Source: Alistipes finegoldii
GTDB lineage: Bacteria; Bacillota; Clostridia; Christensenellales; UBA1242
Length of the DNA: 64,000 nucleotides
Direction of reading: 5' to 3'
Assembly: GCA_963614045.1 (NCBI GenBank)
Contig: CAVEBU010000003.1
Span: forward strand, 986 to 64,985
Numbering within the stretch: the stretch's first letter is position 1; each line of letters begins with the position of its first letter. Below the pieces are notes generated by a model that did not search any database, was not told the DNA's origin, and worked only from the letters and a program-made list of their open reading frames with translations. Shown here piece after piece: positions 1 through 64,000 of this stretch. The translations under genes were made by a program, and so were the position numbers.

Positions 1-73
1 CATTAATATCAATATCATCTTTGAGATGGTTTTCAATATATTCAACAACTGAATTCAGAGTTTCAAAAAACAT
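1..73 (-). CDS. 5' end of a CDS running off the window (MFFETLNSVVEYIENHLKDDIDIN...). The N-terminus is reminiscent of AraC/XylS-type regulators but is too short to call.
   Basis: ATG at 73 read by hand on the minus strand, open to position 1. Promoter-like hexamers lie just upstream. Confidence 0.3.
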   Translation of the reverse strand, partial: MFFETLNSVVEYIENHLKDDIDIN

Positions 74-95
74 AAATTTGCTCTCATTTTCAACT

Positions 96-124
96 ATCAT
101 AACATAAAATTGATAAAATTGCAA
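96..124 (-). promoter_or_regulatory. Sigma-A-like promoter TTGCAA-17-TATGAT (TGT extended -10)
   Basis: -35 at 124-119 and -10 at 101-96 on the minus strand, 17-nt spacer, about 22 nt upstream of the ATG at 73. Confidence 0.4.
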
Positions 125-193
125 TAAATTCACCATACTTGCATAGAATTTATGAATTACAACACGTTTTCATATCAATTTTTAAAACACTCA

Positions 194-218
194 ATAAAAA
201 AATAAGGCCTAAGCCTTG
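194..218 (-). terminator. Weak intrinsic terminator after xseB
   Basis: Minus strand AAGGC-TTAG-GCCTT followed by ATTTTTT. The stem is only 5 bp. Confidence 0.3.
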
Positions 219-337
219 AAATAATGCTGAACTTTAATTAAAGCTCTTCATTTTATAAATTATATAAAAATTCCTTTAAGATTATTAAAATTTATTAGAT
301 TCTATACTACGATTTAAAAATTTAATAGCAAAAATCC

Positions 338-547
338 CTATTCATTTAAAGGTTTTTCCACGAGTTTATCCAACTCCTCACGCAAAACAGTGATTTTGCC
401 TTTACTTTCGTTTAACATTTTGTAGCAATCCTTTGTAATGCTAGCGCCCTCACTAAAAAGTGCGTTGACCTCATCAAGTTTCGCCTCACCACTTTCCAAG
501 CATTTTACTATTTCCTCTAATCTTTTAACTGATACTTCAAAATTCAT
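338..547 (-). CDS. xseB: Exodeoxyribonuclease VII small subunit
   Basis: 69-aa helical protein (VKRLEEIVKCLESGEAKLDE...). A 4-nt overlap with the xseA stop gives the classic xseA-xseB pair. Confidence 0.85.
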   Translation of the reverse strand: MNFEVSVKRLEEIVKCLESGEAKLDEVNALFSEGASITKDCYKMLNESKGKITVLREELDKLVEKPLNE

Positions 548-1731
548 TTTATACCCTCACTTTTATTTCTGACCACGCAAAGCAATTCGCCATCCGTAAG
601 TCTAACATTAATTTCGTCATTAGGTTGCACCTGACAAATTTTACTGATAATTTCACCATTTTTGAGTGTTTGGCTGTAACCCATTCGCAAAATCTTTATG
701 GGGTTTACGTTCTCCAATTTCCCTGTTAATATCTCAAAATCGTGTGTTTTTTTATGAAAAATGTCACAGACTTCTGTCTTCAAGCTATTTTTTAATGTCG
801 AAATTTGCATAAAGCCGTCCTGAATAGCCAACGTTGATATATGACTCATTTCGCCCACCAAACTATCTACCCTTGCTTTACTAATTTCAAAAAAAGAACT
901 CGTTTGGCTTTGCAATCTTCTACATAAATCAGCCAAATTTTTGGACAAATCTGCAATGTTTACAGCCACAATTTCTGCGGCGGCGGACGGTGTCGGCGCT
1001 CGTAAATCCGCAACAAAATCGGCGATTGTAAAATCAGTTTCGTGACCAACCGCACTAATTACTGGTTTAGTCGTTTCAAAAATCGCATATGCTAGTTTCT
1101 CGTCATTAAATGTGCTTAAGTCCTCTGCAGAACCTCCACCACGAGCGATAATAATTACATCGACGTCGGTTTTATCAAGCGCCCGCAAGCCGTCAATTAT
1201 CGTGCTTTCCGCCCCAATTCCCTGCACTTTTGCAGGATAAAGAACAATATCAAGCATAGGATTTCGCCTGCTCGTAATATCGATAATGTCTTGAATTACC
1301 GCTCCCGTTTCACTAGAAACAACGCCAACACGCCGAATTATGCTTGGAAGCGGTTTTTTCTTATCCGCATCAAACATACCGAGCGCCGACAATTTGTTTT
1401 TCATTTCCATAAATTTTTGATAAAGTAGCCCTTGCCCGTACGGTTCAATTCTCACCGCATTAAAACTAAATTTGCCACCTTTGATATAGTAGTTCGGTGA
1501 GCCGACCACCAGCACTTGCTCGCCCTCTTTCGGAATAAAGCCACTTTCCGCGCCGAAACACACACATGATAACACCGCCCCCTCATCTTTTATGGTAAAA
1601 TAAAGGTTGCCACCTGACATCGAAGTGGACGAAACTTCACCAAATATTGAAATATTGTGCAAAATTTCCTCAGCTACAAAAATATTATGTACATAATTAT
1701 TAAACTGGGATACCGAAATTACATTACTCAC
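544..1731 (-). CDS. xseA: Exodeoxyribonuclease VII large subunit
   Basis: N-terminal OB-fold region plus ExoVII core (VLYPAKVQG, ARGGGSAEDL). The ORF-track start at 1767 lies inside nusB. GTG at 1731 behind AAGGAA is the more likely start. Confidence 0.88.
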   Translation of the reverse strand: MSNVISVSQFNNYVHNIFVAEEILHNISIFGEVSSTSMSGGNLYFTIKDEGAVLSCVCFGAESGFIPKEGEQVLVVGSPNYYIKGGKFSFNAVRIEPYGQGLLYQKFMEMKNKLSALGMFDADKKKPLPSIIRRVGVVSSETGAVIQDIIDITSRRNPMLDIVLYPAKVQGIGAESTIIDGLRALDKTDVDVIIIARGGGSAEDLSTFNDEKLAYAIFETTKPVISAVGHETDFTIADFVADLRAPTPSAAAEIVAVNIADLSKNLADLCRRLQSQTSSFFEISKARVDSLVGEMSHISTLAIQDGFMQISTLKNSLKTEVCDIFHKKTHDFEILTGKLENVNPIKILRMGYSQTLKNGEIISKICQVQPNDEINVRLTDGELLCVVRNKSEGIK

Positions 1732-2140
1732 TTGCCACAATTTCCTTATAAATTTTATCAAGCACACTATTCACAAACGCAGTACTTTTGTCAGTAGAAT
1801 ACTTTTTAACCAAGTTAATTGCTTCATTTATCGCCACGCTTGGTGGGGTTACATCACTATCAAATTTCAACTCATAAGTGCAAAGTAACAGCGCTGATTT
1901 GTCTGCTGAAAATAGCCTATCATACTTGTACGCACTCAAATTGCGCCCGATGATATCCTTTAAATCCTCCAAATTCTCACGCACACCCCCGACGAGACTT
2001 TTAACAAATTCCATATCGCTTTCGCTAAAACTAATTCCGTCGACTATATTAATAAAGTCATCTTTATCAAAACCGTTATCTACAAATTGGTCACCAAAAA
2101 TCATTTTAAACGCTACTTCACGAGCCTGTGTTCTAGTCAT
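1724..2140 (-). CDS. nusB: Transcription antitermination factor NusB
   Basis: 138 aa, MTRTQAREVAFKMIF... NusB-type N-terminus, in the conserved position upstream of xseA. Confidence 0.9.
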   Translation of the reverse strand: MTRTQAREVAFKMIFGDQFVDNGFDKDDFINIVDGISFSESDMEFVKSLVGGVRENLEDLKDIIGRNLSAYKYDRLFSADKSALLLCTYELKFDSDVTPPSVAINEAINLVKKYSTDKSTAFVNSVLDKIYKEIVASE

Positions 2141-2187
2141 TTTTCCTCCTTAATTTACGACGAAAAACCCCTGTTTTAGGGGTTTAT

Positions 2188-2562
2188 CTAATTATTTTTA
2201 TCAAACTCAACACCAACAACGTGGATATTGATAGATTTAACATTTGCCTCGGTCATAGATATAACACTGTTGCGAACATTCTCTTGCACCCTGCACGACA
2301 CATCGGCAACGCTATTGTTTGCGTAAATATTGATATAAACATCAATATTCAGCCCCTCCGAAGATGATGTAATTTTAACACCCTCGTAATAATTCGTGCT
2401 AAAAAGACGCCCTAATTTTGAACCACCAAAATTCGTGCAAAGTCCAGCAACCCCGTTAATTTCCTTCGCAGCAAGGTTTATAATAGACAGCAAAATCGTC
2501 TTATTATAACTTACTCTGCCACGTTGGTTGCTATTCATTTCTTCAAATGCCATAATAATCAC
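2188..2562 (-). CDS. Asp23/Gls24 (alkaline shock protein) family protein
   Basis: 124 aa with Asp23-like features (AAKEINGVAGL, GLNIDVYINI). Same position as yqhY between spoIIIA and nusB in bacilli. Confidence 0.75.
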   Translation of the reverse strand: MIIMAFEEMNSNQRGRVSYNKTILLSIINLAAKEINGVAGLCTNFGGSKLGRLFSTNYYEGVKITSSSEGLNIDVYINIYANNSVADVSCRVQENVRNSVISMTEANVKSINIHVVGVEFDKNN

Positions 2563-2605
2563 CTCAAATATGACTTATTATAGCACATACAAAAATATTT
2601 TTCAA

Positions 2606-3091
2606 CTATTCAACGGGAATTATTTTAATATTATCGATAGATTTTTTTGTCTGATCTTGTACAACCTTAACAATTTGCGTAACTTGGTCGTCTTTTAATT
2701 CGCTAGCCTTGACCATAACATTAACAAAATTATCGGTAAGCGACACTACAACATCTTCGTAGCCTTTCATCTTGATATTACTCTCGAGATACAACTCGTT
2801 TTCCACTGTTGCAGCCAAATTTGCTAGTGAAGTTTCGGCAGATTTTTTTGCTTCCGCACTACTGCCCGAACTATCCAAAACTGCCTGATAGTAAAGTTTT
2901 TCTTGGGTACGTGCTGTATCACGATCCGTCCTATAAGTTGAGAAGAAATTTGCAGAAGTTACCTGCGTACTCGTATTTATCACATCACCACTACTCGAAA
3001 TTTTATTAAGTGAGAGATTTAAAAAACCTGTTAGCACAAGCAAACCGAACATCACACTTAAAACAACGATTTTTTTCTTTTTTGATACCAT
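2606..3091 (-). CDS. spoIIIAH: Stage III sporulation protein AH
   Basis: 161 aa with an N-terminal TM helix, an S/T/Q-rich linker and a C-terminal globular domain. Last gene of the spoIIIA operon by position. Confidence 0.65.
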   Translation of the reverse strand: MVSKKKKIVVLSVMFGLLVLTGFLNLSLNKISSSGDVINTSTQVTSANFFSTYRTDRDTARTQEKLYYQAVLDSSGSSAEAKKSAETSLANLAATVENELYLESNIKMKGYEDVVVSLTDNFVNVMVKASELKDDQVTQIVKVVQDQTKKSIDNIKIIPVE

Positions 3092-3102
3092 TTTTTGCTC
3101 CT

Positions 3103-3681
3103 TTAATTACTACTTTTGCAGAAAATCTCAATTTGAGAACTTTCAATTTTCAACAAAGCTTGCACCGCTTTGAGAATATCCAATTTCACCTTAACATTAT
3201 CAGCACCCGTTGCGACCACAACCACCCCCTTTACCGCTGGCATAATTTCTTTGATTACAAGAGGCTCACTTGAACCGTTTACAGTGATGATTATCGGTTC
3301 TTTGCTTGAATTTTCCGTTTCGGTCTTATTGACCGCACCACTAGAAGTCGTATTCTGAGTACTGCTATTTTTTTGATCATCGGAATACGCCAAAACACGT
3401 TCAATTTCGCCGTCTAAAGTAATCATACAACTCACTTCACCTGCGCCTGCGATATCCTTGAGAACCTTGTTTAGTCGATTTTCTAGCGACTCGGCATATT
3501 GGGCTGTTGATGTTGTAACACTTTGAGAAACAATTGTTTTTTGAGTTTTATTTTCATTTGGAAAAAACATTACGCAAAGTACAGCTACCGCTATCAAAAC
3601 TACCGAATACAATTCAATATGCTTGACTTTTTTTAGTTTGGCAAAAAAATTATTCAGAAACGAAAAATCTAATTTAGCCAT
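3103..3681 (-). CDS. spoIIIAG: Stage III sporulation protein AG
   Basis: N-terminal TM helix. C-terminal ...AVKGVVVVATGADNVKVKLDILKAVQALL... is typical of SpoIIIAG. Confidence 0.8.
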   Translation of the reverse strand: MAKLDFSFLNNFFAKLKKVKHIELYSVVLIAVAVLCVMFFPNENKTQKTIVSQSVTTSTAQYAESLENRLNKVLKDIAGAGEVSCMITLDGEIERVLAYSDDQKNSSTQNTTSSGAVNKTETENSSKEPIIITVNGSSEPLVIKEIMPAVKGVVVVATGADNVKVKLDILKAVQALLKIESSQIEIFCKSSN

Positions 3682-4162
3682 ATACCACTACTTGCTCCTC
3701 TTTGATATTGCTCACAAGTTTTGTGACACTCTCCTTTATTTTGGTATAGTAATCTATATGCGCTTCATTTTTATTTATAACCAAATCGCATAAATTGACA
3801 TAAATATACTTAATAATCGTAACATTTTCGCTTTTTCCTGTCACAATTGAAACTTGCGTGCCAACATACCCCAAATCACTAAGTTTAACTTCCAAATCAC
3901 GACAAAGCACCTCAATGTTTTGATTATCAATCTCGTTTAAAAATTCAGTATCGACTTGATACCCACCATCAAACAGTTTTTTAAAATCAAAGTCGGTATT
4001 AACCAATTTGGCAACTGGCGACACAATTACAGCCACTACAACGATTGACACAATAGATTTAATATATTTACTAATCTTCCCTTCGGGTAAAATTAGGTCA
4101 ATTAAAACAATTAGCAAAACGACGCCAACCACACTTAACAAATAACCACTCAAGAATTCCAT
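3674..4162 (-). CDS. spoIIIAF: Stage III sporulation protein AF
   Basis: Start moved to ATG 4162 (MEFLSGYLLSVVGVVLL...), 2 nt after the spoIIIAE stop. Two N-terminal TM helices; operon position fits. Confidence 0.75.
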   Translation of the reverse strand: MEFLSGYLLSVVGVVLLIVLIDLILPEGKISKYIKSIVSIVVVAVIVSPVAKLVNTDFDFKKLFDGGYQVDTEFLNEIDNQNIEVLCRDLEVKLSDLGYVGTQVSIVTGKSENVTIIKYIYVNLCDLVINKNEAHIDYYTKIKESVTKLVSNIKEEQVVVYG

Positions 4163-4164
4163 AC

Positions 4165-5364
4165 TCACCCCAAATTTGCAGTGACCAACAGCATACCTAT
4201 ACTGCATACATACATAAACCCGACCCCAGCAATAATTACTAGCAACATATTGATATTTTTGGCAACAACAGTTAAAAAATTAGGTATTTTCGATTTCGTC
4301 ATCGGTTCTAGAATTGACGCAGTTAGTTTTAATCCCAAACTCAGCACAGCAATTTTTGCAATCGGCAAAAGTATCACGCAAAACGCAAGCAAAATTCCTA
4401 CACCGCCGACCGCATTTTTGATCAGCACACTACTTGCCATTACCAAATTAAATCCGTCCGAAAGATATCCGCCCAAAATCGGCACATAGCTTTTGAGCGC
4501 AAATTTAGTAGCTCGAATTGACACGCTGTCAAAATTGCCAGCAACTACCCCCTGCACCAAAATTAGTCCAAAAAATACACTAAAACAAATTCCTGCTACC
4601 CATTTAAAAATGCTGTTGAATAACGAATTGAATTTGTTTAAGCTAATTGACTTCGAAATATTGCCAACGACCGCAAAAATAAATGAGAAAGTAAACAACG
4701 GAACAAGTACAAAAGTAAAAATTTGCACCACAACATTACCGAGAAGCGCTAGTGTCGGTTGAAATATTCCGACAGTCACCGCCCCGCCCACGCTTGCAAG
4801 CAGTGTTAAAAGTATTGGAAAAATCACATCCATTTGGGTTTTTATATTGCTAATTGCTCCACTTACTTCCCCTAATAACGCCAAAACCATTCCAGAGGTT
4901 ACCACCACAACGACGCCAAAACAAACAAACTCCACAATTCGCCCAATCGATTCCGAACCCACATCTGAGCGAATATTCCCTACAAGACTACATAAAACCG
5001 TAACTAAAATGATCGTACATAAAATCGGCACGAAATTGACGACTTCACCAAAGAAGCAATCGACAAAGGCGCTCAAAAAACTCGTAGATTCCGCACCAAA
5101 ATCGCCGTTTATCAATCTTGTCACCTTATCAAAAAACGATTGTGTACCGAAAATTCCCTGACTTTTTTCGTTCAAAGAAGCAATGCAGTCGTCTAACTCA
5201 CTAAAATCGAAATGACTCAAATTTTCATAAACGTTATCGCTTAAATCGTTGTATAAATCTTCATCATCGTTTTCACAAAAAACACTAGGAATTGAAAATA
5301 TCAGCAAAATGGAAACAATAATGATTAATATAGGCAAAATTTTGCTATTTTTTAATTTTTTCAC
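4165..5364 (-). CDS. spoIIIAE: Stage III sporulation protein AE
   Basis: 399-aa polytopic membrane protein with a signal peptide. Size and order match SpoIIIAE. Confidence 0.85.
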   Translation of the reverse strand: MKKLKNSKILPILIIIVSILLIFSIPSVFCENDDEDLYNDLSDNVYENLSHFDFSELDDCIASLNEKSQGIFGTQSFFDKVTRLINGDFGAESTSFLSAFVDCFFGEVVNFVPILCTIILVTVLCSLVGNIRSDVGSESIGRIVEFVCFGVVVVVTSGMVLALLGEVSGAISNIKTQMDVIFPILLTLLASVGGAVTVGIFQPTLALLGNVVVQIFTFVLVPLFTFSFIFAVVGNISKSISLNKFNSLFNSIFKWVAGICFSVFFGLILVQGVVAGNFDSVSIRATKFALKSYVPILGGYLSDGFNLVMASSVLIKNAVGGVGILLAFCVILLPIAKIAVLSLGLKLTASILEPMTKSKIPNFLTVVAKNINMLLVIIAGVGFMYVCSIGMLLVTANLG

Positions 5365-5750
5365 GCCATTATACTCGCTATTATCTCTATTAAACTCTTG
5401 ATAATTGGGATTGCCAGCACAAAAATCGCAAGTTTGCCAGCAAGCAGAAGTTTACTAGCCACCGCATTTACCCCGCTATCGCTACAAATGTTTGCGCCAA
5501 ATTCGGTAATATAACCAACGCCAACAATTTTGAGAAGCAAAACAAACAGTTGCGGGTCTAAATTTGTGCTATCTAAAATGTATTCAAACACCCCAAAAAC
5601 CTGCTCTAACATATTCAGTATGTAAAAAAATAGCACAACAGCCCCAGCCACGCCAACCAAAACAGCGAGTTCGGGTTTGGTTTGTCGCACGACAATAATT
5701 GCGATCGTAATAATCAAGCATAGTCCCAAAATTCTAAAAATTATTTCCAT
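5361..5750 (-). CDS. spoIIIAD: Stage III sporulation protein AD
   Basis: 129-aa protein with 4 TM helices; 4-nt overlap with spoIIIAE; operon order. Confidence 0.85.
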   Translation of the reverse strand: MEIIFRILGLCLIITIAIIVVRQTKPELAVLVGVAGAVVLFFYILNMLEQVFGVFEYILDSTNLDPQLFVLLLKIVGVGYITEFGANICSDSGVNAVASKLLLAGKLAIFVLAIPIIKSLIEIIASIMA

Positions 5751-5756
5751 ACATAC

Positions 5757-5954
5757 CTAATATAGATTGAAAATATTTTGCACCGTACTAAAAAGTTCAC
5801 CCACCATATCCACAATTATGAATAAAACTACCACAAGCCCCGCTAATGTCGTAAGCGTAGCGATTTCGTCTTTGCCAGCCTGCTTTAACACTTGAGCAAT
5901 AATCGCTACAACTATCCCAATCCCTGCAATTTTAAACACGACTTCAATTCCCAT
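5757..5954 (-). CDS. spoIIIAC: Stage III sporulation protein AC
   Basis: 65-aa protein with 2 TM helices (GIGIVVAIIAQVLKQAGKDE...), typical of SpoIIIAC. Confidence 0.85.
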   Translation of the reverse strand: MGIEVVFKIAGIGIVVAIIAQVLKQAGKDEIATLTTLAGLVVVLFIIVDMVGELFSTVQNIFNLY

Positions 5955-5961
5955 TTTCCCC

Positions 5962-6453
5962 TCAAATAACTATAATAAATAACCCGATTCCCAAAATTAT
6001 GCCCAATTTTGTTGCCATTGTCCCTTTTGTGCCAACCAACTTGCTAGCACTTTGCAATTTTCCTGTAAAGTTTTGCTTCGCACTTTTTATTTCTTCTATT
6101 TGCGAAATGCTGTCAAGCTTGCCGAAATTAAGCAGAAACTCGGCAATAAATTTCGCTTCATCTTTACTAATAATCTTTTGCGTGTTTTGCCAATCACCAA
6201 GGAACTTCTCCCGATTGTTCAAATTCTTATCCAAATTATTCAAGAATTGATTAAAATCTTGCCCGTATGTTGATTTTTGAGAAGATAGAACTTTGAGAAA
6301 CGAATCTTGCATAAACGCACAATTACCCTGTAAAAACATCAAGAAATTATCCATATCGCACAAGAATTTCAGCCGTCTTTTATAACCGCTTGCCAAAGCG
6401 AAACCCAAAAACGACGAAATCATAAGCAACGCTAGTCCAATCACGAAGTTCAC
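5962..6453 (-). CDS. spoIIIAB: Stage III sporulation protein AB
   Basis: 163 aa with TM helices at both ends and a helical middle; operon order. Confidence 0.75.
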   Translation of the reverse strand: MNFVIGLALLMISSFLGFALASGYKRRLKFLCDMDNFLMFLQGNCAFMQDSFLKVLSSQKSTYGQDFNQFLNNLDKNLNNREKFLGDWQNTQKIISKDEAKFIAEFLLNFGKLDSISQIEEIKSAKQNFTGKLQSASKLVGTKGTMATKLGIILGIGLFIIVI

Positions 6454-6456
6454 AAG

Positions 6457-7374
6457 CTACCTCCCATAAAACAAGCACGTCCCATTTTTATCAAAAACAT
6501 ACTCCACAGTCCCTTGTCCATTGCGTGAAGACAATTCAATAAATCGCTCCACGACGCCAAAACTTAAGAATTCGTGCAAAATTGGTTTGTGCCTTAACTC
6601 GTCAATACTAGCGCAATGCGTGGTCGCCACGAACTTAATTCCCGCACCAACCAAACTATGCAACGCATTTGCATCGTCTTGAGTGGAAATTTCGTCTAGA
6701 ATTATCACCTCAGGACTCATCGTCCTAATTGCACTACTAATACACTTCTCTTTAATACCGCCCGAATATACATCAACAAAACTTCCCGCATAAAGCGAAT
6801 TTTGCCCGTTATTGCTCGCACAAATTTCCCGCCGTTCATCCACCACAAGCGCATTATGGACAATATGTTTATCGCAAAGATGTGTGCAAATATCTCTAAT
6901 AAAGGTAGTTTTTCCAACTGCTGGCGAGCCATAAATTATGGTATTGAACACACTTTTTTCATCATAAAGATACTTTAAAACACTCAGACTGCAATTCTTA
7001 ATCACATGCGGGAAGCGAATATTTATGGAACTGAAATTCTTAATTGTCTTAACTTGTCCATTTTCAACAACAACATCACCACAAAGCCCGATTCTTGAGC
7101 CATCACGCAAAGTGACAAAGCCTTGCTTGATTTCTTCGTTAAAACTATAAATACTTGACTCGCACGCTCTAAACACGATGTCAAAAATTTCCTGCGAAGT
7201 CGGACGAAGCGCTTCACCGATTTCTTGCGTAAGTCCTGCCTCACCCAAAAACTGCCGACCAGCGTATTCTAGCACGGTAGGAAGCCCCGCACGCAATCGC
7301 AATTCGCTTATTTTATCGCAATTAAGCGTCAACATCGCACGCCTAAAACGATCGGGTAAGATTTCAATAACCAT
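6457..7374 (-). CDS. spoIIIAA: Stage III sporulation protein AA (secretion-type ATPase)
   Basis: Walker A GSPAVGKTT and Walker B VIILDE. First gene of the operon, behind an AAGGAGG RBS. Confidence 0.85.
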   Translation of the reverse strand: MVIEILPDRFRRAMLTLNCDKISELRLRAGLPTVLEYAGRQFLGEAGLTQEIGEALRPTSQEIFDIVFRACESSIYSFNEEIKQGFVTLRDGSRIGLCGDVVVENGQVKTIKNFSSINIRFPHVIKNCSLSVLKYLYDEKSVFNTIIYGSPAVGKTTFIRDICTHLCDKHIVHNALVVDERREICASNNGQNSLYAGSFVDVYSGGIKEKCISSAIRTMSPEVIILDEISTQDDANALHSLVGAGIKFVATTHCASIDELRHKPILHEFLSFGVVERFIELSSRNGQGTVEYVFDKNGTCLFYGR

Positions 7375-7435
7375 TCGGATAACCTCCTTTGCTAGTATAT
7401 TATTATAGTTTTATGTGATTTATGTTAAAAACGCA

Positions 7436-7459
7436 AAGAAAAAAGAGCCTGTTCGCTCT
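7436..7459 (-). terminator. Intrinsic terminator after the TIM-barrel gene, upstream of spoIIIAA
   Basis: Minus strand AGAGC-GAACAG-GCTCT followed by TTTTTTCTTT. Confidence 0.4.
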
Positions 7460-7490
7460 ACTTAACTTGTATAAATTAATGCCTCACGAT

Positions 7491-8342
7491 TTAACTCTGC
7501 ATTTTGCTGTGAAAATACCTACTCATAGCCAAAGCGTCAATCGCTTGCGTGCCTGATGACTCGCAAATGATTACAGGATTTAGTTTTAGTTCCATTATTG
7601 CATCAATCATTGGCTCAAAATTCGGACCGAATTCCGTATCTTCAAAAGTCAAATGCTTAACCTCACCTTTTGCATTATACATAATTTTGGAAAAGTGTAT
7701 GTGCAGATCGTTCATTTTTGCATAACCTAATTTATCAATACCCATTTGCAAAATCTCGCAAAAATCTGCTTTAGTCCGCAAACCACCTTGCAAAATGCAG
7801 TTTATATGCCCAAAATCTAGCGTAGGAATTAAACACTCATCAAGGCTACAAATATCATACATCTCTTGATACGAACCAATTTGCGTGTACTTCCCCATTG
7901 CTTCAGGGCATACAATCAAATCACGATATTCGCTGTCCCGCTTTTGCGTCAAAAATTCCTTAAAAGCCTCCTTGATATTACTAAGTGCTTCTTCACGAGA
8001 AAATTTCATTTGCGAACCAATATGCACAACGCAATGCCGACCACCCATTTCTCGCAAATTCCTTAGGCTCTCAAACAAAAACTTCGGATTATTGATTTTA
8101 GCTGTTTCGCTTGTATTTGCAAAATTTATATAATATGGAGCATGCACACTAACTTCAACACCGCATTTTTTAGCCTCTTCGCCAATCTCCTGCGCCGTTT
8201 CGGTTTTCAAAAACTTCCCCAAGCCAAACGAATACTCAAAAGCATTTAGCCCCATTTCGCTAAGCCATTTGGGTGCGTCTTTTGTGTGCTTGTAACCCGC
8301 TTCATAAAAAGCTTCACTGTTTCCTGAAGGACCAAATCTCAT
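7491..8342 (-). CDS. Xylose-isomerase-like TIM-barrel protein, endonuclease IV (AP endonuclease 2) family look
   Basis: 283 aa with metal-ligand-like blocks HAPYYINFAN, VVHIGS, CPEAMG, LDFGH and HIHFS. Family-level call only. Confidence 0.5.
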   Translation of the reverse strand: MRFGPSGNSEAFYEAGYKHTKDAPKWLSEMGLNAFEYSFGLGKFLKTETAQEIGEEAKKCGVEVSVHAPYYINFANTSETAKINNPKFLFESLRNLREMGGRHCVVHIGSQMKFSREEALSNIKEAFKEFLTQKRDSEYRDLIVCPEAMGKYTQIGSYQEMYDICSLDECLIPTLDFGHINCILQGGLRTKADFCEILQMGIDKLGYAKMNDLHIHFSKIMYNAKGEVKHLTFEDTEFGPNFEPMIDAIMELKLNPVIICESSGTQAIDALAMSRYFHSKMQS

Positions 8343-8356
8343 TTCCTATGTACACC

Positions 8357-9208
8357 TCATAACCAAATTTTCATTTTTGCCAGTTTTTGCGAATCAATCT
8401 CACAAAGCCCCCGCAAGATTCCGCTACTATAAAAAGCATAGATTCCCGCAGGTTCGTCTATATTTAGACGTTTACCATTAAGTAACGTTTTCATTTCGTT
8501 GTCAGTATCAAAATTCAGCTTGGGAACATTCCCCAAGACAACCTCAGGCGGTAAGAGTTTATCCAGACTAACATCATCTAGAGAAACCGCTTCGTCCAAT
8601 TCGAAAACGCCCGCTTTTGTTCGCACAAGCGCCGTCATTGTCCCCACTGTACCAAGCCTTGTCGCCAAATCTCTACACAAACTGCGTATATATGTACCCG
8701 CACTACACTCAATATCAAAAGTAAAAACGTTTTGCCTTTCCGTCCCAATCAAATCAAACTTATAAATATGTATAGGGCAAGCAGACAGCGTAACTACTTC
8801 GCCTGCACGAGTAATATCGCTTGCACGCCTCCCGCCCACATTTTTAGCACTAAAAAGTGGTGGAACTTGCATAATATCACCCAAAAACTCGCCCGAAACG
8901 TCGTTAATTTGACTCGCTAAAATAATTTTGTCGTCCCGTTTGATAACCTCACCAACACTATCCAAAGTATCAGTCATAAAACCAAAAGAGAATTCCGCAC
9001 AATAAAATTTGCGTTTTGTAAGCATAAAGTCAAAAAGCCTAGTAGCCCGACCGATAGCAATCGGCAAAACTCCGCTCGCTTGCATATCCAATGTCCCCAT
9101 ATGCCCAATTTTTATTGATTTATCTAGCCCCAATTTACGCTTAATCATACCGACAACTTGCGCACTCGTCATACCAACGGGCTTATTTACGTTAATAAAA
9201 CCTATCAA
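8357..9208 (-). CDS. truB: tRNA pseudouridine(55) synthase
   Basis: GFINVNKPVGMTS and the catalytic GHMGTLD motif; synteny with rbfA and infB. Confidence 0.9.
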   Translation of the reverse strand: MIGFINVNKPVGMTSAQVVGMIKRKLGLDKSIKIGHMGTLDMQASGVLPIAIGRATRLFDFMLTKRKFYCAEFSFGFMTDTLDSVGEVIKRDDKIILASQINDVSGEFLGDIMQVPPLFSAKNVGGRRASDITRAGEVVTLSACPIHIYKFDLIGTERQNVFTFDIECSAGTYIRSLCRDLATRLGTVGTMTALVRTKAGVFELDEAVSLDDVSLDKLLPPEVVLGNVPKLNFDTDNEMKTLLNGKRLNIDEPAGIYAFYSSGILRGLCEIDSQKLAKMKIWL

Positions 9209-10182
9209 ACTTTTTTCTCCAAAACACTAATAGTTTGCTTTAAAAGTGCGTCAAAAGCCTTCTCGAAATCACCTTTAAGAGTAAGTCCGCTCGCACGCAA
9301 ATGTCCGCCACCGCCAAAATGCGAGGCAATTTGCGACACATCAACATCATCACACACCGACCTAAGCGACACATGATACTCGTTTTTAACAGGTTCGGAA
9401 ATGCTAATGCTCACCTTTACACCCTCAACATTTGGTAAATATGAAACTATAAATTTTGTTTCGTTTAGGACAGCTTTTGTTTCCTTAAAATCGTTCTCAC
9501 GCACTATCGACACTAGAATTTCATCATTATGATAAAATTTCAACGACTTAAAAGCACGTTGTGTGACTTCCATAGAAGCGTGCGTTTTGGTTCTAAAACA
9601 CTTCAAAAGAAATTGGTCAGCTCTAAACCCTGTAGACAAAAGCTTACTTAGACAAACAAACGTATCAGGGCAAACGTTAGAATACACAAAACCACCTGTA
9701 TCAGTGTAAATCCCGATATACAGGCACTTCGCTACCCTGGTATTAAGCTTATAAAATGGCGCAAACAAATAGAATAACACTTCGCAAGCGCTGGATCTAA
9801 AGCCCTCAACAAAGTTGAATTGCGCATATTCTTGATTGGAAAGATGATGGTCAATATTAAAGGTATATGTCGCTTTTCCACGAATATTAGCGACATTTTT
9901 TGGCAAAAGCTTTACATCCGCCGTATCCACAGTAATCAGCACATCGTAACTCTTCTCAACTTCGGTAACGAACGTATAGTCCTCAGCAAAATTGCGGAAA
10001 GTCACATCCAAAGCTTGTTCCAAAATTATGTCAGCATCTATGCCGTTTTGACGCAAAATCTCTTGCAAACCCAAGCACGAGCCAATTGCGTCATAGTCAG
10101 GATTTTGATGACCCGAAATCGCCACCGCTTGCGCTTTCTTACAAACTTTAATTAGATTTTTGGCAAAAGCTTTACTCTTCAT
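9205..10182 (-). CDS. nrnA: DHH/DHHA1 phosphoesterase (NrnA-type oligoribonuclease/pAp phosphatase)
   Basis: DHH motifs (GHQNPDYDAIGS, DHH at IDHHLSN) and DHHA1 GGGGHLRASG; position between rbfA and truB. Confidence 0.75.
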   Translation of the reverse strand: MKSKAFAKNLIKVCKKAQAVAISGHQNPDYDAIGSCLGLQEILRQNGIDADIILEQALDVTFRNFAEDYTFVTEVEKSYDVLITVDTADVKLLPKNVANIRGKATYTFNIDHHLSNQEYAQFNFVEGFRSSACEVLFYLFAPFYKLNTRVAKCLYIGIYTDTGGFVYSNVCPDTFVCLSKLLSTGFRADQFLLKCFRTKTHASMEVTQRAFKSLKFYHNDEILVSIVRENDFKETKAVLNETKFIVSYLPNVEGVKVSISISEPVKNEYHVSLRSVCDDVDVSQIASHFGGGGHLRASGLTLKGDFEKAFDALLKQTISVLEKKV

Positions 10183-10546
10183 CTAATTTCTCCTCTTTAG
10201 GAATGTTAATCGAGTCAATTAACTTACTCATCTTTTGGTCAATCTCATAACTTTTATCAAGCTTGAAATGTAGCAAGGGAACAATGCGCATTTCCACCCT
10301 ATCAGAAAGTAATTTGCGAATAAAACCTGCACTGTGTTGCAAGGTGTTAAAACTGATTTCACATTTACGGGGATCATCTTCGTAAATACTTACCGAAATA
10401 TAGCAGTGACTCAAGTCATTAGTTGTGTTGACTTCCGTCACACTAACCAAACCATATAGTCTAGGGTCCCGAATTTCGTTACTTAAAATATCCGCCAAAG
10501 CCTTCTTAATTTCGCTATTAATTCTCTGTAAACGATTTTGTTGCAT
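10172..10546 (-). CDS. rbfA: Ribosome-binding factor A
   Basis: 124 aa, RLQRINSEIKKALADIL...DPRL signature; located downstream of infB. Confidence 0.9.
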   Translation of the reverse strand: MQQNRLQRINSEIKKALADILSNEIRDPRLYGLVSVTEVNTTNDLSHCYISVSIYEDDPRKCEISFNTLQHSAGFIRKLLSDRVEMRIVPLLHFKLDKSYEIDQKMSKLIDSINIPKEEKLDEE

Positions 10547-10563
10547 AATTACCTCCCGAAAAA

Positions 10564-13191
10564 CTAATCTCTCTTGACCTCGACCATAACATACGCCTCA
10601 ACTGTATCCTCCAACTGAATGTCGTTATGTCCGTCAAGTTTCATACCGCAATCCATTCCTGCAATAACCTCTTTAACGTCCTCTTTGTTGCGTTGCAAGG
10701 TTGTAATCGTGGTGTCAACAAGCAATTTACCCTCACGATAAAGCCGAATTTTTGCGTTCTTGCTAATTTTACCATCTTTTACAATACAGCCCGCAACCAC
10801 ACCAATACGGCTAATCTTGAACGTGCGAATAACCTCACCGTGACCGATAACCTTCTCTTCAAATACAGGGGTACGCATTCCTTTAATCGTCGTAGAAACG
10901 AAATCTGAAACTTGATAAATAATCTTGCTAAAGAAAATCCGCACATTGTCGTGTTCGGCAAGCGCACTTGCTTTTGAATCAGCTTTTGTGTTAAATCCGA
11001 TAATAACCGCATTTGCGTTTTTAGCCATTATTACGTCATTTTCGCTAATCGCACCGACACCACCATGTATACACTCAACACGTACTTCTTCATTATTAAT
11101 TGAGTTTAAAATTGGTACAAGCGCCTCAAACGAACCTTGAACGTCCGCTTTAACAATAAGATTAAGTACTTTCTTCTCGCTATCAGCAGATTTTGCTAAA
11201 AACTCTTCCATAGAAAAAGCGTTTTTACTATTGATTTTTTCTTGCGAAATTTTGCGTTTACGCTCAGCCAAAACGTCCTTACTCAGTTTTACATCAACGG
11301 CATAAAGTTGATCGCCCGCATTTGGCACGCCGTCAAGTCCCAAAACCGACACAGGTGTGCTTGGCCCAGCCTTACGAATATTTTTGCCTTTATCGTCAAT
11401 CAGCGCACGCACTTTACCCATATGCACGCCTGAGATAATGTAATCGCCGACTTTCAGCGTACCGTTTAAAACGATTGCCGTAGCAATAGGGCCTTTACCC
11501 TTGTCGAGTTTTGCCTCAATAACCATACCAAGCGCATGCGTATTAGAATTAGCTTTCAATTCACGCAAATCTGCTACAAGAAGCACCATTTCCAGTAATT
11601 TGTCGATATTTTGACCTGTCAATGCGGAAATCGGAACAAAAATCGTGTCGCCGCCCCATTCTTCAGGGACAACATCAAGTTCGGCGAGTTGCTGTTTAAC
11701 CCTTTCAATATTGAATTCCGCTTTGTCCATCTTATTTACAGCCACAATCATAGGAATTTTAGCTTGCTTAATATGTTGAATAGCCTCTACTGTTTGCGGT
11801 TTCACACCATCATCACCTGCAACAACCAAAATCGCAATATCAGTAACACTCGCACCTCTTGCACGCATCGCACTAAAAGCCTCATGTCCTGGAGTATCGA
11901 TAAAGGTAATCAAACGCTCCATCGTCTTAATCTGATATGCCGCAATGTGCTGAGTAATTCCGCCCGCTTCCTGACTTTGAATATGCGTCTTTCGGATAAA
12001 ATCAAGCAAACTCGTCTTACCATGATCAACGTGGCCTAGAACGGTAACAATCGGCGGACGAGGCTCAGTATTTAATTCGTCATTTGAATCACTACTTGCC
12101 CTAAACTCATCAGCAAGTTGTTCCTCAAAACTCTTCTCTAATTTCTGTTCGAGTACCACACCCAACTCGCTACAAACAAGTTCTGCAGTGGTAAAGTCTA
12201 TGGTAGAATTGACGTTTGACATTGTTCCCAAAACCATCAATTGCTTTAAAATTTCAGCAACACTTCTACCAGTTTTCTCGGATAATTGCTTAACTGTAAT
12301 ATTTTCAGAGGTAATAATTGCGTGATCAATCGGAGCAGCAACGACAATGTTTTCCTCTTTTTTCTTCTTCGTCTTGCGATTTGACCTAATTCTTTCCTCA
12401 ATGTTTGATTCCTCAAGCATACCCCTGCGCATCATATTGCGTTTTTGATTGCGTCCAAAATCGTCAAAGCTAGAATTCTTGTGTTGTTTGTTATCCTTGC
12501 GTTTATTCTCAAAAGAACGCTTTGCTGTGTTGTTTTGCAAATCGTTAAGGTTTACTAAAGGTTCATTACTTTCCTTTCTAAAGCCACCATTTTGCTTGTT
12601 TCCATCCTTGCGCTCAGCATAAGGCTTCTTAAATCCGTCCTTATTCTGCTGAGCGTTAGAATTACGCTCGTTGTTGCGGTTTTGGTTGCCATTAAATTGG
12701 TTGTTGCGCTGTCCAAAAGGCTTCTTGTCCTGCCCTTGCACTTGAGTACGATTTTGATACTGACCTTGACCTTGGTTGCGACGTTGAAATTGTCCTTGCC
12801 CCTCGCCCTGCTTTTTATCAAAGTTCCGACTCGAATTTTGCTTGTTCAAACTTTGATTGTGAGACTGTTGCTTTTGAGTCTTTTCAGCATCGTTCCCAAC
12901 AGAATTCCCTTTGCGTTCATCTTTAATAGGCTTGTTAACAATGTTGCGTTTTTCTTCAACGACTTTTTTCTCCTCTACTCTATCTTGTTTTGCAACAACA
13001 TTTACAGTAGAAGATGCGCTCTCTTTTTCACGCAATTTAAACCTAATATCACGAGTCAACTGCTCCAATTCGTGACGCAAACTATCTACATCTTTACTCA
13101 TTTTCACCAAATGCACATTATTGATTTCAGAAATACTGCGCATATTGTCAAAACGCACTTGCTTTTTTGTTTCTTGAGTTTGATTAGTCAA
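10564..13191 (-). CDS. infB: Translation initiation factor IF-2
   Basis: G-domain motifs [14 protein letters not shown] and NKMD. The N-terminal ~280 aa are Q/N/K/G-rich low complexity. Confidence 0.95.
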
Positions 13192-13195
13192 ATTA

Positions 13196-13489
13196 TTACT
13201 CCTTAAAATAAGTTTTGATTTGGTTCGCCAAACTTTCGTTGGTTAAACCGATTACCTTGCAATTATCCGTATTCAAGAAGATATTTAAATCTTCATTTAA
13301 CTTTATTAATTTTGTGTCATTTTTTGCTATAAAATTGTCAACTTTTGCTCTCAAATTTTGCGTCGCTGTCACAGTAGAAAGCATAATCAAATACACTTTA
13401 GAGCGACTTTTTGCAATCTCATCAATTCCGTAAAGAACAGCGCCTGCCTTTTTTGACAGATTGAGAAACTTTACCCACTCATTTTGCAT
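13196..13489 (-). CDS. ylxQ: L7Ae-family RNA-binding protein (YlxQ type)
   Basis: 97 aa (LSKKAGAVLYGIDE...) in the conserved slot between ylxR and infB. Confidence 0.75.
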   Translation of the reverse strand: MQNEWVKFLNLSKKAGAVLYGIDEIAKSRSKVYLIMLSTVTATQNLRAKVDNFIAKNDTKLIKLNEDLNIFLNTDNCKVIGLTNESLANQIKTYFKE

Positions 13490-13757
13490 CTACGTATGCC
13501 TCCAAATCTGCATAAATTCTGTCGTCAATGTTCCTTTTTAGAATTTTACTAAATGCGTGCCGTTTCCTTGCCAAAGCGATAACTTCTTTATCACGACTTA
13601 TCCAATAACCTCTGCCGTCCATTTTTTGAGAAGGGTCAATCTTTAGTCCGTTCGGCACAACGACCAAACGAATTAAGTTCGCTTTGGGTAATCTTTTTCT
13701 CGAAACGACACACATTCTCAGTGGTACATTTTTTCCAGCCATACACCTAACCTCCAC
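13479..13757 (-). CDS. ylxR: YlxR/RnpM family (DUF448) RNA-binding protein
   Basis: PLRMCVVSRKRLPKANLIRLV signature; located directly downstream of nusA. Confidence 0.8.
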   Translation of the reverse strand: MEVRCMAGKNVPLRMCVVSRKRLPKANLIRLVVVPNGLKIDPSQKMDGRGYWISRDKEVIALARKRHAFSKILKRNIDDRIYADLEAYVDAK

Positions 13758-13760
13758 AAA

Positions 13761-14897
13761 TTAGATTTGCTCAATTTCTTCAAAAAGGTCCTCATCTAGA
13801 TTTTGGTCAATATTTGTATTAACCTGCTCTAGCTCCTTGTCCTTCTCGTCTTGTTTGGACTGGCTCTCGCTTATAACATCGATCTTCCACCCTGTAAGCT
13901 TTGCGGCAAGACGGACATTACTACCTTCTCTACCAATAGCCAAACTCAACTTGTTGTCTGGAACGATAACTTTACTTGATTTAGCTTCTTGATTAATCTC
14001 CACACTAATAACATCAGCGGGGCTAAGGGCATTTGCAATAAGTTCAAAAATATCGTCGCTAAATGGTATAACGTCGATTCGTTCCCCATGCAATTCCTCA
14101 ATAACCGCATTAATTCTTGCGCCACGATTCCCCACGCAAGCACCTACAGCATCAACATTAGGGTCGTTTGAAATTACTGCAAGTTTAGTTTTAACACCAG
14201 CCTCACGAGTCATCGCTTTAATTGAAATTGTGCCGTTCGCCAACTCAGGAACTTCCAACTCGAATAACTTCTGCACAAAATTTGGCAAAGTTCTACTAAC
14301 TTGCACCAACGACCTTCCGTCACGCTCATAAGCACGTTTAACGATTACTTTAACACGGTCACCTATTGCGATATTCTCTTTTGGAATTACATCCTTAGCA
14401 CTCAAAAGCCCCAAATGGTCAAAACCGCTCAACTCCAAAATAAAGTCGTCGCCGTCCTTACTGCGTACAATACCTGTAGTCAAGGTATCCGCCTTGCTAT
14501 TAAGGTCATCAGCGAATTGTTGCCTCTCCGCCTCACGCAATTTCTGCATAACAACCTGTCTAGCAGTCTGCGCAGCAATTCTTCCGAAATTCTTGGGTGT
14601 AACTTCCTCCATGACTTGATCGCCAACGTTGTAAGACGACTTAATCGCTTTCGCATCGCTAAGACTAATTTGCTTATCAAAATCTTCTACTTCGTCAACA
14701 ACAGTCTTGTACGCATACACCTTAATAGTCCCTTTCTCAGGGTTTAGCTTAACACTAGCACTTCTGGCTTCGCCAAAATTCTTTTTGTATGCGCTAGTCA
14801 AAGCACTCTCTAATGCAGAAATAAAATAATTTCTGTCAATTTTTCTCTCTGTCTCCAATTGGCTCAGTGCCAAAAAGAAATCTTTATTACTAATCAT
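13761..14897 (-). CDS. nusA: Transcription termination/antitermination factor NusA
   Basis: N-terminal domain, S1 and two KH regions are recognisable. Start moved to ATG 14897 (MISNKDFFLAL) behind AAGGAG. Confidence 0.95.
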   Translation of the reverse strand: MISNKDFFLALSQLETERKIDRNYFISALESALTSAYKKNFGEARSASVKLNPEKGTIKVYAYKTVVDEVEDFDKQISLSDAKAIKSSYNVGDQVMEEVTPKNFGRIAAQTARQVVMQKLREAERQQFADDLNSKADTLTTGIVRSKDGDDFILELSGFDHLGLLSAKDVIPKENIAIGDRVKVIVKRAYERDGRSLVQVSRTLPNFVQKLFELEVPELANGTISIKAMTREAGVKTKLAVISNDPNVDAVGACVGNRGARINAVIEELHGERIDVIPFSDDIFELIANALSPADVISVEINQEAKSSKVIVPDNKLSLAIGREGSNVRLAAKLTGWKIDVISESQSKQDEKDKELEQVNTNIDQNLDEDLFEEIEQI

Positions 14898-14935
14898 TTT
14901 ATAGCAACTCCTTGGTAAACACATTATTAAAAGTT

Positions 14936-14960
14936 ATGAGTGGGCTGAAGCCCCACTCAT
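14936..14960 (-). promoter_or_regulatory. Leader hairpin between the nusA promoter and the nusA RBS (candidate attenuator)
   Basis: Minus strand ATGAGTGGGGC-TTCA-GCCCACTCAT (about 10 bp plus 1 bulge), followed by a weak U tract AACUUUUAAU. Confidence 0.4.
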
Positions 14961-14971
14961 AGTTCGTTAGT

Positions 14972-15000
14972 ATTATAACATATATTTTTCAAAATATCAA
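14972..15000 (-). promoter_or_regulatory. Near-consensus sigma-A promoter TTGATA-17-TATAAT (TGT extended -10) for nusA
   Basis: -35 at 15000-14995 and -10 at 14977-14972 on the minus strand, with an exact 17-nt spacer. Confidence 0.55.
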
Positions 15001-15028
15001 TACATTTATAGCATTTTTTTGACTTTTT

Positions 15029-16591
15029 TTAAATAAGTTTGACAAAAACCTTTGCAGTTGCATATGCATCAGCCAAAGCTCTATGGGCATTATTGAGTGT
15101 GATATTAAGCGCCTTAACAACTGTACCCAACTTATAGTTGCTTAGACTTGGCACTTTATCACGCACAAGCCTCAGCGTATCAATCTGTTCGTTGTCAAAT
15201 TTTAGACGCAAATTTTCTCCATTAAAGCTCAAGAAACTATAGTCAAAATCAATATTATAAGCACTCAACACACACCCAGACACGAATTTAAAAAAGTCTG
15301 GTAGTGCTTGTTCAATCGATGGCGCATTTTCCACCATACTATTATCAATATGCGTAAGTTCGGTGATTTCTGCAGGAATTTGCAGTCCTGGATTTATGAG
15401 AGTTTGAAAAGTCTCGATTATTGACCCTTTAGTAATTTTTACCGCACCGATTTCGATTATTTTACAACTTCTTGAATCAAATCCCGTCGTTTCCAAATCA
15501 AAAACCACTACGCTATCGTGCGTATCCCAATAATCCGTCTTTTTGCCACCGAGAGAAAACAACTCCATTTGTTGCGACTCAAAGACGGGTTGAGGTTTAA
15601 CAAAATAATAGTCGTCGTTTACTTTACGATAAACTCGCTTCATCTCTTTTGTGAAAATTTCGCATTTAGAAATGCTATTGACACGCAAATTTTTATTGCC
15701 GTTAAATTCGTGAATAACTCCGCCGACAGTAACCGTCATCCCGTCCTCCATAAGTTCAAGTGACTTGAGAGCTTTTTCTTGCGGAAATACGACAACATTT
15801 ACAAACCCGCTCGGGTCTGTGAGTGTAAAAGATAATTTTTTACGCTCCAAAGGTTCGCCATCAAGCTTGACTTTCGAAGTAAAACTCGTAAGCGCCAAAT
15901 TGGTTACGACACCTGCTATCATAATTTCGGCACCACTGTCAGCACTCATATTTGCGATAAAATCAACTCTATTAGGCATATATTTACCATAAAAGCACTC
16001 ACCTAATTCAATTTCCATATGATTTAATTGCTTTTCTTTTGTTAAAGCATCACTTAGCCCTGTATCAATTTTGGGCATATCGTTTAATAATTCTTGAAAA
16101 TTCGTCGATTCCTTGTCCACTCGCAAGGTCACTACAAAATCAAAAAAGAATTTATGCAGTAAGAAATTTCTTAAGTCAACATCAAATTTTTTATTTATGA
16201 AAACTTGCTTTCGCAATTCGTCGCAAGAAATAATTATTTCTGCCCCGTCGCCGTCTTTTAACCGCTCAATAGTGACATCTTCACGATTGAATTCATTTTT
16301 AAGAGCCTTGTAGTGTTTATCAATGTATTCTTCAATGCGTTCATAAATAACTTCTTTATCAAAACAACTCTTGTTCGCCTTGACAACAACCTTACAACTT
16401 TCACCAAAGCATTCGTTTACAATACTTACAATTTGGTTTTTCTCGTCCGATGTAATCGGTTTATTTTCAGGGTACATAAAATTTATAGTCAATTCGTCTT
16501 TTTTGTTATTAAAAACTGCTTCATCTAGTTTAATTCTGCTTTCATCAAAGCCCGCTTCTTTAATCTTTTGTAAAACGTTCACGCCTCTCAC
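15029..16591 (-). CDS. PolC-like N-terminal/OB-fold region fused to a DEDDh 3'-5' exonuclease. No PHP or polymerase domains.
   Basis: OB-like block IMIAGVVTNL...LSFTLTDPSGFVNVVVFPQEK...MTVTVGGVIHEF. Exo I VVVFDLETTG, Exo II LSAYNIDFDYSFL, Exo III HRALADAYATAKVF. The GTG start overlaps the rseP stop. Confidence 0.65.
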   Translation of the reverse strand: MRGVNVLQKIKEAGFDESRIKLDEAVFNNKKDELTINFMYPENKPITSDEKNQIVSIVNECFGESCKVVVKANKSCFDKEVIYERIEEYIDKHYKALKNEFNREDVTIERLKDGDGAEIIISCDELRKQVFINKKFDVDLRNFLLHKFFFDFVVTLRVDKESTNFQELLNDMPKIDTGLSDALTKEKQLNHMEIELGECFYGKYMPNRVDFIANMSADSGAEIMIAGVVTNLALTSFTSKVKLDGEPLERKKLSFTLTDPSGFVNVVVFPQEKALKSLELMEDGMTVTVGGVIHEFNGNKNLRVNSISKCEIFTKEMKRVYRKVNDDYYFVKPQPVFESQQMELFSLGGKKTDYWDTHDSVVVFDLETTGFDSRSCKIIEIGAVKITKGSIIETFQTLINPGLQIPAEITELTHIDNSMVENAPSIEQALPDFFKFVSGCVLSAYNIDFDYSFLSFNGENLRLKFDNEQIDTLRLVRDKVPSLSNYKLGTVVKALNITLNNAHRALADAYATAKVFVKLI

Positions 16592-17730
16592 CCCTGTATT
16601 ATTAAATGATAAATATCGACGAAAATAACTAGCGCAAATAGTACCACCATCCCGCCGAAATGAATATACCCCTCTATTTTTCTGTTAATCGGTTTGCCAC
16701 GTATCCACTCTATCGACGTAAACACCATTCGGGCGCCGTCAAGCGCAGGAATTGGAAGCAAGTTAAACACAGCAAGGTTTGCGGCAATAAACGGCAAGAA
16801 CACGAAAAGATTTGCAATATTCAGTTGCGAATACTCGGCTATTGTAGAAATTGTGGTTAGTGGTCCGCCGATATCGGACAAACCGATTCCGCCCGTTAGC
16901 AACATCCACAAGAACACGAGTACTTGCCACGCAAAACCTGCCGCTACTGGCACCGACCTAACAAGCGCTTCGCCGAAACTATGCTTATAAGGTACTGTAC
17001 TAAAACCAACTGCAATCGATTCAGTAGTCTTGCCACTATCGTCCGTTGTCGTTGTGACATAAAAATTGACCGTAATATTTACATTTTTGCCGTCACGCTC
17101 AACAGTCAACGGTAAAGTGCTATATTTCGTGTATTCTTTGTCCTTGATTGTAACTTTTTCGCCCGAAGCTTTTTCCTCGTCTGTCATACCCTCATAATAG
17201 CGATTTAGAATATTGTTAGCAGTGTTACCCGTCACAAAATCAATTTTGATGCCGTTCATTTCTCGAATAATATCGTTTTGTTGCAAAACTGAAGTATCTT
17301 GATAATCAGGATTGACAGTACTAACTCTAGGAACATCGTACCCGAAAGCTAGTAGCAAAATAAAGGCAAAAATTATTGCTGAAATGAAGTTAAAGAAAAC
17401 ACCACCGAACTGAACAATCAGCCGTTTCCAAGGCGCTTTATTATTAAACGCATTGGGGTCAGTATCATCTTCATCTTCGCCCGCAAAAGCGCAGTATCCA
17501 CCCAAAGGCACGAGTCTTATGCTAAATTCTTCACCAGAGCGGAGTTTCTTCTTGAAAAGAGCCTTACCAAAACCGATTGAAAACTCGTTGATTTTAAACT
17601 TAAATATCTTACCAAATGTGTAATGTCCCGCCTCGTGAATAGTTATCATAACAAGCAAAACCACGATCGCCAAAGCGATGTATCCCACTGTTGTCATCAC
17701 ACTAGCAAAAGAACCCAAACAGCAAATCAC
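16588..17730 (-). CDS. rseP: RIP metalloprotease RseP (M50 site-2 protease)
   Basis: HEAGHY zinc motif in TM1, a PDZ-like middle and polytopic topology. GTG start behind GGAGG. Confidence 0.85.
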   Translation of the reverse strand: MICCLGSFASVMTTVGYIALAIVVLLVMITIHEAGHYTFGKIFKFKINEFSIGFGKALFKKKLRSGEEFSIRLVPLGGYCAFAGEDEDDTDPNAFNNKAPWKRLIVQFGGVFFNFISAIIFAFILLLAFGYDVPRVSTVNPDYQDTSVLQQNDIIREMNGIKIDFVTGNTANNILNRYYEGMTDEEKASGEKVTIKDKEYTKYSTLPLTVERDGKNVNITVNFYVTTTTDDSGKTTESIAVGFSTVPYKHSFGEALVRSVPVAAGFAWQVLVFLWMLLTGGIGLSDIGGPLTTISTIAEYSQLNIANLFVFLPFIAANLAVFNLLPIPALDGARMVFTSIEWIRGKPINRKIEGYIHFGGMVVLFALVIFVDIYHLIIQG

Positions 17731-17787
17731 ATTTACCTCCTACAAAAAGTAATGCGGGAATTTCGCCCGCACTTAATTTTATTCATA

Positions 17788-18795
17788 TTAACCAAACAAT
17801 ATGATAAAGAATACAAACACGAATACCGAATTCACAAGCAAGCCGTTGCATCTATCCATAACGCCACCATGACCTGGAATAAGTTGACTAAAATCTTTTA
17901 CAACCGCTCTACGCTTAAAAAATGAACTAAAAATGTCGCCAGCCATATTAAAAATCCCTGCAAAGAAGCCACCCAAAATGAATGTCCACACACTATAGTG
18001 CAATGAACTAAACAAAGCACTATAGCCATAGAAAGCGTTGAATATGAAGTAAATAATCATACCCATAAGGGTTGCACCAACAATTCCACCTACCAAGCCT
18101 GTCCAAGACTTACCAGGGCCGAGTTTCGTTAAACTGATTTTTGGCCCACCAATAAACCTACCCGATAGCATTGCACAGGTATCCGAAGCCATTGTTGTCG
18201 CAAATAGGAATACCAAAGCCAGCAATCCAAAATCTACTCCCATTTCAGAAGTGCAGAAAGCCTCGATATAACTAGAATTACTCAACAAATCATAGTGATT
18301 TAGCATAAAAGTAAAGCTAAAGAATAGTGTTGGCCATAGGCACACAAACAAAGTATTGAGCATTTTGGAAAATGCGTATTGAAGGATTGAGCCCTCAAAA
18401 CCGTCTCTTTCTTTTGACACTTTGCCATATTTAACAAAGATTAAAGGCCACGCAAAAATGATCAAGCCCAACACAATCATACTTACAATCATAAGTAGCA
18501 GAGCAACCCACGCACTCATGTCCGCATTAGCAGAAATCACAACCATTATAAAACACAAAATCGGATAAAATGCAACCGCAACAGTATGCGTAGGTCTATT
18601 CATTTTGTGAAGCACGTTTTCCACTTCTAGCGCAGAAACTATAATCAATCCAGCAAGCAACACATCAAAAACGTAGGTACTCAAGATTCTTAAAGCAAAG
18701 AATCCAACCAAAACAACCAAAATTATCGCACCCCAAACAATTCTAGGTACAAAATTTGCAGGTGTGTTTTTTACTTTCTCCTCTTTTTCTTCCAT
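17788..18795 (-). CDS. cdsA: Phosphatidate cytidylyltransferase
   Basis: C-terminal signature SFFKRRAVVKDFSQLIPGHGGVMDRCNG. At 335 aa it has a longer N-terminal membrane region than usual. Confidence 0.85.
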   Translation of the reverse strand: MEEKEEKVKNTPANFVPRIVWGAIILVVLVGFFALRILSTYVFDVLLAGLIIVSALEVENVLHKMNRPTHTVAVAFYPILCFIMVVISANADMSAWVALLLMIVSMIVLGLIIFAWPLIFVKYGKVSKERDGFEGSILQYAFSKMLNTLFVCLWPTLFFSFTFMLNHYDLLSNSSYIEAFCTSEMGVDFGLLALVFLFATTMASDTCAMLSGRFIGGPKISLTKLGPGKSWTGLVGGIVGATLMGMIIYFIFNAFYGYSALFSSLHYSVWTFILGGFFAGIFNMAGDIFSSFFKRRAVVKDFSQLIPGHGGVMDRCNGLLVNSVFVFVFFIILFG

Positions 18796-18811
18796 AATTT
18801 CCTCCTATTGT

Positions 18812-19534
18812 TTATAAAGCGCCAAAACGCCTTTTTCGATTTTGGTAATTGATAAGTGCTTTTTGTAATTCTTTCGGCTTAAAAGACGGCCAAAAAGTCT
18901 TAGTAAAATACAACTCACTATAACACAACTGCCACAACATAAAATTGCTCAATCGCATTTCACCACTTGTGCGAATAACAAAATCTAGTTGAGGAAGCCC
19001 CGCCGTATAGAGATATTTCTCTAAATCTTGTGAAGAATTCAGTTCCACACCATCTTCCTTTGCTAGTCTGAACGCACGCAGTAACTCATCTCGTGCTCCA
19101 TAGTTTACAGCAAGATTTAATGTAAATTTATCACAATCTTTCGTCCTATCTATTACTTTGTCAAACGCTTCCACAATATCAGCAGGCAATTTTTTGTAAT
19201 CTCCTGAAATGACGATTTTTGCACCTTTTTGTGTAAATTCTTCGCAATCTTCATTGATATAATCTCGCACTACATCAAAAATCCCGTCAATTTCATCTTT
19301 CGGACGGCGCCAATTTTCCGTAGAAAACACAAAGAAGGTCGCACATTTAATCCCAAGTTCGTAGATATGCTCCACAATCTTTTTGAGATTTTCGCACCCT
19401 GCCTTATGCCCCAAATTTCTCGGCAAACCCCTTTTGGTTGCCCACCTGCCGTTGCCGTCCATTATTATTGCAATATGCTGGGGCAAACGACTCAAATCTA
19501 AATGTTTATTAATTTTTATCTTTTTCGCCCCCAT
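18812..19534 (-). CDS. uppS: Isoprenyl transferase (undecaprenyl diphosphate synthase)
   Basis: HIAIIMDGNGRWA and IRTSGEMRLSNFMLWQ motifs. Confidence 0.95.
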   Translation of the reverse strand: MGAKKIKINKHLDLSRLPQHIAIIMDGNGRWATKRGLPRNLGHKAGCENLKKIVEHIYELGIKCATFFVFSTENWRRPKDEIDGIFDVVRDYINEDCEEFTQKGAKIVISGDYKKLPADIVEAFDKVIDRTKDCDKFTLNLAVNYGARDELLRAFRLAKEDGVELNSSQDLEKYLYTAGLPQLDFVIRTSGEMRLSNFMLWQLCYSELYFTKTFWPSFKPKELQKALINYQNRKRRFGAL

Positions 19535-19625
19535 TACTACTCCTCTATATTAAGTATTACCATATTTACAAAAATAAACTCTAACAAAACTAATATATGC
19601 AATTTATGTAAACAAATTGCAAAAA

Positions 19626-20195
19626 TTAAACTTCTGTAATCTCTTTCTCTTTACCTTTGAGAGCATCTTCAACTTTGTCTATAAATTTATTGAGAATTTT
19701 TTGAACTTCCGTCTCAGCGATTTTTAACTCGTCCTCAGTGATTTTGCTATCCTTTTTCAACTTCTTGAATTCGTCCAAACAATCTCTACGGCCGTTACGC
19801 ATATTTACTCTAGTGTCTTCAGCAAATTTTCTCACCATTTTAACAAGTTCAAGCCTTCTTTCTTCCGTTGGTGCAGGTACATACAATCTAATTACCTTAC
19901 CATCATCGCTAGGGTTCAGCCCCAAATCGCTTGCTTGAATAGCCTTAAGCGTTTCTTTTAGCATACTAATGTCCCACAAAGATACAGCGATTGTACGTGG
20001 GTCAGGTGCGCTAATATTCGCCATTTGGTTAAGCGGTGTCATTGTTCCATAGTAGTCAACCATAATTTTGTCCAAAAGGCGTGGGTTCGCTCTCCCTGCT
20101 CTTACCGAGTTCAACTCAGAATTAAAGTGGTCCAAATTTTTTTGCAAACTTGTAGTCAAACCATCATACAAGCTAGAATCATATTCATTTAACAT
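19626..20195 (-). CDS. frr: Ribosome recycling factor
   Basis: 189 aa with LNSVRAGRANPRLLD and the typical RRF C-terminal helix. Confidence 0.95.
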   Translation of the reverse strand: MLNEYDSSLYDGLTTSLQKNLDHFNSELNSVRAGRANPRLLDKIMVDYYGTMTPLNQMANISAPDPRTIAVSLWDISMLKETLKAIQASDLGLNPSDDGKVIRLYVPAPTEERRLELVKMVRKFAEDTRVNMRNGRRDCLDEFKKLKKDSKITEDELKIAETEVQKILNKFIDKVEDALKGKEKEITEV

Positions 20196-20223
20196 TTCTT
20201 ACTCCTAAAATTAGTATATATAT

Positions 20224-20252
20224 ATTTTACTAATAAATTCCCTTTTTGGCAA
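20224..20252 (-). promoter_or_regulatory. Sigma-A-like promoter TTGCCA-17-TAAAAT for frr
   Basis: -35 at 20252-20247 and -10 at 20229-20224 on the minus strand. Confidence 0.45.
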
Positions 20253-20366
20253 ATGTTTTAAGCAAAAAAAATGAAAAGTATAGCAAATTACTTTATATTT
20301 TAATAATATTGTCCACTTTACACCTTTTTGTCATAGAATTCAAAACAAATCAAAAGAAACAGAATC

Positions 20367-20419
20367 AAAAAAAAGACTATCAAATTGACAGCGTATTGAC
20401 ACAGCCAAATTGATAATCT
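20367..20419 (-). terminator. Intrinsic terminator after tsf
   Basis: 13-bp stem (GATTATCAATTTG / CAATTTGATAGTC, 1 mismatch and 1 wobble) followed by T8 on the minus strand. Confidence 0.6.
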
Positions 20420-20426
20420 TCTTTAA

Positions 20427-21077
20427 TTACTGACCAGCAGCTTGCTTTGCAACTTCTTCAGCAAAGTTGTCAACCCTCTTCTCTAAGCCTTCACCCATTT
20501 CATAACGTGCGAAACGGCGAACGGTAATCTTCTCACCGATAGAAAGGACTGACTCGTTTACCAAATCTCTAATTGTCTTTGATGAGTCTCTAAAGTACTC
20601 TTGGTCCAATAAACATACTTCCTTGAAGTACTTTTGAATACGACCCTCAACAATCTTTTGAGCAACTTGCTCAGGTTTACCCTCGTTGATTGCTTGCGCA
20701 AGGTAAATCTCACGCTCTTTTGCCAAAGCTTCTTGGTCAACATCGTTTTCACTTACGTAAAGTGGCTTATATGCAGCGATTTGCATAGCAATGTTGTGAG
20801 CCAATTCTTTGAAAGGCGCACCTTTTGCTACAAAGTCGGTCTCACAGTTCAATTCTACCATAACACCGATTTTACCGCCCATATGAATATAGCATTCTAC
20901 AATACCCTCAGAGGCAATTCTGCCCTCTTTCTTGGCAGCAGCTGCCATACCCTTCTCTCTAAGCCATTGAGTAGCCTTTTCCATATCGCCACCATTAGCC
21001 TCAAGAGCGTTTTTACAATCCATCATACCTGCTTGCGTACGAGCACGCAATGTCTTGATGTCATCAGTTAAACTCAT
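20427..21077 (-). CDS. tsf: Elongation factor Ts (short form)
   Basis: UBA-like N-terminus [30 protein letters not shown]; located downstream of rpsB. Confidence 0.95.
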
Positions 21078-21104
21078 AATTTCACTCCTTATTTTTATTT
21101 AAAA

Positions 21105-21968
21105 TTACTCTGCAGTTGCAGTACTTTCTTTCTTTGCTTCAGCATCAGTCTCAGATTTTTTAGCAGAATCCGATTTTGCCTCTTCGCTAACTTCCTCTTT
21201 CTTCTTAAAGACTTTCTTGGCTACCATTTCGCCGTCTTCGTTCATTTCCTCAGTAATTTCGCCAGTTTCCTCTTTCTCTTCTGGAACATCGCCACCCTTT
21301 GCCTCAATTACTGCATTACTAATAGTTTCAGCAATCAATCTAACCGAGCGAATAGCGTCGTCATTACCAGGAATTACTACGTCAACTAAAGTTGGGTCAC
21401 AGTTTGTGTCAACAAGAGCAACAATAGGAATACCCAAAGCACGAGCCTCTTTAATAGCAATATGCTCTTTCTTGAGATCCACAACAAACAAGAGTCCTGG
21501 CAAACTTGTCATATCCTTAATTCCGCCCAGGTTCTTCTCTAGCTTGTCACGTTCTGCCTTCATTTTGAGAACTTCTTTCTTTGGGAAGAACTCAAATTCA
21601 CCGCTCTGCTCCATTTTGTTTAACTTTGCCAGTCTGTCAACTCTTGACCTAATAGTCTTAAAGTTTGTAAGCGTACCACCCAACCAACGAGTGTTAACGT
21701 AGTACATACCACAACGCTCAGCCTCTTCTTTTACTGCATCGCATGCCTGCTTTTTGGTACCAACAAACAAAACAGTCTTACCCATTTTTACCATATCTCT
21801 AACGTAGTCATAGGCCTCCTGAACCAAAACTACTGACTGCTCCAAATCAATGATGTGTGTATCGTTGCGAGAGCAGAAAATGTACTTGCTCATTTTAGGG
21901 TTCCATTGTCTTGTTGGATGACCAAATTGAACGCCAGCTTCGAGCAATTGTTTAATTGAAATTGACAC
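21105..21968 (-). CDS. rpsB: 30S ribosomal protein S2
   Basis: GTG start; [19 protein letters not shown]. Has an acidic/Lys-rich C-terminal tail of about 55 aa. Confidence 0.95.
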
Positions 21969-22094
21969 TTGGATTATCCTCCTTAAATTCGTTTTTTGTT
22001 CCTCCCACAGACGTCAAAACTCCCTAGCTCAACCCCGCAAATTGCGTGGCAACGGTGCTAGAAATAGTCTATGGTGTGTATTTCAACAGCGTCA

Positions 22095-22123
22095 ATTATA
22101 TCACAATTTTTATAATAAAGCAA
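22095..22123 (-). promoter_or_regulatory. Sigma-A-like promoter TTGCTT-17-TATAAT (TGA extended -10) for rpsB-tsf
   Basis: -35 at 22123-22118 and -10 at 22100-22095. It leaves a leader of about 120 nt. Confidence 0.5.
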
Positions 22124-22195
22124 GACAATTTGCCAAAGTTTTTTGTAATTTGAAATATTTTTCACTGCTTGCTTTAGGTTTCTTGCAACAAAAAC

Positions 22196-22240
22196 AAAAA
22201 AAAAGCCCTCAAGTTTGGTTATTACCTAACTTCTTGGGCT
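22196..22240 (-). terminator. Intrinsic terminator after the DUF1292 gene
   Basis: Imperfect stem GCCC..AAGTT / AACTT..GGGC followed by T9 on the minus strand, starting 5 nt after the stop. Confidence 0.5.
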
Positions 22241-22244
22241 TTTC

Positions 22245-22571
22245 TTACTCTTCAGCGCCTTGCTCGTCGAGTAACTTGTTGTAAATTGCGAAAACTTCGT
22301 CAATTATGTTGTTGTCTTCCTCAACTACCAAAAGTTGATCCTCGCTTGCGTCATCTTCCTCAAAAGCGAACACAATAGCCTCGTCGTCAGCAACTCCGTC
22401 CATTTTCTCAATAGGCTTCAAAATTGCGTACAACTTCTCTTTAAAAGGAATGAGAGCGATTTGCTCAAAACTAACAGGTTTCTCGTTTTCATCAAACAAA
22501 ACGATTGGATCGCTGTTTTCAGGGTCCAACAACTTCAAAATTGGGTTGTCCATTTCTTCATTTTTTGCCAT
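22245..22571 (-). CDS. DUF1292 family protein (YrzB-like)
   Basis: 108-aa acidic protein (...FEQIALIPFKEKLYAILKPI...) directly downstream of ruvX, as in other Firmicutes. Confidence 0.75.
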   Translation of the reverse strand: MAKNEEMDNPILKLLDPENSDPIVLFDENEKPVSFEQIALIPFKEKLYAILKPIEKMDGVADDEAIVFAFEEDDASEDQLLVVEEDNNIIDEVFAIYNKLLDEQGAEE

Positions 22572-22588
22572 AATAAAAGACTCCTTAA

Positions 22589-23002
22589 TTAAATTTTCTT
22601 GTCCAAATAGCTTTGCAAAATGATACTTGCTGCCACTTCATCTATGACAGTTTTGCGTTTTTCCCGCCTAACATCCGCACTAATTAGCAATTTCTCCGCA
22701 CTAACGGTCGTCAATCGCTCATCTTGATAGACAATAGGCAAAGTTGTGAATTTCTTCAGCTCCGCACAAAAATCATAGGTGAACTGCACACGCTCGCCGT
22801 CTGTTCCGTCCATATTTTTAGGAAGACCTACGACGATAGTATCAACTTGCTTTTCCACAGCCAAATCAGAAATATATTTCAAATCTTGCTGAAGAGATTG
22901 CCTACGATAATTTATAAAGCCACTAGCAAACATCCCCAAAGGGTCGCTAAATGCGATACCAATATTGACATTTCCTAAATCTAACCCCATCTTTCTAGAC
23001 AT
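22589..23002 (-). CDS. ruvX: Holliday junction resolvase-like nuclease RuvX/YqgF
   Basis: MGLDLGNVNIGIAFSD...VVGLPKNMDGT...DERLTT motifs. Confidence 0.9.
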   Translation of the reverse strand: MSRKMGLDLGNVNIGIAFSDPLGMFASGFINYRRQSLQQDLKYISDLAVEKQVDTIVVGLPKNMDGTDGERVQFTYDFCAELKKFTTLPIVYQDERLTTVSAEKLLISADVRREKRKTVIDEVAASIILQSYLDKKI

Positions 23003-23088
23003 AAAATCTCCTCAAACCAAAAGATTTGTTATACTATAATATCATATTATTGAAATTAAAGCAAACTTTTATGCAATCTTTTCTAAAA

Positions 23089-24108
23089 TTAATCTAAATT
23101 TTGTGAATTGTCAAAAGTATACTTATCACAATCTTTGGCACTTGCCGTAAATATATCATCATATGCAAGCTTGCCAACGAATTTCCCACTGTTTTGGATT
23201 TCCTTTTCGCCAAGAAGCGCCGTACCAAAAACTCGGGATTTACCACCCAACGTGACATTGTATAACTTAGCACGCCCCGCTACGTAAGCATTATCCTTTA
23301 AAACACTGCCATCAACGTACGAACTACCGCAAGCAACAGCGTTCCCGCTCAAAACCGAACCACCCGTCACATAAGCGTAATCATGGATGCTTGCCGAACC
23401 AACAACCATTGAATCGTAATCAATCCAACAGTCGCCGTATTGAGAAATATTCCACGCACCACTAACAATTCCGCCCAAAGTTCCAACAGGAATTACTTTT
23501 TCCGTCGTTTTACCGCAATAGTTTACTAATTCTGTATTTGCACATATGCGGAACAATCCCTCCATTTCACCAAGAAGAGGTATCAGAGAAAACTTATACG
23601 TGCTACGTCGTCTTTGATTAAGTCCTTCTTGTGTAAACGACCCTACACACTTTTCAATTACGGCACGCTCCAAACACTCTTTTTCAAAAACACAAGCATT
23701 GCCCGACACGTTAGATTTATATAGTTTAGTAGGCCCACTTACAACCGCATTACCACTCACCATAGAATCTAGGACAGACGCTCTTCCGCTTACTACAGCA
23801 TTGTCCGTGATATACGAGCCTGCCACCAAAGACAAATCGCTCACTACAGCCGAATTATCAATAGTGCTATCAAAAACAACTGCCTCACCACGCACACGAG
23901 CATTATCACGAACGATTGAATCGCCATAAATCCAACAAGAGCGATTCAGCCCTAAATTCTGCTCGCTTTGGACATATCCGCCATATTCCCCCTCATCTAC
24001 GTAACCACTCTTTGTGTAAAAGCCACGTCTTGCACGTATGCGGTACACTATTACACCATCATCCAAAATTTTGTATTTTGTTTTATCCAAAAAGTATTTG
24101 TTATTCAT
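23089..24108 (-). CDS. Left-handed beta-helix (hexapeptide-repeat) protein with two YdcK-like modules
   Basis: Module heads ...VYRIRARRGF...GGYVQSEQNLGLNRSCWIYGDSIVRDNARV... and ...LGGIVSGAWNISQYGDCWIDYDSMVVGSASI..., each followed by G/N/A-V repeats. Start moved to ATG 24108 (the track start is TTG). Confidence 0.55.
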   Translation of the reverse strand: MNNKYFLDKTKYKILDDGVIVYRIRARRGFYTKSGYVDEGEYGGYVQSEQNLGLNRSCWIYGDSIVRDNARVRGEAVVFDSTIDNSAVVSDLSLVAGSYITDNAVVSGRASVLDSMVSGNAVVSGPTKLYKSNVSGNACVFEKECLERAVIEKCVGSFTQEGLNQRRRSTYKFSLIPLLGEMEGLFRICANTELVNYCGKTTEKVIPVGTLGGIVSGAWNISQYGDCWIDYDSMVVGSASIHDYAYVTGGSVLSGNAVACGSSYVDGSVLKDNAYVAGRAKLYNVTLGGKSRVFGTALLGEKEIQNSGKFVGKLAYDDIFTASAKDCDKYTFDNSQNLD

Positions 24109-24161
24109 TTTCTTCCCCTCAATAACGAAGGACAAATCTAATCGATTTGCCCCCCCCTTAA

Positions 24162-24296
24162 TTATAATTTTGCAACTTTTTCCTTAAACTTTTGCTTGCC
24201 CTTTTCTATTGCATCACGAGCAGGCTTGCAAGTTTGCACGACCACAGCGCCAACAACTGCGCCCATAATCATACCAACCAAGATTCCATCGCACAT
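24162..24296 (-). CDS. 44-codon small membrane protein (below the ORF-track cut-off)
   Basis: Hand translation MCDGILVGMIMGAVVGAVVVQTCKPARDAIEKGKQKFKEKVAKL. There is a strong RBS AAAGGAGGAAAAGGACT before the ATG, one TM helix and a basic amphipathic tail. Confidence 0.4.
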   Translation of the reverse strand: MCDGILVGMIMGAVVGAVVVQTCKPARDAIEKGKQKFKEKVAKL

Positions 24297-24366
24297 AGTC
24301 CTTTTCCTCCTTTTCGTATTTATTTTGCGTATATTTTTACAAAATAAAGAAGGAAAATTTTGGTAA

Positions 24367-24849
24367 TTATCTAGCCATTGCCTCCGCCTCTAAACCCGTA
24401 CCACAAAGCACAGATTCATCTATACAAGACGACACATCACCTGTTTGCACACCTTCGTAACTACGAATGCCCAAAATATGCTTCTCGCCCGACAATACAC
24501 AATTATCCAAACTACAATCATCACTAACAACAATATTATCACGCACGAGTGAATGGCTAATCGTAACCTTGCCAGAAACATACGCTTCGCCCCAAATTTC
24601 ACTCTTGCCTTTTATAAGAGCGTCCATACAAACGAAAGCACTATCACGCACAATACACCCATCGCAAATCCACGCATCACCGTTGTGTGATAAATTTCTC
24701 TCGCTTTCAATATAGCCACCCTTTTGCCCTGACACAACTATTAATCTGTCCGACAAGATATCCCTTAGCGCCATAATTCTGTATAATTTTGTGCCATTTT
24801 TTAGCTTGATAAAATCGTCTTTTAATAATGTGTATTTCTTCTTAGACAT
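24367..24849 (-). CDS. Left-handed beta-helix protein with a single YdcK-like module (paralog of 23089-24108)
   Basis: ...KLYRIMALRDILSD...GGYIESERNLSHNGDAWICDGCIVRDSAFV... followed by hexapeptide-like repeats. Confidence 0.55.
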   Translation of the reverse strand: MSKKKYTLLKDDFIKLKNGTKLYRIMALRDILSDRLIVVSGQKGGYIESERNLSHNGDAWICDGCIVRDSAFVCMDALIKGKSEIWGEAYVSGKVTISHSLVRDNIVVSDDCSLDNCVLSGEKHILGIRSYEGVQTGDVSSCIDESVLCGTGLEAEAMAR

Positions 24850-24873
24850 TTAATAACCCCATTTTTTCTTACG

Positions 24874-25254
24874 TTAGATTTGCTCTTTTTCCAATCTCTT
24901 GAAATAATCTTCAATAGCATTTTGCAAAGCCTGTTTTACAAGTCCCAAGCAATAACTCTTTCTGTTAGGCAACGCCCCCAAAACATGTAAAATTTCGTTA
25001 GTATCAAAATTCAAAATTTCATCTACCGTCTTACCAATTACAAGTTCAGTAGTTATAGACGCAACAGCAATTAACGCCGAACCTCCAAAAGTCTTGAATT
25101 TCGCTTCGGTGACAACACCGTTTTCAATCATTAAGTAAAATCTAATAATATCGCTACATACATCGCTATTTGCCTTGCCAACTGCGTTTGCACCCTTAAT
25201 TATACCAACGTTACTAGGGTTTTGCAGAATTTGCGTAATTTTTTCGTTATACAT
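24874..25254 (-). CDS. IscU/NifU-like Fe-S scaffold homolog, with the second ligand Cys replaced
   Basis: 126 aa. The first Cys is in NSDVCSDII. The usual FGCG block reads FKTFGGSALIAVAS. The third Cys is in RKSYCLGLV. Located downstream of nifS. Confidence 0.7.
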   Translation of the reverse strand: MYNEKITQILQNPSNVGIIKGANAVGKANSDVCSDIIRFYLMIENGVVTEAKFKTFGGSALIAVASITTELVIGKTVDEILNFDTNEILHVLGALPNRKSYCLGLVKQALQNAIEDYFKRLEKEQI

Positions 25255-25257
25255 ATC

Positions 25258-26436
25258 TTACTCCCCCTTTCCTACTTGAGATCTTTGCATTGCAGAAATT
25301 TTACGAAGTTTCTCCACACACTCAACCAACTTCTCCACAACAAAATCAATTTCTTCCTTTGTCGTTGATTTGCTAATTGAAAAACGCACTGCACCTTGTG
25401 CTAAATCAGCAGGGACTCCCATAGCTGAAAGCACGTGACTAACTTCGGTAGACCCTGAAGAACAAGCCGAACCCGTACTTACAGCAATTCCGTTCAAATC
25501 TAGCATACACATCAAACTTTCGCCGTCCACCATTCCAAATGAGAAATTAATGTTATTTGGCAAACGTTGAATTGCGTGACCGTTAAGATAGGTCAATTCT
25601 ATTCTCTGCTCAACTTGACTAATAAAATAGTCACGCATCGTGCGTAATTTCTTACTATTAGTCAAAATATCACGAGTTGCAATTTCAATAGCCTTACCTA
25701 GCCCCACAACTCCAGCAACGTTAGTCGTTCCCGCACGCAAGCCGTATTCCTGCTCGCCGCCGTTCATAAATGGAGTAATTAAAATCTTGTTGCTAACATA
25801 CAAAGCACCAACACCCTTTGGCCCGTTCAACTTGTGGCCAGACAAACTCAATGCGTCTATGCCCATTTCGTGAACGTTGAGACTTATTGCGCCGACCGCT
25901 TGAGTGGCATCTGTGTGGAAAATCACGTCTTTTTCCTTTGCAATATTTGCAATTGTCTGCAAATTCTGAATCGTACCGACTTCATTATTCGCAGCCATAA
26001 TGGATATCAAAATCGTGTCCGAACTCAAATAATGCAATAATTGGTCAAGACGCACAAGACCCGTTTCATCAACGTCGAGATAAGTTACTCTATACCCCTC
26101 ACGCTCCATCTTTTTACAAGTTTCCAAAATGCTTGGATGCTCGATTTTTGACGTGATAATATGGTTACCCTTGTGACGATATGCTTTGGCAATACCGGTA
26201 ATCGCCCAGTTGTTTGCCTCTGTTGCGCCACTGGTAAAATAAACCTCTTCTTCGTCGCAACCAATACCCTTTGCAACTCTCGTACGCGCAATATCTACAT
26301 ACTGCTTTGCCTCACGTCCAAAAGAATGCAAGCTATTGGGGTTACCAAATCCGCCAGTCAAAACAGGCATCATTTCCGCCAACACTTCACTTGATAGCGG
26401 AGTAGTTGCCGCATTGTCCATATAAATTTTGTTCAT
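25258..26436 (-). CDS. nifS: Cysteine desulfurase (NifS/IscS type)
   Basis: PLP lysine in SLSGHKLNGPKG and active-site Cys in GSACSSG. Start moved to ATG 26436 (MNKIYMDNAATTP) behind AAGGGAGAG. Confidence 0.9.
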   Translation of the reverse strand: MNKIYMDNAATTPLSSEVLAEMMPVLTGGFGNPNSLHSFGREAKQYVDIARTRVAKGIGCDEEEVYFTSGATEANNWAITGIAKAYRHKGNHIITSKIEHPSILETCKKMEREGYRVTYLDVDETGLVRLDQLLHYLSSDTILISIMAANNEVGTIQNLQTIANIAKEKDVIFHTDATQAVGAISLNVHEMGIDALSLSGHKLNGPKGVGALYVSNKILITPFMNGGEQEYGLRAGTTNVAGVVGLGKAIEIATRDILTNSKKLRTMRDYFISQVEQRIELTYLNGHAIQRLPNNINFSFGMVDGESLMCMLDLNGIAVSTGSACSSGSTEVSHVLSAMGVPADLAQGAVRFSISKSTTKEEIDFVVEKLVECVEKLRKISAMQRSQVGKGE

Positions 26437-26467
26437 CGTTCTCTCCCTTTTCACTTTATCTAATTAT

Positions 26468-26496
26468 ATTATACCACGAGTAAAACAAAGTGTCAA
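26468..26496 (-). promoter_or_regulatory. Consensus sigma-A promoter TTGACA-17-TATAAT for nifS and the iscU-like gene
   Basis: -35 at 26496-26491 and -10 at 26473-26468 on the minus strand. Confidence 0.55.
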
Positions 26497-26505
26497 TACC
26501 CAAAA

Positions 26506-26537
26506 GGCAAAAAAGAGTAGCGAATTTATGCTACCCT
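26506..26537 (-). terminator. Intrinsic terminator after trxA
   Basis: Minus strand GGTAGC-ATAAATTC-GCTACT followed by CTTTTTTG. Confidence 0.45.
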
Positions 26538-26542
26538 TTCTA

Positions 26543-26857
26543 CTATAAATTAGCCTCAATTACGCTAATCACGTAGTCTTTAGTCTTTAAGCCAATTTCC
26601 TTTGCCACGTCTTTGCCTTGCTTAAACAAAATCATAGTAGGGACACTCATAATGCCAAATTCCTGTGCAATATCCATACATTCATCAATATCGCATTTTG
26701 CAATAATAACGTCGTCACGTTCCTCTGAAATTTGCTCAAGAATAGGTCCTAGCATCTTACAAGGACCACACCATGTAGCAAAGAAGTCCACCAAAACCAA
26801 CCTGTCGCCACAAATGACTTCTCTAAAATTCTCTTTTGTAATATGTGTAATAGCCAT
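26543..26857 (-). CDS. trxA: Thioredoxin
   Basis: 104 aa with the WCGPC active site. Confidence 0.92.
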   Translation of the reverse strand: MAITHITKENFREVICGDRLVLVDFFATWCGPCKMLGPILEQISEERDDVIIAKCDIDECMDIAQEFGIMSVPTMILFKQGKDVAKEIGLKTKDYVISVIEANL

Positions 26858-26917
26858 TTTCGTTTCTCCTTATCAAAAGTGTACAATTATTATAACACAA
26901 TTTGCGAAAAACACAAA

Positions 26918-28177
26918 TTAATTTTGCGAAATTTCCTTAATTTTTTTGTCGCTAAAGTTACAAAAATGCGTATAACCGTTCTGACCTAACACTTCAATCT
27001 GGTGCGAAATGTTCTTTTTTGCCAAAATCGCCGAAGCGTTGCATTTGTCTAAAATTGACTGCACGAACTTCATAACCTCAACAAAATCGTCTTCAGCATT
27101 ATACAAAACCGCAACAGTAGGGTAACTTGGCACAGCATCTTTGTGCTTTTCTGCGTAAATTAGGCAAGTAGGCTCAAAGCCAAGTCCCAAACCAACAGCA
27201 GATACAGGTTTGCCAACCATTTTGCCAATCATATTGTCGTATCGCCCACCACCAGCGCAAGCACCCGACAGTCCTGGTAAATAAAATTCATAGACAACGC
27301 CTGTGTAATAATTCTGCCCACGCACGATTGAAATATCAAATTCCGCTGTAGATTTGCCCGAGGATAATTTGTTAACGGAATCAATAACATATTTTACACC
27401 GTTAACCACATCAGCACGTACACCGCAAGCAAGTAAAACATCATAGTACTCCTGCCCTGCGTTCTTTATGCTCTCAATCTGTTCTAGTAGTAAGTGCGTT
27501 TTTTCTTCGCTAAAATCTCTAGTTAGCATCTCAGCACGCACACCCTCAATCCCTAGCTTATCGATTTTATCAAGGCAAATGCAAACTTCTTTTTCTTGCT
27601 CCGCATCAAAACCCGCCATAGCAATCAGATCAGACAAGATTCGCCTATCGTTGATTTTAGCTACAATATCATCAAAGCCGAGCGCTTCGAAAGTCTTTGC
27701 TGTTGTGTTAATAATATCAATTTCAGCATTGCTACTTGAATCGCCTAAAATGTCAATATCGCATTGAGTAAATTGCCTATTTCTACCTAATTGCGGTCTA
27801 TCCGCCCTAAAAGACGAGTCAATTTGAATAGCCTTAAATGGCGACGGCAAAATGTTTTGATTATTAGCATACATACGTGCAAGCGGAACGGTTTGGTCAT
27901 ATTTCAACCCGATATCAACAATATCACGTTCGCTAAGATTCGGCTTATTTAAATCCAACTTTTCGCCACGCTTAAGCACCTTGAAAATAAGTTTAAGATT
28001 GTCACCGCCATCGCTTCCCATTAGGTTATCAATATTTTCAAGAATCGGTGTGCCGATTTGCATAAATCCAAAACTCTTGTATGTCTTCAAAATTATAGCC
28101 TTTACTTCTTCGCGTAAAGCCATTTCTTTTGGCAAATAATCTTTTGTACCCCTTACAGGAGCCATATCTTTACTCAA
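26918..28177 (-). CDS. hisS: Histidine--tRNA ligase
   Basis: Class II motifs: VRGTKDYLP, FRADRPQLGRNRQFTQCD and GGGRYDNM. Confidence 0.85.
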   Translation of the reverse strand: MSKDMAPVRGTKDYLPKEMALREEVKAIILKTYKSFGFMQIGTPILENIDNLMGSDGGDNLKLIFKVLKRGEKLDLNKPNLSERDIVDIGLKYDQTVPLARMYANNQNILPSPFKAIQIDSSFRADRPQLGRNRQFTQCDIDILGDSSSNAEIDIINTTAKTFEALGFDDIVAKINDRRILSDLIAMAGFDAEQEKEVCICLDKIDKLGIEGVRAEMLTRDFSEEKTHLLLEQIESIKNAGQEYYDVLLACGVRADVVNGVKYVIDSVNKLSSGKSTAEFDISIVRGQNYYTGVVYEFYLPGLSGACAGGGRYDNMIGKMVGKPVSAVGLGLGFEPTCLIYAEKHKDAVPSYPTVAVLYNAEDDFVEVMKFVQSILDKCNASAILAKKNISHQIEVLGQNGYTHFCNFSDKKIKEISQN

Positions 28178-28193
28178 AATTCCTCCCCCTTTT

Positions 28194-29549
28194 TTACATA
28201 ATGTATTTGCTAATATCGTACTGCTTAACCGATTTTGCCAAAACTTTCTCTACAAGTTCTTTTGTAATCACAACTTTACTCATAGGATAATTTCCGTCGG
28301 CGTTAAAACTAATCTCTTCAAGTAGCGCTTCCATAATAGTGTGCAAACGCCTTGCGCCGATATTCTCTTGATTTTCGTTTTCAAGTTCAGCAATTCTCGC
28401 AATTTCTTGCAGTGCATCTTTCTCAAATTGTAGATCGATATTGTCGACTTTTAATAATTCTGCTTGTTGCATCGTAATTGCGTTCTTTGGTTGTGTTAAG
28501 ATATTGTAAAAGTCCTTTGCTGTAAGATTCTCTAATTCAACTCTGATTGGGAAACGCCCTTGTAATTCAGGGATTAAGTCCTCAATTTTTGCAATATGGA
28601 ACGCACCAGCAGCGATAAATAGAATATAATCCGTTTTGATTAAACCGTACTTTGTGTTGACTGTACAGCCCTCCACAAACGGCAAAATGTCTCTTTGAAC
28701 ACCCTCACGAGAAACATCTGGGCCACTGCCAGCACCACGGGAAATGGCGATTTTGTCAATTTCGTCAATGAAAATAATACCCTCTTGCTCCGCTCTACGC
28801 ACTCCCTCTTCGTTGACAGCATCCAAATCAATCAGCCTGTCGCTTTCCTCGTTTACAAAGTTCCGTCTTGCTTGAGCGACGGTGATTTTACGCATTTTTT
28901 TGCGTCTAGGCAAAAAGCTGTCTAGCATATCATTAAGGTTTGTATTTGGCGCTCCTGGAATAATCTCCACCATTTTGGGAGTTTCGACAAATTCAACTTC
29001 CACCAACTCATCATCATGCTTGCCTTCCTCAATCTCTTTTAGCAAGGTTTCGCCATTAGACTTGCTATCTGCAACAACTTCCGTTGATTCGTTATTTACG
29101 TAAGTAACGTCCGTTTTCGGCTGTGTTTTATCCTTATTACGCAATAGCAAATCACGAATCTTTTTGTTTGCATTATTGGTAGCGGTCGCTTTGACTTCTT
29201 CATACTTTTCATCTCTTACCAAACGAATAGCCGTTTCTACCAAATCTCTAATCATACTTTCGACATCACGACCAACATATCCAACTTCAGTATATTTGGT
29301 TGCCTCAACTTTTACAAAAGGCGCACGCACGATTTTGGCGAGCCGTCTAGCGATTTCCGTCTTACCAACACCCGTAGGACCTTTCATCAAAATATTTTTG
29401 GGAGTAATGTCCTCCTTTAGATTCTCCGGTAATTTGCTACGGCGGTAACGATTACGCAAAGCAACGGCAACCGCACGTTTTGCCTTGTCCTGACCGATAA
29501 TGTATTTATCAAGTTCAGCGACAATTTCTTTTGGGGTTAATAATTCCAT
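28194..29549 (-). CDS. hslU: ATP-dependent protease ATPase subunit HslU
   Basis: TPKEIVAELDKYIIGQ and Walker A GPTGVGKTEIARRLA, with the I-domain insertion. Confidence 0.95.
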   Translation of the reverse strand: MELLTPKEIVAELDKYIIGQDKAKRAVAVALRNRYRRSKLPENLKEDITPKNILMKGPTGVGKTEIARRLAKIVRAPFVKVEATKYTEVGYVGRDVESMIRDLVETAIRLVRDEKYEEVKATATNNANKKIRDLLLRNKDKTQPKTDVTYVNNESTEVVADSKSNGETLLKEIEEGKHDDELVEVEFVETPKMVEIIPGAPNTNLNDMLDSFLPRRKKMRKITVAQARRNFVNEESDRLIDLDAVNEEGVRRAEQEGIIFIDEIDKIAISRGAGSGPDVSREGVQRDILPFVEGCTVNTKYGLIKTDYILFIAAGAFHIAKIEDLIPELQGRFPIRVELENLTAKDFYNILTQPKNAITMQQAELLKVDNIDLQFEKDALQEIARIAELENENQENIGARRLHTIMEALLEEISFNADGNYPMSKVVITKELVEKVLAKSVKQYDISKYIM

Positions 29550-29550
29550 A

Positions 29551-30090
29551 CTACTCTACCTCCTCAAAGAAGAAATGTTTATTTGTGTAAATACAATAGT
29601 CGCCCGCAATGTCTAGCGCCTTTTCAACAATGGCACGAGCAGATAACTTCGTGTTGTCATACAAAGCACGCACCGCTCCTAACGCATAGTGACTACCTGA
29701 ACCGACCGAAGTAAAATCTTCACTCGGACGACATACCATACCATCACCCATAAAGACAAACATATCATTTTTGTCCGCAATAACCATCATCACTTCCAAA
29801 TTTGGATGCATGGCATTTGCATTTTGCCAATTATTTGAAATTTCGACCAACGCACGTTGTAAATTCCCCGAATACTTATTAAGGTTTTCCTCCAAAAGTC
29901 GTATAACCGCCAAATTATGACTAACCGTTCCTGCCATACCAACGATTACTTGGTCATTATAAATTCTGTGTAATTTCTTGACACCATCTTTAAATACCAT
30001 TGTATCCAAAGTAGCCTGACTATCCGCACCGATAACAGTTTTACCGTTACGACGACAAGCCACTATTGTTGTTCCTTTCATACTAATCAT
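29551..30090 (-). CDS. hslV: ATP-dependent protease subunit HslV
   Basis: N-terminal ...KGTTIVACRRNGK..., Ntn-hydrolase type. ATGA overlap with the trmFO stop. Confidence 0.9.
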   Translation of the reverse strand: MISMKGTTIVACRRNGKTVIGADSQATLDTMVFKDGVKKLHRIYNDQVIVGMAGTVSHNLAVIRLLEENLNKYSGNLQRALVEISNNWQNANAMHPNLEVMMVIADKNDMFVFMGDGMVCRPSEDFTSVGSGSHYALGAVRALYDNTKLSARAIVEKALDIAGDYCIYTNKHFFFEEVE

Positions 30091-31349
30091 ATATTATCAC
30101 TCTCCTTTAGCGAATCTATTTTTGTTAGCGAACGCTCAACAAGACATTTCTTTTTATCTTTTTTGGGCGCATCAATAGGCTTTAGCAACCCCCAATTTAT
30201 ATGCATCGGCTGAAAATTACTAATACTTCCACACATTAAATAATTCTGCAAAGCACCCAAGCATGTTTCAGTCCCAAAATCTACTAAATCAAGGTTGCTG
30301 ATATATTTTATCATATTTATTCCACAAAGTAAACCACTTGCGATAGATTCGATATAACCTTCCACCCCACTTATTTGCCCAGCAAAGAAAATATTAGGTT
30401 TGCTTTTTAACTGAAAAAACTTATTAAGATACTTCGGTGCGTTAAGATAAGTGTTCCTATGCATTACCCCATATCGTAGCCACTCGGCGTGCTTTAGCGC
30501 TGGAATTAGCGAAAAAGTCTTTCTTTGTGCTTCGTAAGTAAGGTTCGTTTGGAATCCAACGAGATTGAACATTGTGCCTTCCACATTTTCTTTTCGCAAC
30601 TGCACAACCGCAAAAGCTGAATCTTCTCGTGAAGGTTTTAACGGTCCGCAACGCATTACATCAAATCCCCGCTTTGCCATAATTTCAATCGGCAAACACG
30701 ATTCAAAATTGATTTCTTTCTCAAAATCGTGGAGTTCTACCCGCTCAGCCAACCGCAAAGCGTTCCAAAAAATCTCATACTCCTCTTTTGTCATTGGGCA
30801 GTTTACATAGCCTTCATCAGCTGAACACGTACAGCTATAGTCGATACTTTCCCCACTAACAATAGGCGCAACAGCATCGTAAAAATAGAGTTTTTCGCCG
30901 ATTAGTGTTGACAAAAAATCTGTCAGCCCGTCCGAACAAAGTGGACCTGTCGCAACTATAATAGGCGAATTTGTATCAAAATCTACTACTTCGTCGTGGA
31001 TCACATTAATTAAGGGGTTTGAGTTGATTTTTTCTGTAATTAACGCACTAAATCGCTCTCTATCCACTGTCAGCGCAGTTGTAGACGGCAATTTCACTTC
31101 ATCCGCACACTTAAGTAATTCGCTATCAAGTTTGCGCATTTCCGCTTTTAATAACCCCGTCGCAAATTCAAGCGTATCCGATTTTAGTGAATTAGAACAA
31201 ACCAACTCAGCAAAATTTGGATTATGGTGTGCTGGGGAGAATTTTACGGGCTTCATTTCGTATAAATCAACTTCAATTCCCGCTTTTGCTAAAGTTAGCG
31301 ACGCTTCACACCCCGCCAAACCGCCACCGATAACTGTAACCTTTTTCAA
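30087..31349 (-). CDS. trmFO: Methylenetetrahydrofolate--tRNA-(uracil-5-)-methyltransferase TrmFO
   Basis: FAD motif VIGGGLAGCEA; synteny topA-trmFO-hslVU. Confidence 0.9.
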   Translation of the reverse strand: MKKVTVIGGGLAGCEASLTLAKAGIEVDLYEMKPVKFSPAHHNPNFAELVCSNSLKSDTLEFATGLLKAEMRKLDSELLKCADEVKLPSTTALTVDRERFSALITEKINSNPLINVIHDEVVDFDTNSPIIVATGPLCSDGLTDFLSTLIGEKLYFYDAVAPIVSGESIDYSCTCSADEGYVNCPMTKEEYEIFWNALRLAERVELHDFEKEINFESCLPIEIMAKRGFDVMRCGPLKPSREDSAFAVVQLRKENVEGTMFNLVGFQTNLTYEAQRKTFSLIPALKHAEWLRYGVMHRNTYLNAPKYLNKFFQLKSKPNIFFAGQISGVEGYIESIASGLLCGINMIKYISNLDLVDFGTETCLGALQNYLMCGSISNFQPMHINWGLLKPIDAPKKDKKKCLVERSLTKIDSLKESDNI

Positions 31350-31351
31350 AC

Positions 31352-33811
31352 TTAATTCTCCATTTTGTTTTTATTTGTTTCATCTGGCCCGCCGTTTTGC
31401 TGTACTAAAGGCTTAATGTTTTTGCAATTAGGATAATTCCCGCACGCCAAAAACTTCCCAAATTTCCCCACTCGCTCCACCATTTTGCCACCACATTTAT
31501 CGCAAATCACATCTGTCGGAACAGGAGCGGATTTTTGTTTATTATTCTTGATATAATTACAATTAGGATAATTGCTACAAGCGACAAACTTACCGAACTT
31601 ACCCGTCTTTACAACCAAAATACCGCCACATTGTGGACAAGTATCGCTATCACTAATTTTGCTCTCGGGTTTTGCTTCAACTTCGCCATTTGGTCCAATA
31701 TTTAAGGTATTTTTACATTCAGGATAATTGCTACATGCCAGGAATTTCCCGAATTTGCTCGTCCGCTCTATCATTTTGTGTCCACATTTTTCGCAAACAA
31801 TGTCTGTTTCTTTTTTCTCGGAATTTTCGCCAATGTTTTTGGTATATGTGCAAGTTGGGTAATTGCTACAAGATAAGAATTTGCCGTATTTACCCGTCCG
31901 AGTCACCAATTTTGAACCACAGTTTGGGCAAACTTCGTTCGTTTCGATAGCGGAAGAATCTTCCTCGCCCTCGATATTTTTGATATTTTTACATTTAGGG
32001 TAATTACTACAGCACATAAATCTACCATATCTGCCCGTACGAATTATCATCTTGCTACCACATTTATCACAAATCTCATCCGTTTCCTCAATATGTGATT
32101 TTATCGCCTCGCCAGCCTCAGCCATTTCCTTACTAAAATCTTCGTAAAATAGCGCCAAAACCTTATGCCAATCTTTGTTGCCGTCGGCGATTTCGTCCAG
32201 GTCGGACTCCATTTCAGCAGTAAAGCCCACATCCATTATATCAGGAAAATGCTGAACCAACAAATCAGTTACAGAACACCCAAGTTCTGTAGGTCGAATG
32301 TACTTACCCTCGTTTTCCACATATTTCCTATTAAATAATACCGTAATCGTCGGGGTATAAGTTGCAGGACGACCGATTCCCTTTTCCTCCATAGCCTTAA
32401 CCAAACTTGCTTCTGTGTATCTTGCGGGAGGCTTGGTAAACTTCTGCTCAGTTTTAAGGTCGAGCAAGTCCACAATTTCGCCTTCCGTTAATTCGGGGAT
32501 ATGCGCTTGAGTTGTTTCGTCATCTTTTTCCTTATCTTTTGGGACATACTCCTGATAAAGTGCGGTAAAACCGTCAAAAATAGGAGTGCGTCCTGTTGCT
32601 CTAAACGTATAATCTTTAACAGCAATATCCACTGAAACCGAATTATAAGTAGCATCACTCATTTGACTTGCCAAAAATCTCTCATAAATTAGTTTATATA
32701 ATTTGTACTGATCGTCAGGCAAACTTGACCTAACACTCTCGGGAGTAATGTCTATATATATAGGACGAATCGCCTCGTGGGCGTCTTGAGCAGATTTTTT
32801 GGACTTGTAAATATTGGGAGTAGCGGGATAATACTTCTCACCATATTTAGATAAAATATAATTTTTCGCCATTTGCTGTGCTTCGGGCGAAACACGAACG
32901 GAGTCAGTACGGATATAGGTAATCAATGCCGTCTTACCTCTATCCACTAACTCTACACCTTCATACAAATTCTGTGCTGCCATAGTTGTACGCTTTAATG
33001 TCATTCCCATTTTGTTTAGTGCATCTTGTTGCATACTACTCGTAATGTAAGGTGCAGGCGGGTGCGATTTGGTCACACTTTTCTTAATTCCTGCAATACG
33101 CCACTGCTGACCATTTATATCTGCCAAGAAATCATCTTTACCTTGCGCACTTGTAATTTTAATCTTTTTGTCGCCCTTGTTTAGAAGGGTAGCCTTAAAA
33201 GACTTGGAATTTTCATCAAGTTTCGAAAGCAACGCATTAATGGACCACCATTCTTCAGGTTTAAAATGAATAATCTCCCGTTCACGTTCCACTACTAACT
33301 TCAAAGTTACTGACTGCACACGCCCTGCACTTAATTTCGGCTGAATTTTACGACACAAAATCGGCGAAAGCTTATAACCCACAATTCTATCCAGAATCCT
33401 ACGGGTTTGCTGTGCGTCAACAAGCCTCAAATCAATAGCTCGAGGCTCTTTTATAGCTTTTTGCACCGCATTTTTGGATATTTCGTTGAATTCTATACGA
33501 ATATTGTCCTGTGGGTTCAGTTTTAATACATTAGCAACATGCCACGAAATCGCCTCACCCTCTCTATCAGGGTCAGTTGCGAGCAAAATTTGATCCGCTT
33601 TACTGGCGACCCCTTCCAAAGATTTTATAACATCTTGTTTATCTGGTAAAATCTCATATTTAGGCGCAAAATTATTCTTAATATCCACACCCAAACCATG
33701 AATTGGCAAATCTCTCACGTGACCCTTGGTAGCGAAAACTTCATACCCGTCACCCAAATATTTTTTGATAGTTGCTCTTTTACCAGGACCTTCTATAACA
33801 ACTAATTTCAT
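31352..33811 (-). CDS. topA: DNA topoisomerase I with five C-terminal C4 zinc ribbons
   Basis: Toprim (KLVVIEGPGK, DPDREGE) and active-site ITYIRTDS. Five repeats of C-x2-C...CSNYP-x-C. Start moved to ATG 33811 behind GGAGGAA. Confidence 0.95.
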   Translation of the reverse strand: MKLVVIEGPGKRATIKKYLGDGYEVFATKGHVRDLPIHGLGVDIKNNFAPKYEILPDKQDVIKSLEGVASKADQILLATDPDREGEAISWHVANVLKLNPQDNIRIEFNEISKNAVQKAIKEPRAIDLRLVDAQQTRRILDRIVGYKLSPILCRKIQPKLSAGRVQSVTLKLVVEREREIIHFKPEEWWSINALLSKLDENSKSFKATLLNKGDKKIKITSAQGKDDFLADINGQQWRIAGIKKSVTKSHPPAPYITSSMQQDALNKMGMTLKRTTMAAQNLYEGVELVDRGKTALITYIRTDSVRVSPEAQQMAKNYILSKYGEKYYPATPNIYKSKKSAQDAHEAIRPIYIDITPESVRSSLPDDQYKLYKLIYERFLASQMSDATYNSVSVDIAVKDYTFRATGRTPIFDGFTALYQEYVPKDKEKDDETTQAHIPELTEGEIVDLLDLKTEQKFTKPPARYTEASLVKAMEEKGIGRPATYTPTITVLFNRKYVENEGKYIRPTELGCSVTDLLVQHFPDIMDVGFTAEMESDLDEIADGNKDWHKVLALFYEDFSKEMAEAGEAIKSHIEETDEICDKCGSKMIIRTGRYGRFMCCSNYPKCKNIKNIEGEEDSSAIETNEVCPNCGSKLVTRTGKYGKFLSCSNYPTCTYTKNIGENSEKKETDIVCEKCGHKMIERTSKFGKFLACSNYPECKNTLNIGPNGEVEAKPESKISDSDTCPQCGGILVVKTGKFGKFVACSNYPNCNYIKNNKQKSAPVPTDVICDKCGGKMVERVGKFGKFLACGNYPNCKNIKPLVQQNGGPDETNKNKMEN

Positions 33812-33908
33812 ATTTCCTCCTAACTCCAGGTTATTTTGCAATCCACTTAAGAATCACAAAGCCAAAAAAGAGGAAAACAAGCGGTGTTAAAATACTACTA
33901 AACATAAT

Positions 33909-35042
33909 TCACTCTTTTCTTACATAAAAATTACCTGGTAGCTTCTTAATTAAACCACGAATTTCCATCATTGTCAACAATCCAAGCAACTTTTTAGTAT
34001 TAAAATCCAAAATTTTTGCAATATCGTCAAAATGTGTGTCCTCATTTTCGAGAATTTCTAGAATTTGTGCTTCTTCATCTTTTAAGTTAACAGTGCGTTC
34101 AGCACGACTAACAGGGCGCTGATTTTGATTAATTATTTCACGATAAATCAAATCAGCATTCAACTTATTGATAACTTCACTAGGTTCAGTCACACAGATT
34201 GCAGAAAAACTTTTTATTATGTCATTCGTGCCAGCACTCGCCGCACTATTACAATTGCCTGGAAGTGCAAAAATCTCTTTGGATAAATCTATTGCAAAAT
34301 TAATCGTGTGCAAAGAACCGCTTTCTCTACGAGCTTCAGTAGCCAAAACACCCTCACTAATTCCCGCAACCAATCTATTACGACGCAAAAATGCTACCCC
34401 GTTTGGTTCATAATCGGGATGGAATTCGGTCATTATAAGCCCACCAGACTTGACAATATCACGAGCAAGATTCGTGTTAATTGACGGATAAATCGAATTT
34501 AGTCCGTTTGCAACAACACCAATTGTCTTGCCGTTATGCTTTAGCGCTGTTTCGTGAGCAACAGTGTCAATTCCTTCAGAAAGTCCACTAACTATCGTAA
34601 ACCCACTATTGCATAATTCACGAGTAAACCTTTCAGTTTGATCTCGCCCATATCTAGTACATACCCTAGAACCGATAATTGCAACATTTCTGCCATCAAT
34701 CAAGCTCAAATCTCCCACATAGTAAATCACCAATGGCGGATATTCTAAGTCCTGCAATTTTTTGGGATAACCCTCTTGATGCATACAAACATATTTAATT
34801 TTTGAATTGTTTTCTAGCCCATTAATAACTTTATCCAGTGTCCCATTAACCCTAGCAACCATCAGTTCGTGAAACTCAGCACCAGACAAAATCTCAGTAA
34901 TTTCGCCCTCGTACTTCTCTGTCGCCCACAAATCTTCTAAATTTTCGTAAGCCTCCAAAATTTCATAAAGCGTGGAAAACTCAAGTTCACACATAGATAA
35001 CCATATAAAAATCTTATCTAACTTTTCCATATTTACATCCAA
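33909..35042 (-). CDS. dprA: DNA processing protein DprA (Smf)
   Basis: Rossmann core (VAIIGSR..., SGLSEGIDTVAHE) and a C-terminal winged-helix-like end; located upstream of topA. Confidence 0.9.
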   Translation of the reverse strand: MDVNMEKLDKIFIWLSMCELEFSTLYEILEAYENLEDLWATEKYEGEITEILSGAEFHELMVARVNGTLDKVINGLENNSKIKYVCMHQEGYPKKLQDLEYPPLVIYYVGDLSLIDGRNVAIIGSRVCTRYGRDQTERFTRELCNSGFTIVSGLSEGIDTVAHETALKHNGKTIGVVANGLNSIYPSINTNLARDIVKSGGLIMTEFHPDYEPNGVAFLRRNRLVAGISEGVLATEARRESGSLHTINFAIDLSKEIFALPGNCNSAASAGTNDIIKSFSAICVTEPSEVINKLNADLIYREIINQNQRPVSRAERTVNLKDEEAQILEILENEDTHFDDIAKILDFNTKKLLGLLTMMEIRGLIKKLPGNFYVRKE

Positions 35043-36568
35043 TATTTTTTATCTAACGAACGATAACCTATCGCTTCTGCGACATGCGTCATTCCAATAT
35101 TTTGACTGCCGTCAAGGTCCGCAATAGTTCTTGCAACCTTCAAAATTCTATTGTAAGCACGAGCTGATAAATTCAGTTTGTCAAAAGCGTCTTTTATTAA
35201 CTGCTCACTTTCAGCATCTAGTTTACAATATTTGTTTACTTGGTGTGAACTCATCTTTGCGTTGCATTTTGTATGCGTTCCCTTGAATCTCTCCAGTTGA
35301 ATACGGCGAGCGTCATTTACTCTTGCACGAATATCAGCGCTCTTTTCCTCAAGTTTGTCAGTAACTTTTAAGTCCTCAAAAGATACCCCGTCAACCTCAA
35401 TATGCAAGTCAATTCTGTCCATAAGCGGACCACTCATTTTTTCTAAATACTTATGAATTTGCGATGGCGAACAACGACATTGTTTGGTTTTACTGCCGTA
35501 ATTACCGCAAGGACATGGATTCATACTAGCAAGCAACATAAATTGCGCTGGGTACTCAATCGTGTTGTTTACACGAGCAACGGTAATTGTGCCGTCCTCA
35601 AGTGGTTGACGCAACGTTTCCAAAGTTTTACGGTTGTACTCAGGTAACTCATCTAAGAATAGCACACCATTATGCGCCATACTAATTTCACCAGGTTTTG
35701 CCTTTGCTCCACCACCCGTAAGTGTTATTGCTGTCGTGGTGTGGTGTGGCGAACGGAAGGGTCTACGCCAAACGATACCTTCGCTTGGGTCAAGAATTCC
35801 TGAAATACTGTGAATCTTGGTTACTTCCAGTGCTTCTTCAAAAGTCATTGCAGGCAAAATTGTAGGCATACACCTAGCAAGCATAGTCTTACCAGCGCCA
35901 GGAGGCCCAATCATCATCAAGTTATGTCCACCCGCTGCAGCGATTTCCATAGCACGTTTCGCAGTCGTTTGCCCACGAACATAACACATATCGTTCTGCT
36001 CCATTTCGGGCAACTGCAAATCAAAGAAATTGCGGTGAGCGATCGGGTTTTGCATTATTGTACCACACAAATGATACACAACATCAGCCAACGTTCTTGC
36101 AGGATAAATTTCTACCCCGTCAATAAAACTCGCTTCAACCGCATTTTCAGCGGGAATAAATACTTTTTTGTGTCCCAACGACCTTGCCGCAATCAATAGT
36201 GGCAACACACCTTGCGCACGTCTAACAGAACCATCAAGACCTAATTCCCCTACAAACGCATAATCTTTTATATCAGGGCAAACAATCTCCCCCGTACAAA
36301 TCATTAAAGCAATCGCTATCGGTAAGTCGTAAATAGGTCCCTCTTTCTTGGTATCCGCAGGGGCAAGGTTTACAGTAAGTTTTAACATAGGGAACTTAAA
36401 TAACGAATTTTTAATTGCGCTACGAATTCTCTCCTTACTTTCTTTTATTGCGGTATCAGGTAATCCTACGATGTCAAATTTGGGCAAACCATTATTCAAG
36501 TCCGCCTCAACAACTAAATCAAATCCCTCAATTCCAGTTAATCCGAGGGTCTTTACTTTTGCTAACAT
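35033..36568 (-). CDS. comM: YifB/ComM family Mg-chelatase-like AAA+ ATPase
   Basis: Lon-like N-domain, Walker A GPPGAGKTMLA and a ChlI-like C-terminus. Start moved to ATG 36568 (MLAKVKTLGL) behind GGGAGAAAAG. Confidence 0.9.
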   Translation of the reverse strand: MLAKVKTLGLTGIEGFDLVVEADLNNGLPKFDIVGLPDTAIKESKERIRSAIKNSLFKFPMLKLTVNLAPADTKKEGPIYDLPIAIALMICTGEIVCPDIKDYAFVGELGLDGSVRRAQGVLPLLIAARSLGHKKVFIPAENAVEASFIDGVEIYPARTLADVVYHLCGTIMQNPIAHRNFFDLQLPEMEQNDMCYVRGQTTAKRAMEIAAAGGHNLMMIGPPGAGKTMLARCMPTILPAMTFEEALEVTKIHSISGILDPSEGIVWRRPFRSPHHTTTAITLTGGGAKAKPGEISMAHNGVLFLDELPEYNRKTLETLRQPLEDGTITVARVNNTIEYPAQFMLLASMNPCPCGNYGSKTKQCRCSPSQIHKYLEKMSGPLMDRIDLHIEVDGVSFEDLKVTDKLEEKSADIRARVNDARRIQLERFKGTHTKCNAKMSSHQVNKYCKLDAESEQLIKDAFDKLNLSARAYNRILKVARTIADLDGSQNIGMTHVAEAIGYRSLDKKYWM

Positions 36569-36768
36569 ATCTTTTCTCCCTTGTAGTTTATAGTTATAGT
36601 TTAGCACAAATTTTAAAAATTTCAACCCCAATTTGTAAAAAACTGTAAAAATTGCCTAAATTTTTTGATTTTTTTTGATATTTTTAGTAAAATTTGCATT
36701 TTCTACTTGACTTTTGCATAATTTTGTGGCAAGATTAATTTACTATATTGTGCCAAGGTGGTGAGAAA

Positions 36769-36945
36769 ATGACAATGATCGTTGTAGGCAAGGACGAATC
36801 TTTGGACAGCGCATTAAAGAGATTTAAGCGTAAATGTCAAAAGGACGGAATTATTGGTGACTTGCGCAAACATGAAGCATACGAGAAGCCTAGCGTTAAA
36901 CGTAAGAAGAAAAGCGAAGCAGCTCGTAAACGCAACAGAAAGTAA
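36769..36945 (+). CDS. rpsU: 30S ribosomal protein S21
   Basis: [27 protein letters not shown]...; ATG 36769 behind AAGGTGGTGAG (the track start is an upstream TTG). Confidence 0.9.
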
Positions 36946-36967
36946 TTTCTGTGTAAAAAAATAAAGT

Positions 36968-37003
36968 GAATTGAAGTTTTTCAGTTCGCTTTTTCTTTTT
37001 TTT
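36968..37003 (+). terminator. Intrinsic terminator after rpsU
   Basis: GAATTGAA-GTTT-TTCAGTTC followed by GCTTTTTCTTTTTTTT. Confidence 0.5.
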
Positions 37004-37070
37004 ACCATTATAAAAATCAAATCCCCTTATCCTTACATTAATACAAAAAATTGCCCCGAAGGACAATTTT

Positions 37071-38630
37071 TTATATTGACAATAATTTTATTAAACTTTC
37101 TTTGTCGATTGCGGTTAGGAATAAGTATAATCTAGGACCTTTGCTTTTGCCTAATAACAAGTTATAAACAATTTCAAAGAAACGCCTTTGTCTAGTTTTA
37201 TCTGGTTCGCCGTTGATTTTTGGAATATCGTATAGAAGTGTCTGCATTTCTTCTTGCGTTAAGTCCTTTGACTTGATTTCGGCAACTAATTTCTTAACCC
37301 AACCACGCTCTTCATCGTTTAGCGAATTAGCAAATTCAGTGTTTACTTCGTCCAGTAACTTGCTAATTGACTCAGGGCAATAATTTTGTAGCCAGAAACT
37401 TATACGATTAAATCTGTCTTCAATTTGCTCACGTGTGCAAGTGTCACCCATTTTGTTGAGCAATTCCACTAGCATATCGAGGTCAAAATTGACAATTGGT
37501 GCAAATGCAGAGATATTTTGTGCGCTAACAGGACAGTTTTCATAGTCTTCACCACGACAAGATAGCGCCATCTCCATAATGCGCTTAACCACCTCATCAG
37601 CCTCGCCCGACTTATACTGAGCATACATCCTGTCAAACTCGTGATAAGTACGCAAGACATCTTCATCTAGCGAAATGTCAAAGCATTTTTCGGGCAAGAA
37701 TCTAGTGTATAACCACAAAATAATTTCTGGAGGAAACACCTTGAGCATTTTTGCGGGAGTCATAACATTACCCTTACTACTACTCATTTTGCCATTTGTT
37801 CCCTTAATACCTACAAACTCGTAACCACGATAAAGGGGCGGTTTCCCGTTAAAAATTGGCCCAACGACCGCACTTGCAACTTGGAAACTTCCACCCTCAG
37901 TGCTGTGGTCTTTGCCACCAGGTTCAAAGTCAAAATGCTCTTTTGCCCAACGCATAGGCCAGTCCACTTTCCACACAAGTTTAGCATTATGCTGAGTACG
38001 TAAGTCAATCGCACCCTTGTAACCACATTTACACTCAAAATCTAGCACAGCGCCATTTTCCCTATCGCCCAAAACAGTAGTTGTGTGCTTATGACACTCT
38101 GGACAATAGATTTGCACAGGATAATAATGCTCCCTATCGTCTAAATTCTCATCTTGAGTTTTAAAACTCATAATAATGTCATAAATTTGCTTGCGCTTCT
38201 GCACTGCAGTAATCATACTATCACTATAGTACCCACTCAAATAGCGCTCTGTTTGGTCAATATGCTCTACCTTCACTCCCAACTCTTTTAGCGAATCAAC
38301 AAAGGGTTGCTCGAAATGTTCTGCCCAACTTTTATGACAACCATGTGGGTCAGGAATTTGTGTAAGGGCGCATTTGACATACTTAACATACTCCTGGTCT
38401 TGATCTAATGGAACTTTGCGCAAGCCGTCGTAATTGTCCCACACAAATACGAAACGAGTCTTTTTGCCTTTATCTTGCAAAGCTTTCACCACAAACCAAC
38501 TCGTAATAACCTCTCGCAAGTTGCCCATATGAACCTCGCCACTAGGACTAATTCCACTAGCGCAGGTGTAAACCTCGGCATCAGGATTTTGTGCTATGAC
38601 TTGCTCAGCAATTTCATCTGCCCAATACAT
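37071..38630 (-). CDS. lysK: Lysine--tRNA ligase, class I type
   Basis: Rossmann class I motifs: SPSGEVHMGNLREV (HIGH-like) and KMSSSKG (KMSKS). WKVDWPMRW and FEPGGKDH blocks as in archaeal/spirochaetal LysK. Confidence 0.85.
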   Translation of the reverse strand: MYWADEIAEQVIAQNPDAEVYTCASGISPSGEVHMGNLREVITSWFVVKALQDKGKKTRFVFVWDNYDGLRKVPLDQDQEYVKYVKCALTQIPDPHGCHKSWAEHFEQPFVDSLKELGVKVEHIDQTERYLSGYYSDSMITAVQKRKQIYDIIMSFKTQDENLDDREHYYPVQIYCPECHKHTTTVLGDRENGAVLDFECKCGYKGAIDLRTQHNAKLVWKVDWPMRWAKEHFDFEPGGKDHSTEGGSFQVASAVVGPIFNGKPPLYRGYEFVGIKGTNGKMSSSKGNVMTPAKMLKVFPPEIILWLYTRFLPEKCFDISLDEDVLRTYHEFDRMYAQYKSGEADEVVKRIMEMALSCRGEDYENCPVSAQNISAFAPIVNFDLDMLVELLNKMGDTCTREQIEDRFNRISFWLQNYCPESISKLLDEVNTEFANSLNDEERGWVKKLVAEIKSKDLTQEEMQTLLYDIPKINGEPDKTRQRRFFEIVYNLLLGKSKGPRLYLFLTAIDKESLIKLLSI

Positions 38631-38733
38631 AATAATATCTCCTTAAATAAAATATGATACTATTTTATAACAATTTTCAAAATAAGTCAAGTCTTAAAGA
38701 TAGGAAAAAATCTAATTAATTTATAAAATCTGG

Positions 38734-38762
38734 TTGCCAAAATCAGCAAATTGTGTTAGCAT
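38734..38762 (+). promoter_or_regulatory. Candidate promoter TTGCCA-17-TAGCAT for the small membrane gene and dnaB
   Basis: Hexamers read by eye; the -10 is weak. Confidence 0.3.
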
Positions 38763-38792
38763 TATCATAGTTAGTATAACTAAGGAGTAAAA

Positions 38793-39053
38793 ATGACCAG
38801 AAACGATTTAATCAAAGTTATGAAAACTATGATACTTTCAATGGCTTGCGCACTACCAATCGTGCTAGTTATCAGCCTTTTGTTAGCGAATAAATTGTCT
38901 AGCGTGGCAATTGTATTTTTGGATTCCGCTTTGCTTATTTCTGCAGGCGTTTTGGGTTACTTCATAAAAAATGCAAATGAACAGCGTATCAAGAGGAAGC
39001 GTGCAGAATTCTTGAAAAATCAGAAATCACAACAAAAAGAAGGTGAGAAATAA
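38793..39053 (+). CDS. Small two-TM membrane protein, translationally coupled to dnaB
   Basis: 86 aa with two hydrophobic helices and a K/R/Q-rich tail. AAGGAG RBS. The stop overlaps the dnaB start (TAATG). Confidence 0.5.
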   Translation: MTRNDLIKVMKTMILSMACALPIVLVISLLLANKLSSVAIVFLDSALLISAGVLGYFIKNANEQRIKRKRAEFLKNQKSQQKEGEK

Positions 39054-40738
39054 TGGCTGAGAATAAAAAAGGAACGGTCGCATCTAATATTGTGGGTAGA
39101 AAGTTGCCTTACAATTTTGAAGCAGAACAAGCAGTTTTGGGTGCAGTATTAATCAGTCAAGAGGCGCCTAGCATAATTTTGAGCGAACTAAAAGAAGACG
39201 ATTTTTTGTCTAAAGAGCATCAAATAATTTTCGGCACAATGCAGACATTATTTATCAAGAAAAATCACACCTATTTTGACCACATAATTCTAACGAGTGA
39301 ATTAGAGAGCAAAGGACTACTTGATGCAGTTGGTGGAATTTCATACCTACTCACTCTGACGGACAAACTGCCCAGCTCGACTAACTTCCAATACTATGTT
39401 GATATTGTTAAACGTGATTCCATTCTCCGCAAACTAATTCAAGCGGGTGGCGAAATTATTGAGGACGCCTACACAAGTGATGATATGGTAAAATCGCTTC
39501 AATCGGCGGAAAATTCAATATACAAAATCAGTCAAGTTAGCGAACATTCGTCATTAGAGCATATTCGTAGCAGTCTTGAAAAAGTTATTGCTGATTTTGA
39601 GTTATGCTTCCAAAACCCTAATGCCAAACGTGGACTTGAAACGGGGCTTGTTGGACTTGACCACTACACAAACGGCTTCCAAAAAGGCGACTTAATTATC
39701 CTTGCTGCCCGTCCATCCTTTGGTAAATCTGCGTTAGCTCTAAATATGGTGCAACATATGGCAGTGAAATGCAAGAAATCTTGTGCTGTATTCTCGTTGG
39801 AAATGCCAAAAGAACAGCTGAGTAGACGTATGGCGTGTAGTATTTCGGGCGTTGATATGGCAAAAGTCTTACGAGGCGACCTCGAGGACGAACAAGAGCA
39901 ACGTAGGTTTAGGCAAGCTATTTCCGTACTTGCTGATGCGCCGATTTTTATAGACGATAGCAGTATGAATACCCCTGCAGAAATTTTGTCAAAATGCCGT
40001 AGACTCAAAAATGACCCAGCTTATGGGCTAGACTTTGTGATGATCGACTACTTGCAATTAATGAACGTCGGACCTCGTTCAAAAGCGGACAGCCGTCAAC
40101 AAGAGGTTTCTGAAATCAGCCGTAGTTTAAAAGTTATTGCAAAGGAATTAAACGTGCCTGTTCTCGCCCTATCGCAGTTATCACGTGCCGTAGAATCTCG
40201 TACTGGCGACCACAAGCCACAGTTGAGTGACTTGCGTGAAACTGGTAGTATTGAGCAAGATGCCGATATTGTAATGTTTATTCACCGCCCTAGTAGATAC
40301 CAAGATACCAATAAAAATCAAGATATGGATCAAAGTCAAGCATTTCTTGTTCTTGCTAAACATCGTAACGGTGCTTTGGGCGACATTCCTATGCATTGGG
40401 ACGGCGGAACAACTACCTTTACTAGCACCGCTCGTGACCTTGAAACCGCAAGTTTGGAAAGCACCGCCCCACCGCCAATTAGCGAGAAAAGTAAACGTGC
40501 TTTTGAGAAAATCGCACGAGAATTGCAAGGCAATTCAGCCGAAATTGACGATATTTTTGATAGCACACCACCGCCAATACCACCAGCACCGACTCAAGAC
40601 GATATGCCTTACGATGTGCCAAATATAGAACCCGCACCCGAACCACCTTTTGATGATGAAATTATATCAGCGGTTACTCCAGAAAATTCTCAGAATAATA
40701 ACCCAAACACAGATGATGACCCGCTTTTTGACGAATAA
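39053..40738 (+). CDS. dnaB: Replicative DNA helicase DnaB with a ~110-aa Pro/acidic C-terminal extension
   Basis: LPYNFEAEQAVLGAVL N-domain and Walker A ARPSFGKSALALN. RecA-like core up to ...HWDGGTTTFTS. The tail ends ...NTDDDPLFDE. Confidence 0.9.
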   Translation: MAENKKGTVASNIVGRKLPYNFEAEQAVLGAVLISQEAPSIILSELKEDDFLSKEHQIIFGTMQTLFIKKNHTYFDHIILTSELESKGLLDAVGGISYLLTLTDKLPSSTNFQYYVDIVKRDSILRKLIQAGGEIIEDAYTSDDMVKSLQSAENSIYKISQVSEHSSLEHIRSSLEKVIADFELCFQNPNAKRGLETGLVGLDHYTNGFQKGDLIILAARPSFGKSALALNMVQHMAVKCKKSCAVFSLEMPKEQLSRRMACSISGVDMAKVLRGDLEDEQEQRRFRQAISVLADAPIFIDDSSMNTPAEILSKCRRLKNDPAYGLDFVMIDYLQLMNVGPRSKADSRQQEVSEISRSLKVIAKELNVPVLALSQLSRAVESRTGDHKPQLSDLRETGSIEQDADIVMFIHRPSRYQDTNKNQDMDQSQAFLVLAKHRNGALGDIPMHWDGGTTTFTSTARDLETASLESTAPPPISEKSKRAFEKIARELQGNSAEIDDIFDSTPPPIPPAPTQDDMPYDVPNIEPAPEPPFDDEIISAVTPENSQNNNPNTDDDPLFDE

Positions 40739-40772
40739 AGCACACTTTAGTTTAAACACGAACCACAAAAAC

Positions 40773-40806
40773 AAAAAATCGCAGTTAAATTAATTGCGTT
40801 TTTTTG
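40773..40806. terminator. Bidirectional terminator between the convergent dnaB and PHP-like genes
   Basis: CGCAGTT-AAATT-AATTGCG hairpin flanked by an A run and a T run. Confidence 0.4.
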
Positions 40807-40807
40807 T

Positions 40808-41950
40808 TTATTCCCTCTCTAAAGCGCCTGTATTTTCCGCTTTAATTGTCTTTACATGTTCAACTTTGCCACAAATTGCGTATTCGCTCATAAAATCAGC
40901 CTCCGCTAACAAATCACTGTTTTGGTCTTTGTGGTGGAAAGCATTCAAAGCAAGACCTGGCTTTGGGTCATAAAAAACCTTTTCGCCTGTAACATTGTCG
41001 ATAACAAACATTTTGCCATTTGGTGTCAACATAAAGTCCGAACCAGCACTCAATTTCAAACCGTATCTCTCGGCAAAATCAAAAATTTCAGCATTTTCCT
41101 CTGGAGTGTTTAAGTTATATAAGCCTTCAATCCCGTAAAAATTAGGCTTGCCCTTGATAACTTGTGGAATACTGTTTATAACAAATAAGTATTCTCTCAA
41201 ACTGAAGTTAGGATCCATATGTGCTGGATGATTTACAACCAGTTTTCCGCCAATAGTATCAGCAACTTGGATAAATTGTGTAAGAGTTGGACGAGCGTCC
41301 GTCTTGTAGTACATTAAGTCACCCGGTCCACTGTGCAAATATCTAAAAAATGCTGATGCGTTACCCAACTGACTTTCGTTTAGCCCCAAAATACGCTTAT
41401 ATTGTTCCGTCCTTTTGGGTGATTGTTTCATCCAAGCATACAATCTCTTAATATAATGGTCCTTCTGCTCATCGCAAAATTCCCTACTAGGCATTTCCAC
41501 CCCCAACTTTCTACCTGCTTCAACAAATTTTATGAAATCTGTGTCAGCAATTTTTGCTTGCAATCTATCGTTCCACCAAGGCATTTGATACATAACTCGC
41601 ACTTGGTCTATACCAAAGAACAGTTGAATATGTGCCGTTCTGCCGTTGTGGTCCTTGCTGTTTGGAGTAACGCACGAAGAATCTACGATAGTATCCATTT
41701 CAACGGACGGCAATAGTTCCCCCGTGTAGAAACGCTCAATTCCGCCCTCCTCGTTAATGATTTGCATCAACGGACTATTAGGCAAAAACTGGTCAATATT
41801 GTTGTGCTGTGTCAGAGAAAGTTTCCTAACACCATTTCCCTCAGCCAATTTTAAGATTTTAATAATGTATTCCCTGTTAACATGGCGGTCAATATGCACA
41901 TGCATATCAGTTTTAACCAAGCCATTTGATTCTTGATTTTCGTTTTTCAT
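40808..41950 (-). CDS. PHP-like metal-dependent phosphoesterase family protein (tentative)
   Basis: 380 aa with blocks DMHVHIDRH, SVEMD, HIQLF, VNHPAH and AGSDF spaced like PHP metal ligands, plus large insertions. Confidence 0.35.
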   Translation of the reverse strand: MKNENQESNGLVKTDMHVHIDRHVNREYIIKILKLAEGNGVRKLSLTQHNNIDQFLPNSPLMQIINEEGGIERFYTGELLPSVEMDTIVDSSCVTPNSKDHNGRTAHIQLFFGIDQVRVMYQMPWWNDRLQAKIADTDFIKFVEAGRKLGVEMPSREFCDEQKDHYIKRLYAWMKQSPKRTEQYKRILGLNESQLGNASAFFRYLHSGPGDLMYYKTDARPTLTQFIQVADTIGGKLVVNHPAHMDPNFSLREYLFVINSIPQVIKGKPNFYGIEGLYNLNTPEENAEIFDFAERYGLKLSAGSDFMLTPNGKMFVIDNVTGEKVFYDPKPGLALNAFHHKDQNSDLLAEADFMSEYAICGKVEHVKTIKAENTGALERE

Positions 41951-42050
41951 AAAATCCCTTCTTTTTTATTATCTTTATGTATATTACAGCACAAGGTTAT
42001 TATTTTGTTAATACACTTTACCCACAAATTTTGCTAAAAAACAAGTCATT

Positions 42051-42773
42051 TTAAATGCTCACAGCATTATTTAAAGCCACTTTTGTGCGAATCGTTTGGA
42101 GTGCTTTTTTCTCAAGTCTACTAATATAGGAACGTGAAATCCCCATTTTTTTAGCGACTTCACGTTGTGTATATGCCACTCGCCCGCCAATTCCATAGCG
42201 CATACACAAAATCTTGTATTCTCGGTCAGTCAATGTTTCTTTTATTAATTTTAGCAAATTTTCTGTCAAAATCGAATCTTCCACCATTTGCATAAGATCG
42301 TATTCGGTATCACAAATCACATCGGACAACAGTATGTCATTACCGTCCTTTTCTGTTCCAATTGTTTCTTCTAGTGAAATATTTGTCTGGTGCTTTTTAT
42401 TCGCTCTAAAAAGCATTAGAATCTCATTCTCGATACACCTTGCCGCATAAGTGGACAATTGCGCTCCTTTTCCGCTCGAATAAGAATTTATCGCCTTAAT
42501 TAACCCGATTGCTCCCACAGAAATCAAATCGTCCGCATCTTTACTACTATTGCTGTATTTCTTTACAATGTGCGCCACCAACCGCAAGTTATGGGAAATT
42601 AGGATGTTTTTTGCTTCAATATCGCCCTTTTCAAGCCTTGCGATGTACTTTTTTTCTTCTTCGCTAGACAAAGTTTTTGGAAAACTTGATGTGTGGTCAA
42701 CATAGGAAGAAAACAACATAATTTTATTCATAAAAGTGACAAAACTTTCTATTATCAAAGCACTCACCTCCAA
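42051..42773 (-). CDS. sigK: Sporulation sigma factor SigK (pro-sigma-K), uninterrupted
   Basis: ...LFSSYVDHTSSFPKTLSSEEEKKYIARLEKGD...HNLRLVAHIVKKY...ARCIENEILM closely parallels B. subtilis pro-SigK. Start uncertain: TTG 42773, TTG 42758 behind GGAGGTGA, or ATG 42731. Confidence 0.85.
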   Translation of the reverse strand: MEVSALIIESFVTFMNKIMLFSSYVDHTSSFPKTLSSEEEKKYIARLEKGDIEAKNILISHNLRLVAHIVKKYSNSSKDADDLISVGAIGLIKAINSYSSGKGAQLSTYAARCIENEILMLFRANKKHQTNISLEETIGTEKDGNDILLSDVICDTEYDLMQMVEDSILTENLLKLIKETLTDREYKILCMRYGIGGRVAYTQREVAKKMGISRSYISRLEKKALQTIRTKVALNNAVSI

Positions 42774-42825
42774 ATATTAATTAATAATATATGCAGAGAA
42801 ATGCCTGATAAGTGCTTGTCCAAAT

Positions 42826-43275
42826 TTATTTTCTTACAAAAAACTTTATATTAATACAATTTTTACTCACCTTTGCAATTTTGTGATTTTTGAGTACGGG
42901 TTTTTGTTCTTTTGCTGTAGAAACAATCGCCTTAACCAACTCAAAAACCCCCACAATTATCAAAAATATCGCAAAAATGATTTTTAGCGTATGACTTTCA
43001 ACCCGCCCGACTAATAATGCCGTACAAACCGCTACAATAATCGCAGGAATCGCCACACAAACAGACACTTTATAATTTATTAGCTTGTTTTTTGCGTGAA
43101 TAATCACAGCCACAACACCCATTGGAATAAAGACAAGCAGATTCACCGCTTGCGCCAAATGTTGTTCTAAACCCAAAAAGACAGTAAGAATCGGAATAAG
43201 AAGCGTACCTCCGCCCATGCCCATCCCACCTATCATTCCTCCTATCAACCCTGCTAAAATATACGCAAGAATCAT
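42826..43275 (-). CDS. Half-size TSUP (TauE/SafE) family membrane protein, C-terminal-half equivalent
   Basis: 149 aa, 4 TM helices, G-rich first helix GLIGGMIGGMGMGGGTLLIPIL. Own RBS GGAGGG and ATG 9 nt after the upstream stop. Confidence 0.7.
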   Translation of the reverse strand: MILAYILAGLIGGMIGGMGMGGGTLLIPILTVFLGLEQHLAQAVNLLVFIPMGVVAVIIHAKNKLINYKVSVCVAIPAIIVAVCTALLVGRVESHTLKIIFAIFLIIVGVFELVKAIVSTAKEQKPVLKNHKIAKVSKNCINIKFFVRK

Positions 43276-43284
43276 ATTCCCTCC

Positions 43285-43641
43285 TCAAAACAGCATTTTT
43301 ATGCCCGCCAAAATCACAACAACGGCAAATACGAATTTCAGCGCTTTATTAGGTAAGATTTTCAAAAGGCACGCACCAATAGCACCGCCAACGATTGAAC
43401 CAGTAGCAACAAAAAGCACGCAATCCCATTCGACGAACCCCTGTGTATAATAAACAATTGCGCTGGCAATACTTATCGGTAGCATAATAAGAATTGCTGT
43501 AGCTTGCGCTCGCTGATTATTTAAACCCAAAAGCAAAAGTAGTGGCACGCAAATCATTCCGCCACCGCCACCAAAGAAACCATTTACCGCTCCCACAAGA
43601 ATTCCTGCAGAAGAAAGCATTATTAATCTCTTGTTTTGCAC
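43285..43641 (-). CDS. Half-size TSUP (TauE/SafE) family membrane protein, N-terminal-half equivalent
   Basis: 118 aa, 4 TM helices, GAVNGFFGGGGGMICVPLLLL. GTG start behind GAGGT. Confidence 0.7.
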   Translation of the reverse strand: MQNKRLIMLSSAGILVGAVNGFFGGGGGMICVPLLLLLGLNNQRAQATAILIMLPISIASAIVYYTQGFVEWDCVLFVATGSIVGGAIGACLLKILPNKALKFVFAVVVILAGIKMLF

Positions 43642-43700
43642 TATTTACCTCGTTATCTATAAAATTTTTAAAATTTTTAAATTTAATAACGCTTAAAAAC

Positions 43701-43729
43701 TTGCATTATTTTGACATTTGATATATAAT
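43701..43729 (+). promoter_or_regulatory. Sigma-A-like promoter TTGCAT-17-TATAAT for the 1074-aa surface protein gene
   Basis: -35 at 43701-43706 and -10 at 43724-43729. Confidence 0.5.
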
Positions 43730-43788
43730 AGGATGTATCTTGTACGCAACAATTATGCGTCATTACAAAAATTAAAAGGTAAACAATC

Positions 43789-46700
43789 ATGACTAAACAT
43801 TCAATCTCAATTAAAACTTTACTACTTACAGTTGTTGTAACAATCAGCTTGTTAGTTGGTGGTAACATTTGGGCTTTCGCTGGAATGCAACACGTTTCGG
43901 CATCAGCAGATACTTCTGCCACTTATTCAGCCACATCAACAGCAAACGTTGTAACTTACGATTTCGAGTCGGATAGTGGTACTTATCCTATTAGCCCATC
44001 GAAGTTTTCCAAAATTACCGACGAGAGCAGTACTGCAACTCCAGAAGCGTCAGGTGTAATTAACCTCACTCCTGATGTCTATAATACTTATAGCAAAGAT
44101 AATTATAAGTTGGACGGGTATGATAAGCCTGCCCAGAATCTAGACAGCAAGCAGGTTTTGATGATCAACGCACGTAAAAAAAGTATTTACTATGGTTATG
44201 AGACTAGCAGTGCAACCACGCTAGAAGCAAATAGTTTTTACGAAATCAGTGTGTCATTATATACCCACGCAAGCGCTAATGCTAGTGTTTATATTGACGG
44301 AACAGACTTTGACGACTTAGAGAATAGTCAAATTGCTCGTATCAACACTATGAACACTTGGAAAACAGTGACGTTCTATATCGCAACAAGCAAGACCAGT
44401 TCAAGTTCGGCAACTGTTCAACTATATCTGGGTGCAAAATCTCATGCGGGCAGTTCTAGTCACACTGAATCAACCGACTATGCACTATTTGATAATATAA
44501 TAATCAACCGCCTTTCTGGTGAAAATTATCAAAAGAAGTCCCAAGACGCTAAGAATTCTGACTACGCAGGAGTTATTGACCTTGATAAATCTACCCTAAT
44601 TACTTCTGGACAAGCGGGTTTTGTAAAAAACGGCGACTTTGCTAGCGGTTCATCTAACTGGACAAACGACGAGAGTAATACCGGCGGTAATGTTCTATAT
44701 GTTAAGAATATGAACCAAGCAATCACTATCAATTCTGAATCAGTGATTTTGGGTACGCATTTCCCTCAAGAAACGTTGACTAGCGGTGTAGTGATTTCTG
44801 CTCAAGGTAGTACAGTCGCAATCAACTCAGACGACATTACAATCAAGCAACACCACATTTATCGCATTGCTTTTTGGGCAAAAGGTGAACTTAACAGTAG
44901 CACTCTTAACTTAAAAGTTAGCGGAAAGATTCCTAACGGCTCTGAGGAGAAGACTTGCTCCGCTCAATACACAAGTTTTGTGACAAGCGAAGAGATTAAC
45001 GGCGGTTGGGGTTTATATGAATTTTACATTGTAGGAAACCCTCTTGCCGACACTACTGTTAAGCTTACTTTAGGAATTACTTCAGCAAACTCTACCGATT
45101 CGGGATATGTAGCGGTTTCCGACATTAAATCTTACCTTGTTTCGACGCAACAAATGACCGATGGTACCAGCAACAACTCAAACGCAAAAACTGTCAAAAT
45201 GTACTCAACAGACAACACGTTGTCTTTCGATAACTATTCATTTAACTTAGTTTCGATTTCAGAAACTGACGCAACAAAGACGATCTACCCACTTACGCCG
45301 ACGAGCTGGACAGCTGGCGAAACTAACAAATCAAGTGGTGTGGTAAACATTAGCGAAAGTGAATGGGCAAACGTTCCTTTTACAAGCACTCGCCCATCGA
45401 AATCTGACCTTCCAGGCTATTCTGACAACGACAACGTGCTTATGCTAAACGCATTCACGAGTGGTAAAGTTCAATCGTTTACCAGTGCTACACAGACTTT
45501 TGACAAAGACGGTTATGCAAAAATCACTTTCCAAGCATACATCAATAGTAATTCAACTGCATACGTAACCATTAAAAACAGCGATGGCACTGTTATTGCT
45601 GAAATACCTATTACCAAACAAAACAGTGGTGCGAAATGGAGAGAATACGCCATTTACCTACACAACTATATTAATTCTCAAACGATAAGCGCTACCCTGT
45701 CTTTAGGTAGTCAAAACGACGCCAAAGTTGATGGCTTTGCATATTTTGACAATGTAAAATTTGACAGCAGTTTAACAGAAGAACAGTTTAATCAAGTTAC
45801 TGAAGATAGCCAAAATGCAAAATTCGATTTAACAACAAACGCACTTAGCGCTACCACAAGCAAGGATAGTATTACCCCTCTTATGTGGAATTTAAATGTT
45901 AGCGAAAATGCCGAAAAAACAACCGTAAACAGTGGAATTATAGATTACCGAAACGCAGGTTCTTATGCTTTCATTAGTGGTTTCCCACAAAATCCTGAAG
46001 GCAACGATTCAAATATGATTATGGTTATTCAGGCAGGCACACCTGTTTACGCAACATATGAGAGTAAGCTTACTTATTCACTTGACGCTAGTTCGTACTA
46101 CAAACTGACTGTTTGGGTAAAGACAACGGGTTTAACTGCCGACACGCAGACAGACGAGGACATCACTGATGACGGCGAGTTGATTAAGCATGGCGCAAGC
46201 ATTATGATGTCTAATGTAAGCTCGAGTTTCACAAAGATCAAGACTCAAAGTATTAAAAATGTTGATGAATGGAAGTTGTACACAATGTACATTTACACGA
46301 CCGATTCAATAACAAGTAACATAAAACTCGGATTGGGCTGTACAAATATGCCTACAGCGGGTGCTGTTTACTTCGCAAATCTTAACTTCACTTCCCTAAC
46401 CGAAGATGAATACAAGAACGAAATTTTAGCATACGACACCAATAATTTGCCTAGCAATGTTTTGCTTGCAACGAACGTTCCTGAGGATGAAGAAGACAAT
46501 CCAAGCCAAGCAGGTAAATTTGACCCGTTTGCCTTCTCTACAATCGTTATTGCTATTGCTGTAATCTTTGCTGTTATTGGCTTAACAATCAAGAAAGTTA
46601 AACAAAACGCACCAAAGAGAACAACGAAAGTTTCAAACAACTACGACAGATTGCAAACATTAATGAAAGACGTTGACCGTCGTGAGCGCAAGACTGCTAT

Positions 46701-47013
46701 CAACCACAAGTTGAAATTGTTGAAAGAAGAGCTTGAGCAATCGCAAACCTTCTTGGCGCAAGAAATTAACGATTTAAGGAAACAAACTGAGTCGTACAAC
46801 ACAGCAAAAGAAATTGCACAAGAAAACCCTGCAATTGAACTTGACGAGCCTGATGTAAAACAAATTCAAAAGGAAATCCAAGTTCAAACTGCTAAGATTA
46901 AGCAGATTGAGGAAGATATAGAAATCCTTGAAGAAGAAAAACAGCGCATTGAAGCGCAAAACAAGAAATCAATCGACAAACGTAATGTTGCTAAAAACAA
47001 CAAATCTAAATAA
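43789..47013 (+). CDS. Large type-I membrane-anchored surface protein: signal peptide, four CBM4/9-like jelly-roll modules, a C-terminal TM helix and a ~140-aa cytoplasmic coiled coil
   Basis: Signal peptide LLLTVVVTISLLVGGNIWAFA. Module hallmarks include GFVKNGDFASGSSNWTN and four Y-x-I/L-x-F/V-W-A/V-K type strands (FYEISVSLYT, IYRIAFWAKG, YAKITFQAYI, YYKLTVWVKT). TM helix FAFSTIVIAIAVIFAVIGLTI. K/E/Q heptad-like tail. Confidence 0.6.
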   Translation: MTKHSISIKTLLLTVVVTISLLVGGNIWAFAGMQHVSASADTSATYSATSTANVVTYDFESDSGTYPISPSKFSKITDESSTATPEASGVINLTPDVYNTYSKDNYKLDGYDKPAQNLDSKQVLMINARKKSIYYGYETSSATTLEANSFYEISVSLYTHASANASVYIDGTDFDDLENSQIARINTMNTWKTVTFYIATSKTSSSSATVQLYLGAKSHAGSSSHTESTDYALFDNIIINRLSGENYQKKSQDAKNSDYAGVIDLDKSTLITSGQAGFVKNGDFASGSSNWTNDESNTGGNVLYVKNMNQAITINSESVILGTHFPQETLTSGVVISAQGSTVAINSDDITIKQHHIYRIAFWAKGELNSSTLNLKVSGKIPNGSEEKTCSAQYTSFVTSEEINGGWGLYEFYIVGNPLADTTVKLTLGITSANSTDSGYVAVSDIKSYLVSTQQMTDGTSNNSNAKTVKMYSTDNTLSFDNYSFNLVSISETDATKTIYPLTPTSWTAGETNKSSGVVNISESEWANVPFTSTRPSKSDLPGYSDNDNVLMLNAFTSGKVQSFTSATQTFDKDGYAKITFQAYINSNSTAYVTIKNSDGTVIAEIPITKQNSGAKWREYAIYLHNYINSQTISATLSLGSQNDAKVDGFAYFDNVKFDSSLTEEQFNQVTEDSQNAKFDLTTNALSATTSKDSITPLMWNLNVSENAEKTTVNSGIIDYRNAGSYAFISGFPQNPEGNDSNMIMVIQAGTPVYATYESKLTYSLDASSYYKLTVWVKTTGLTADTQTDEDITDDGELIKHGASIMMSNVSSSFTKIKTQSIKNVDEWKLYTMYIYTTDSITSNIKLGLGCTNMPTAGAVYFANLNFTSLTEDEYKNEILAYDTNNLPSNVLLATNVPEDEEDNPSQAGKFDPFAFSTIVIAIAVIFAVIGLTIKKVKQNAPKRTTKVSNNYDRLQTLMKDVDRRERKTAINHKLKLLKEELEQSQTFLAQEINDLRKQTESYNTAKEIAQENPAIELDEPDVKQIQKEIQVQTAKIKQIEEDIEILEEEKQRIEAQNKKSIDKRNVAKNNKSK

Positions 47014-47023
47014 TGCTTAAAAC

Positions 47024-47056
47024 AAAAAACACAGATCAAATGTCTGTGTTTTTTGT
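47024..47056. terminator. Bidirectional terminator between the surface protein gene and uvrA
   Basis: AACACAGA-TCAAATG-TCTGTGTT flanked by an A run and a T run. Confidence 0.55.
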
Positions 47057-47061
47057 TTATC

Positions 47062-49887
47062 TTATTTTTCGCTTAAAATTTTCTTTAAAAATTTACCTGT
47101 ATAACTTGCGGGCGATTCGGCGATTTCTTCTGGAGTGCCTTGAGCGACAATTTGTCCGCCGTTAACACCACCCTCGAGACCGATATCGATTATGTGGTCC
47201 GCCACTTTTATAACATCAAGATTATGCTCAATTACAATCACAGTATTCCCCGCATCCACTAGCCGATTCATAATCGTTATTAACTTATCAACGTCGTACA
47301 TATGCAGACCAGTCGTCGGTTCGTCCAGGATATAAACCGTCTTGCCTGTGCCTTTTTTGGATAATTCTGTCGCCAATTTCACACGCTGAGCCTCGCCACC
47401 ACTCAAAGTGGTTGCTGACTGCCCCAATTTAATATAACCCAGCCCCACATCAAACAAGGTTTGAATCTTGCTTTTGATATTGGGTTGATTTTCAAAAAAT
47501 GTAAGTGCTTCTTCTACCGTCATTTCCAGCACGTCGTAAATATTCTTGCCCTTGTATTTAACTTCCAAAGTTTCACGATTGTACCGTTTCCCCTTACAAT
47601 CTTCACAAGGGACAAAAATATCAGGCAAAAAGTACATTTCAATCTTCTTAATTCCGTCACCGCAACACGTTTCACACCGCCCACCAGGAACGTTGAAACT
47701 AAACCGACCTGGCAAATATCCACGTTCTTTGGCATCGGGCGTCGCCGAGTAAAGTTCCCGAATTAGATTAAATACGCCCGTATAGGTCGCAGGATTCGAG
47801 CGAGGAGTACGCCCAATCGGACTTTGGTCAATCGCAATAACTTTGTCGACATCTTGCAAGCCCTCAATTTTGTCATATCGCCCCTCAGCCATCGTGCTGT
47901 GATTAAGGCGGTTGGAAAGCGCAGGGTACAGAATATCGGTAATCAGGCTACTTTTCCCGCTACCGCTTACCCCCGTAACTACGGTCAAAACACCTAACGG
48001 AAAATCCACCGTCAAATTTTTAAGGTTGTTCTCTTTAGCGCCAACTACGGTAATTTTGCCCCCGTTTGATTTCCTTCTAGTCTTAGGAATCTCAATTTTC
48101 AGCGCCCCGCTCAAGTACTTCCCTGTGATAGAACGAGGTTCTTTTGCCAAATCTTCAATGCTACCACACGCAACCAACTCACCACCATGCACGCCAGCAC
48201 TAGGGCCAATATCCACAATAAAATCTGCCGACCGCATCGTATCTTCGTCGTGTTCGACAACCACCAAAGTGTTTCCCAAATCACGCAAGTGCTTCAACGT
48301 CGCAATCAACTTGTCGTTATCTCTTTGATGTAAGCCAATGCTCGGTTCGTCCAAAATGTAAATCACTCCAGTCAGCCCGCTACCAATTTGGGTTGCAAGA
48401 CGAATTCGCTGTGATTCGCCACCGCTAAGAGTCCCTGCGGTGCGTGAAAGCGTCAAGTAATTCAGCCCAACGTCTTGTAAAAACCGCAATCTTGCCTTAA
48501 TTTCCTTGACAATCGGCTCGGCAATCGGCGCTCTAACCTTGTCAAATTCGTTGTTTTGCAAGAATTCGCTCAGCTCGTCGATACTCATATTGCACATTTC
48601 AGTGATATTTTTGCCGAAAATTTTAACCCCCATAGCAACAGCTTTCAGCCGACTGCCATGACATACTTCGCAGGGTTGGTCACGCATAAATTTTGCAATT
48701 TCGCCCTTGACATACTCGCTTGTCGTTTCGTGATAACGCCTTTTTAGGTTGTTCACCACACCTTCAAAGGCTCCCTTACGACTTCCACTAAATTTCCTTG
48801 TCTCGAAATTGATGTCAAGTTCCTCGTTGCAATTACCAAACATTAAAATATCCTTGATTTCTTGCGGTAAATCTTGATAAGGTGTATCGAGTGAGAACTG
48901 ATATCTATTCGCCAAAGCCATAAAATAACTCATACCGAATAGACTTGTATCAATTCCCCACCCCGTAACATTAATAGCACCATCACGAATTGACTTTGTC
49001 GGGTCTTTGATAATAAGATTCGGGTCAATCTCGCTTGTAAATCCCAAACCATGACACTCGGGACACGCACCAAAAGGGCTGTTAAAACTAAACAATCTCG
49101 GCGTAATCTCCTCGAAACTGATTCCACAGTGTTGGCAAGCAAACTGATTACTGAAAACGTGATGCTCGGTCGGTGTCACCATTACGACAAGCCCGTCCGC
49201 CTGCTTTAGCGCCAATTCCACTGATTCGGTAAGTCGCTTGTCAATGTCCTCTTTCATAACAATTCTGTCAACAACGATAGAGATTGAGTGCTTTTTGTTC
49301 TTGTCAAGCTTAATTTCCTCGTCAAAAGTGAAGATATTTCCGTCTATATCCACCCTTGCAAAACCGCTCTTGCGAATTCCGTCCAAAACTTTTACATGCT
49401 CGCCTTTTTGCCCTCGCACAACTGGTGCTAAAATCATCAATTTTTCGCCCAAAACGACTTTTTCTTTTATGCGGTCAACAATCTGATCTACGCTTTGCTT
49501 GGCAATTTCCCGACTGCATTTTGGACAGTGTGGCTTGCCGACTCTCGCAAAAAGCAGACGCATATAGTCGTAAATTTCAGTAATCGTACCGACTGTAGAA
49601 CGTGGGTTATTGCTCGTGGTCTTTTGGTCGATACTAATCGCAGGACTAAGCCCCTCAATCAAATCAACATCGGGCTTTTGCATTTGCCCCAAAAATTGTC
49701 TAGCGTAACTTGAGAGCGACTCCACGTAACGCCTTTGCCCCTCGGCGTAAATTGTATCGAAAGCAAGCGTACTTTTCCCGCTTCCGCTCACCCCCGTAAA
49801 AACAATTAGCTTGTTTCTCGGTAATTCAAGATTAATATTTTTTAAATTATTCTCTCTCGCACCTTTTATAATAATCTTATCCAGCAT
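47062..49887 (-). CDS. uvrA: Excinuclease ABC subunit A
   Basis: Two ABC modules (GVSGSGKST twice, LSGGE signatures) and zinc-finger Cys clusters. Confidence 0.97.
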
Positions 49888-51864
49888 TTATTTTTCCTCT
49901 CTCAATAATTTTCTCAAAATGTTGAGCTGTTCCCTCAACTCAATCGCCTTTTCAAACTCGAGATTGCGACTCGCAGTCTGCATAAGCCCTTTAACTCGGT
50001 CAATTTCCGCACGCAAATCTTGATAAGACAGATCTTCTTGCTTATTTTCTACCTTTTTGGTAATCTCAAGAGTGTTGCTGATGTCCTTTATGATTGTTTT
50101 CGGCATAATATTATGCTCTAGGTTATACGCTTGCTGAATTTTGCGTCGCTTTTCAGTAGTTTCAATGGCCCGCTTCATACTGTCGGTATAGTTATCAGCG
50201 TACATTATGACCCTTGCTTCCGAATTCCTTGCCGCCCGCCCAATAATTTGAATAAGCGACGACTCGCTACGCAAAAAACCTTCCTTGTCGGCATCGAGAA
50301 TCGCCACAAGTTTCACCTCAGGCAAATCAAGTCCCTCACGCAACAAGTTTATACCAACTATGCAATCAAACTCGCCCGCTCGCAGTCCGTTGATAATCTC
50401 AACCCGTTCCAGCGTATCAATATCACTATGCAAGTACTTGACCTTAATACCATGCTCCACAAAAAACGAAGTCAAATCTTCCGCCATCTTCTTGGTCAAA
50501 GTAGTGACCAAAACTCGCCCTTTGGACTCAACAGTCGAAAAAATCTCGCCCATAAGGTCATCGATCTGTCCTTTGGTCTTGCGAACCTCGATTTCGGGGT
50601 CAAGAAGCCCTGTAGGTCTAATAATTTGCTCCACCACTTGCCCAGCATTACTTAATTCATATTGCGAAGGAGTTGCCGAAACGCAAATCATCTGCCCAAT
50701 ACGTGCATCGAATTCGTCGTATTTTAGAGGGCGATTGTCATAAGCCGAAGGCAACCGAAAGCCATAATCTACGAGGTTGTTTTTCCTCGCAAGATCCCCG
50801 TTGTACATCCCACGCACTTGCGGTAAAGTAATGTGCGACTCGTCCACAAAGGTGATAAAATTAGACGGAAAATAATCAAGCAACACATATGGCGCTTCGC
50901 CCGGCAATCTGCCGTCAAAATATCGTGAATAATTCTCAATCCCTGCGCAGTAGCCCATTTCCCTAATCATTTCCACATCGTGCGCAACTCTCTCTCTTAT
51001 CCTTTGCGCCTCAATTAACTTGCCTTGCTCAGTAAATTCCCGCTCCCGAATAATTGCGTCCTCTTGAATTTGCTTCAGCGCTTGCTCCAAATTTTCATCA
51101 GACACACCAAAATGCGTCGCAGGAAAAAGCAAGAAGTGTTCTAGTTCGCTAATTTTTTTGCCAGAAATCGAGTCAAATTCATATATTTTCTCAATAGTGT
51201 CGCCAAAAAACTCAATTCTTACGGCGACTTCACTACTATAAGCAGGGAAAACATCCAGCGTATCACCTTTCAAGCGAAAACTAGAACGGCAAAAATCTAT
51301 GTCCTTGCGTTCGTATCGCATTGAAATTAGTTTCTGCACCACTTTCCGCATATCAATTTCCTGATTAGGACGCAAACTCAACCCCTGATTGTAGTATGTT
51401 TCAGGGTTACCCAAACCATAAATGCACGAAACGGACGCAACAACAATCACATCACTTCGCTCCAAAAGTGAACAAGTCGCACTATGCCGAAGCTTGTCAA
51501 TTTCGTCATTAATCGCCAAATCTTTCTCAATGTAAGTATCACTACTCGGGATATACGCCTCAGGCTGATAATAGTCGTAGTAACTTACAAAAAATTCCAC
51601 ACGATTTTTGGGGAAAAACTCCCGAAACTCGTTACATAATTGCGCCGCCAAAGTTTTGTTGTGTGCCAAAACTAACGCAGGGCGATTAAGCTTGGCGATT
51701 ACATTTGCCATTGTGAAAGTCTTTCCGCTACCAGTAACGCCCAACAAAACTTGCTCACGCAAGCCGTCTTGCACGCCCTCAACTAATTTTTCAATCGCTT
51801 GTGGCTGGTCGCCCGTTGGCTGATATTTCGATACTAATTCAAAATCTTTGTAAATCATATTCAT
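49888..51864 (-). CDS. uvrB: Excinuclease ABC subunit B
   Basis: GVTGSGKTF, helicase motifs and a C-terminal UVR domain ([14 protein letters not shown]). Confidence 0.97.
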
Positions 51865-51893
51865 TCCTATTTATTATTGCTTTTTACCAAATA

Positions 51894-51922
51894 ATTATAG
51901 CACTAACCAATAAAATTTGCAA
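51894..51922 (-). promoter_or_regulatory. Sigma-A-like promoter TTGCAA-17-TATAAT for uvrBA
   Basis: -35 at 51922-51917 and -10 at 51899-51894. No GAAC-N4-GTTC LexA-type box was seen nearby. Confidence 0.55.
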
Positions 51923-51952
51923 TAGAGATTTGACATTTACAATAATATACAT

Positions 51953-51982
51953 AAAAAAAGAACCCAGAATTATCCAGGTTCT
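51953..51982 (-). terminator. Intrinsic terminator after the 1111-aa surface protein gene
   Basis: Minus strand AGAACCTGG-ATAATT-CTGGGTTCT followed by T7. Confidence 0.5.
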
Positions 51983-52007
51983 TTTACCCAATATTCACAA
52001 AATGAAA

Positions 52008-55000
52008 TTATTTAGTCTTCTTGGTGTTTGTGTTTGCTTTTGTTTTTGCTCTGTTTGGTTTAACGAAGAAGTAAATTACAACTCCAACTACAATCAACGA
52101 AACAATAATCATAATTGTTCCCCAAACAGTAGAACTACTTGCTCTATTTACACTGTCAGATTTTACAGTAATGTTCTTTGTTACAGTTGTAGCCTCATTT
52201 CCAGCTTTGTCAGTAACATCGAAAGTGATTACATATGTGCCAGCCTCACTAGCGGTGAACACAATGCTCTTCTTCTTGTCAGGGTCGTTATAATTCCAGT
52301 CGATCTCGGTACCGTTCAATTTAACAACTACTTTCAGGTCTTCAGTTTTGCTCAAGCCTTCGTCGTTCTTAAAGCTAATACCATCCAAACTAATTATACA
52401 CTCACCGCCAACTTTTGTAGGTGCTGTAATTGCATCATTTGCAACCACAATCTCTGGAGCAAGCACGTCACCAATATAGATGTAGAAATCACGTGTTGTC
52501 GTGTTGCCAGCTTTGTCGGAAGCGGTATATGAAACCTTAATCTTACCTTGCTGTGTTGCAATAAATGTCAATTCAGCAGCCTCATCAAAATCAGCCAAAG
52601 TAAATGTCTTAAATACAGTACTGCTACCAGTATAAGTCAACTCAACCTTAAGTGAATCATAATCTACACCCTTACCAGCTTCGCTGATCTCATAGAACCA
52701 AGGCACGCTGTGTGTGTTTTCCTCATCAGAATCGCCCCACTTATAACTAGCAATTAAGTTAGAACCATCACTCTCGCCCACGATTGTAAATTCAGGTGCT
52801 GTGGTGTCAGTAGATGTAAAGCTTACAAGAGATGAACAGTTGTTGTCAAAGTCACAAATTCCAGCTTCCCCTGCGTTATCCTTAGCCCAAGCCTTAACAG
52901 AAATATCACCATCCAAGCACTTAATTACACCGTTAGGTCCAGTTTGGACAATTTCATATTCACCTGTTACTTGGATTAACATCGAGTTTGAATACATGTC
53001 TTTTACCATTTCTTTGGTAACTTCTCCATTAACAATTGAAATGTTACCGTTGTCAATGTCAACAGTCTCACCATTTTTTGTAACAGAAATCATACTAGGC
53101 AAATCAAGTATATTGCCGTACTCTTGAGTGCTAATTGGGTTAATCGATACTGAGTAGCCCAAGTAGAAGTTTACCTCACAACTCGTTGAGAATGTAGTCG
53201 TGTTTAAGTTTTGGTCAGTTGCAACATATACAAATGTGTACGTGCCTTCTTGTGTTGGCTCGTATTCAAACTGCTCCATTACAGCTTCTTTGCTAGCTGA
53301 ATAAGAGCTACCGCTCTTCGTGTCAACGACTCTACCCTTTTCGTTTAATACATACAAAACCAAAGATACGTTTGTCGCATTCTCAGATTGATCTTGTACG
53401 GTAACTTTAGGCAAATTAACTTTTCTGGTTGTTGGATCATAATCAGCCTCACCTGCCTCTTGTATAACTGGTGCTAATTTATCCTTAGAGAAGTCTAGCA
53501 ACTGAATCGTCTTTGTTACTGTTTCACTTGCACCTAAATCATTAGTTACCTTAAAAGTAATCGTCATAGATGTAGCATTATTCCACTTCGTCTCATCAAT
53601 GCTACCCTGCGCAACCTTAATTGAGTAAGTACCATCGCTATTCTTTGTTATTGTGATAGGCTCATCACTTTCTTCAAAGGTGTTAAGCGTGTAGGTTACA
53701 TCAACTTTCAATCTTTTATCCTCGTCGTCGCTAACACTTGGAGCATTAAAAGTAACTGTCTTGTCAGCGTTCTTCAATACAGCTGAAGTAGGTATGCTTG
53801 GCGCAGTGATTTTCAAATTGGTTGTTGATGGCTCTGCATCTTTCTTAATCTCAAAACTATAACTGCCCAAATATTTTGTAGTATTCGCAATTTCATTACC
53901 ATCATTATCTACATAGCAAGCTGTATAACGAATTTCATAAGTGCCTACATCGTTAGCGTCAAAGTAGTAACTACCAGTCTTATATGCGTCACACTTATCA
54001 GTCGTTGCGGAATCAATCTTGTGCGATTCCTCTAGCGCTCCAATTCTAGTACTGCTACCTTTGTAAATAACACGAGTAAGCTTGAGGTTCTTGTACTCAC
54101 CCCAGCCACCCTTAGCAATAATTGCAGGGAAAGTAGCCTTCACACCTTCGCCGTCAGTAATGTAGTAAACACTCTTAACATCGTAGTCGTGAGACACCCA
54201 TTCGCCATCACTCAAATCAAGTTTAGAGTAGTCAAAACTCTCATCTTCAGGGTTATAATCTTGAACTGCTTTAACTTCCAAAGAGTTGGCAGACAATTTT
54301 ATGTCCGAACGCTCTGTACTTGCCTTGTCATAAGTATTACCGAAAAAGTCCTTTGTTACATAACTAATACGATAATTACCTACAGCCCATGGAGTAAACT
54401 TGTAATCGGTAACATCTATAGTCTTATCATCAGGTCCCTTAATAGTAATAACGGTGTAAGTCTTGCTAGAAACATCAACATTGTTAGCTTTAGTATTTAC
54501 AACAACAGGAGTAGGCAAGGTTGCCTCAACACCAACTTCCAAACTCAAGTTGTTCAAAAGACTGGTGACATTATTAGAATATCCCAATTCAACATCCTGC
54601 TTTTCTTCAAGCACTCTAAAGGTCTCTGCTACAGAAACATTTTTACCACCAGCAGAATATGTGTAAGTAACCTTAAAGTCACCGGCATCACCGTCTGCTA
54701 TAGTGTATTCCATATACTTTGTAAGGTCGGTTTGAGTAAATGATTCCTTAACAGTGCCATCAGAATCAGTCAACTTAACAGTAACTAACTTTGTAGCCTC
54801 TTCATTTACTTCGCCGTCAATCTTAACATTTGCGTGAGGGAACACGATTTTGTTACCCACATAAGCAATAGTCGGAATAATCTGAGCGACATTTGACTCC
54901 AATTCCAAAGTAGCGCCGTTTGAAACAATCTCAACCACGATATTCCTTGTAGAAGTCGTGTAGTTACCGTTCTTCGCTGTATAAGTAATGTTATACTTAC

Positions 55001-55343
55001 CTGCATTATCTGTAACTAAGTAATAGTAAGTGCCGTCAGTCTCAACTGTCGCTTTTCTACCAGCAGAGGTCGTAGCAGTAGGCGCAACGGTTTCACTACT
55101 ATCCGTAACAGCCTTAGGCAATTTATAACCGTATGTTTTGTTCTTACCTGTTGGAGTAAACTCGGTCTTATCCCCTAGGTTGTAAGTTGGTGTATATTCT
55201 GTCAACGTAATCACAGGTGCATTAAGTGAAAAGCCCTCCGCACCAAGTGCTGTCCCACCCACCATCATGGGACTTAAGAACCCCAATGAGCCGATCAACA
55301 TAATTGCCAAACTCATAAAGGTTAATCTACCAAATAATTTCAT
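52008..55343 (-). CDS. Large type-I membrane-anchored surface protein with multiple Ig/HYR-like beta-sandwich repeats (adhesin-like)
   Basis: Signal peptide, then about 1000 aa of T/V/Y/D-rich beta-strand repeats with recurring ...YTA.DKAGN...T... motifs (SDKAGNTTTRDFYIYIGD, TDKAGNEATTVTKNITV). C-terminal TM helix WGTIMIIVSLIVVGVVIYFFV and a Lys-rich tail. Confidence 0.6.
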   Translation of the reverse strand: MKLFGRLTFMSLAIMLIGSLGFLSPMMVGGTALGAEGFSLNAPVITLTEYTPTYNLGDKTEFTPTGKNKTYGYKLPKAVTDSSETVAPTATTSAGRKATVETDGTYYYLVTDNAGKYNITYTAKNGNYTTSTRNIVVEIVSNGATLELESNVAQIIPTIAYVGNKIVFPHANVKIDGEVNEEATKLVTVKLTDSDGTVKESFTQTDLTKYMEYTIADGDAGDFKVTYTYSAGGKNVSVAETFRVLEEKQDVELGYSNNVTSLLNNLSLEVGVEATLPTPVVVNTKANNVDVSSKTYTVITIKGPDDKTIDVTDYKFTPWAVGNYRISYVTKDFFGNTYDKASTERSDIKLSANSLEVKAVQDYNPEDESFDYSKLDLSDGEWVSHDYDVKSVYYITDGEGVKATFPAIIAKGGWGEYKNLKLTRVIYKGSSTRIGALEESHKIDSATTDKCDAYKTGSYYFDANDVGTYEIRYTACYVDNDGNEIANTTKYLGSYSFEIKKDAEPSTTNLKITAPSIPTSAVLKNADKTVTFNAPSVSDDEDKRLKVDVTYTLNTFEESDEPITITKNSDGTYSIKVAQGSIDETKWNNATSMTITFKVTNDLGASETVTKTIQLLDFSKDKLAPVIQEAGEADYDPTTRKVNLPKVTVQDQSENATNVSLVLYVLNEKGRVVDTKSGSSYSASKEAVMEQFEYEPTQEGTYTFVYVATDQNLNTTTFSTSCEVNFYLGYSVSINPISTQEYGNILDLPSMISVTKNGETVDIDNGNISIVNGEVTKEMVKDMYSNSMLIQVTGEYEIVQTGPNGVIKCLDGDISVKAWAKDNAGEAGICDFDNNCSSLVSFTSTDTTAPEFTIVGESDGSNLIASYKWGDSDEENTHSVPWFYEISEAGKGVDYDSLKVELTYTGSSTVFKTFTLADFDEAAELTFIATQQGKIKVSYTASDKAGNTTTRDFYIYIGDVLAPEIVVANDAITAPTKVGGECIISLDGISFKNDEGLSKTEDLKVVVKLNGTEIDWNYNDPDKKKSIVFTASEAGTYVITFDVTDKAGNEATTVTKNITVKSDSVNRASSSTVWGTIMIIVSLIVVGVVIYFFVKPNRAKTKANTNTKKTK

Positions 55344-55375
55344 TTATAGGTCTCCTTTCAATTAGTAACATTACG

Positions 55376-55404
55376 ATTTTATAACATTTGCAGTCTTTTG
55401 TCAA
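55376..55404 (-). promoter_or_regulatory. Sigma-A-like promoter TTGACA-17-TAAAAT for the 1111-aa gene
   Basis: -35 at 55404-55399 and -10 at 55381-55376. Confidence 0.5.
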
Positions 55405-55514
55405 CAAAATCAAGCAATATTCTTTACGAAAATTTCAAAAAAGTCAACAAAATGCTACAAGAGTAGTTTAATTCATCTATTTTCTTCTATACTAACTAAA
55501 AAGATACTATTTTG

Positions 55515-55548
55515 TCGAAAAAGAAAATCCCCTCACATTAAGGGGACT
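55515..55548 (-). terminator. Intrinsic terminator after the Cys-rich small ORF
   Basis: Minus strand TCCCC-TTAATGTGA-GGGGA followed by TTTTCTTTTT. Confidence 0.45.
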
Positions 55549-55560
55549 TTTTAAGGGAAT

Positions 55561-55770
55561 TTAGCAGTCGTAAGAGCAACCGCATTTGTTTTTCTTGAAA
55601 CAACAGCAGAAGAAAATTAACAAGATTAAAATCGTGCAAAGGTCAAGCCCGCAATCAAATATGCCACAATTCATAAGGACATACAAGATTACTAACCATG
55701 TCAAAACGTCGCAACTTGAATTTTTACCGCAACCGCATTTATCCATTCCGCCGAAAAGTTTGCTAAACAT
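55561..55770 (-). CDS. 69-aa cysteine-rich small membrane protein (12 Cys)
   Basis: MFSKLFGGMDKCGCG...FFCCCFKKNKCGCSYDC. Strong RBS TAGGAGGT 8 nt before the ATG, its own terminator and two hydrophobic segments. Confidence 0.55.
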   Translation of the reverse strand: MFSKLFGGMDKCGCGKNSSCDVLTWLVILYVLMNCGIFDCGLDLCTILILLIFFCCCFKKNKCGCSYDC

Positions 55771-55903
55771 CTTTTGAACCTCCTAAGGTTTTCTGTAGTT
55801 TATAATTTTTTGATACAGTATATGTATATTCTTTTGTAAAGCCATCATTTGTGCTTTTGATTTATCTCTACACTGCCATTTTATTATAAAGCTTCCAAAA
55901 ATG

Positions 55904-56605
55904 TTACATATCCGCAACAATTTCGCCAGATTTTGTGTCAATTACCACCGCAACCCGCTCATTTTGGGGATTTATAAAGGCGACGTACCAAAAATAAATA
56001 CCCAAATTTAGATCTGTTGAAATAATTTTGCACTGCCCCTCCACCCCGCTAGCGAATTTTTGCACCGCTTCTTCGTTAGCCAAGAAATGCGCAACGGCAA
56101 TATCCAGTGCTTGCGTAGAAGTTATCACAAATTGCGACGAAATGCAGGTAAGCTTTGCAATTTCGGTTTCGCCATTTAAGATTAAATAAACAAAAATTTC
56201 GTCTGTGTCATTTAAGGCAATTTTTAAATCGCTCGCAAAACTTCGATCGAAAGGGCTTCGCTCAAATACGCCCGAATACGTCTGCCCGTTGACTTCCGCC
56301 GTATATTCTACCGCCTGCACATCAGCGAGAGAATTCGGCACAATACTCAAAACGCAAAACTGCACCAAATCACCTTTCACACCATCTTGCGAATAAGGTT
56401 CTTCACGCAACCCGCTCCACATCGCAATGTTATAGTTTTCCGTATTTCCGCTGAAATAATTTAAATGTAACTCGGAAATTGAATTTTTGGCGATTTCGGT
56501 AAGCTTTTTATCACCGCACCCCACCAACAACACCACCGACGCCACCAATAACGCCACAAGCACCCCCAATATAGCAATTCTGTGTGCTATGCCGATTTTC
56601 CCCAT
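55904..56605 (-). CDS. Putative lipoprotein (PepSY-like C-terminal end)
   Basis: Signal peptide with lipobox LLVGC at residues about 26-30; no recognisable catalytic motif. Confidence 0.55.
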   Translation of the reverse strand: MGKIGIAHRIAILGVLVALLVASVVLLVGCGDKKLTEIAKNSISELHLNYFSGNTENYNIAMWSGLREEPYSQDGVKGDLVQFCVLSIVPNSLADVQAVEYTAEVNGQTYSGVFERSPFDRSFASDLKIALNDTDEIFVYLILNGETEIAKLTCISSQFVITSTQALDIAVAHFLANEEAVQKFASGVEGQCKIISTDLNLGIYFWYVAFINPQNERVAVVIDTKSGEIVADM

Positions 56606-56852
56606 TTCCGCCCTCCCGCATTATAATATTAATGATATGCGCCACCCCGCCCACTTATGACCGAAAACCCACGCAATCGTACATACCCCCCCCATTAAGA
56701 ACACTAAATCGCATTTTAACCTACACGATAAATCCTATCAAAACAGTGTCCAGAAGGCTTGAGTGATTTCCTCGACGCTTTGATTGTCTGTGGAAGAAGC
56801 CGTGAAGCAAAAGCGAACCTGAATTGAAAACAATCAAAAACTCCCTCATCTT

Positions 56853-57190
56853 CGTCATCCTGAACCCGCCATCGCAGTGTATCTTTTGAAGGATCTGTGA
56901 GGGCATCGCCCGAACCCAGATTGAAAACAAAAAGGCAATGTACTTGCCTTTTTGTTATGTAAAACAGATTTTAGCATTTTACTATTTTGATTAGGGGTTC
57001 AGCGGTAAACCGCTTCACAGATCCTTCGAATATAGGCTTGCGCAGGTCGACGCTCAGGATGACGGCTAGAGAGCAAATTAGCCCTCTAGCCGTAAGACGA
57101 GGAGCATGCCAAAAATTGTTTTTCGGCTCAAAAACAAGCATGACACGAAACAAGACAATTTTGGGGATAGGAGCATAGTATGACCTATGT
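56853..57190. repeat. Composite palindromic intergenic repeat, copy A (left arm degenerate)
   Basis: About 215 bp (56888-57100) aligns by eye, with few mismatches, to 63637-63850. Layout: arm, terminator-like hairpin (56926-56953), TTAGCATTTTACTATTT, inverted arm (56994-57064), GGCTAGAG...CTCTAGCC hairpin, tail. Confidence 0.7.
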
Positions 57191-57323
57191 GACTATTTTA
57201 AAAACAGTCGAAGCGACACAGTATTGCGCCGTTTTTCAGTCGAAAAACGGAGGCACGTATAACGACATACGTAACTGTATAGAATTTTTTGAAACGACGC
57301 CGAGTTGCGTAGCTTAAACACCG

Positions 57324-57360
57324 AAAAAAAAGTGGCTCTAACCCCAAAGGTTACAACCAC
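57324..57360 (-). terminator. Intrinsic terminator after the 235-aa membrane protein gene
   Basis: 12-bp stem (GTGGTTGTAACC / GGTTAGAGCCAC, 1 wobble and 1 mismatch) followed by T8 on the minus strand. Confidence 0.55.
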
Positions 57361-57414
57361 TCTCATATCAATATCAATTTGAAATTCGTTTTTCATTTAG
57401 CTTAAGTCTTGTTG

Positions 57415-58122
57415 TTATGCTGAGAACTTGCCTGCGTTATCCAATTTTTCAATTGCGTCGTACAAGTTTATAAAGTTAGCATAGCCTGTGTACATAAACT
57501 TTGTAGATGTAGATGATTCGTCTTTAGTTTTACGCAAATAGAAAGTGTTTTGCGTAGCGGAAGTTGAATTACTTACAGCAAACACTGCAGCATAATAATA
57601 AGTTGGCGTAGTAATTTTTGTCTGATTACCGATTAAATAGTAAGTAAAAGTATCACCGTTGGCATCGGTCATTTCTAGCCCATCGTCCCACAAGAAGTAA
57701 ACAGCGTAAGTGCCGTCTTTTGCTAAATTCGAGTAAGATTTTGACGAACTCTGATCGTACACTGCAGTCTTGCCTTTACCCGCATAACCATTAAACATCG
57801 TGTCAATTACGGTAGGTGAACCTGACTTGTTGTATGCATCCCAGATCGTCTGAAAATCTTCTTTTGTACGGTCGTCGTCAGAATACAAAGTCAAATAAGC
57901 CGTTGAAGATTTCAGCACAATCCTATCAGGAGTCTTCTCAAACTTAACACCTGTATGAGTTGGAATTACAGCCAAAAGGATTGTAGTAAGAATAAGAATA
58001 CCGATAATTGAGTACGATACAATAAAGAATATTAAGTTACCCTTGCTCAAACTCTTGAAGAATGATAACTTCGTGCTGTCTTGCACTAATTTTTTTGTGT
58101 TGTCTTGATTTTCCATAGTCAT
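57415..58122 (-). CDS. Membrane-anchored (type II) protein of unknown function
   Basis: 235 aa with one N-terminal TM helix (LIFFIVSYSIIGILILTTILLAVI) and a Y/T/S-rich extracytoplasmic domain; no motif recognised. Confidence 0.5.
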   Translation of the reverse strand: MTMENQDNTKKLVQDSTKLSFFKSLSKGNLIFFIVSYSIIGILILTTILLAVIPTHTGVKFEKTPDRIVLKSSTAYLTLYSDDDRTKEDFQTIWDAYNKSGSPTVIDTMFNGYAGKGKTAVYDQSSSKSYSNLAKDGTYAVYFLWDDGLEMTDANGDTFTYYLIGNQTKITTPTYYYAAVFAVSNSTSATQNTFYLRKTKDESSTSTKFMYTGYANFINLYDAIEKLDNAGKFSA

Positions 58123-58200
58123 TACCTTTTTGTATTAATATTTAAAGCAAAGTACCAAATTTTGCTACACTATAATATCACAATAAACCGATACGGTCAA

Positions 58201-60459
58201 CTAATTTTCACTGTTTTTTGTTTTTGTTTTGCTTTTTTCAGCATTTTTTGTAGAAACTTGGTCAACTTTCACTTCGTTAGCCGATTCGCTAGCACTTTGC
58301 TCTTCAGTTGCTTCAACAGAATTTTCTGCTTTAGTCGTCTTGTTGTCTTCCTTCTTTTCAGCAGAATTTTCCTTTTTAGTAGATTTTTTGTGTTTCGAAT
58401 CAGTTTGGCTCGAATTTGTGTAAGCCCCAAAGACAGTTTTACCAAAATCGTCCATAGCGCTCATGGTTTCGGCGGTTTTTTGTTCCTCTGCTTGCTTTTT
58501 ACGAGCCAGAACCTCTGCATCTCTTTTCTTACGCTCGGCAGTACGTTTATCCATAGCTTCCATAACTTGCGAAGAAGTCATACCACTCATCAATTCGTCA
58601 ACCTCTTCAGCGTAAATCGTTTGTTTTTCAAGCAAAGTCTTAGCCATTTCGTCCAAAATACTACGATTTTTGGTTAATATCTCAATTGCACGCTTCTCGC
58701 CCGATTCGATAAATGCCTTAACTTCCGCATCAATAAGGTCGGCAGTATGCTCACTAATGTTTGACCTTTGTTGGAAATCACGACCCAAAAATACTTCGCC
58801 ACCCGATGCATAACAAACAGGCCCTAATTTTTCGCTCATACCATATTTGGTTACCATATCACGAGCGATATTGGTTGCAACCTCGATATCGTTTGACGGA
58901 CCAGTAGCCACATGCCCAAAAATCAATTTTTCGGCAGCACGACCACCCATAAGCCCTGCAATATGATTAAGCATTTCTTCACGAGTAAGCTGGTAAGTAT
59001 CCCCGCCATGCTTACGGTCAATTTGACTTGTCATACCGCCCGACATTCCACGTGGAATAATGGTAACTTCTTGGACTTCCTTGTCATCGCCGTTGATTGA
59101 TTTAATAACAATTGCGTGACCTGATTCGTGATAAGCGGTAAATCTCTTTTCTTCATCACTCATCTTGCGATTCTTCTTTTGCGGACCATATTCCACCTTA
59201 AGCGAACCCTCAAAAATATCAGTTTCGGTAATCAAATTCCTATTGTCACGAACAGCTAAAATTGCCGCTTCGTTAAGGATATTTTCAATATCAGCACCCG
59301 TAGTTGACGGCAATCTTCTTGCAATTCCTTCCCAATCAATATCGTCAGCAAAAGGCTTATTCTTCGCATAAAGCTTGAGAATCTTAATTCTACCCTCAAG
59401 GTCAGGCACGTTAACGACAATTCGTCTATCAAACCTACCCGCACGCAGTAGCGCTGGGTCAAGAACATCAGGGCGGTTGGTTGCAGCAATAACCACAATT
59501 CCCGCACTCGACTCAAAGCCGTCCATCTGCACAAGCAATTGATTCAAAGTTTGCTCACGCTCGTCGTTTGTGTTACCAAGCCCTGCACCTCTTTGACGAC
59601 CTACAGCATCAATTTCGTCAATAAAAATCAGACATGGACTGCTACGCTTTGCTGTTTCAAACAAATCACGCACACGAGCAGCACCGACACCGACATACAT
59701 TTCCACGAAGTCACTACCCGTAATGCTAAAGAACGGAACACCCGCTTCACCAGCAATCGCCTTTGCAAGCAAGGTTTTACCTGTTCCAGGAGGGCCTACA
59801 AGCATAACACCTTTAGGAATTCTAGCGCCCATATCGGTAAATTTGCGTGGGTTTTTCAAAAATTCTACGATTTCCTGCATTTCTTGTTTTTCTTCGTCAC
59901 AGCCAGCAACATCAGAAAAACGCACTTTCAAGCCACTATCCATTCTCGCTTTACTACGGCCGAATTCACCATTTTTGCCCGACATTTTGGTCATAGCTTT
60001 ATAAACAAAGTACCCCAAAATCACTAGCATTATAATATAAATGTATGGCAAAAGCCTACTGAGTAGCGGTTCAGAAACAGGCGACGCAGTAATCTGAATC
60101 GTGGTTGTATCCCCGTTGACTTTCTCTACTTTTGTCTGAATATTCTCCACCTGATAAGTGTAAGCGACAACCACATAAAAATCGTATTGTTTAGGGAAAG
60201 CCTCAAGTTTTTTCTTTGTTGCCTCCTCAGTTTCCCCTTTATAAATACCATAAACGGTAGTACCATAAAAATGCACAGCCGCTATTTGAGTATTTTCTGT
60301 AGAAGTACCCAATTTCTCGTAAAATGTATCGATCGTGATTTCCTTTTTGCTGTCGCCCGAACCCAAAAACGCAAACAACAACACAACAATAAGAAACGCA
60401 ATCAGCAAAATTGGAAAAAGCGAAACACTTTTTGGCCCATTATTCATTGGTCTATTCAT
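58201..60459 (-). CDS. ftsH: ATP-dependent zinc metalloprotease FtsH with a long K/E-rich C-terminal tail
   Basis: Walker A GPPGTGKT, Walker [12 protein letters not shown] and zinc motif HESGHA. The tail is about 125 aa. Confidence 0.95.
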
Positions 60460-60524
60460 TATTCTCTCCTTAAATTATTCCATTAATTCAATAATTAATA
60501 TTGTCAAGTATAACACAATTAAAA

Positions 60525-60556
60525 CAAAAAATAAAGCATTTGCACACAAATTGCTT
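60525..60556 (-). terminator. Intrinsic terminator after holA
   Basis: Minus strand AAGCAATTTG-TGTG-CAAATGCTT (1 bulge) followed by TATTTTTTG. Confidence 0.5.
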
Positions 60557-60591
60557 ATTTTTTTACATAAAAATCCCTTTTGTACATTTTT

Positions 60592-61563
60592 TTACAGCGT
60601 TACCACGCTCGTAATAAAGAAATACAGCGCATTTTTATCACTCATTTCGCCTGCTTTAATCTTGTAATCAAGACTCGCACCCAAATCAAGCGCTTTTTTT
60701 AGTTTCGGCAAACTAAATCTCGCCCCCGTTTCTCTAGCAATCTTAACCGCATATTCTTTTATGCCTAATTTGGTCGCAACTACCGCATTACTGTCTTTGC
60801 TTGATAATGCAAAAAACATCCTACGGAAATTGCCCACAATAAGCATAATCAACATTTGAGGTGATTCTTTTCGCAAAAGCAGTTGCTCCACAATTTGCAT
60901 CGCCTTTTTGCCGTTTTTATTTACAACGGCGTTACTTAATTCAAAAACATCGTATTCAATTTCACGATGAACATTCTGCTCCACGATTTCTAAAGCCACA
61001 AGCCCGCCCGAGCCAAGCATATTGCCTAACTTTATTACTTCGTTGTTGATTCGTGTGTAATCATTATTGCAATAATTGATAAGCCTTTCTAGTGCGTCGC
61101 TGTTGATTTTTACTCCAAAAGTATTGAGTTGCGTGACTACAAGTTTAGCAAGCATTGTCGAGTCCATCGGCGAACAGTCGACAATTTCGCAAAGCGGTTC
61201 AAGTTTCTTTAACGCCGAATTCCCCACCGAATCCACGATTATTAAAACGGTAGAAAGTAGCGGTTTTTGTAAATATTTGATTAGCGGTGCAACTTCGTCA
61301 GCTTTTTTGACAGCGATATCTTTTAGCACCACGACCCTGTGTTCGTCCATCATAGGAATCGACAGACAAGCAGAGATTATCGCCGACATATCGGTGTTTT
61401 CATCGGTAAAATACGCCAAATTAAGATCCTTAATCTTTAACGAAAAGTTAACAATCATTTCGACTGATTTTTGCCGTAAAAACGCATCGCTACCCTTGAT
61501 AAAATATGCTTGCTTAATGTTCGATAGAGATTTTTTTAATTCTTGAAACTTCATAATTTGCAC
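60592..61563 (-). CDS. holA: DNA polymerase III delta subunit
   Basis: 323 aa with delta N-terminal-like start (...LKKSLSNIKQAYFIKGSDAFL...); conserved position after comEC. Confidence 0.8.
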   Translation of the reverse strand: MQIMKFQELKKSLSNIKQAYFIKGSDAFLRQKSVEMIVNFSLKIKDLNLAYFTDENTDMSAIISACLSIPMMDEHRVVVLKDIAVKKADEVAPLIKYLQKPLLSTVLIIVDSVGNSALKKLEPLCEIVDCSPMDSTMLAKLVVTQLNTFGVKINSDALERLINYCNNDYTRINNEVIKLGNMLGSGGLVALEIVEQNVHREIEYDVFELSNAVVNKNGKKAMQIVEQLLLRKESPQMLIMLIVGNFRRMFFALSSKDSNAVVATKLGIKEYAVKIARETGARFSLPKLKKALDLGASLDYKIKAGEMSDKNALYFFITSVVTL

Positions 61564-61614
61564 CTTTATTTGTATTTTAACACAATTTATTAAGATTGTA
61601 AAGCGTTTTCGCCA

Positions 61615-63225
61615 CTACAAAATCATAAAAAAGGATAAAACAAATCCAACCAAAAATACCGATAAAGTCGACACAGCTAAAGGAATTTTGACATACGGTT
61701 TTGCAATACATTGCTGACTGCAGAAAAATGTAGCAAAATACCAATTTACTAGCGCCCAGTCGGGAATTTTATTTAACGCAACGGACGCATAAGGCACAGA
61801 CGCAAATAACCACGCCCCCTTATCGACAAGCCAAAATCCCCACTGCAAAAGCCATAAAATTCTATCAATAAACGGAATTATTAGCGCAATCAACGTAATA
61901 CAAAACAAAATCATAAACACATAACCAAAAAGCGGAACAAGAATCAAGTTCGCAAGCAACCCAACAAGCGAAAAGTATCCAAACGCATTGATAATTATCG
62001 GCGCAGTCATTAGTGTCGCTGAAACGGTTAACGCAATCGGTCCAGACAGTCTGCCGAATTTTAATCGAACCAACCCACGCTCAATCGGTTTGTATAGCAA
62101 AAAGATTCCAAATACACCCAAATAACTCAACAAAAAGCTTAAATCGAACACATACATAGGGTAAATCAATAGCAGAATTATCCCCGAAAGCGATATACTC
62201 GTCAAATCATCTCTTTGCTTGCCGAAAAGTTGAGCAGTAACAAGGAAAATTGACATCATACTCGACCGCACAATACTCGGCGTCATATCGCATAAAATTG
62301 CATAAAAAGTAAGAATAACAATGATAACCGCCACTTTTACCCAGCGATTCGCTCGCACTTTCTTTAACACCCAAAGCAATAATAACATTATAAATGCTGT
62401 GTTTAACCCACTTACTGCAACCACGTGCATAATACCAGAAATTTGAAAGTTATAAGCAATTTCAGGATCCAACTCCGTCCTGTCTCCCACCAATACACTA
62501 AACGCAAGCCCTGCGTACTTTTCGCCCATATTTTGCTTGTACATATTCCTAATGCGCTCACGCAACGAGTCCCAAAAATCCATTTCACCGTCAATAAAAG
62601 TTATCGATTCAAGATCAGTAAAGCAAGAATATTGATAATTGTTTGAATATGCAAATGTATTGATTTCCTTTGTTCCAAAGACTGGTGTCGCCACCAATTT
62701 GCCAGTCAAAACGATTTCGTTGCCTGGAAGAATTTTGGACAGTTCAGCCTCCGAATAACTCGTTTCGCCTTCTCTATAATAAAGATAAATGAATACATTG
62801 CTATTCAGATTTCTTATGCCATTGACCGAAAATTCACCAATAACCTGCACATTACTTATTATAAAATATACGCCTTTTTCCTTTTCTATGTAGTTGCCCT
62901 CAACTTTGCCGTAAACACTGTAATTCATATCCTCATTTGGCGTAAAGTCTACCTTGTGCCGAGCATAATCAACGTGATACATCCCAAAACCCAAACTCAT
63001 AAACAACACGATGACTACCACGAATTTCCACCAGCCCCAGAAATACGCAAAAAATTTTGATTTCGGGAAAATAAAATGAAACACAAAAAAGACTAGCAGA
63101 ATTCCTAGGAAAATCACAAATCCATACAAAAACCACGTACTGTCATAATGATAAAGTTTTCCAACCCAAATTCCTAACGCTAGCGATAAAAATGCAAAAA
63201 ATATCAGTCTAAAATGTGCAATCAT
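61615..63225 (-). CDS. comEC: ComEC/Rec2 DNA internalisation channel protein (OB/DUF4131 plus competence domain, no metallo-beta-lactamase domain)
   Basis: 536-aa polytopic protein; VLVGDRTELDPEIAYNFQISGIMHVVAVSGLN competence-domain signature. It ends before any HxHxDH motif. Confidence 0.85.
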   Translation of the reverse strand: MIAHFRLIFFAFLSLALGIWVGKLYHYDSTWFLYGFVIFLGILLVFFVFHFIFPKSKFFAYFWGWWKFVVVIVLFMSLGFGMYHVDYARHKVDFTPNEDMNYSVYGKVEGNYIEKEKGVYFIISNVQVIGEFSVNGIRNLNSNVFIYLYYREGETSYSEAELSKILPGNEIVLTGKLVATPVFGTKEINTFAYSNNYQYSCFTDLESITFIDGEMDFWDSLRERIRNMYKQNMGEKYAGLAFSVLVGDRTELDPEIAYNFQISGIMHVVAVSGLNTAFIMLLLLWVLKKVRANRWVKVAVIIVILTFYAILCDMTPSIVRSSMMSIFLVTAQLFGKQRDDLTSISLSGIILLLIYPMYVFDLSFLLSYLGVFGIFLLYKPIERGLVRLKFGRLSGPIALTVSATLMTAPIIINAFGYFSLVGLLANLILVPLFGYVFMILFCITLIALIIPFIDRILWLLQWGFWLVDKGAWLFASVPYASVALNKIPDWALVNWYFATFFCSQQCIAKPYVKIPLAVSTLSVFLVGFVLSFFMIL

Positions 63226-63576
63226 CCTCTTTTGTATTCCCTTCGCAGTTTTTCCCTATTTTATCATACAACATAGCAAATTTCAATACCTATTTCGCAA
63301 TTTCCCACCAAATTTCACCTTTTTCTTCCCTCTCTACCTCCAAATCGCCTCAAAAATCTCACCGCACCCCCCACAAACTCAAGAAATCACCCAGCAATTT
63401 ACCCCCACTGCCTCACGCCCCGCCTAAAGCTTTTATGGTCAGAATACTCACATATAATTGTAAATATAATTGTATAAATTATGTATAGTGATTTTGGGCT
63501 TTTAACGTTTGGAGGAATGATGACGGACAAAGGGAAACCTTTGCGTTAAAAGGATATATTCCTCTTCAATTATGCA

Positions 63577-63603
63577 GACGGGCGGGGTGTTACCCCGCCC
63601 GTC
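63577..63603. other. Perfect 11-bp GC-rich hairpin abutting repeat copy B
   Basis: GACGGGCGGGG-TGTTA-CCCCGCCCGTC; the right arm overlaps the first bases of the repeat arm GTCATCCTGAG. Confidence 0.6.
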
Positions 63604-64000
63604 ATCCTGAGACTCGACCCGCGCTAGCCTATATTCGAAGGATCTGTGAGGGCATCGCCCGAACCCAGATTGAAAACAAAAAAGGCAGTCCTTTGCCTTT
63701 TTTGTTATATAAAATGAATTTTAGCATTTTACTATTTAAATTGGGGTTCAGCGGTAAACCGCTTCACAGATCCTTCGAATATAGGCTTGCGCGGGTCGAC
63801 GCTCAGGATGACGGCTAGAGAGCGAATTGCTCTCTAGCCGTAAGACGACAAAAAAGCCCGCTTGGGCTTTTTTGGTCATTTTAATATTATATATAAATAT
63901 TTTACAATTTAAAGTACTTAAAAGAACGGAGTTTTTCGGGGGAGAAGCAAGCAAGACGAGGAGCATGCCGAAAATCACGAAGGCGCATAGTCAGACCTAT
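63599..64000. repeat. Composite palindromic intergenic repeat, copy B (both arms intact; tail split by a ~100-bp insertion; runs to the window end)
   Basis: Left arm 63599-63666 and right arm 63743-63814 are inverted copies. The core 51 nt has 3 mismatches. Central hairpin 63676-63704. The tail resumes at 63953 after an insertion (63851-63952) that carries its own AGCCC-GCTT-GGGCT hairpin. Confidence 0.7.

Follow-up and report, generated by a model that had tools for sequence, protein, structure and literature searches.

A polymerase-less protein with PolC-type OB and exonuclease domains in the polC position of gut Clostridia

PolC is regarded as the hallmark replicase of Bacillota and is the target of antibiotics of the ibezapolstat class. 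Between rseP and nusA, where other Clostridia carry a polC of 1,422-1,642 aa, the 64-kb stretch of DNA analysed here (the window) holds a gene for a protein of 517-520 aa. What is this protein, does it descend from PolC, and what could a polymerase-less occupant of the polC slot do?

The gene and its neighbours are listed in Table 1. The sequence-only reading of this DNA had described an open reading frame of 520 codons with a GTG start overlapping the stop codon of rseP, and the frame is present as described. The overlap exists, but the overlapping GTG is likely not the true start. The second GTG, at 16582, is the probable start, because close homologues are 517 aa long and the gene at locus L082 is called 6 nt past the rseP stop. 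The spacer towards nusA had been given as 104 bp, which is correct to the upstream ATG chosen by the ORF finder but extends to 131 bp when measured to the likely nusA ATG at 14897. The rimP gene, usually found between the slot and nusA, is missing at this locus. The promoter and leader that had been noticed in the spacer were located as a promoter-like site and a GC-rich hairpin. The hairpin may act as a leader or attenuator, or may terminate the upstream gene, and an Rfam search with it returned no family above noise. The window has a strong strand bias, with nearly all genes on one strand. Strong GC skew (-0.13 to -0.26) is combined with an AT skew close to zero. The skews were considered as a PolC signature and set aside as uninformative, because almost all window genes lie on one strand.

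Table 1. Features of the polC slot in the window and domains of the encoded protein (residues numbered in the 520-aa frame).
Feature	Position	Strand	Evidence or remark
Whole ORF	15029..16591	(-)	520 aa as listed; stop codon 15029-15031
Probable true CDS	15029-16582	(-)	517 aa, second GTG
N-terminal domain (NTD), residues ~5-160	16112..16579	(-)	AF2 pLDDT >90
OB fold, residues ~194-312, PolC/tRNA_anti-codon type	15656..16012	(-)	Pfam, HHalign, Foldseek
Linker, residues 313-357	15521..15655	(-)	pLDDT <50 at 341-344; invariant Y328, P333
Candidate clamp-binding motif QMELF, residues 341-345	15557..15571	(-)	Family alignment
DEDDh 3'-5' exonuclease (Exo), PolC type, residues 358-520	15032..15520	(-)	Catalytic D365, E367, D450, H503, D508
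rseP-like M50 protease	16588..17730	(-)	Conserved upstream neighbour; bounds the polC slot with nusA
nusA	13761..14897	(-)	Conserved downstream neighbour
Promoter-like site	14972..15000	(-)	TTGATA-17-TATAAT, extended -10 (TG), 11/12 matches; spacer before nusA
GC-rich hairpin, then ACTTTT	14935..14961	(-)	Between promoter-like site and nusA start

The protein begins with an N-terminal domain and an OB fold, which a linker of 45 residues joins to a complete DEDDh exonuclease. The Pfam model RNase_T (PF00929) is covered whole at residues 362-516 (E 5e-36, 125 bits against a cut-off of 24), and the OB model tRNA_anti-codon (PF01336) matches residues 250-308 above its gathering score (E 1e-7). These spans agree with the earlier placement of an OB fold at about residues 220-320, and all three DEDDh motifs that had been recognized are present. 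The final helix of the exonuclease fold is also the end of the protein, with no residues beyond it, so that the impression of a frame stopping exactly with this fold is borne out by both the Pfam span and the AF2 model.

The polymerase parts of PolC are missing, as the sequence-only reading had claimed. Pfam detected no PHP, DNA_pol3_alpha, NI/NII, or HD domain in the 520-aa protein, and profiles of the PolC PHP-N and polymerase core matched none of the window ORFs of at least 80 aa. The palm, thumb, fingers, HhH, and C-terminal QLSLF are absent from the protein and from the 64-kb window. A vestige of PHP-N within the linker was considered as well: global HHalign sets QQMELF beside the HTxMS strand of PolC. 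The vestige was rejected as a forced alignment because local HHalign of residues 320-345 matched nothing.

Several comparisons tie the exonuclease and the OB fold to PolC. The best NCBIfam match of the protein is the PolC model NF001688, which scores 174.6 bits (cut-off 873) over model positions 421-584; the second PolC model, TIGR01405, gives 150.4 bits against 1043. The DnaQ superfamily model TIGR00573 is passed (104.8 bits, cut-off 71.5), and the score for TIGR01406, which with PRK05711 describes the Pol III epsilon subunit proper, is below its cut-off (72.5 against 222.7 bits). The exonuclease of Thermotoga maritima PolC (2p1j) is the best PDB sequence match of Exo (E 3e-30), and the Exo-only matches at 47-52% identity in a scan of genome contigs all belong to PolCs of 1,422-1,642 aa. 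Family Exo domains share on average 45.8% identity with those of clostridial PolCs, compared with 42.5-43.3% between PolC Exo domains of different phyla and 33% between the family and the Exo of DinG. In a neighbour-joining Exo tree, which carries no support values, the family is monophyletic and is the sister group of the sampled PolCs; it does not nest within those of Clostridia. The best PDB match of the AF2 model in Foldseek is full-length PolC 9qpc (E 1e-18), aligned over 381 columns that comprise OB and Exo in PolC order. The second-best structural match of Exo is that of DinG. The OB fold aligns by HHalign with the OB in a profile built from 12 clostridial PolCs (95% probability, E 3e-8), and the whole N-terminal region is collinear with that of PolC in a global alignment (96.6% probability, E 6e-10), whose reversed control gave nothing. 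The Exo and OB domains have PolC-type affinity.

The N-terminal domain is predicted to consist of two alpha/beta subdomains in tandem (a-b-b-a-b, then a-b-b-a-a-b) with a type II KH-like topology. This fits the published prediction of two KH-like subdomains in the PolC NTD (PMC3919608; PMC12926913), and the domain is probably the counterpart of PolC subdomains NI and NII, which have been described as related to domain V of tau (PMC12926913). HHalign of the family NTD with PolC NTDs gave E 0.013-0.019, and reversed controls gave 0.11-0.39. Deeper profiles, built from 55 family and 38 PolC sequences, did not improve the significance. The PolC NTD is resolved in no PDB entry, and a Foldseek search of the PDB with the NTD-only model returned alpha/beta repeat domains of a generic kind and, weakly, the NusA KH, none of them significant. 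The earlier expectation that residues 1-340 resemble the PolC N-terminal and OB regions is thus upheld by the OB alignment, the collinear N-terminal region, and the match to 9qpc, with homology no more than suggestive for the first 160 residues.

Could a generic OB-DnaQ fusion unrelated to PolC have come to lie at this locus by chance, or could the gene be an assembly or pseudogene artefact? At the sequence level the OB fold is generic. Searched against PDB sequences, the family N-terminal profile matched only the OB of YhaM (E 7e-4) and did not match Enterococcus faecium PolC. A plain HMM search of 38 PolC ORFs with this profile found none at E <= 1e-5, and profile-profile comparison was needed to detect the relationship. 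The PolC link therefore rests on the clostridial PolC profile, on collinearity, and on position, and the weak similarity of the NTD to that of PolC is a further point for a generic fusion. Such a fusion would nevertheless have to account for the NTD-OB-Exo order of PolC, for the HHalign and Foldseek ties, for the exact positional replacement of polC, and for the purifying selection on hundreds of members that are divergent yet intact. We regard it as a very remote explanation, and descent of the protein from PolC as highly probable.

The N-terminal-only profile retrieved 703 clusters at 50% identity (E <= 1e-3). All of the best 150 have the same architecture or are fragments of it, and none is PolC-sized, so that chance is no explanation of the feature. 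The best 120 homologues, a few shorter fragments aside, are 481-530 aa long and 33-99% identical to the query, mostly with more than 90% query coverage. Annotation pipelines call the gene '3'-5' exonuclease' or 'hypothetical protein'. Near-complete MAGs with the gene include GCA_963661315.1, GCA_949300525.1, the one that contains MBE5757392.1, DBFWLO01 (Ca. Scatosoma), CAJTYR01, and JAZSJZ01. At 36 independently assembled loci, the same architecture lies in the same slot, in ORFs of 505-546 aa, two of them with longer stop-to-stop frames. The gene order at these loci is frr-uppS-cdsA-rseP-family gene-(rimP)-nusA-ylxR-infB, and PolC-bearing Clostridia, among them loci L060 and L075 and many Lachnospiraceae, have frr-uppS-cdsA-rseP-polC-rimP-nusA. 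The supposition that polC normally lies between rseP and rimP-nusA, in the order rseP-(ispG/proS)-polC-rimP-nusA, is therefore correct for other Clostridia. A collapsed or frameshifted full-length polC is ruled out as the source of the gene, because the architecture recurs in hundreds of divergent clusters and at the 36 independent loci.

The gene could instead be one half of a split replicase. Duplication and complementary loss would have left an Exo-less PolC (NTD-OB-PHP-Pol3-HhH) elsewhere in the genome, and the family protein would supply the DnaQ-type exonuclease in trans. The Exo insertion is missing in 6% of PolCs, and in 16% of those from PolC+DnaE1 systems, almost exclusively in Clostridia and Negativicutes (PMC3919608); the Exo-less PolCs of Acidaminococcus are ~1,200 aa long. 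The strict conservation of the family Exo also suits a split enzyme. Nevertheless, no polymerase core was found in the window or within +-10 kb of the 36 family loci, and the best 150 matches of the NTD-OB profile include nothing of polymerase size. The known Exo-less PolCs have an intact PHP proofreading site. No Negativicutes genomes occur among the best 80 loci of the genome scan, which gives no hint that the lineages known for Exo-less PolC need a partner of this kind. A split would also require that the intact copy, rather than the remnant, left the ancestral locus. We consider it unlikely.

Conservation within the protein is highest in Exo, with a mean identity of 64% within the family compared with a mean column identity of 41% in the N-terminal region. 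The DEDDh pentad is intact in all 231 representatives of the clusters of full-length members. Judged from this conservation, the protein is very probably active as a 3'-5' exonuclease. A variant of the family consists of complete genes of 293-334 aa that encode only NTD and OB. These genes follow rseP directly and no Exo gene comes after them, and the conserved core function of the family may therefore not be that of an exonuclease. Accordingly, the protein may be primarily a non-catalytic scaffold that belongs to the replisome or binds DNA, in which NTD-OB was selected, for example for binding of single-stranded DNA, DnaE, or tau, and Exo is an optional passenger. The reported kinship of PolC NI/NII with tau domain V would agree with such a role. 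A passenger would not be expected to keep its pentad in 231 of 231 full-length representatives across such divergence, nor to be the best-conserved domain, and a scaffold is quite improbable as the main role.

The linker contains a motif with the family consensus Q-x-[D/N/S]-L-F, which is present in all 55 aligned members; its glutamine is retained in 228 of the 231 cluster representatives. In 92 of 100 representatives such a motif precedes Exo motif I by 18-28 residues, compared with 6% of shuffled linkers. It sits in the flexible segment of the linker (Table 1) and fits the beta-clamp-binding consensus QL[S/D]LF, in which positions 1, 4, and 5 are critical (PMC3919608). We infer from this five-residue pattern that the linker probably binds the beta sliding clamp.

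Clamp motifs of the QxxLF type are used by many repair proteins. The gene may thus encode an accessory nuclease for repair or end processing, a partial duplicate of polC that acts outside the replicase and beside a normal PolC encoded elsewhere. It would serve in mismatch repair excision, in Okazaki or 3'-flap trimming, or in the processing of stalled forks at clamp-marked sites. Firmicutes possess several stand-alone or fused DnaQ-like exonucleases, and the NCBIfam scores of the protein for DinG-Exo, PRK06807, and PRK07883 nearly equal its PolC score. The strand bias and GC skew of the window, which are typical of PolC-type Firmicutes, add a weak argument. Against a repair role, the gene occupies exactly the polC position at every locus, and reduction in place is a more parsimonious history than a partial duplicate that displaced the original at its ancestral site. 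No family-bearing MAG within the best 80 genome matches contributed a PolC Exo as well, which is again a weak argument. Altogether, we hold an accessory nuclease to be improbable.

The reading that we prefer, at a probability of roughly 55%, is that the gene in the polC slot encodes a PolC-derived, clamp-tethered 3'-5' exonuclease that works in trans. We hypothesize that it is the positional descendant of polC in Christensenellales-like, uncultured, spore-forming gut Clostridia. PHP, palm-thumb-fingers, and HhH would have been lost from PolC, and the NTD, OB, and DEDDh Exo kept together with a short disordered linker. At primer termini, the linker motif would dock the exonuclease onto the beta sliding clamp, and OB, possibly together with the NTD, would grip single-stranded DNA or a replisome partner. 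The protein could then edit or trim 3' ends in trans for the remaining C-family polymerase, most likely DnaE1. A polymerase would in effect have given rise to an epsilon-like proofreading factor.

That the partner is DnaE1, in a genome without any PolC polymerase, is a possibility to which we give slightly less than even odds. DnaE1 is the only replicase of some Clostridia; the clostridial enzyme has a clamp motif of the typical kind, its PHP site is intact, and a putative epsilon-binding patch is conserved in it (PMC3919608). An extra proofreader is not obviously needed, because the PHP domain of clostridial DnaE1 is normally active in proofreading (PMC12926913). More tentatively, we speculate that gut Clostridia of an order-level clade have lost the polymerase of PolC, replicate with DnaE1 only, and have kept the clamp-tethered NTD-OB-Exo protein as a proofreader, a replisome adaptor, or both, with some lineages retaining only NTD-OB. 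If so, there would be a natural series of intermediates from PolC+DnaE1 through DnaE1 with a PolC remnant to DnaE1. The series would show how reduction of a polymerase can produce an epsilon-like subunit that acts in trans, and the enigmatic NTD-OB module of PolC would have a function that does not depend on polymerisation.

The family shares with PolC (NF001688/TIGR01405; 3F2B, 9QPC) the order of OB and Exo behind a probable counterpart of the PolC NTD, an Exo identity of ~46%, the profile and fold of OB, and the rseP/rimP-nusA position. Unlike PolC, it has no PHP on either side of Exo and none of the palm, thumb, fingers, HhH, or C-terminal QLSLF. About 40 linker residues stand where PolC has ~100 residues of PHP-N, and the clamp-like motif is positioned between OB and Exo, whereas that of PolC is C-terminal. 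Epsilon of the Escherichia coli type (DnaQ) is likewise a free-standing DEDDh exonuclease with a clamp-type motif in an adjoining flexible segment, and the role proposed for the family is the same, proofreading in trans for a DnaE-type polymerase. However, the family lacks the C-terminal tail by which epsilon binds alpha (PHP), carries the NTD and OB as N-terminal additions, and has its motif upstream instead of downstream of Exo. It scores below the cut-offs of dnaQ_proteo and other epsilon equivalogs, and its proposed origin is PolC, not DnaQ.

Other rearrangements of C-family replicases and their exonucleases offer partial parallels. The Exo-less PolCs and DnaE1-only Clostridia (Timinskas et al. 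2014, PMC3919608) show that the clostridial PolC+DnaE1 system can lose Exo or the whole PolC. The family resembles the complementary product of the Exo-less PolCs, as it retains the part that they lost; they are polymerases, whereas the family has no polymerase. Bacteroidetes DnaE1 with an N-terminally fused DnaQ is another rearranged pairing of exonuclease and polymerase, in which Exo is joined to a polymerase, and in the family it is separated from one. YhaM/Cbf1, a 3'-5' exonuclease composed of OB and HD domains, has a comparable OB-plus-nuclease composition, and among PDB sequences the family OB matches that of YhaM best, but only the OB aligns and the family has no HD domain. The DinG-Exo fusions of Firmicutes also combine DnaQ with a partner. 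The family, in contrast, has no helicase domain, and its Exo is less similar to that of DinG (~33% identity) than to that of PolC (~46%).

Searches of the literature for a truncated, split, remnant, or pseudogene PolC found none, and a search for PolC in Christensenell* returned nothing relevant. We found no description of a polymerase-less NTD-OB-Exo family in the literature searched. The conservation of the pentad, the near-invariant QxxLF in a disordered linker, and the shorter NTD+OB-only variant in the same slot are new here. Polymerase-less fragments were excluded from the published survey of C-family polymerases (PMC3919608). Surveys that drop such fragments, and pipelines that assign generic names, overlook the gene.

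How labour is divided in the clostridial PolC+DnaE1 system is a question that has been raised explicitly (PMC3919608). The family would mark a clade whose replisome is differently organised, and which may be intrinsically insensitive to inhibitors of the PolC polymerase. It offers a natural separation-of-function allele for the unexplained NTD and OB of PolC, and its protein is a candidate non-canonical proofreader for DnaE1. It would record a step in the evolutionary shift between two-polymerase and one-polymerase systems, and the reduction of polC to NTD-OB-Exo may show a replicative polymerase becoming a free-standing proofreading factor.

The open reading frame (ORF) in the polC slot of the window, between rseP and nusA, encodes an OB fold (residues 250–308; Pfam PF01336, E 1e-7) and a complete RNase_T/DEDDh exonuclease (Exo; residues 362–516; Pfam, E 5e-36), the last helix of which forms the C-terminal end of the protein. 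No PHP or polymerase domain was found in the ORF by the Pfam search. In NCBIfam, the ORF scores highest with PolC (NF001688): 175 bits where the cut-off is 873, the match covering the Exo insertion (model positions 421–584). The closest sequence match among solved structures is the exonuclease of Thermotoga maritima PolC (2p1j, E 3e-30). No ORF of at least 80 aa across the whole window resembles the PHP-N segment or the polymerase core of PolC, and the spacer to nusA holds a promoter-like site and a hairpin. The sequence-only reading had described an ORF that combines OB and Exo without PHP or polymerase, ends exactly with the exonuclease fold, and is followed only by a promoter and leader, leaving no room for PHP, palm or finger remnants; all of this is borne out. 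The start is an exception, as the reading had placed it at the GTG within the GTGA overlap with the rseP stop. Because the homologues are 517 aa long and called from a second GTG (16582), 6 nt past that stop, the latter is probably the true start; AGGGG precedes it by about 9 nt (16580–16591 region).

The window protein belongs to a family of 517–520-aa proteins composed of an N-terminal domain (NTD), OB, linker and Exo. By sequence identity, the family Exo is at least as close to that of clostridial PolC (mean 45.8%) as the latter is to the Exo of Enterococcus (42.5%) or Thermotoga (43.3%) PolC. The DinG Exo, 33% identical to that of the family, lies well below the PolC figure. In a neighbour-joining Exo tree, built without support values, the family sequences form one clade, the sister group of the sampled PolCs. 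Family residues 195–320 align with the PolC OB (HHalign, 95% probability, E 3e-8), and the whole N-region is collinear with that of 12 clostridial PolC sequences (global mode, 96.6% probability, E 6e-10); the reversed-sequence control gave no match. The top PDB match of the AF2 model (mean pLDDT 88) in Foldseek is full-length E. faecium PolC (9qpc, E 1e-18). This alignment spans 381 columns, compared to about 164 for Exo-only matches, and places the predicted OB and Exo in PolC order.

The NTD (residues 1–160) is modeled as two tandem subdomains, α-β-β-α-β and α-β-β-α-α-β. The same topology was predicted, as type II KH-like, for PolC NI and NII by Timinskas and Venclovas (PMC3919608); these domains have also been described as akin to tau domain V (PMC12926913). 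The NTD sequence match to PolC is weak (HHalign E 0.013–0.019; reversed controls 0.11–0.39), and the PDB contains no solved PolC NTD structure. Of the PolC-like N-terminal part proposed earlier, the OB is thus upheld by Pfam, HHalign and Foldseek, and the NTD fits in topology with a weak sequence match. Topology, collinearity and locus make homology of the NTD to that of PolC probable. The linker (residues 313–357) is about 45 residues long, compared to about 100 residues of PHP-N in PolC, and HHalign detected no PHP vestige in it.

All 231 full-length cluster representatives retain an intact catalytic pentad, D365/E367/D450/H503/D508, and purifying selection on the exonuclease is strong. A rival reading is that the family protein would be a mostly non-catalytic NTD-OB scaffold. 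A shorter subfamily (293–334 aa) consists of NTD and OB only, without linker motif and exonuclease. The genes of this subfamily are complete with their own stop codons and immediately follow rseP; at one of the loci (L084), the next gene encodes a convergent sigma-70 factor, with neither an Exo gene nor rimP-nusA in that place. The subfamily suggests stepwise reduction from PolC through NTD-OB-Exo to NTD-OB.

The linker contains a candidate clamp motif that matches the β-clamp-binding consensus QL[S/D]LF, whose first, fourth and fifth positions weigh most (PMC3919608). The motif is present in all 55 aligned members, and 228 of 231 representatives retain its Q. Of 100 representatives, 92 carry it 18–28 residues ahead of Exo motif I, compared to 6% of shuffled linkers. 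Its surroundings are variable in sequence, and pLDDT falls below 50 at residues 341–344. Since the clamp motif of PolC itself sits at the extreme C-terminus, the linker motif is a new acquisition rather than a leftover.

A homology search with the window protein yielded 1,076 proteins. Among the 120 top-ranking ones, length is 481–530 aa save for a few shorter fragments, identity ranges from 33 to 99%, and most alignments cover over 90% of the query. A profile of residues 1–345, which excludes the exonuclease, found 703 clusters at E ≤ 1e-3 among 1.84 billion cluster representatives; the top 150 are all NTD-OB-Exo proteins or fragments of such proteins, with no PolC-sized match among them. GTDB was scanned with one genome for each species; among the matches listed, full-length members occur only in metagenome-assembled genomes, labeled Clostridia bacterium, Christensenella sp., Christensenellaceae or Candidatus Scatosoma, together with a few bins that are probably mislabeled. 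Public names are "3'-5' exonuclease", "3'-5' exoribonuclease" and "hypothetical protein". In two family loci, frames from stop to stop reach about 640–646 aa and the family match begins near residue 146–188, possibly reflecting an N-terminal extension or merely a long upstream open frame.

We annotated all 88 fetched loci with profiles built from the window's neighbor genes. Family loci have the order frr-uppS-cdsA-rseP-FAM-rimP-nusA-ylxR-infB, where FAM is the family gene. Other Clostridia, including Geosporobacter (L060), Petroclostridium (L075) and many Lachnospiraceae, have POLC in the same place, as the sequence-only reading had claimed for this slot. The architecture recurs in the same synteny across a large conserved family and is not an artefact such as a collapsed or frameshifted polC. 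A second rival reading is that the family protein would be an accessory repair nuclease beside a normal PolC. Genome-scan matches limited to residues ~359–520 (47–52% identity) were, among those listed, all Exo of 1,422–1,642-aa PolCs, and the ±10 kb around each family member contains no polymerase core.

In most family loci, and also in PolC-bearing genomes, rimP separates the slot gene from nusA. It is absent there from the window, leaving a spacer of about 131 bp, and from the 67%-identical relative GCA_949300525.1. The spacer hairpin matched no Rfam family and could serve nusA as a leader or attenuator, or terminate the gene upstream.

The window is a chromosome segment of a spore-former, carrying spoIIIAA-AG and sigK, plus xseA, topA, dprA, dnaB, holA and uvrAB. 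GC skew on the plus strand is very strong and uniform over positions 1–64000 (-0.13 to -0.26), AT skew is about 0, and nearly all genes lie on the minus strand; dnaB is one of just two large plus-strand genes. DnaB extends about 100 residues C-terminally beyond the DnaB models. The lysyl-tRNA synthetase is class I; the usual bacterial enzyme is class II. The window contains the clamp-loader gene holA and no α-subunit gene. The uvrA-uvrB pair is flanked by 1,111-aa and 1,074-aa ORFs, which have no NCBIfam match and probably encode surface proteins.

Features of the window and of related loci (L, fetched loci around relatives; P, proteins from homology searches)
Feature	Position	Strand	Remark
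polC-slot ORF	15029..16591	-	520 aa from GTG overlapping TGA of upstream M50-protease gene rseP
Clamp-motif-like QMELF	15571..15557	-	family consensus Q-x-[D/N/S]-L-F in linker
Promoter-like TTGATA-17-TATAAT with TG extension	15000..14972	-	near-consensus; spacer before nusA
GC-rich hairpin, 10 bp, then ACTTTT	14961..14935	-	between promoter-like site and nusA start
~131-bp spacers in place of rimP	window 14898-15028; L087 11555-11685; L088 3338-3468		
Long frames	L013 8966-10903; L046 6723-8642		
NTD-OB-only genes	L083 1262-2239; L085 1452-2387; L086 5267-6235; L084 434-1369		
NTD-OB-only proteins	P0178, P0186, P0193, P0196-P0198, P0227, P0242, P0251		
Lysyl-tRNA synthetase, class I (archaeal-type)	37071-38630	-	TIGR00467, E 2e-127
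DnaB helicase, 561 aa	39053-40738	+	DnaB models cover only residues ~19-465
ORF, 1,074 aa	43789-47013	+	one sub-threshold FlgD Ig-like match in Pfam
Ig-like ORF, 1,111 aa	52008-55343	-	Pfam bacterial Ig-like domain matches; only PF16403 above cut-off
holA (DNA polymerase III delta subunit)	60592-61563	-	adjoins comEC

The polC locus thus holds a conserved PolC-like protein with an intact DEDDh site, an OB and a clamp-motif-like linker, without polymerase, which supports the sequence-only reading of what the gene is. The protein shares Exo, OB, probable NTD and locus with PolC, but is not a member of it, lacking PHP, Pol3 and HhH and scoring far under the cut-off. It belongs to the DnaQ/DEDDh superfamily and is not an epsilon equivalog, falling under those cut-offs and lacking the C-terminal α-binding tail. 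In function it would come nearest to epsilon, a DEDDh proofreader that is likewise free-standing and has a clamp motif next to its catalytic domain, although origin and domain make-up differ. The literature searched contains no description of a truncated, split or remnant PolC.

Published work (PMC3919608) makes it plausible that the PolC polymerase was lost: some Clostridia replicate with DnaE1 only; the clostridial enzyme combines a canonical clamp motif with an intact PHP site and carries a conserved patch that putatively binds epsilon; and Exo is missing from 6% of PolCs, almost all of them from Clostridia or Negativicutes. The sequence covered, 64 kb of this genome and ±10 kb around relatives, is compatible also with the scaffold and accessory-nuclease readings and with a split replicase, which an Exo-less PolC elsewhere in the genome would complete. 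We infer that the family protein would be an active 3'-5' exonuclease, brought to primer termini by the sliding clamp, with OB and NTD binding single-stranded DNA or a replisome partner, and would work in trans for the remaining C-family polymerase of the cell. The family bears on how the clostridial PolC and DnaE1 system works and evolves, and on the role of the PolC NTD-OB module.
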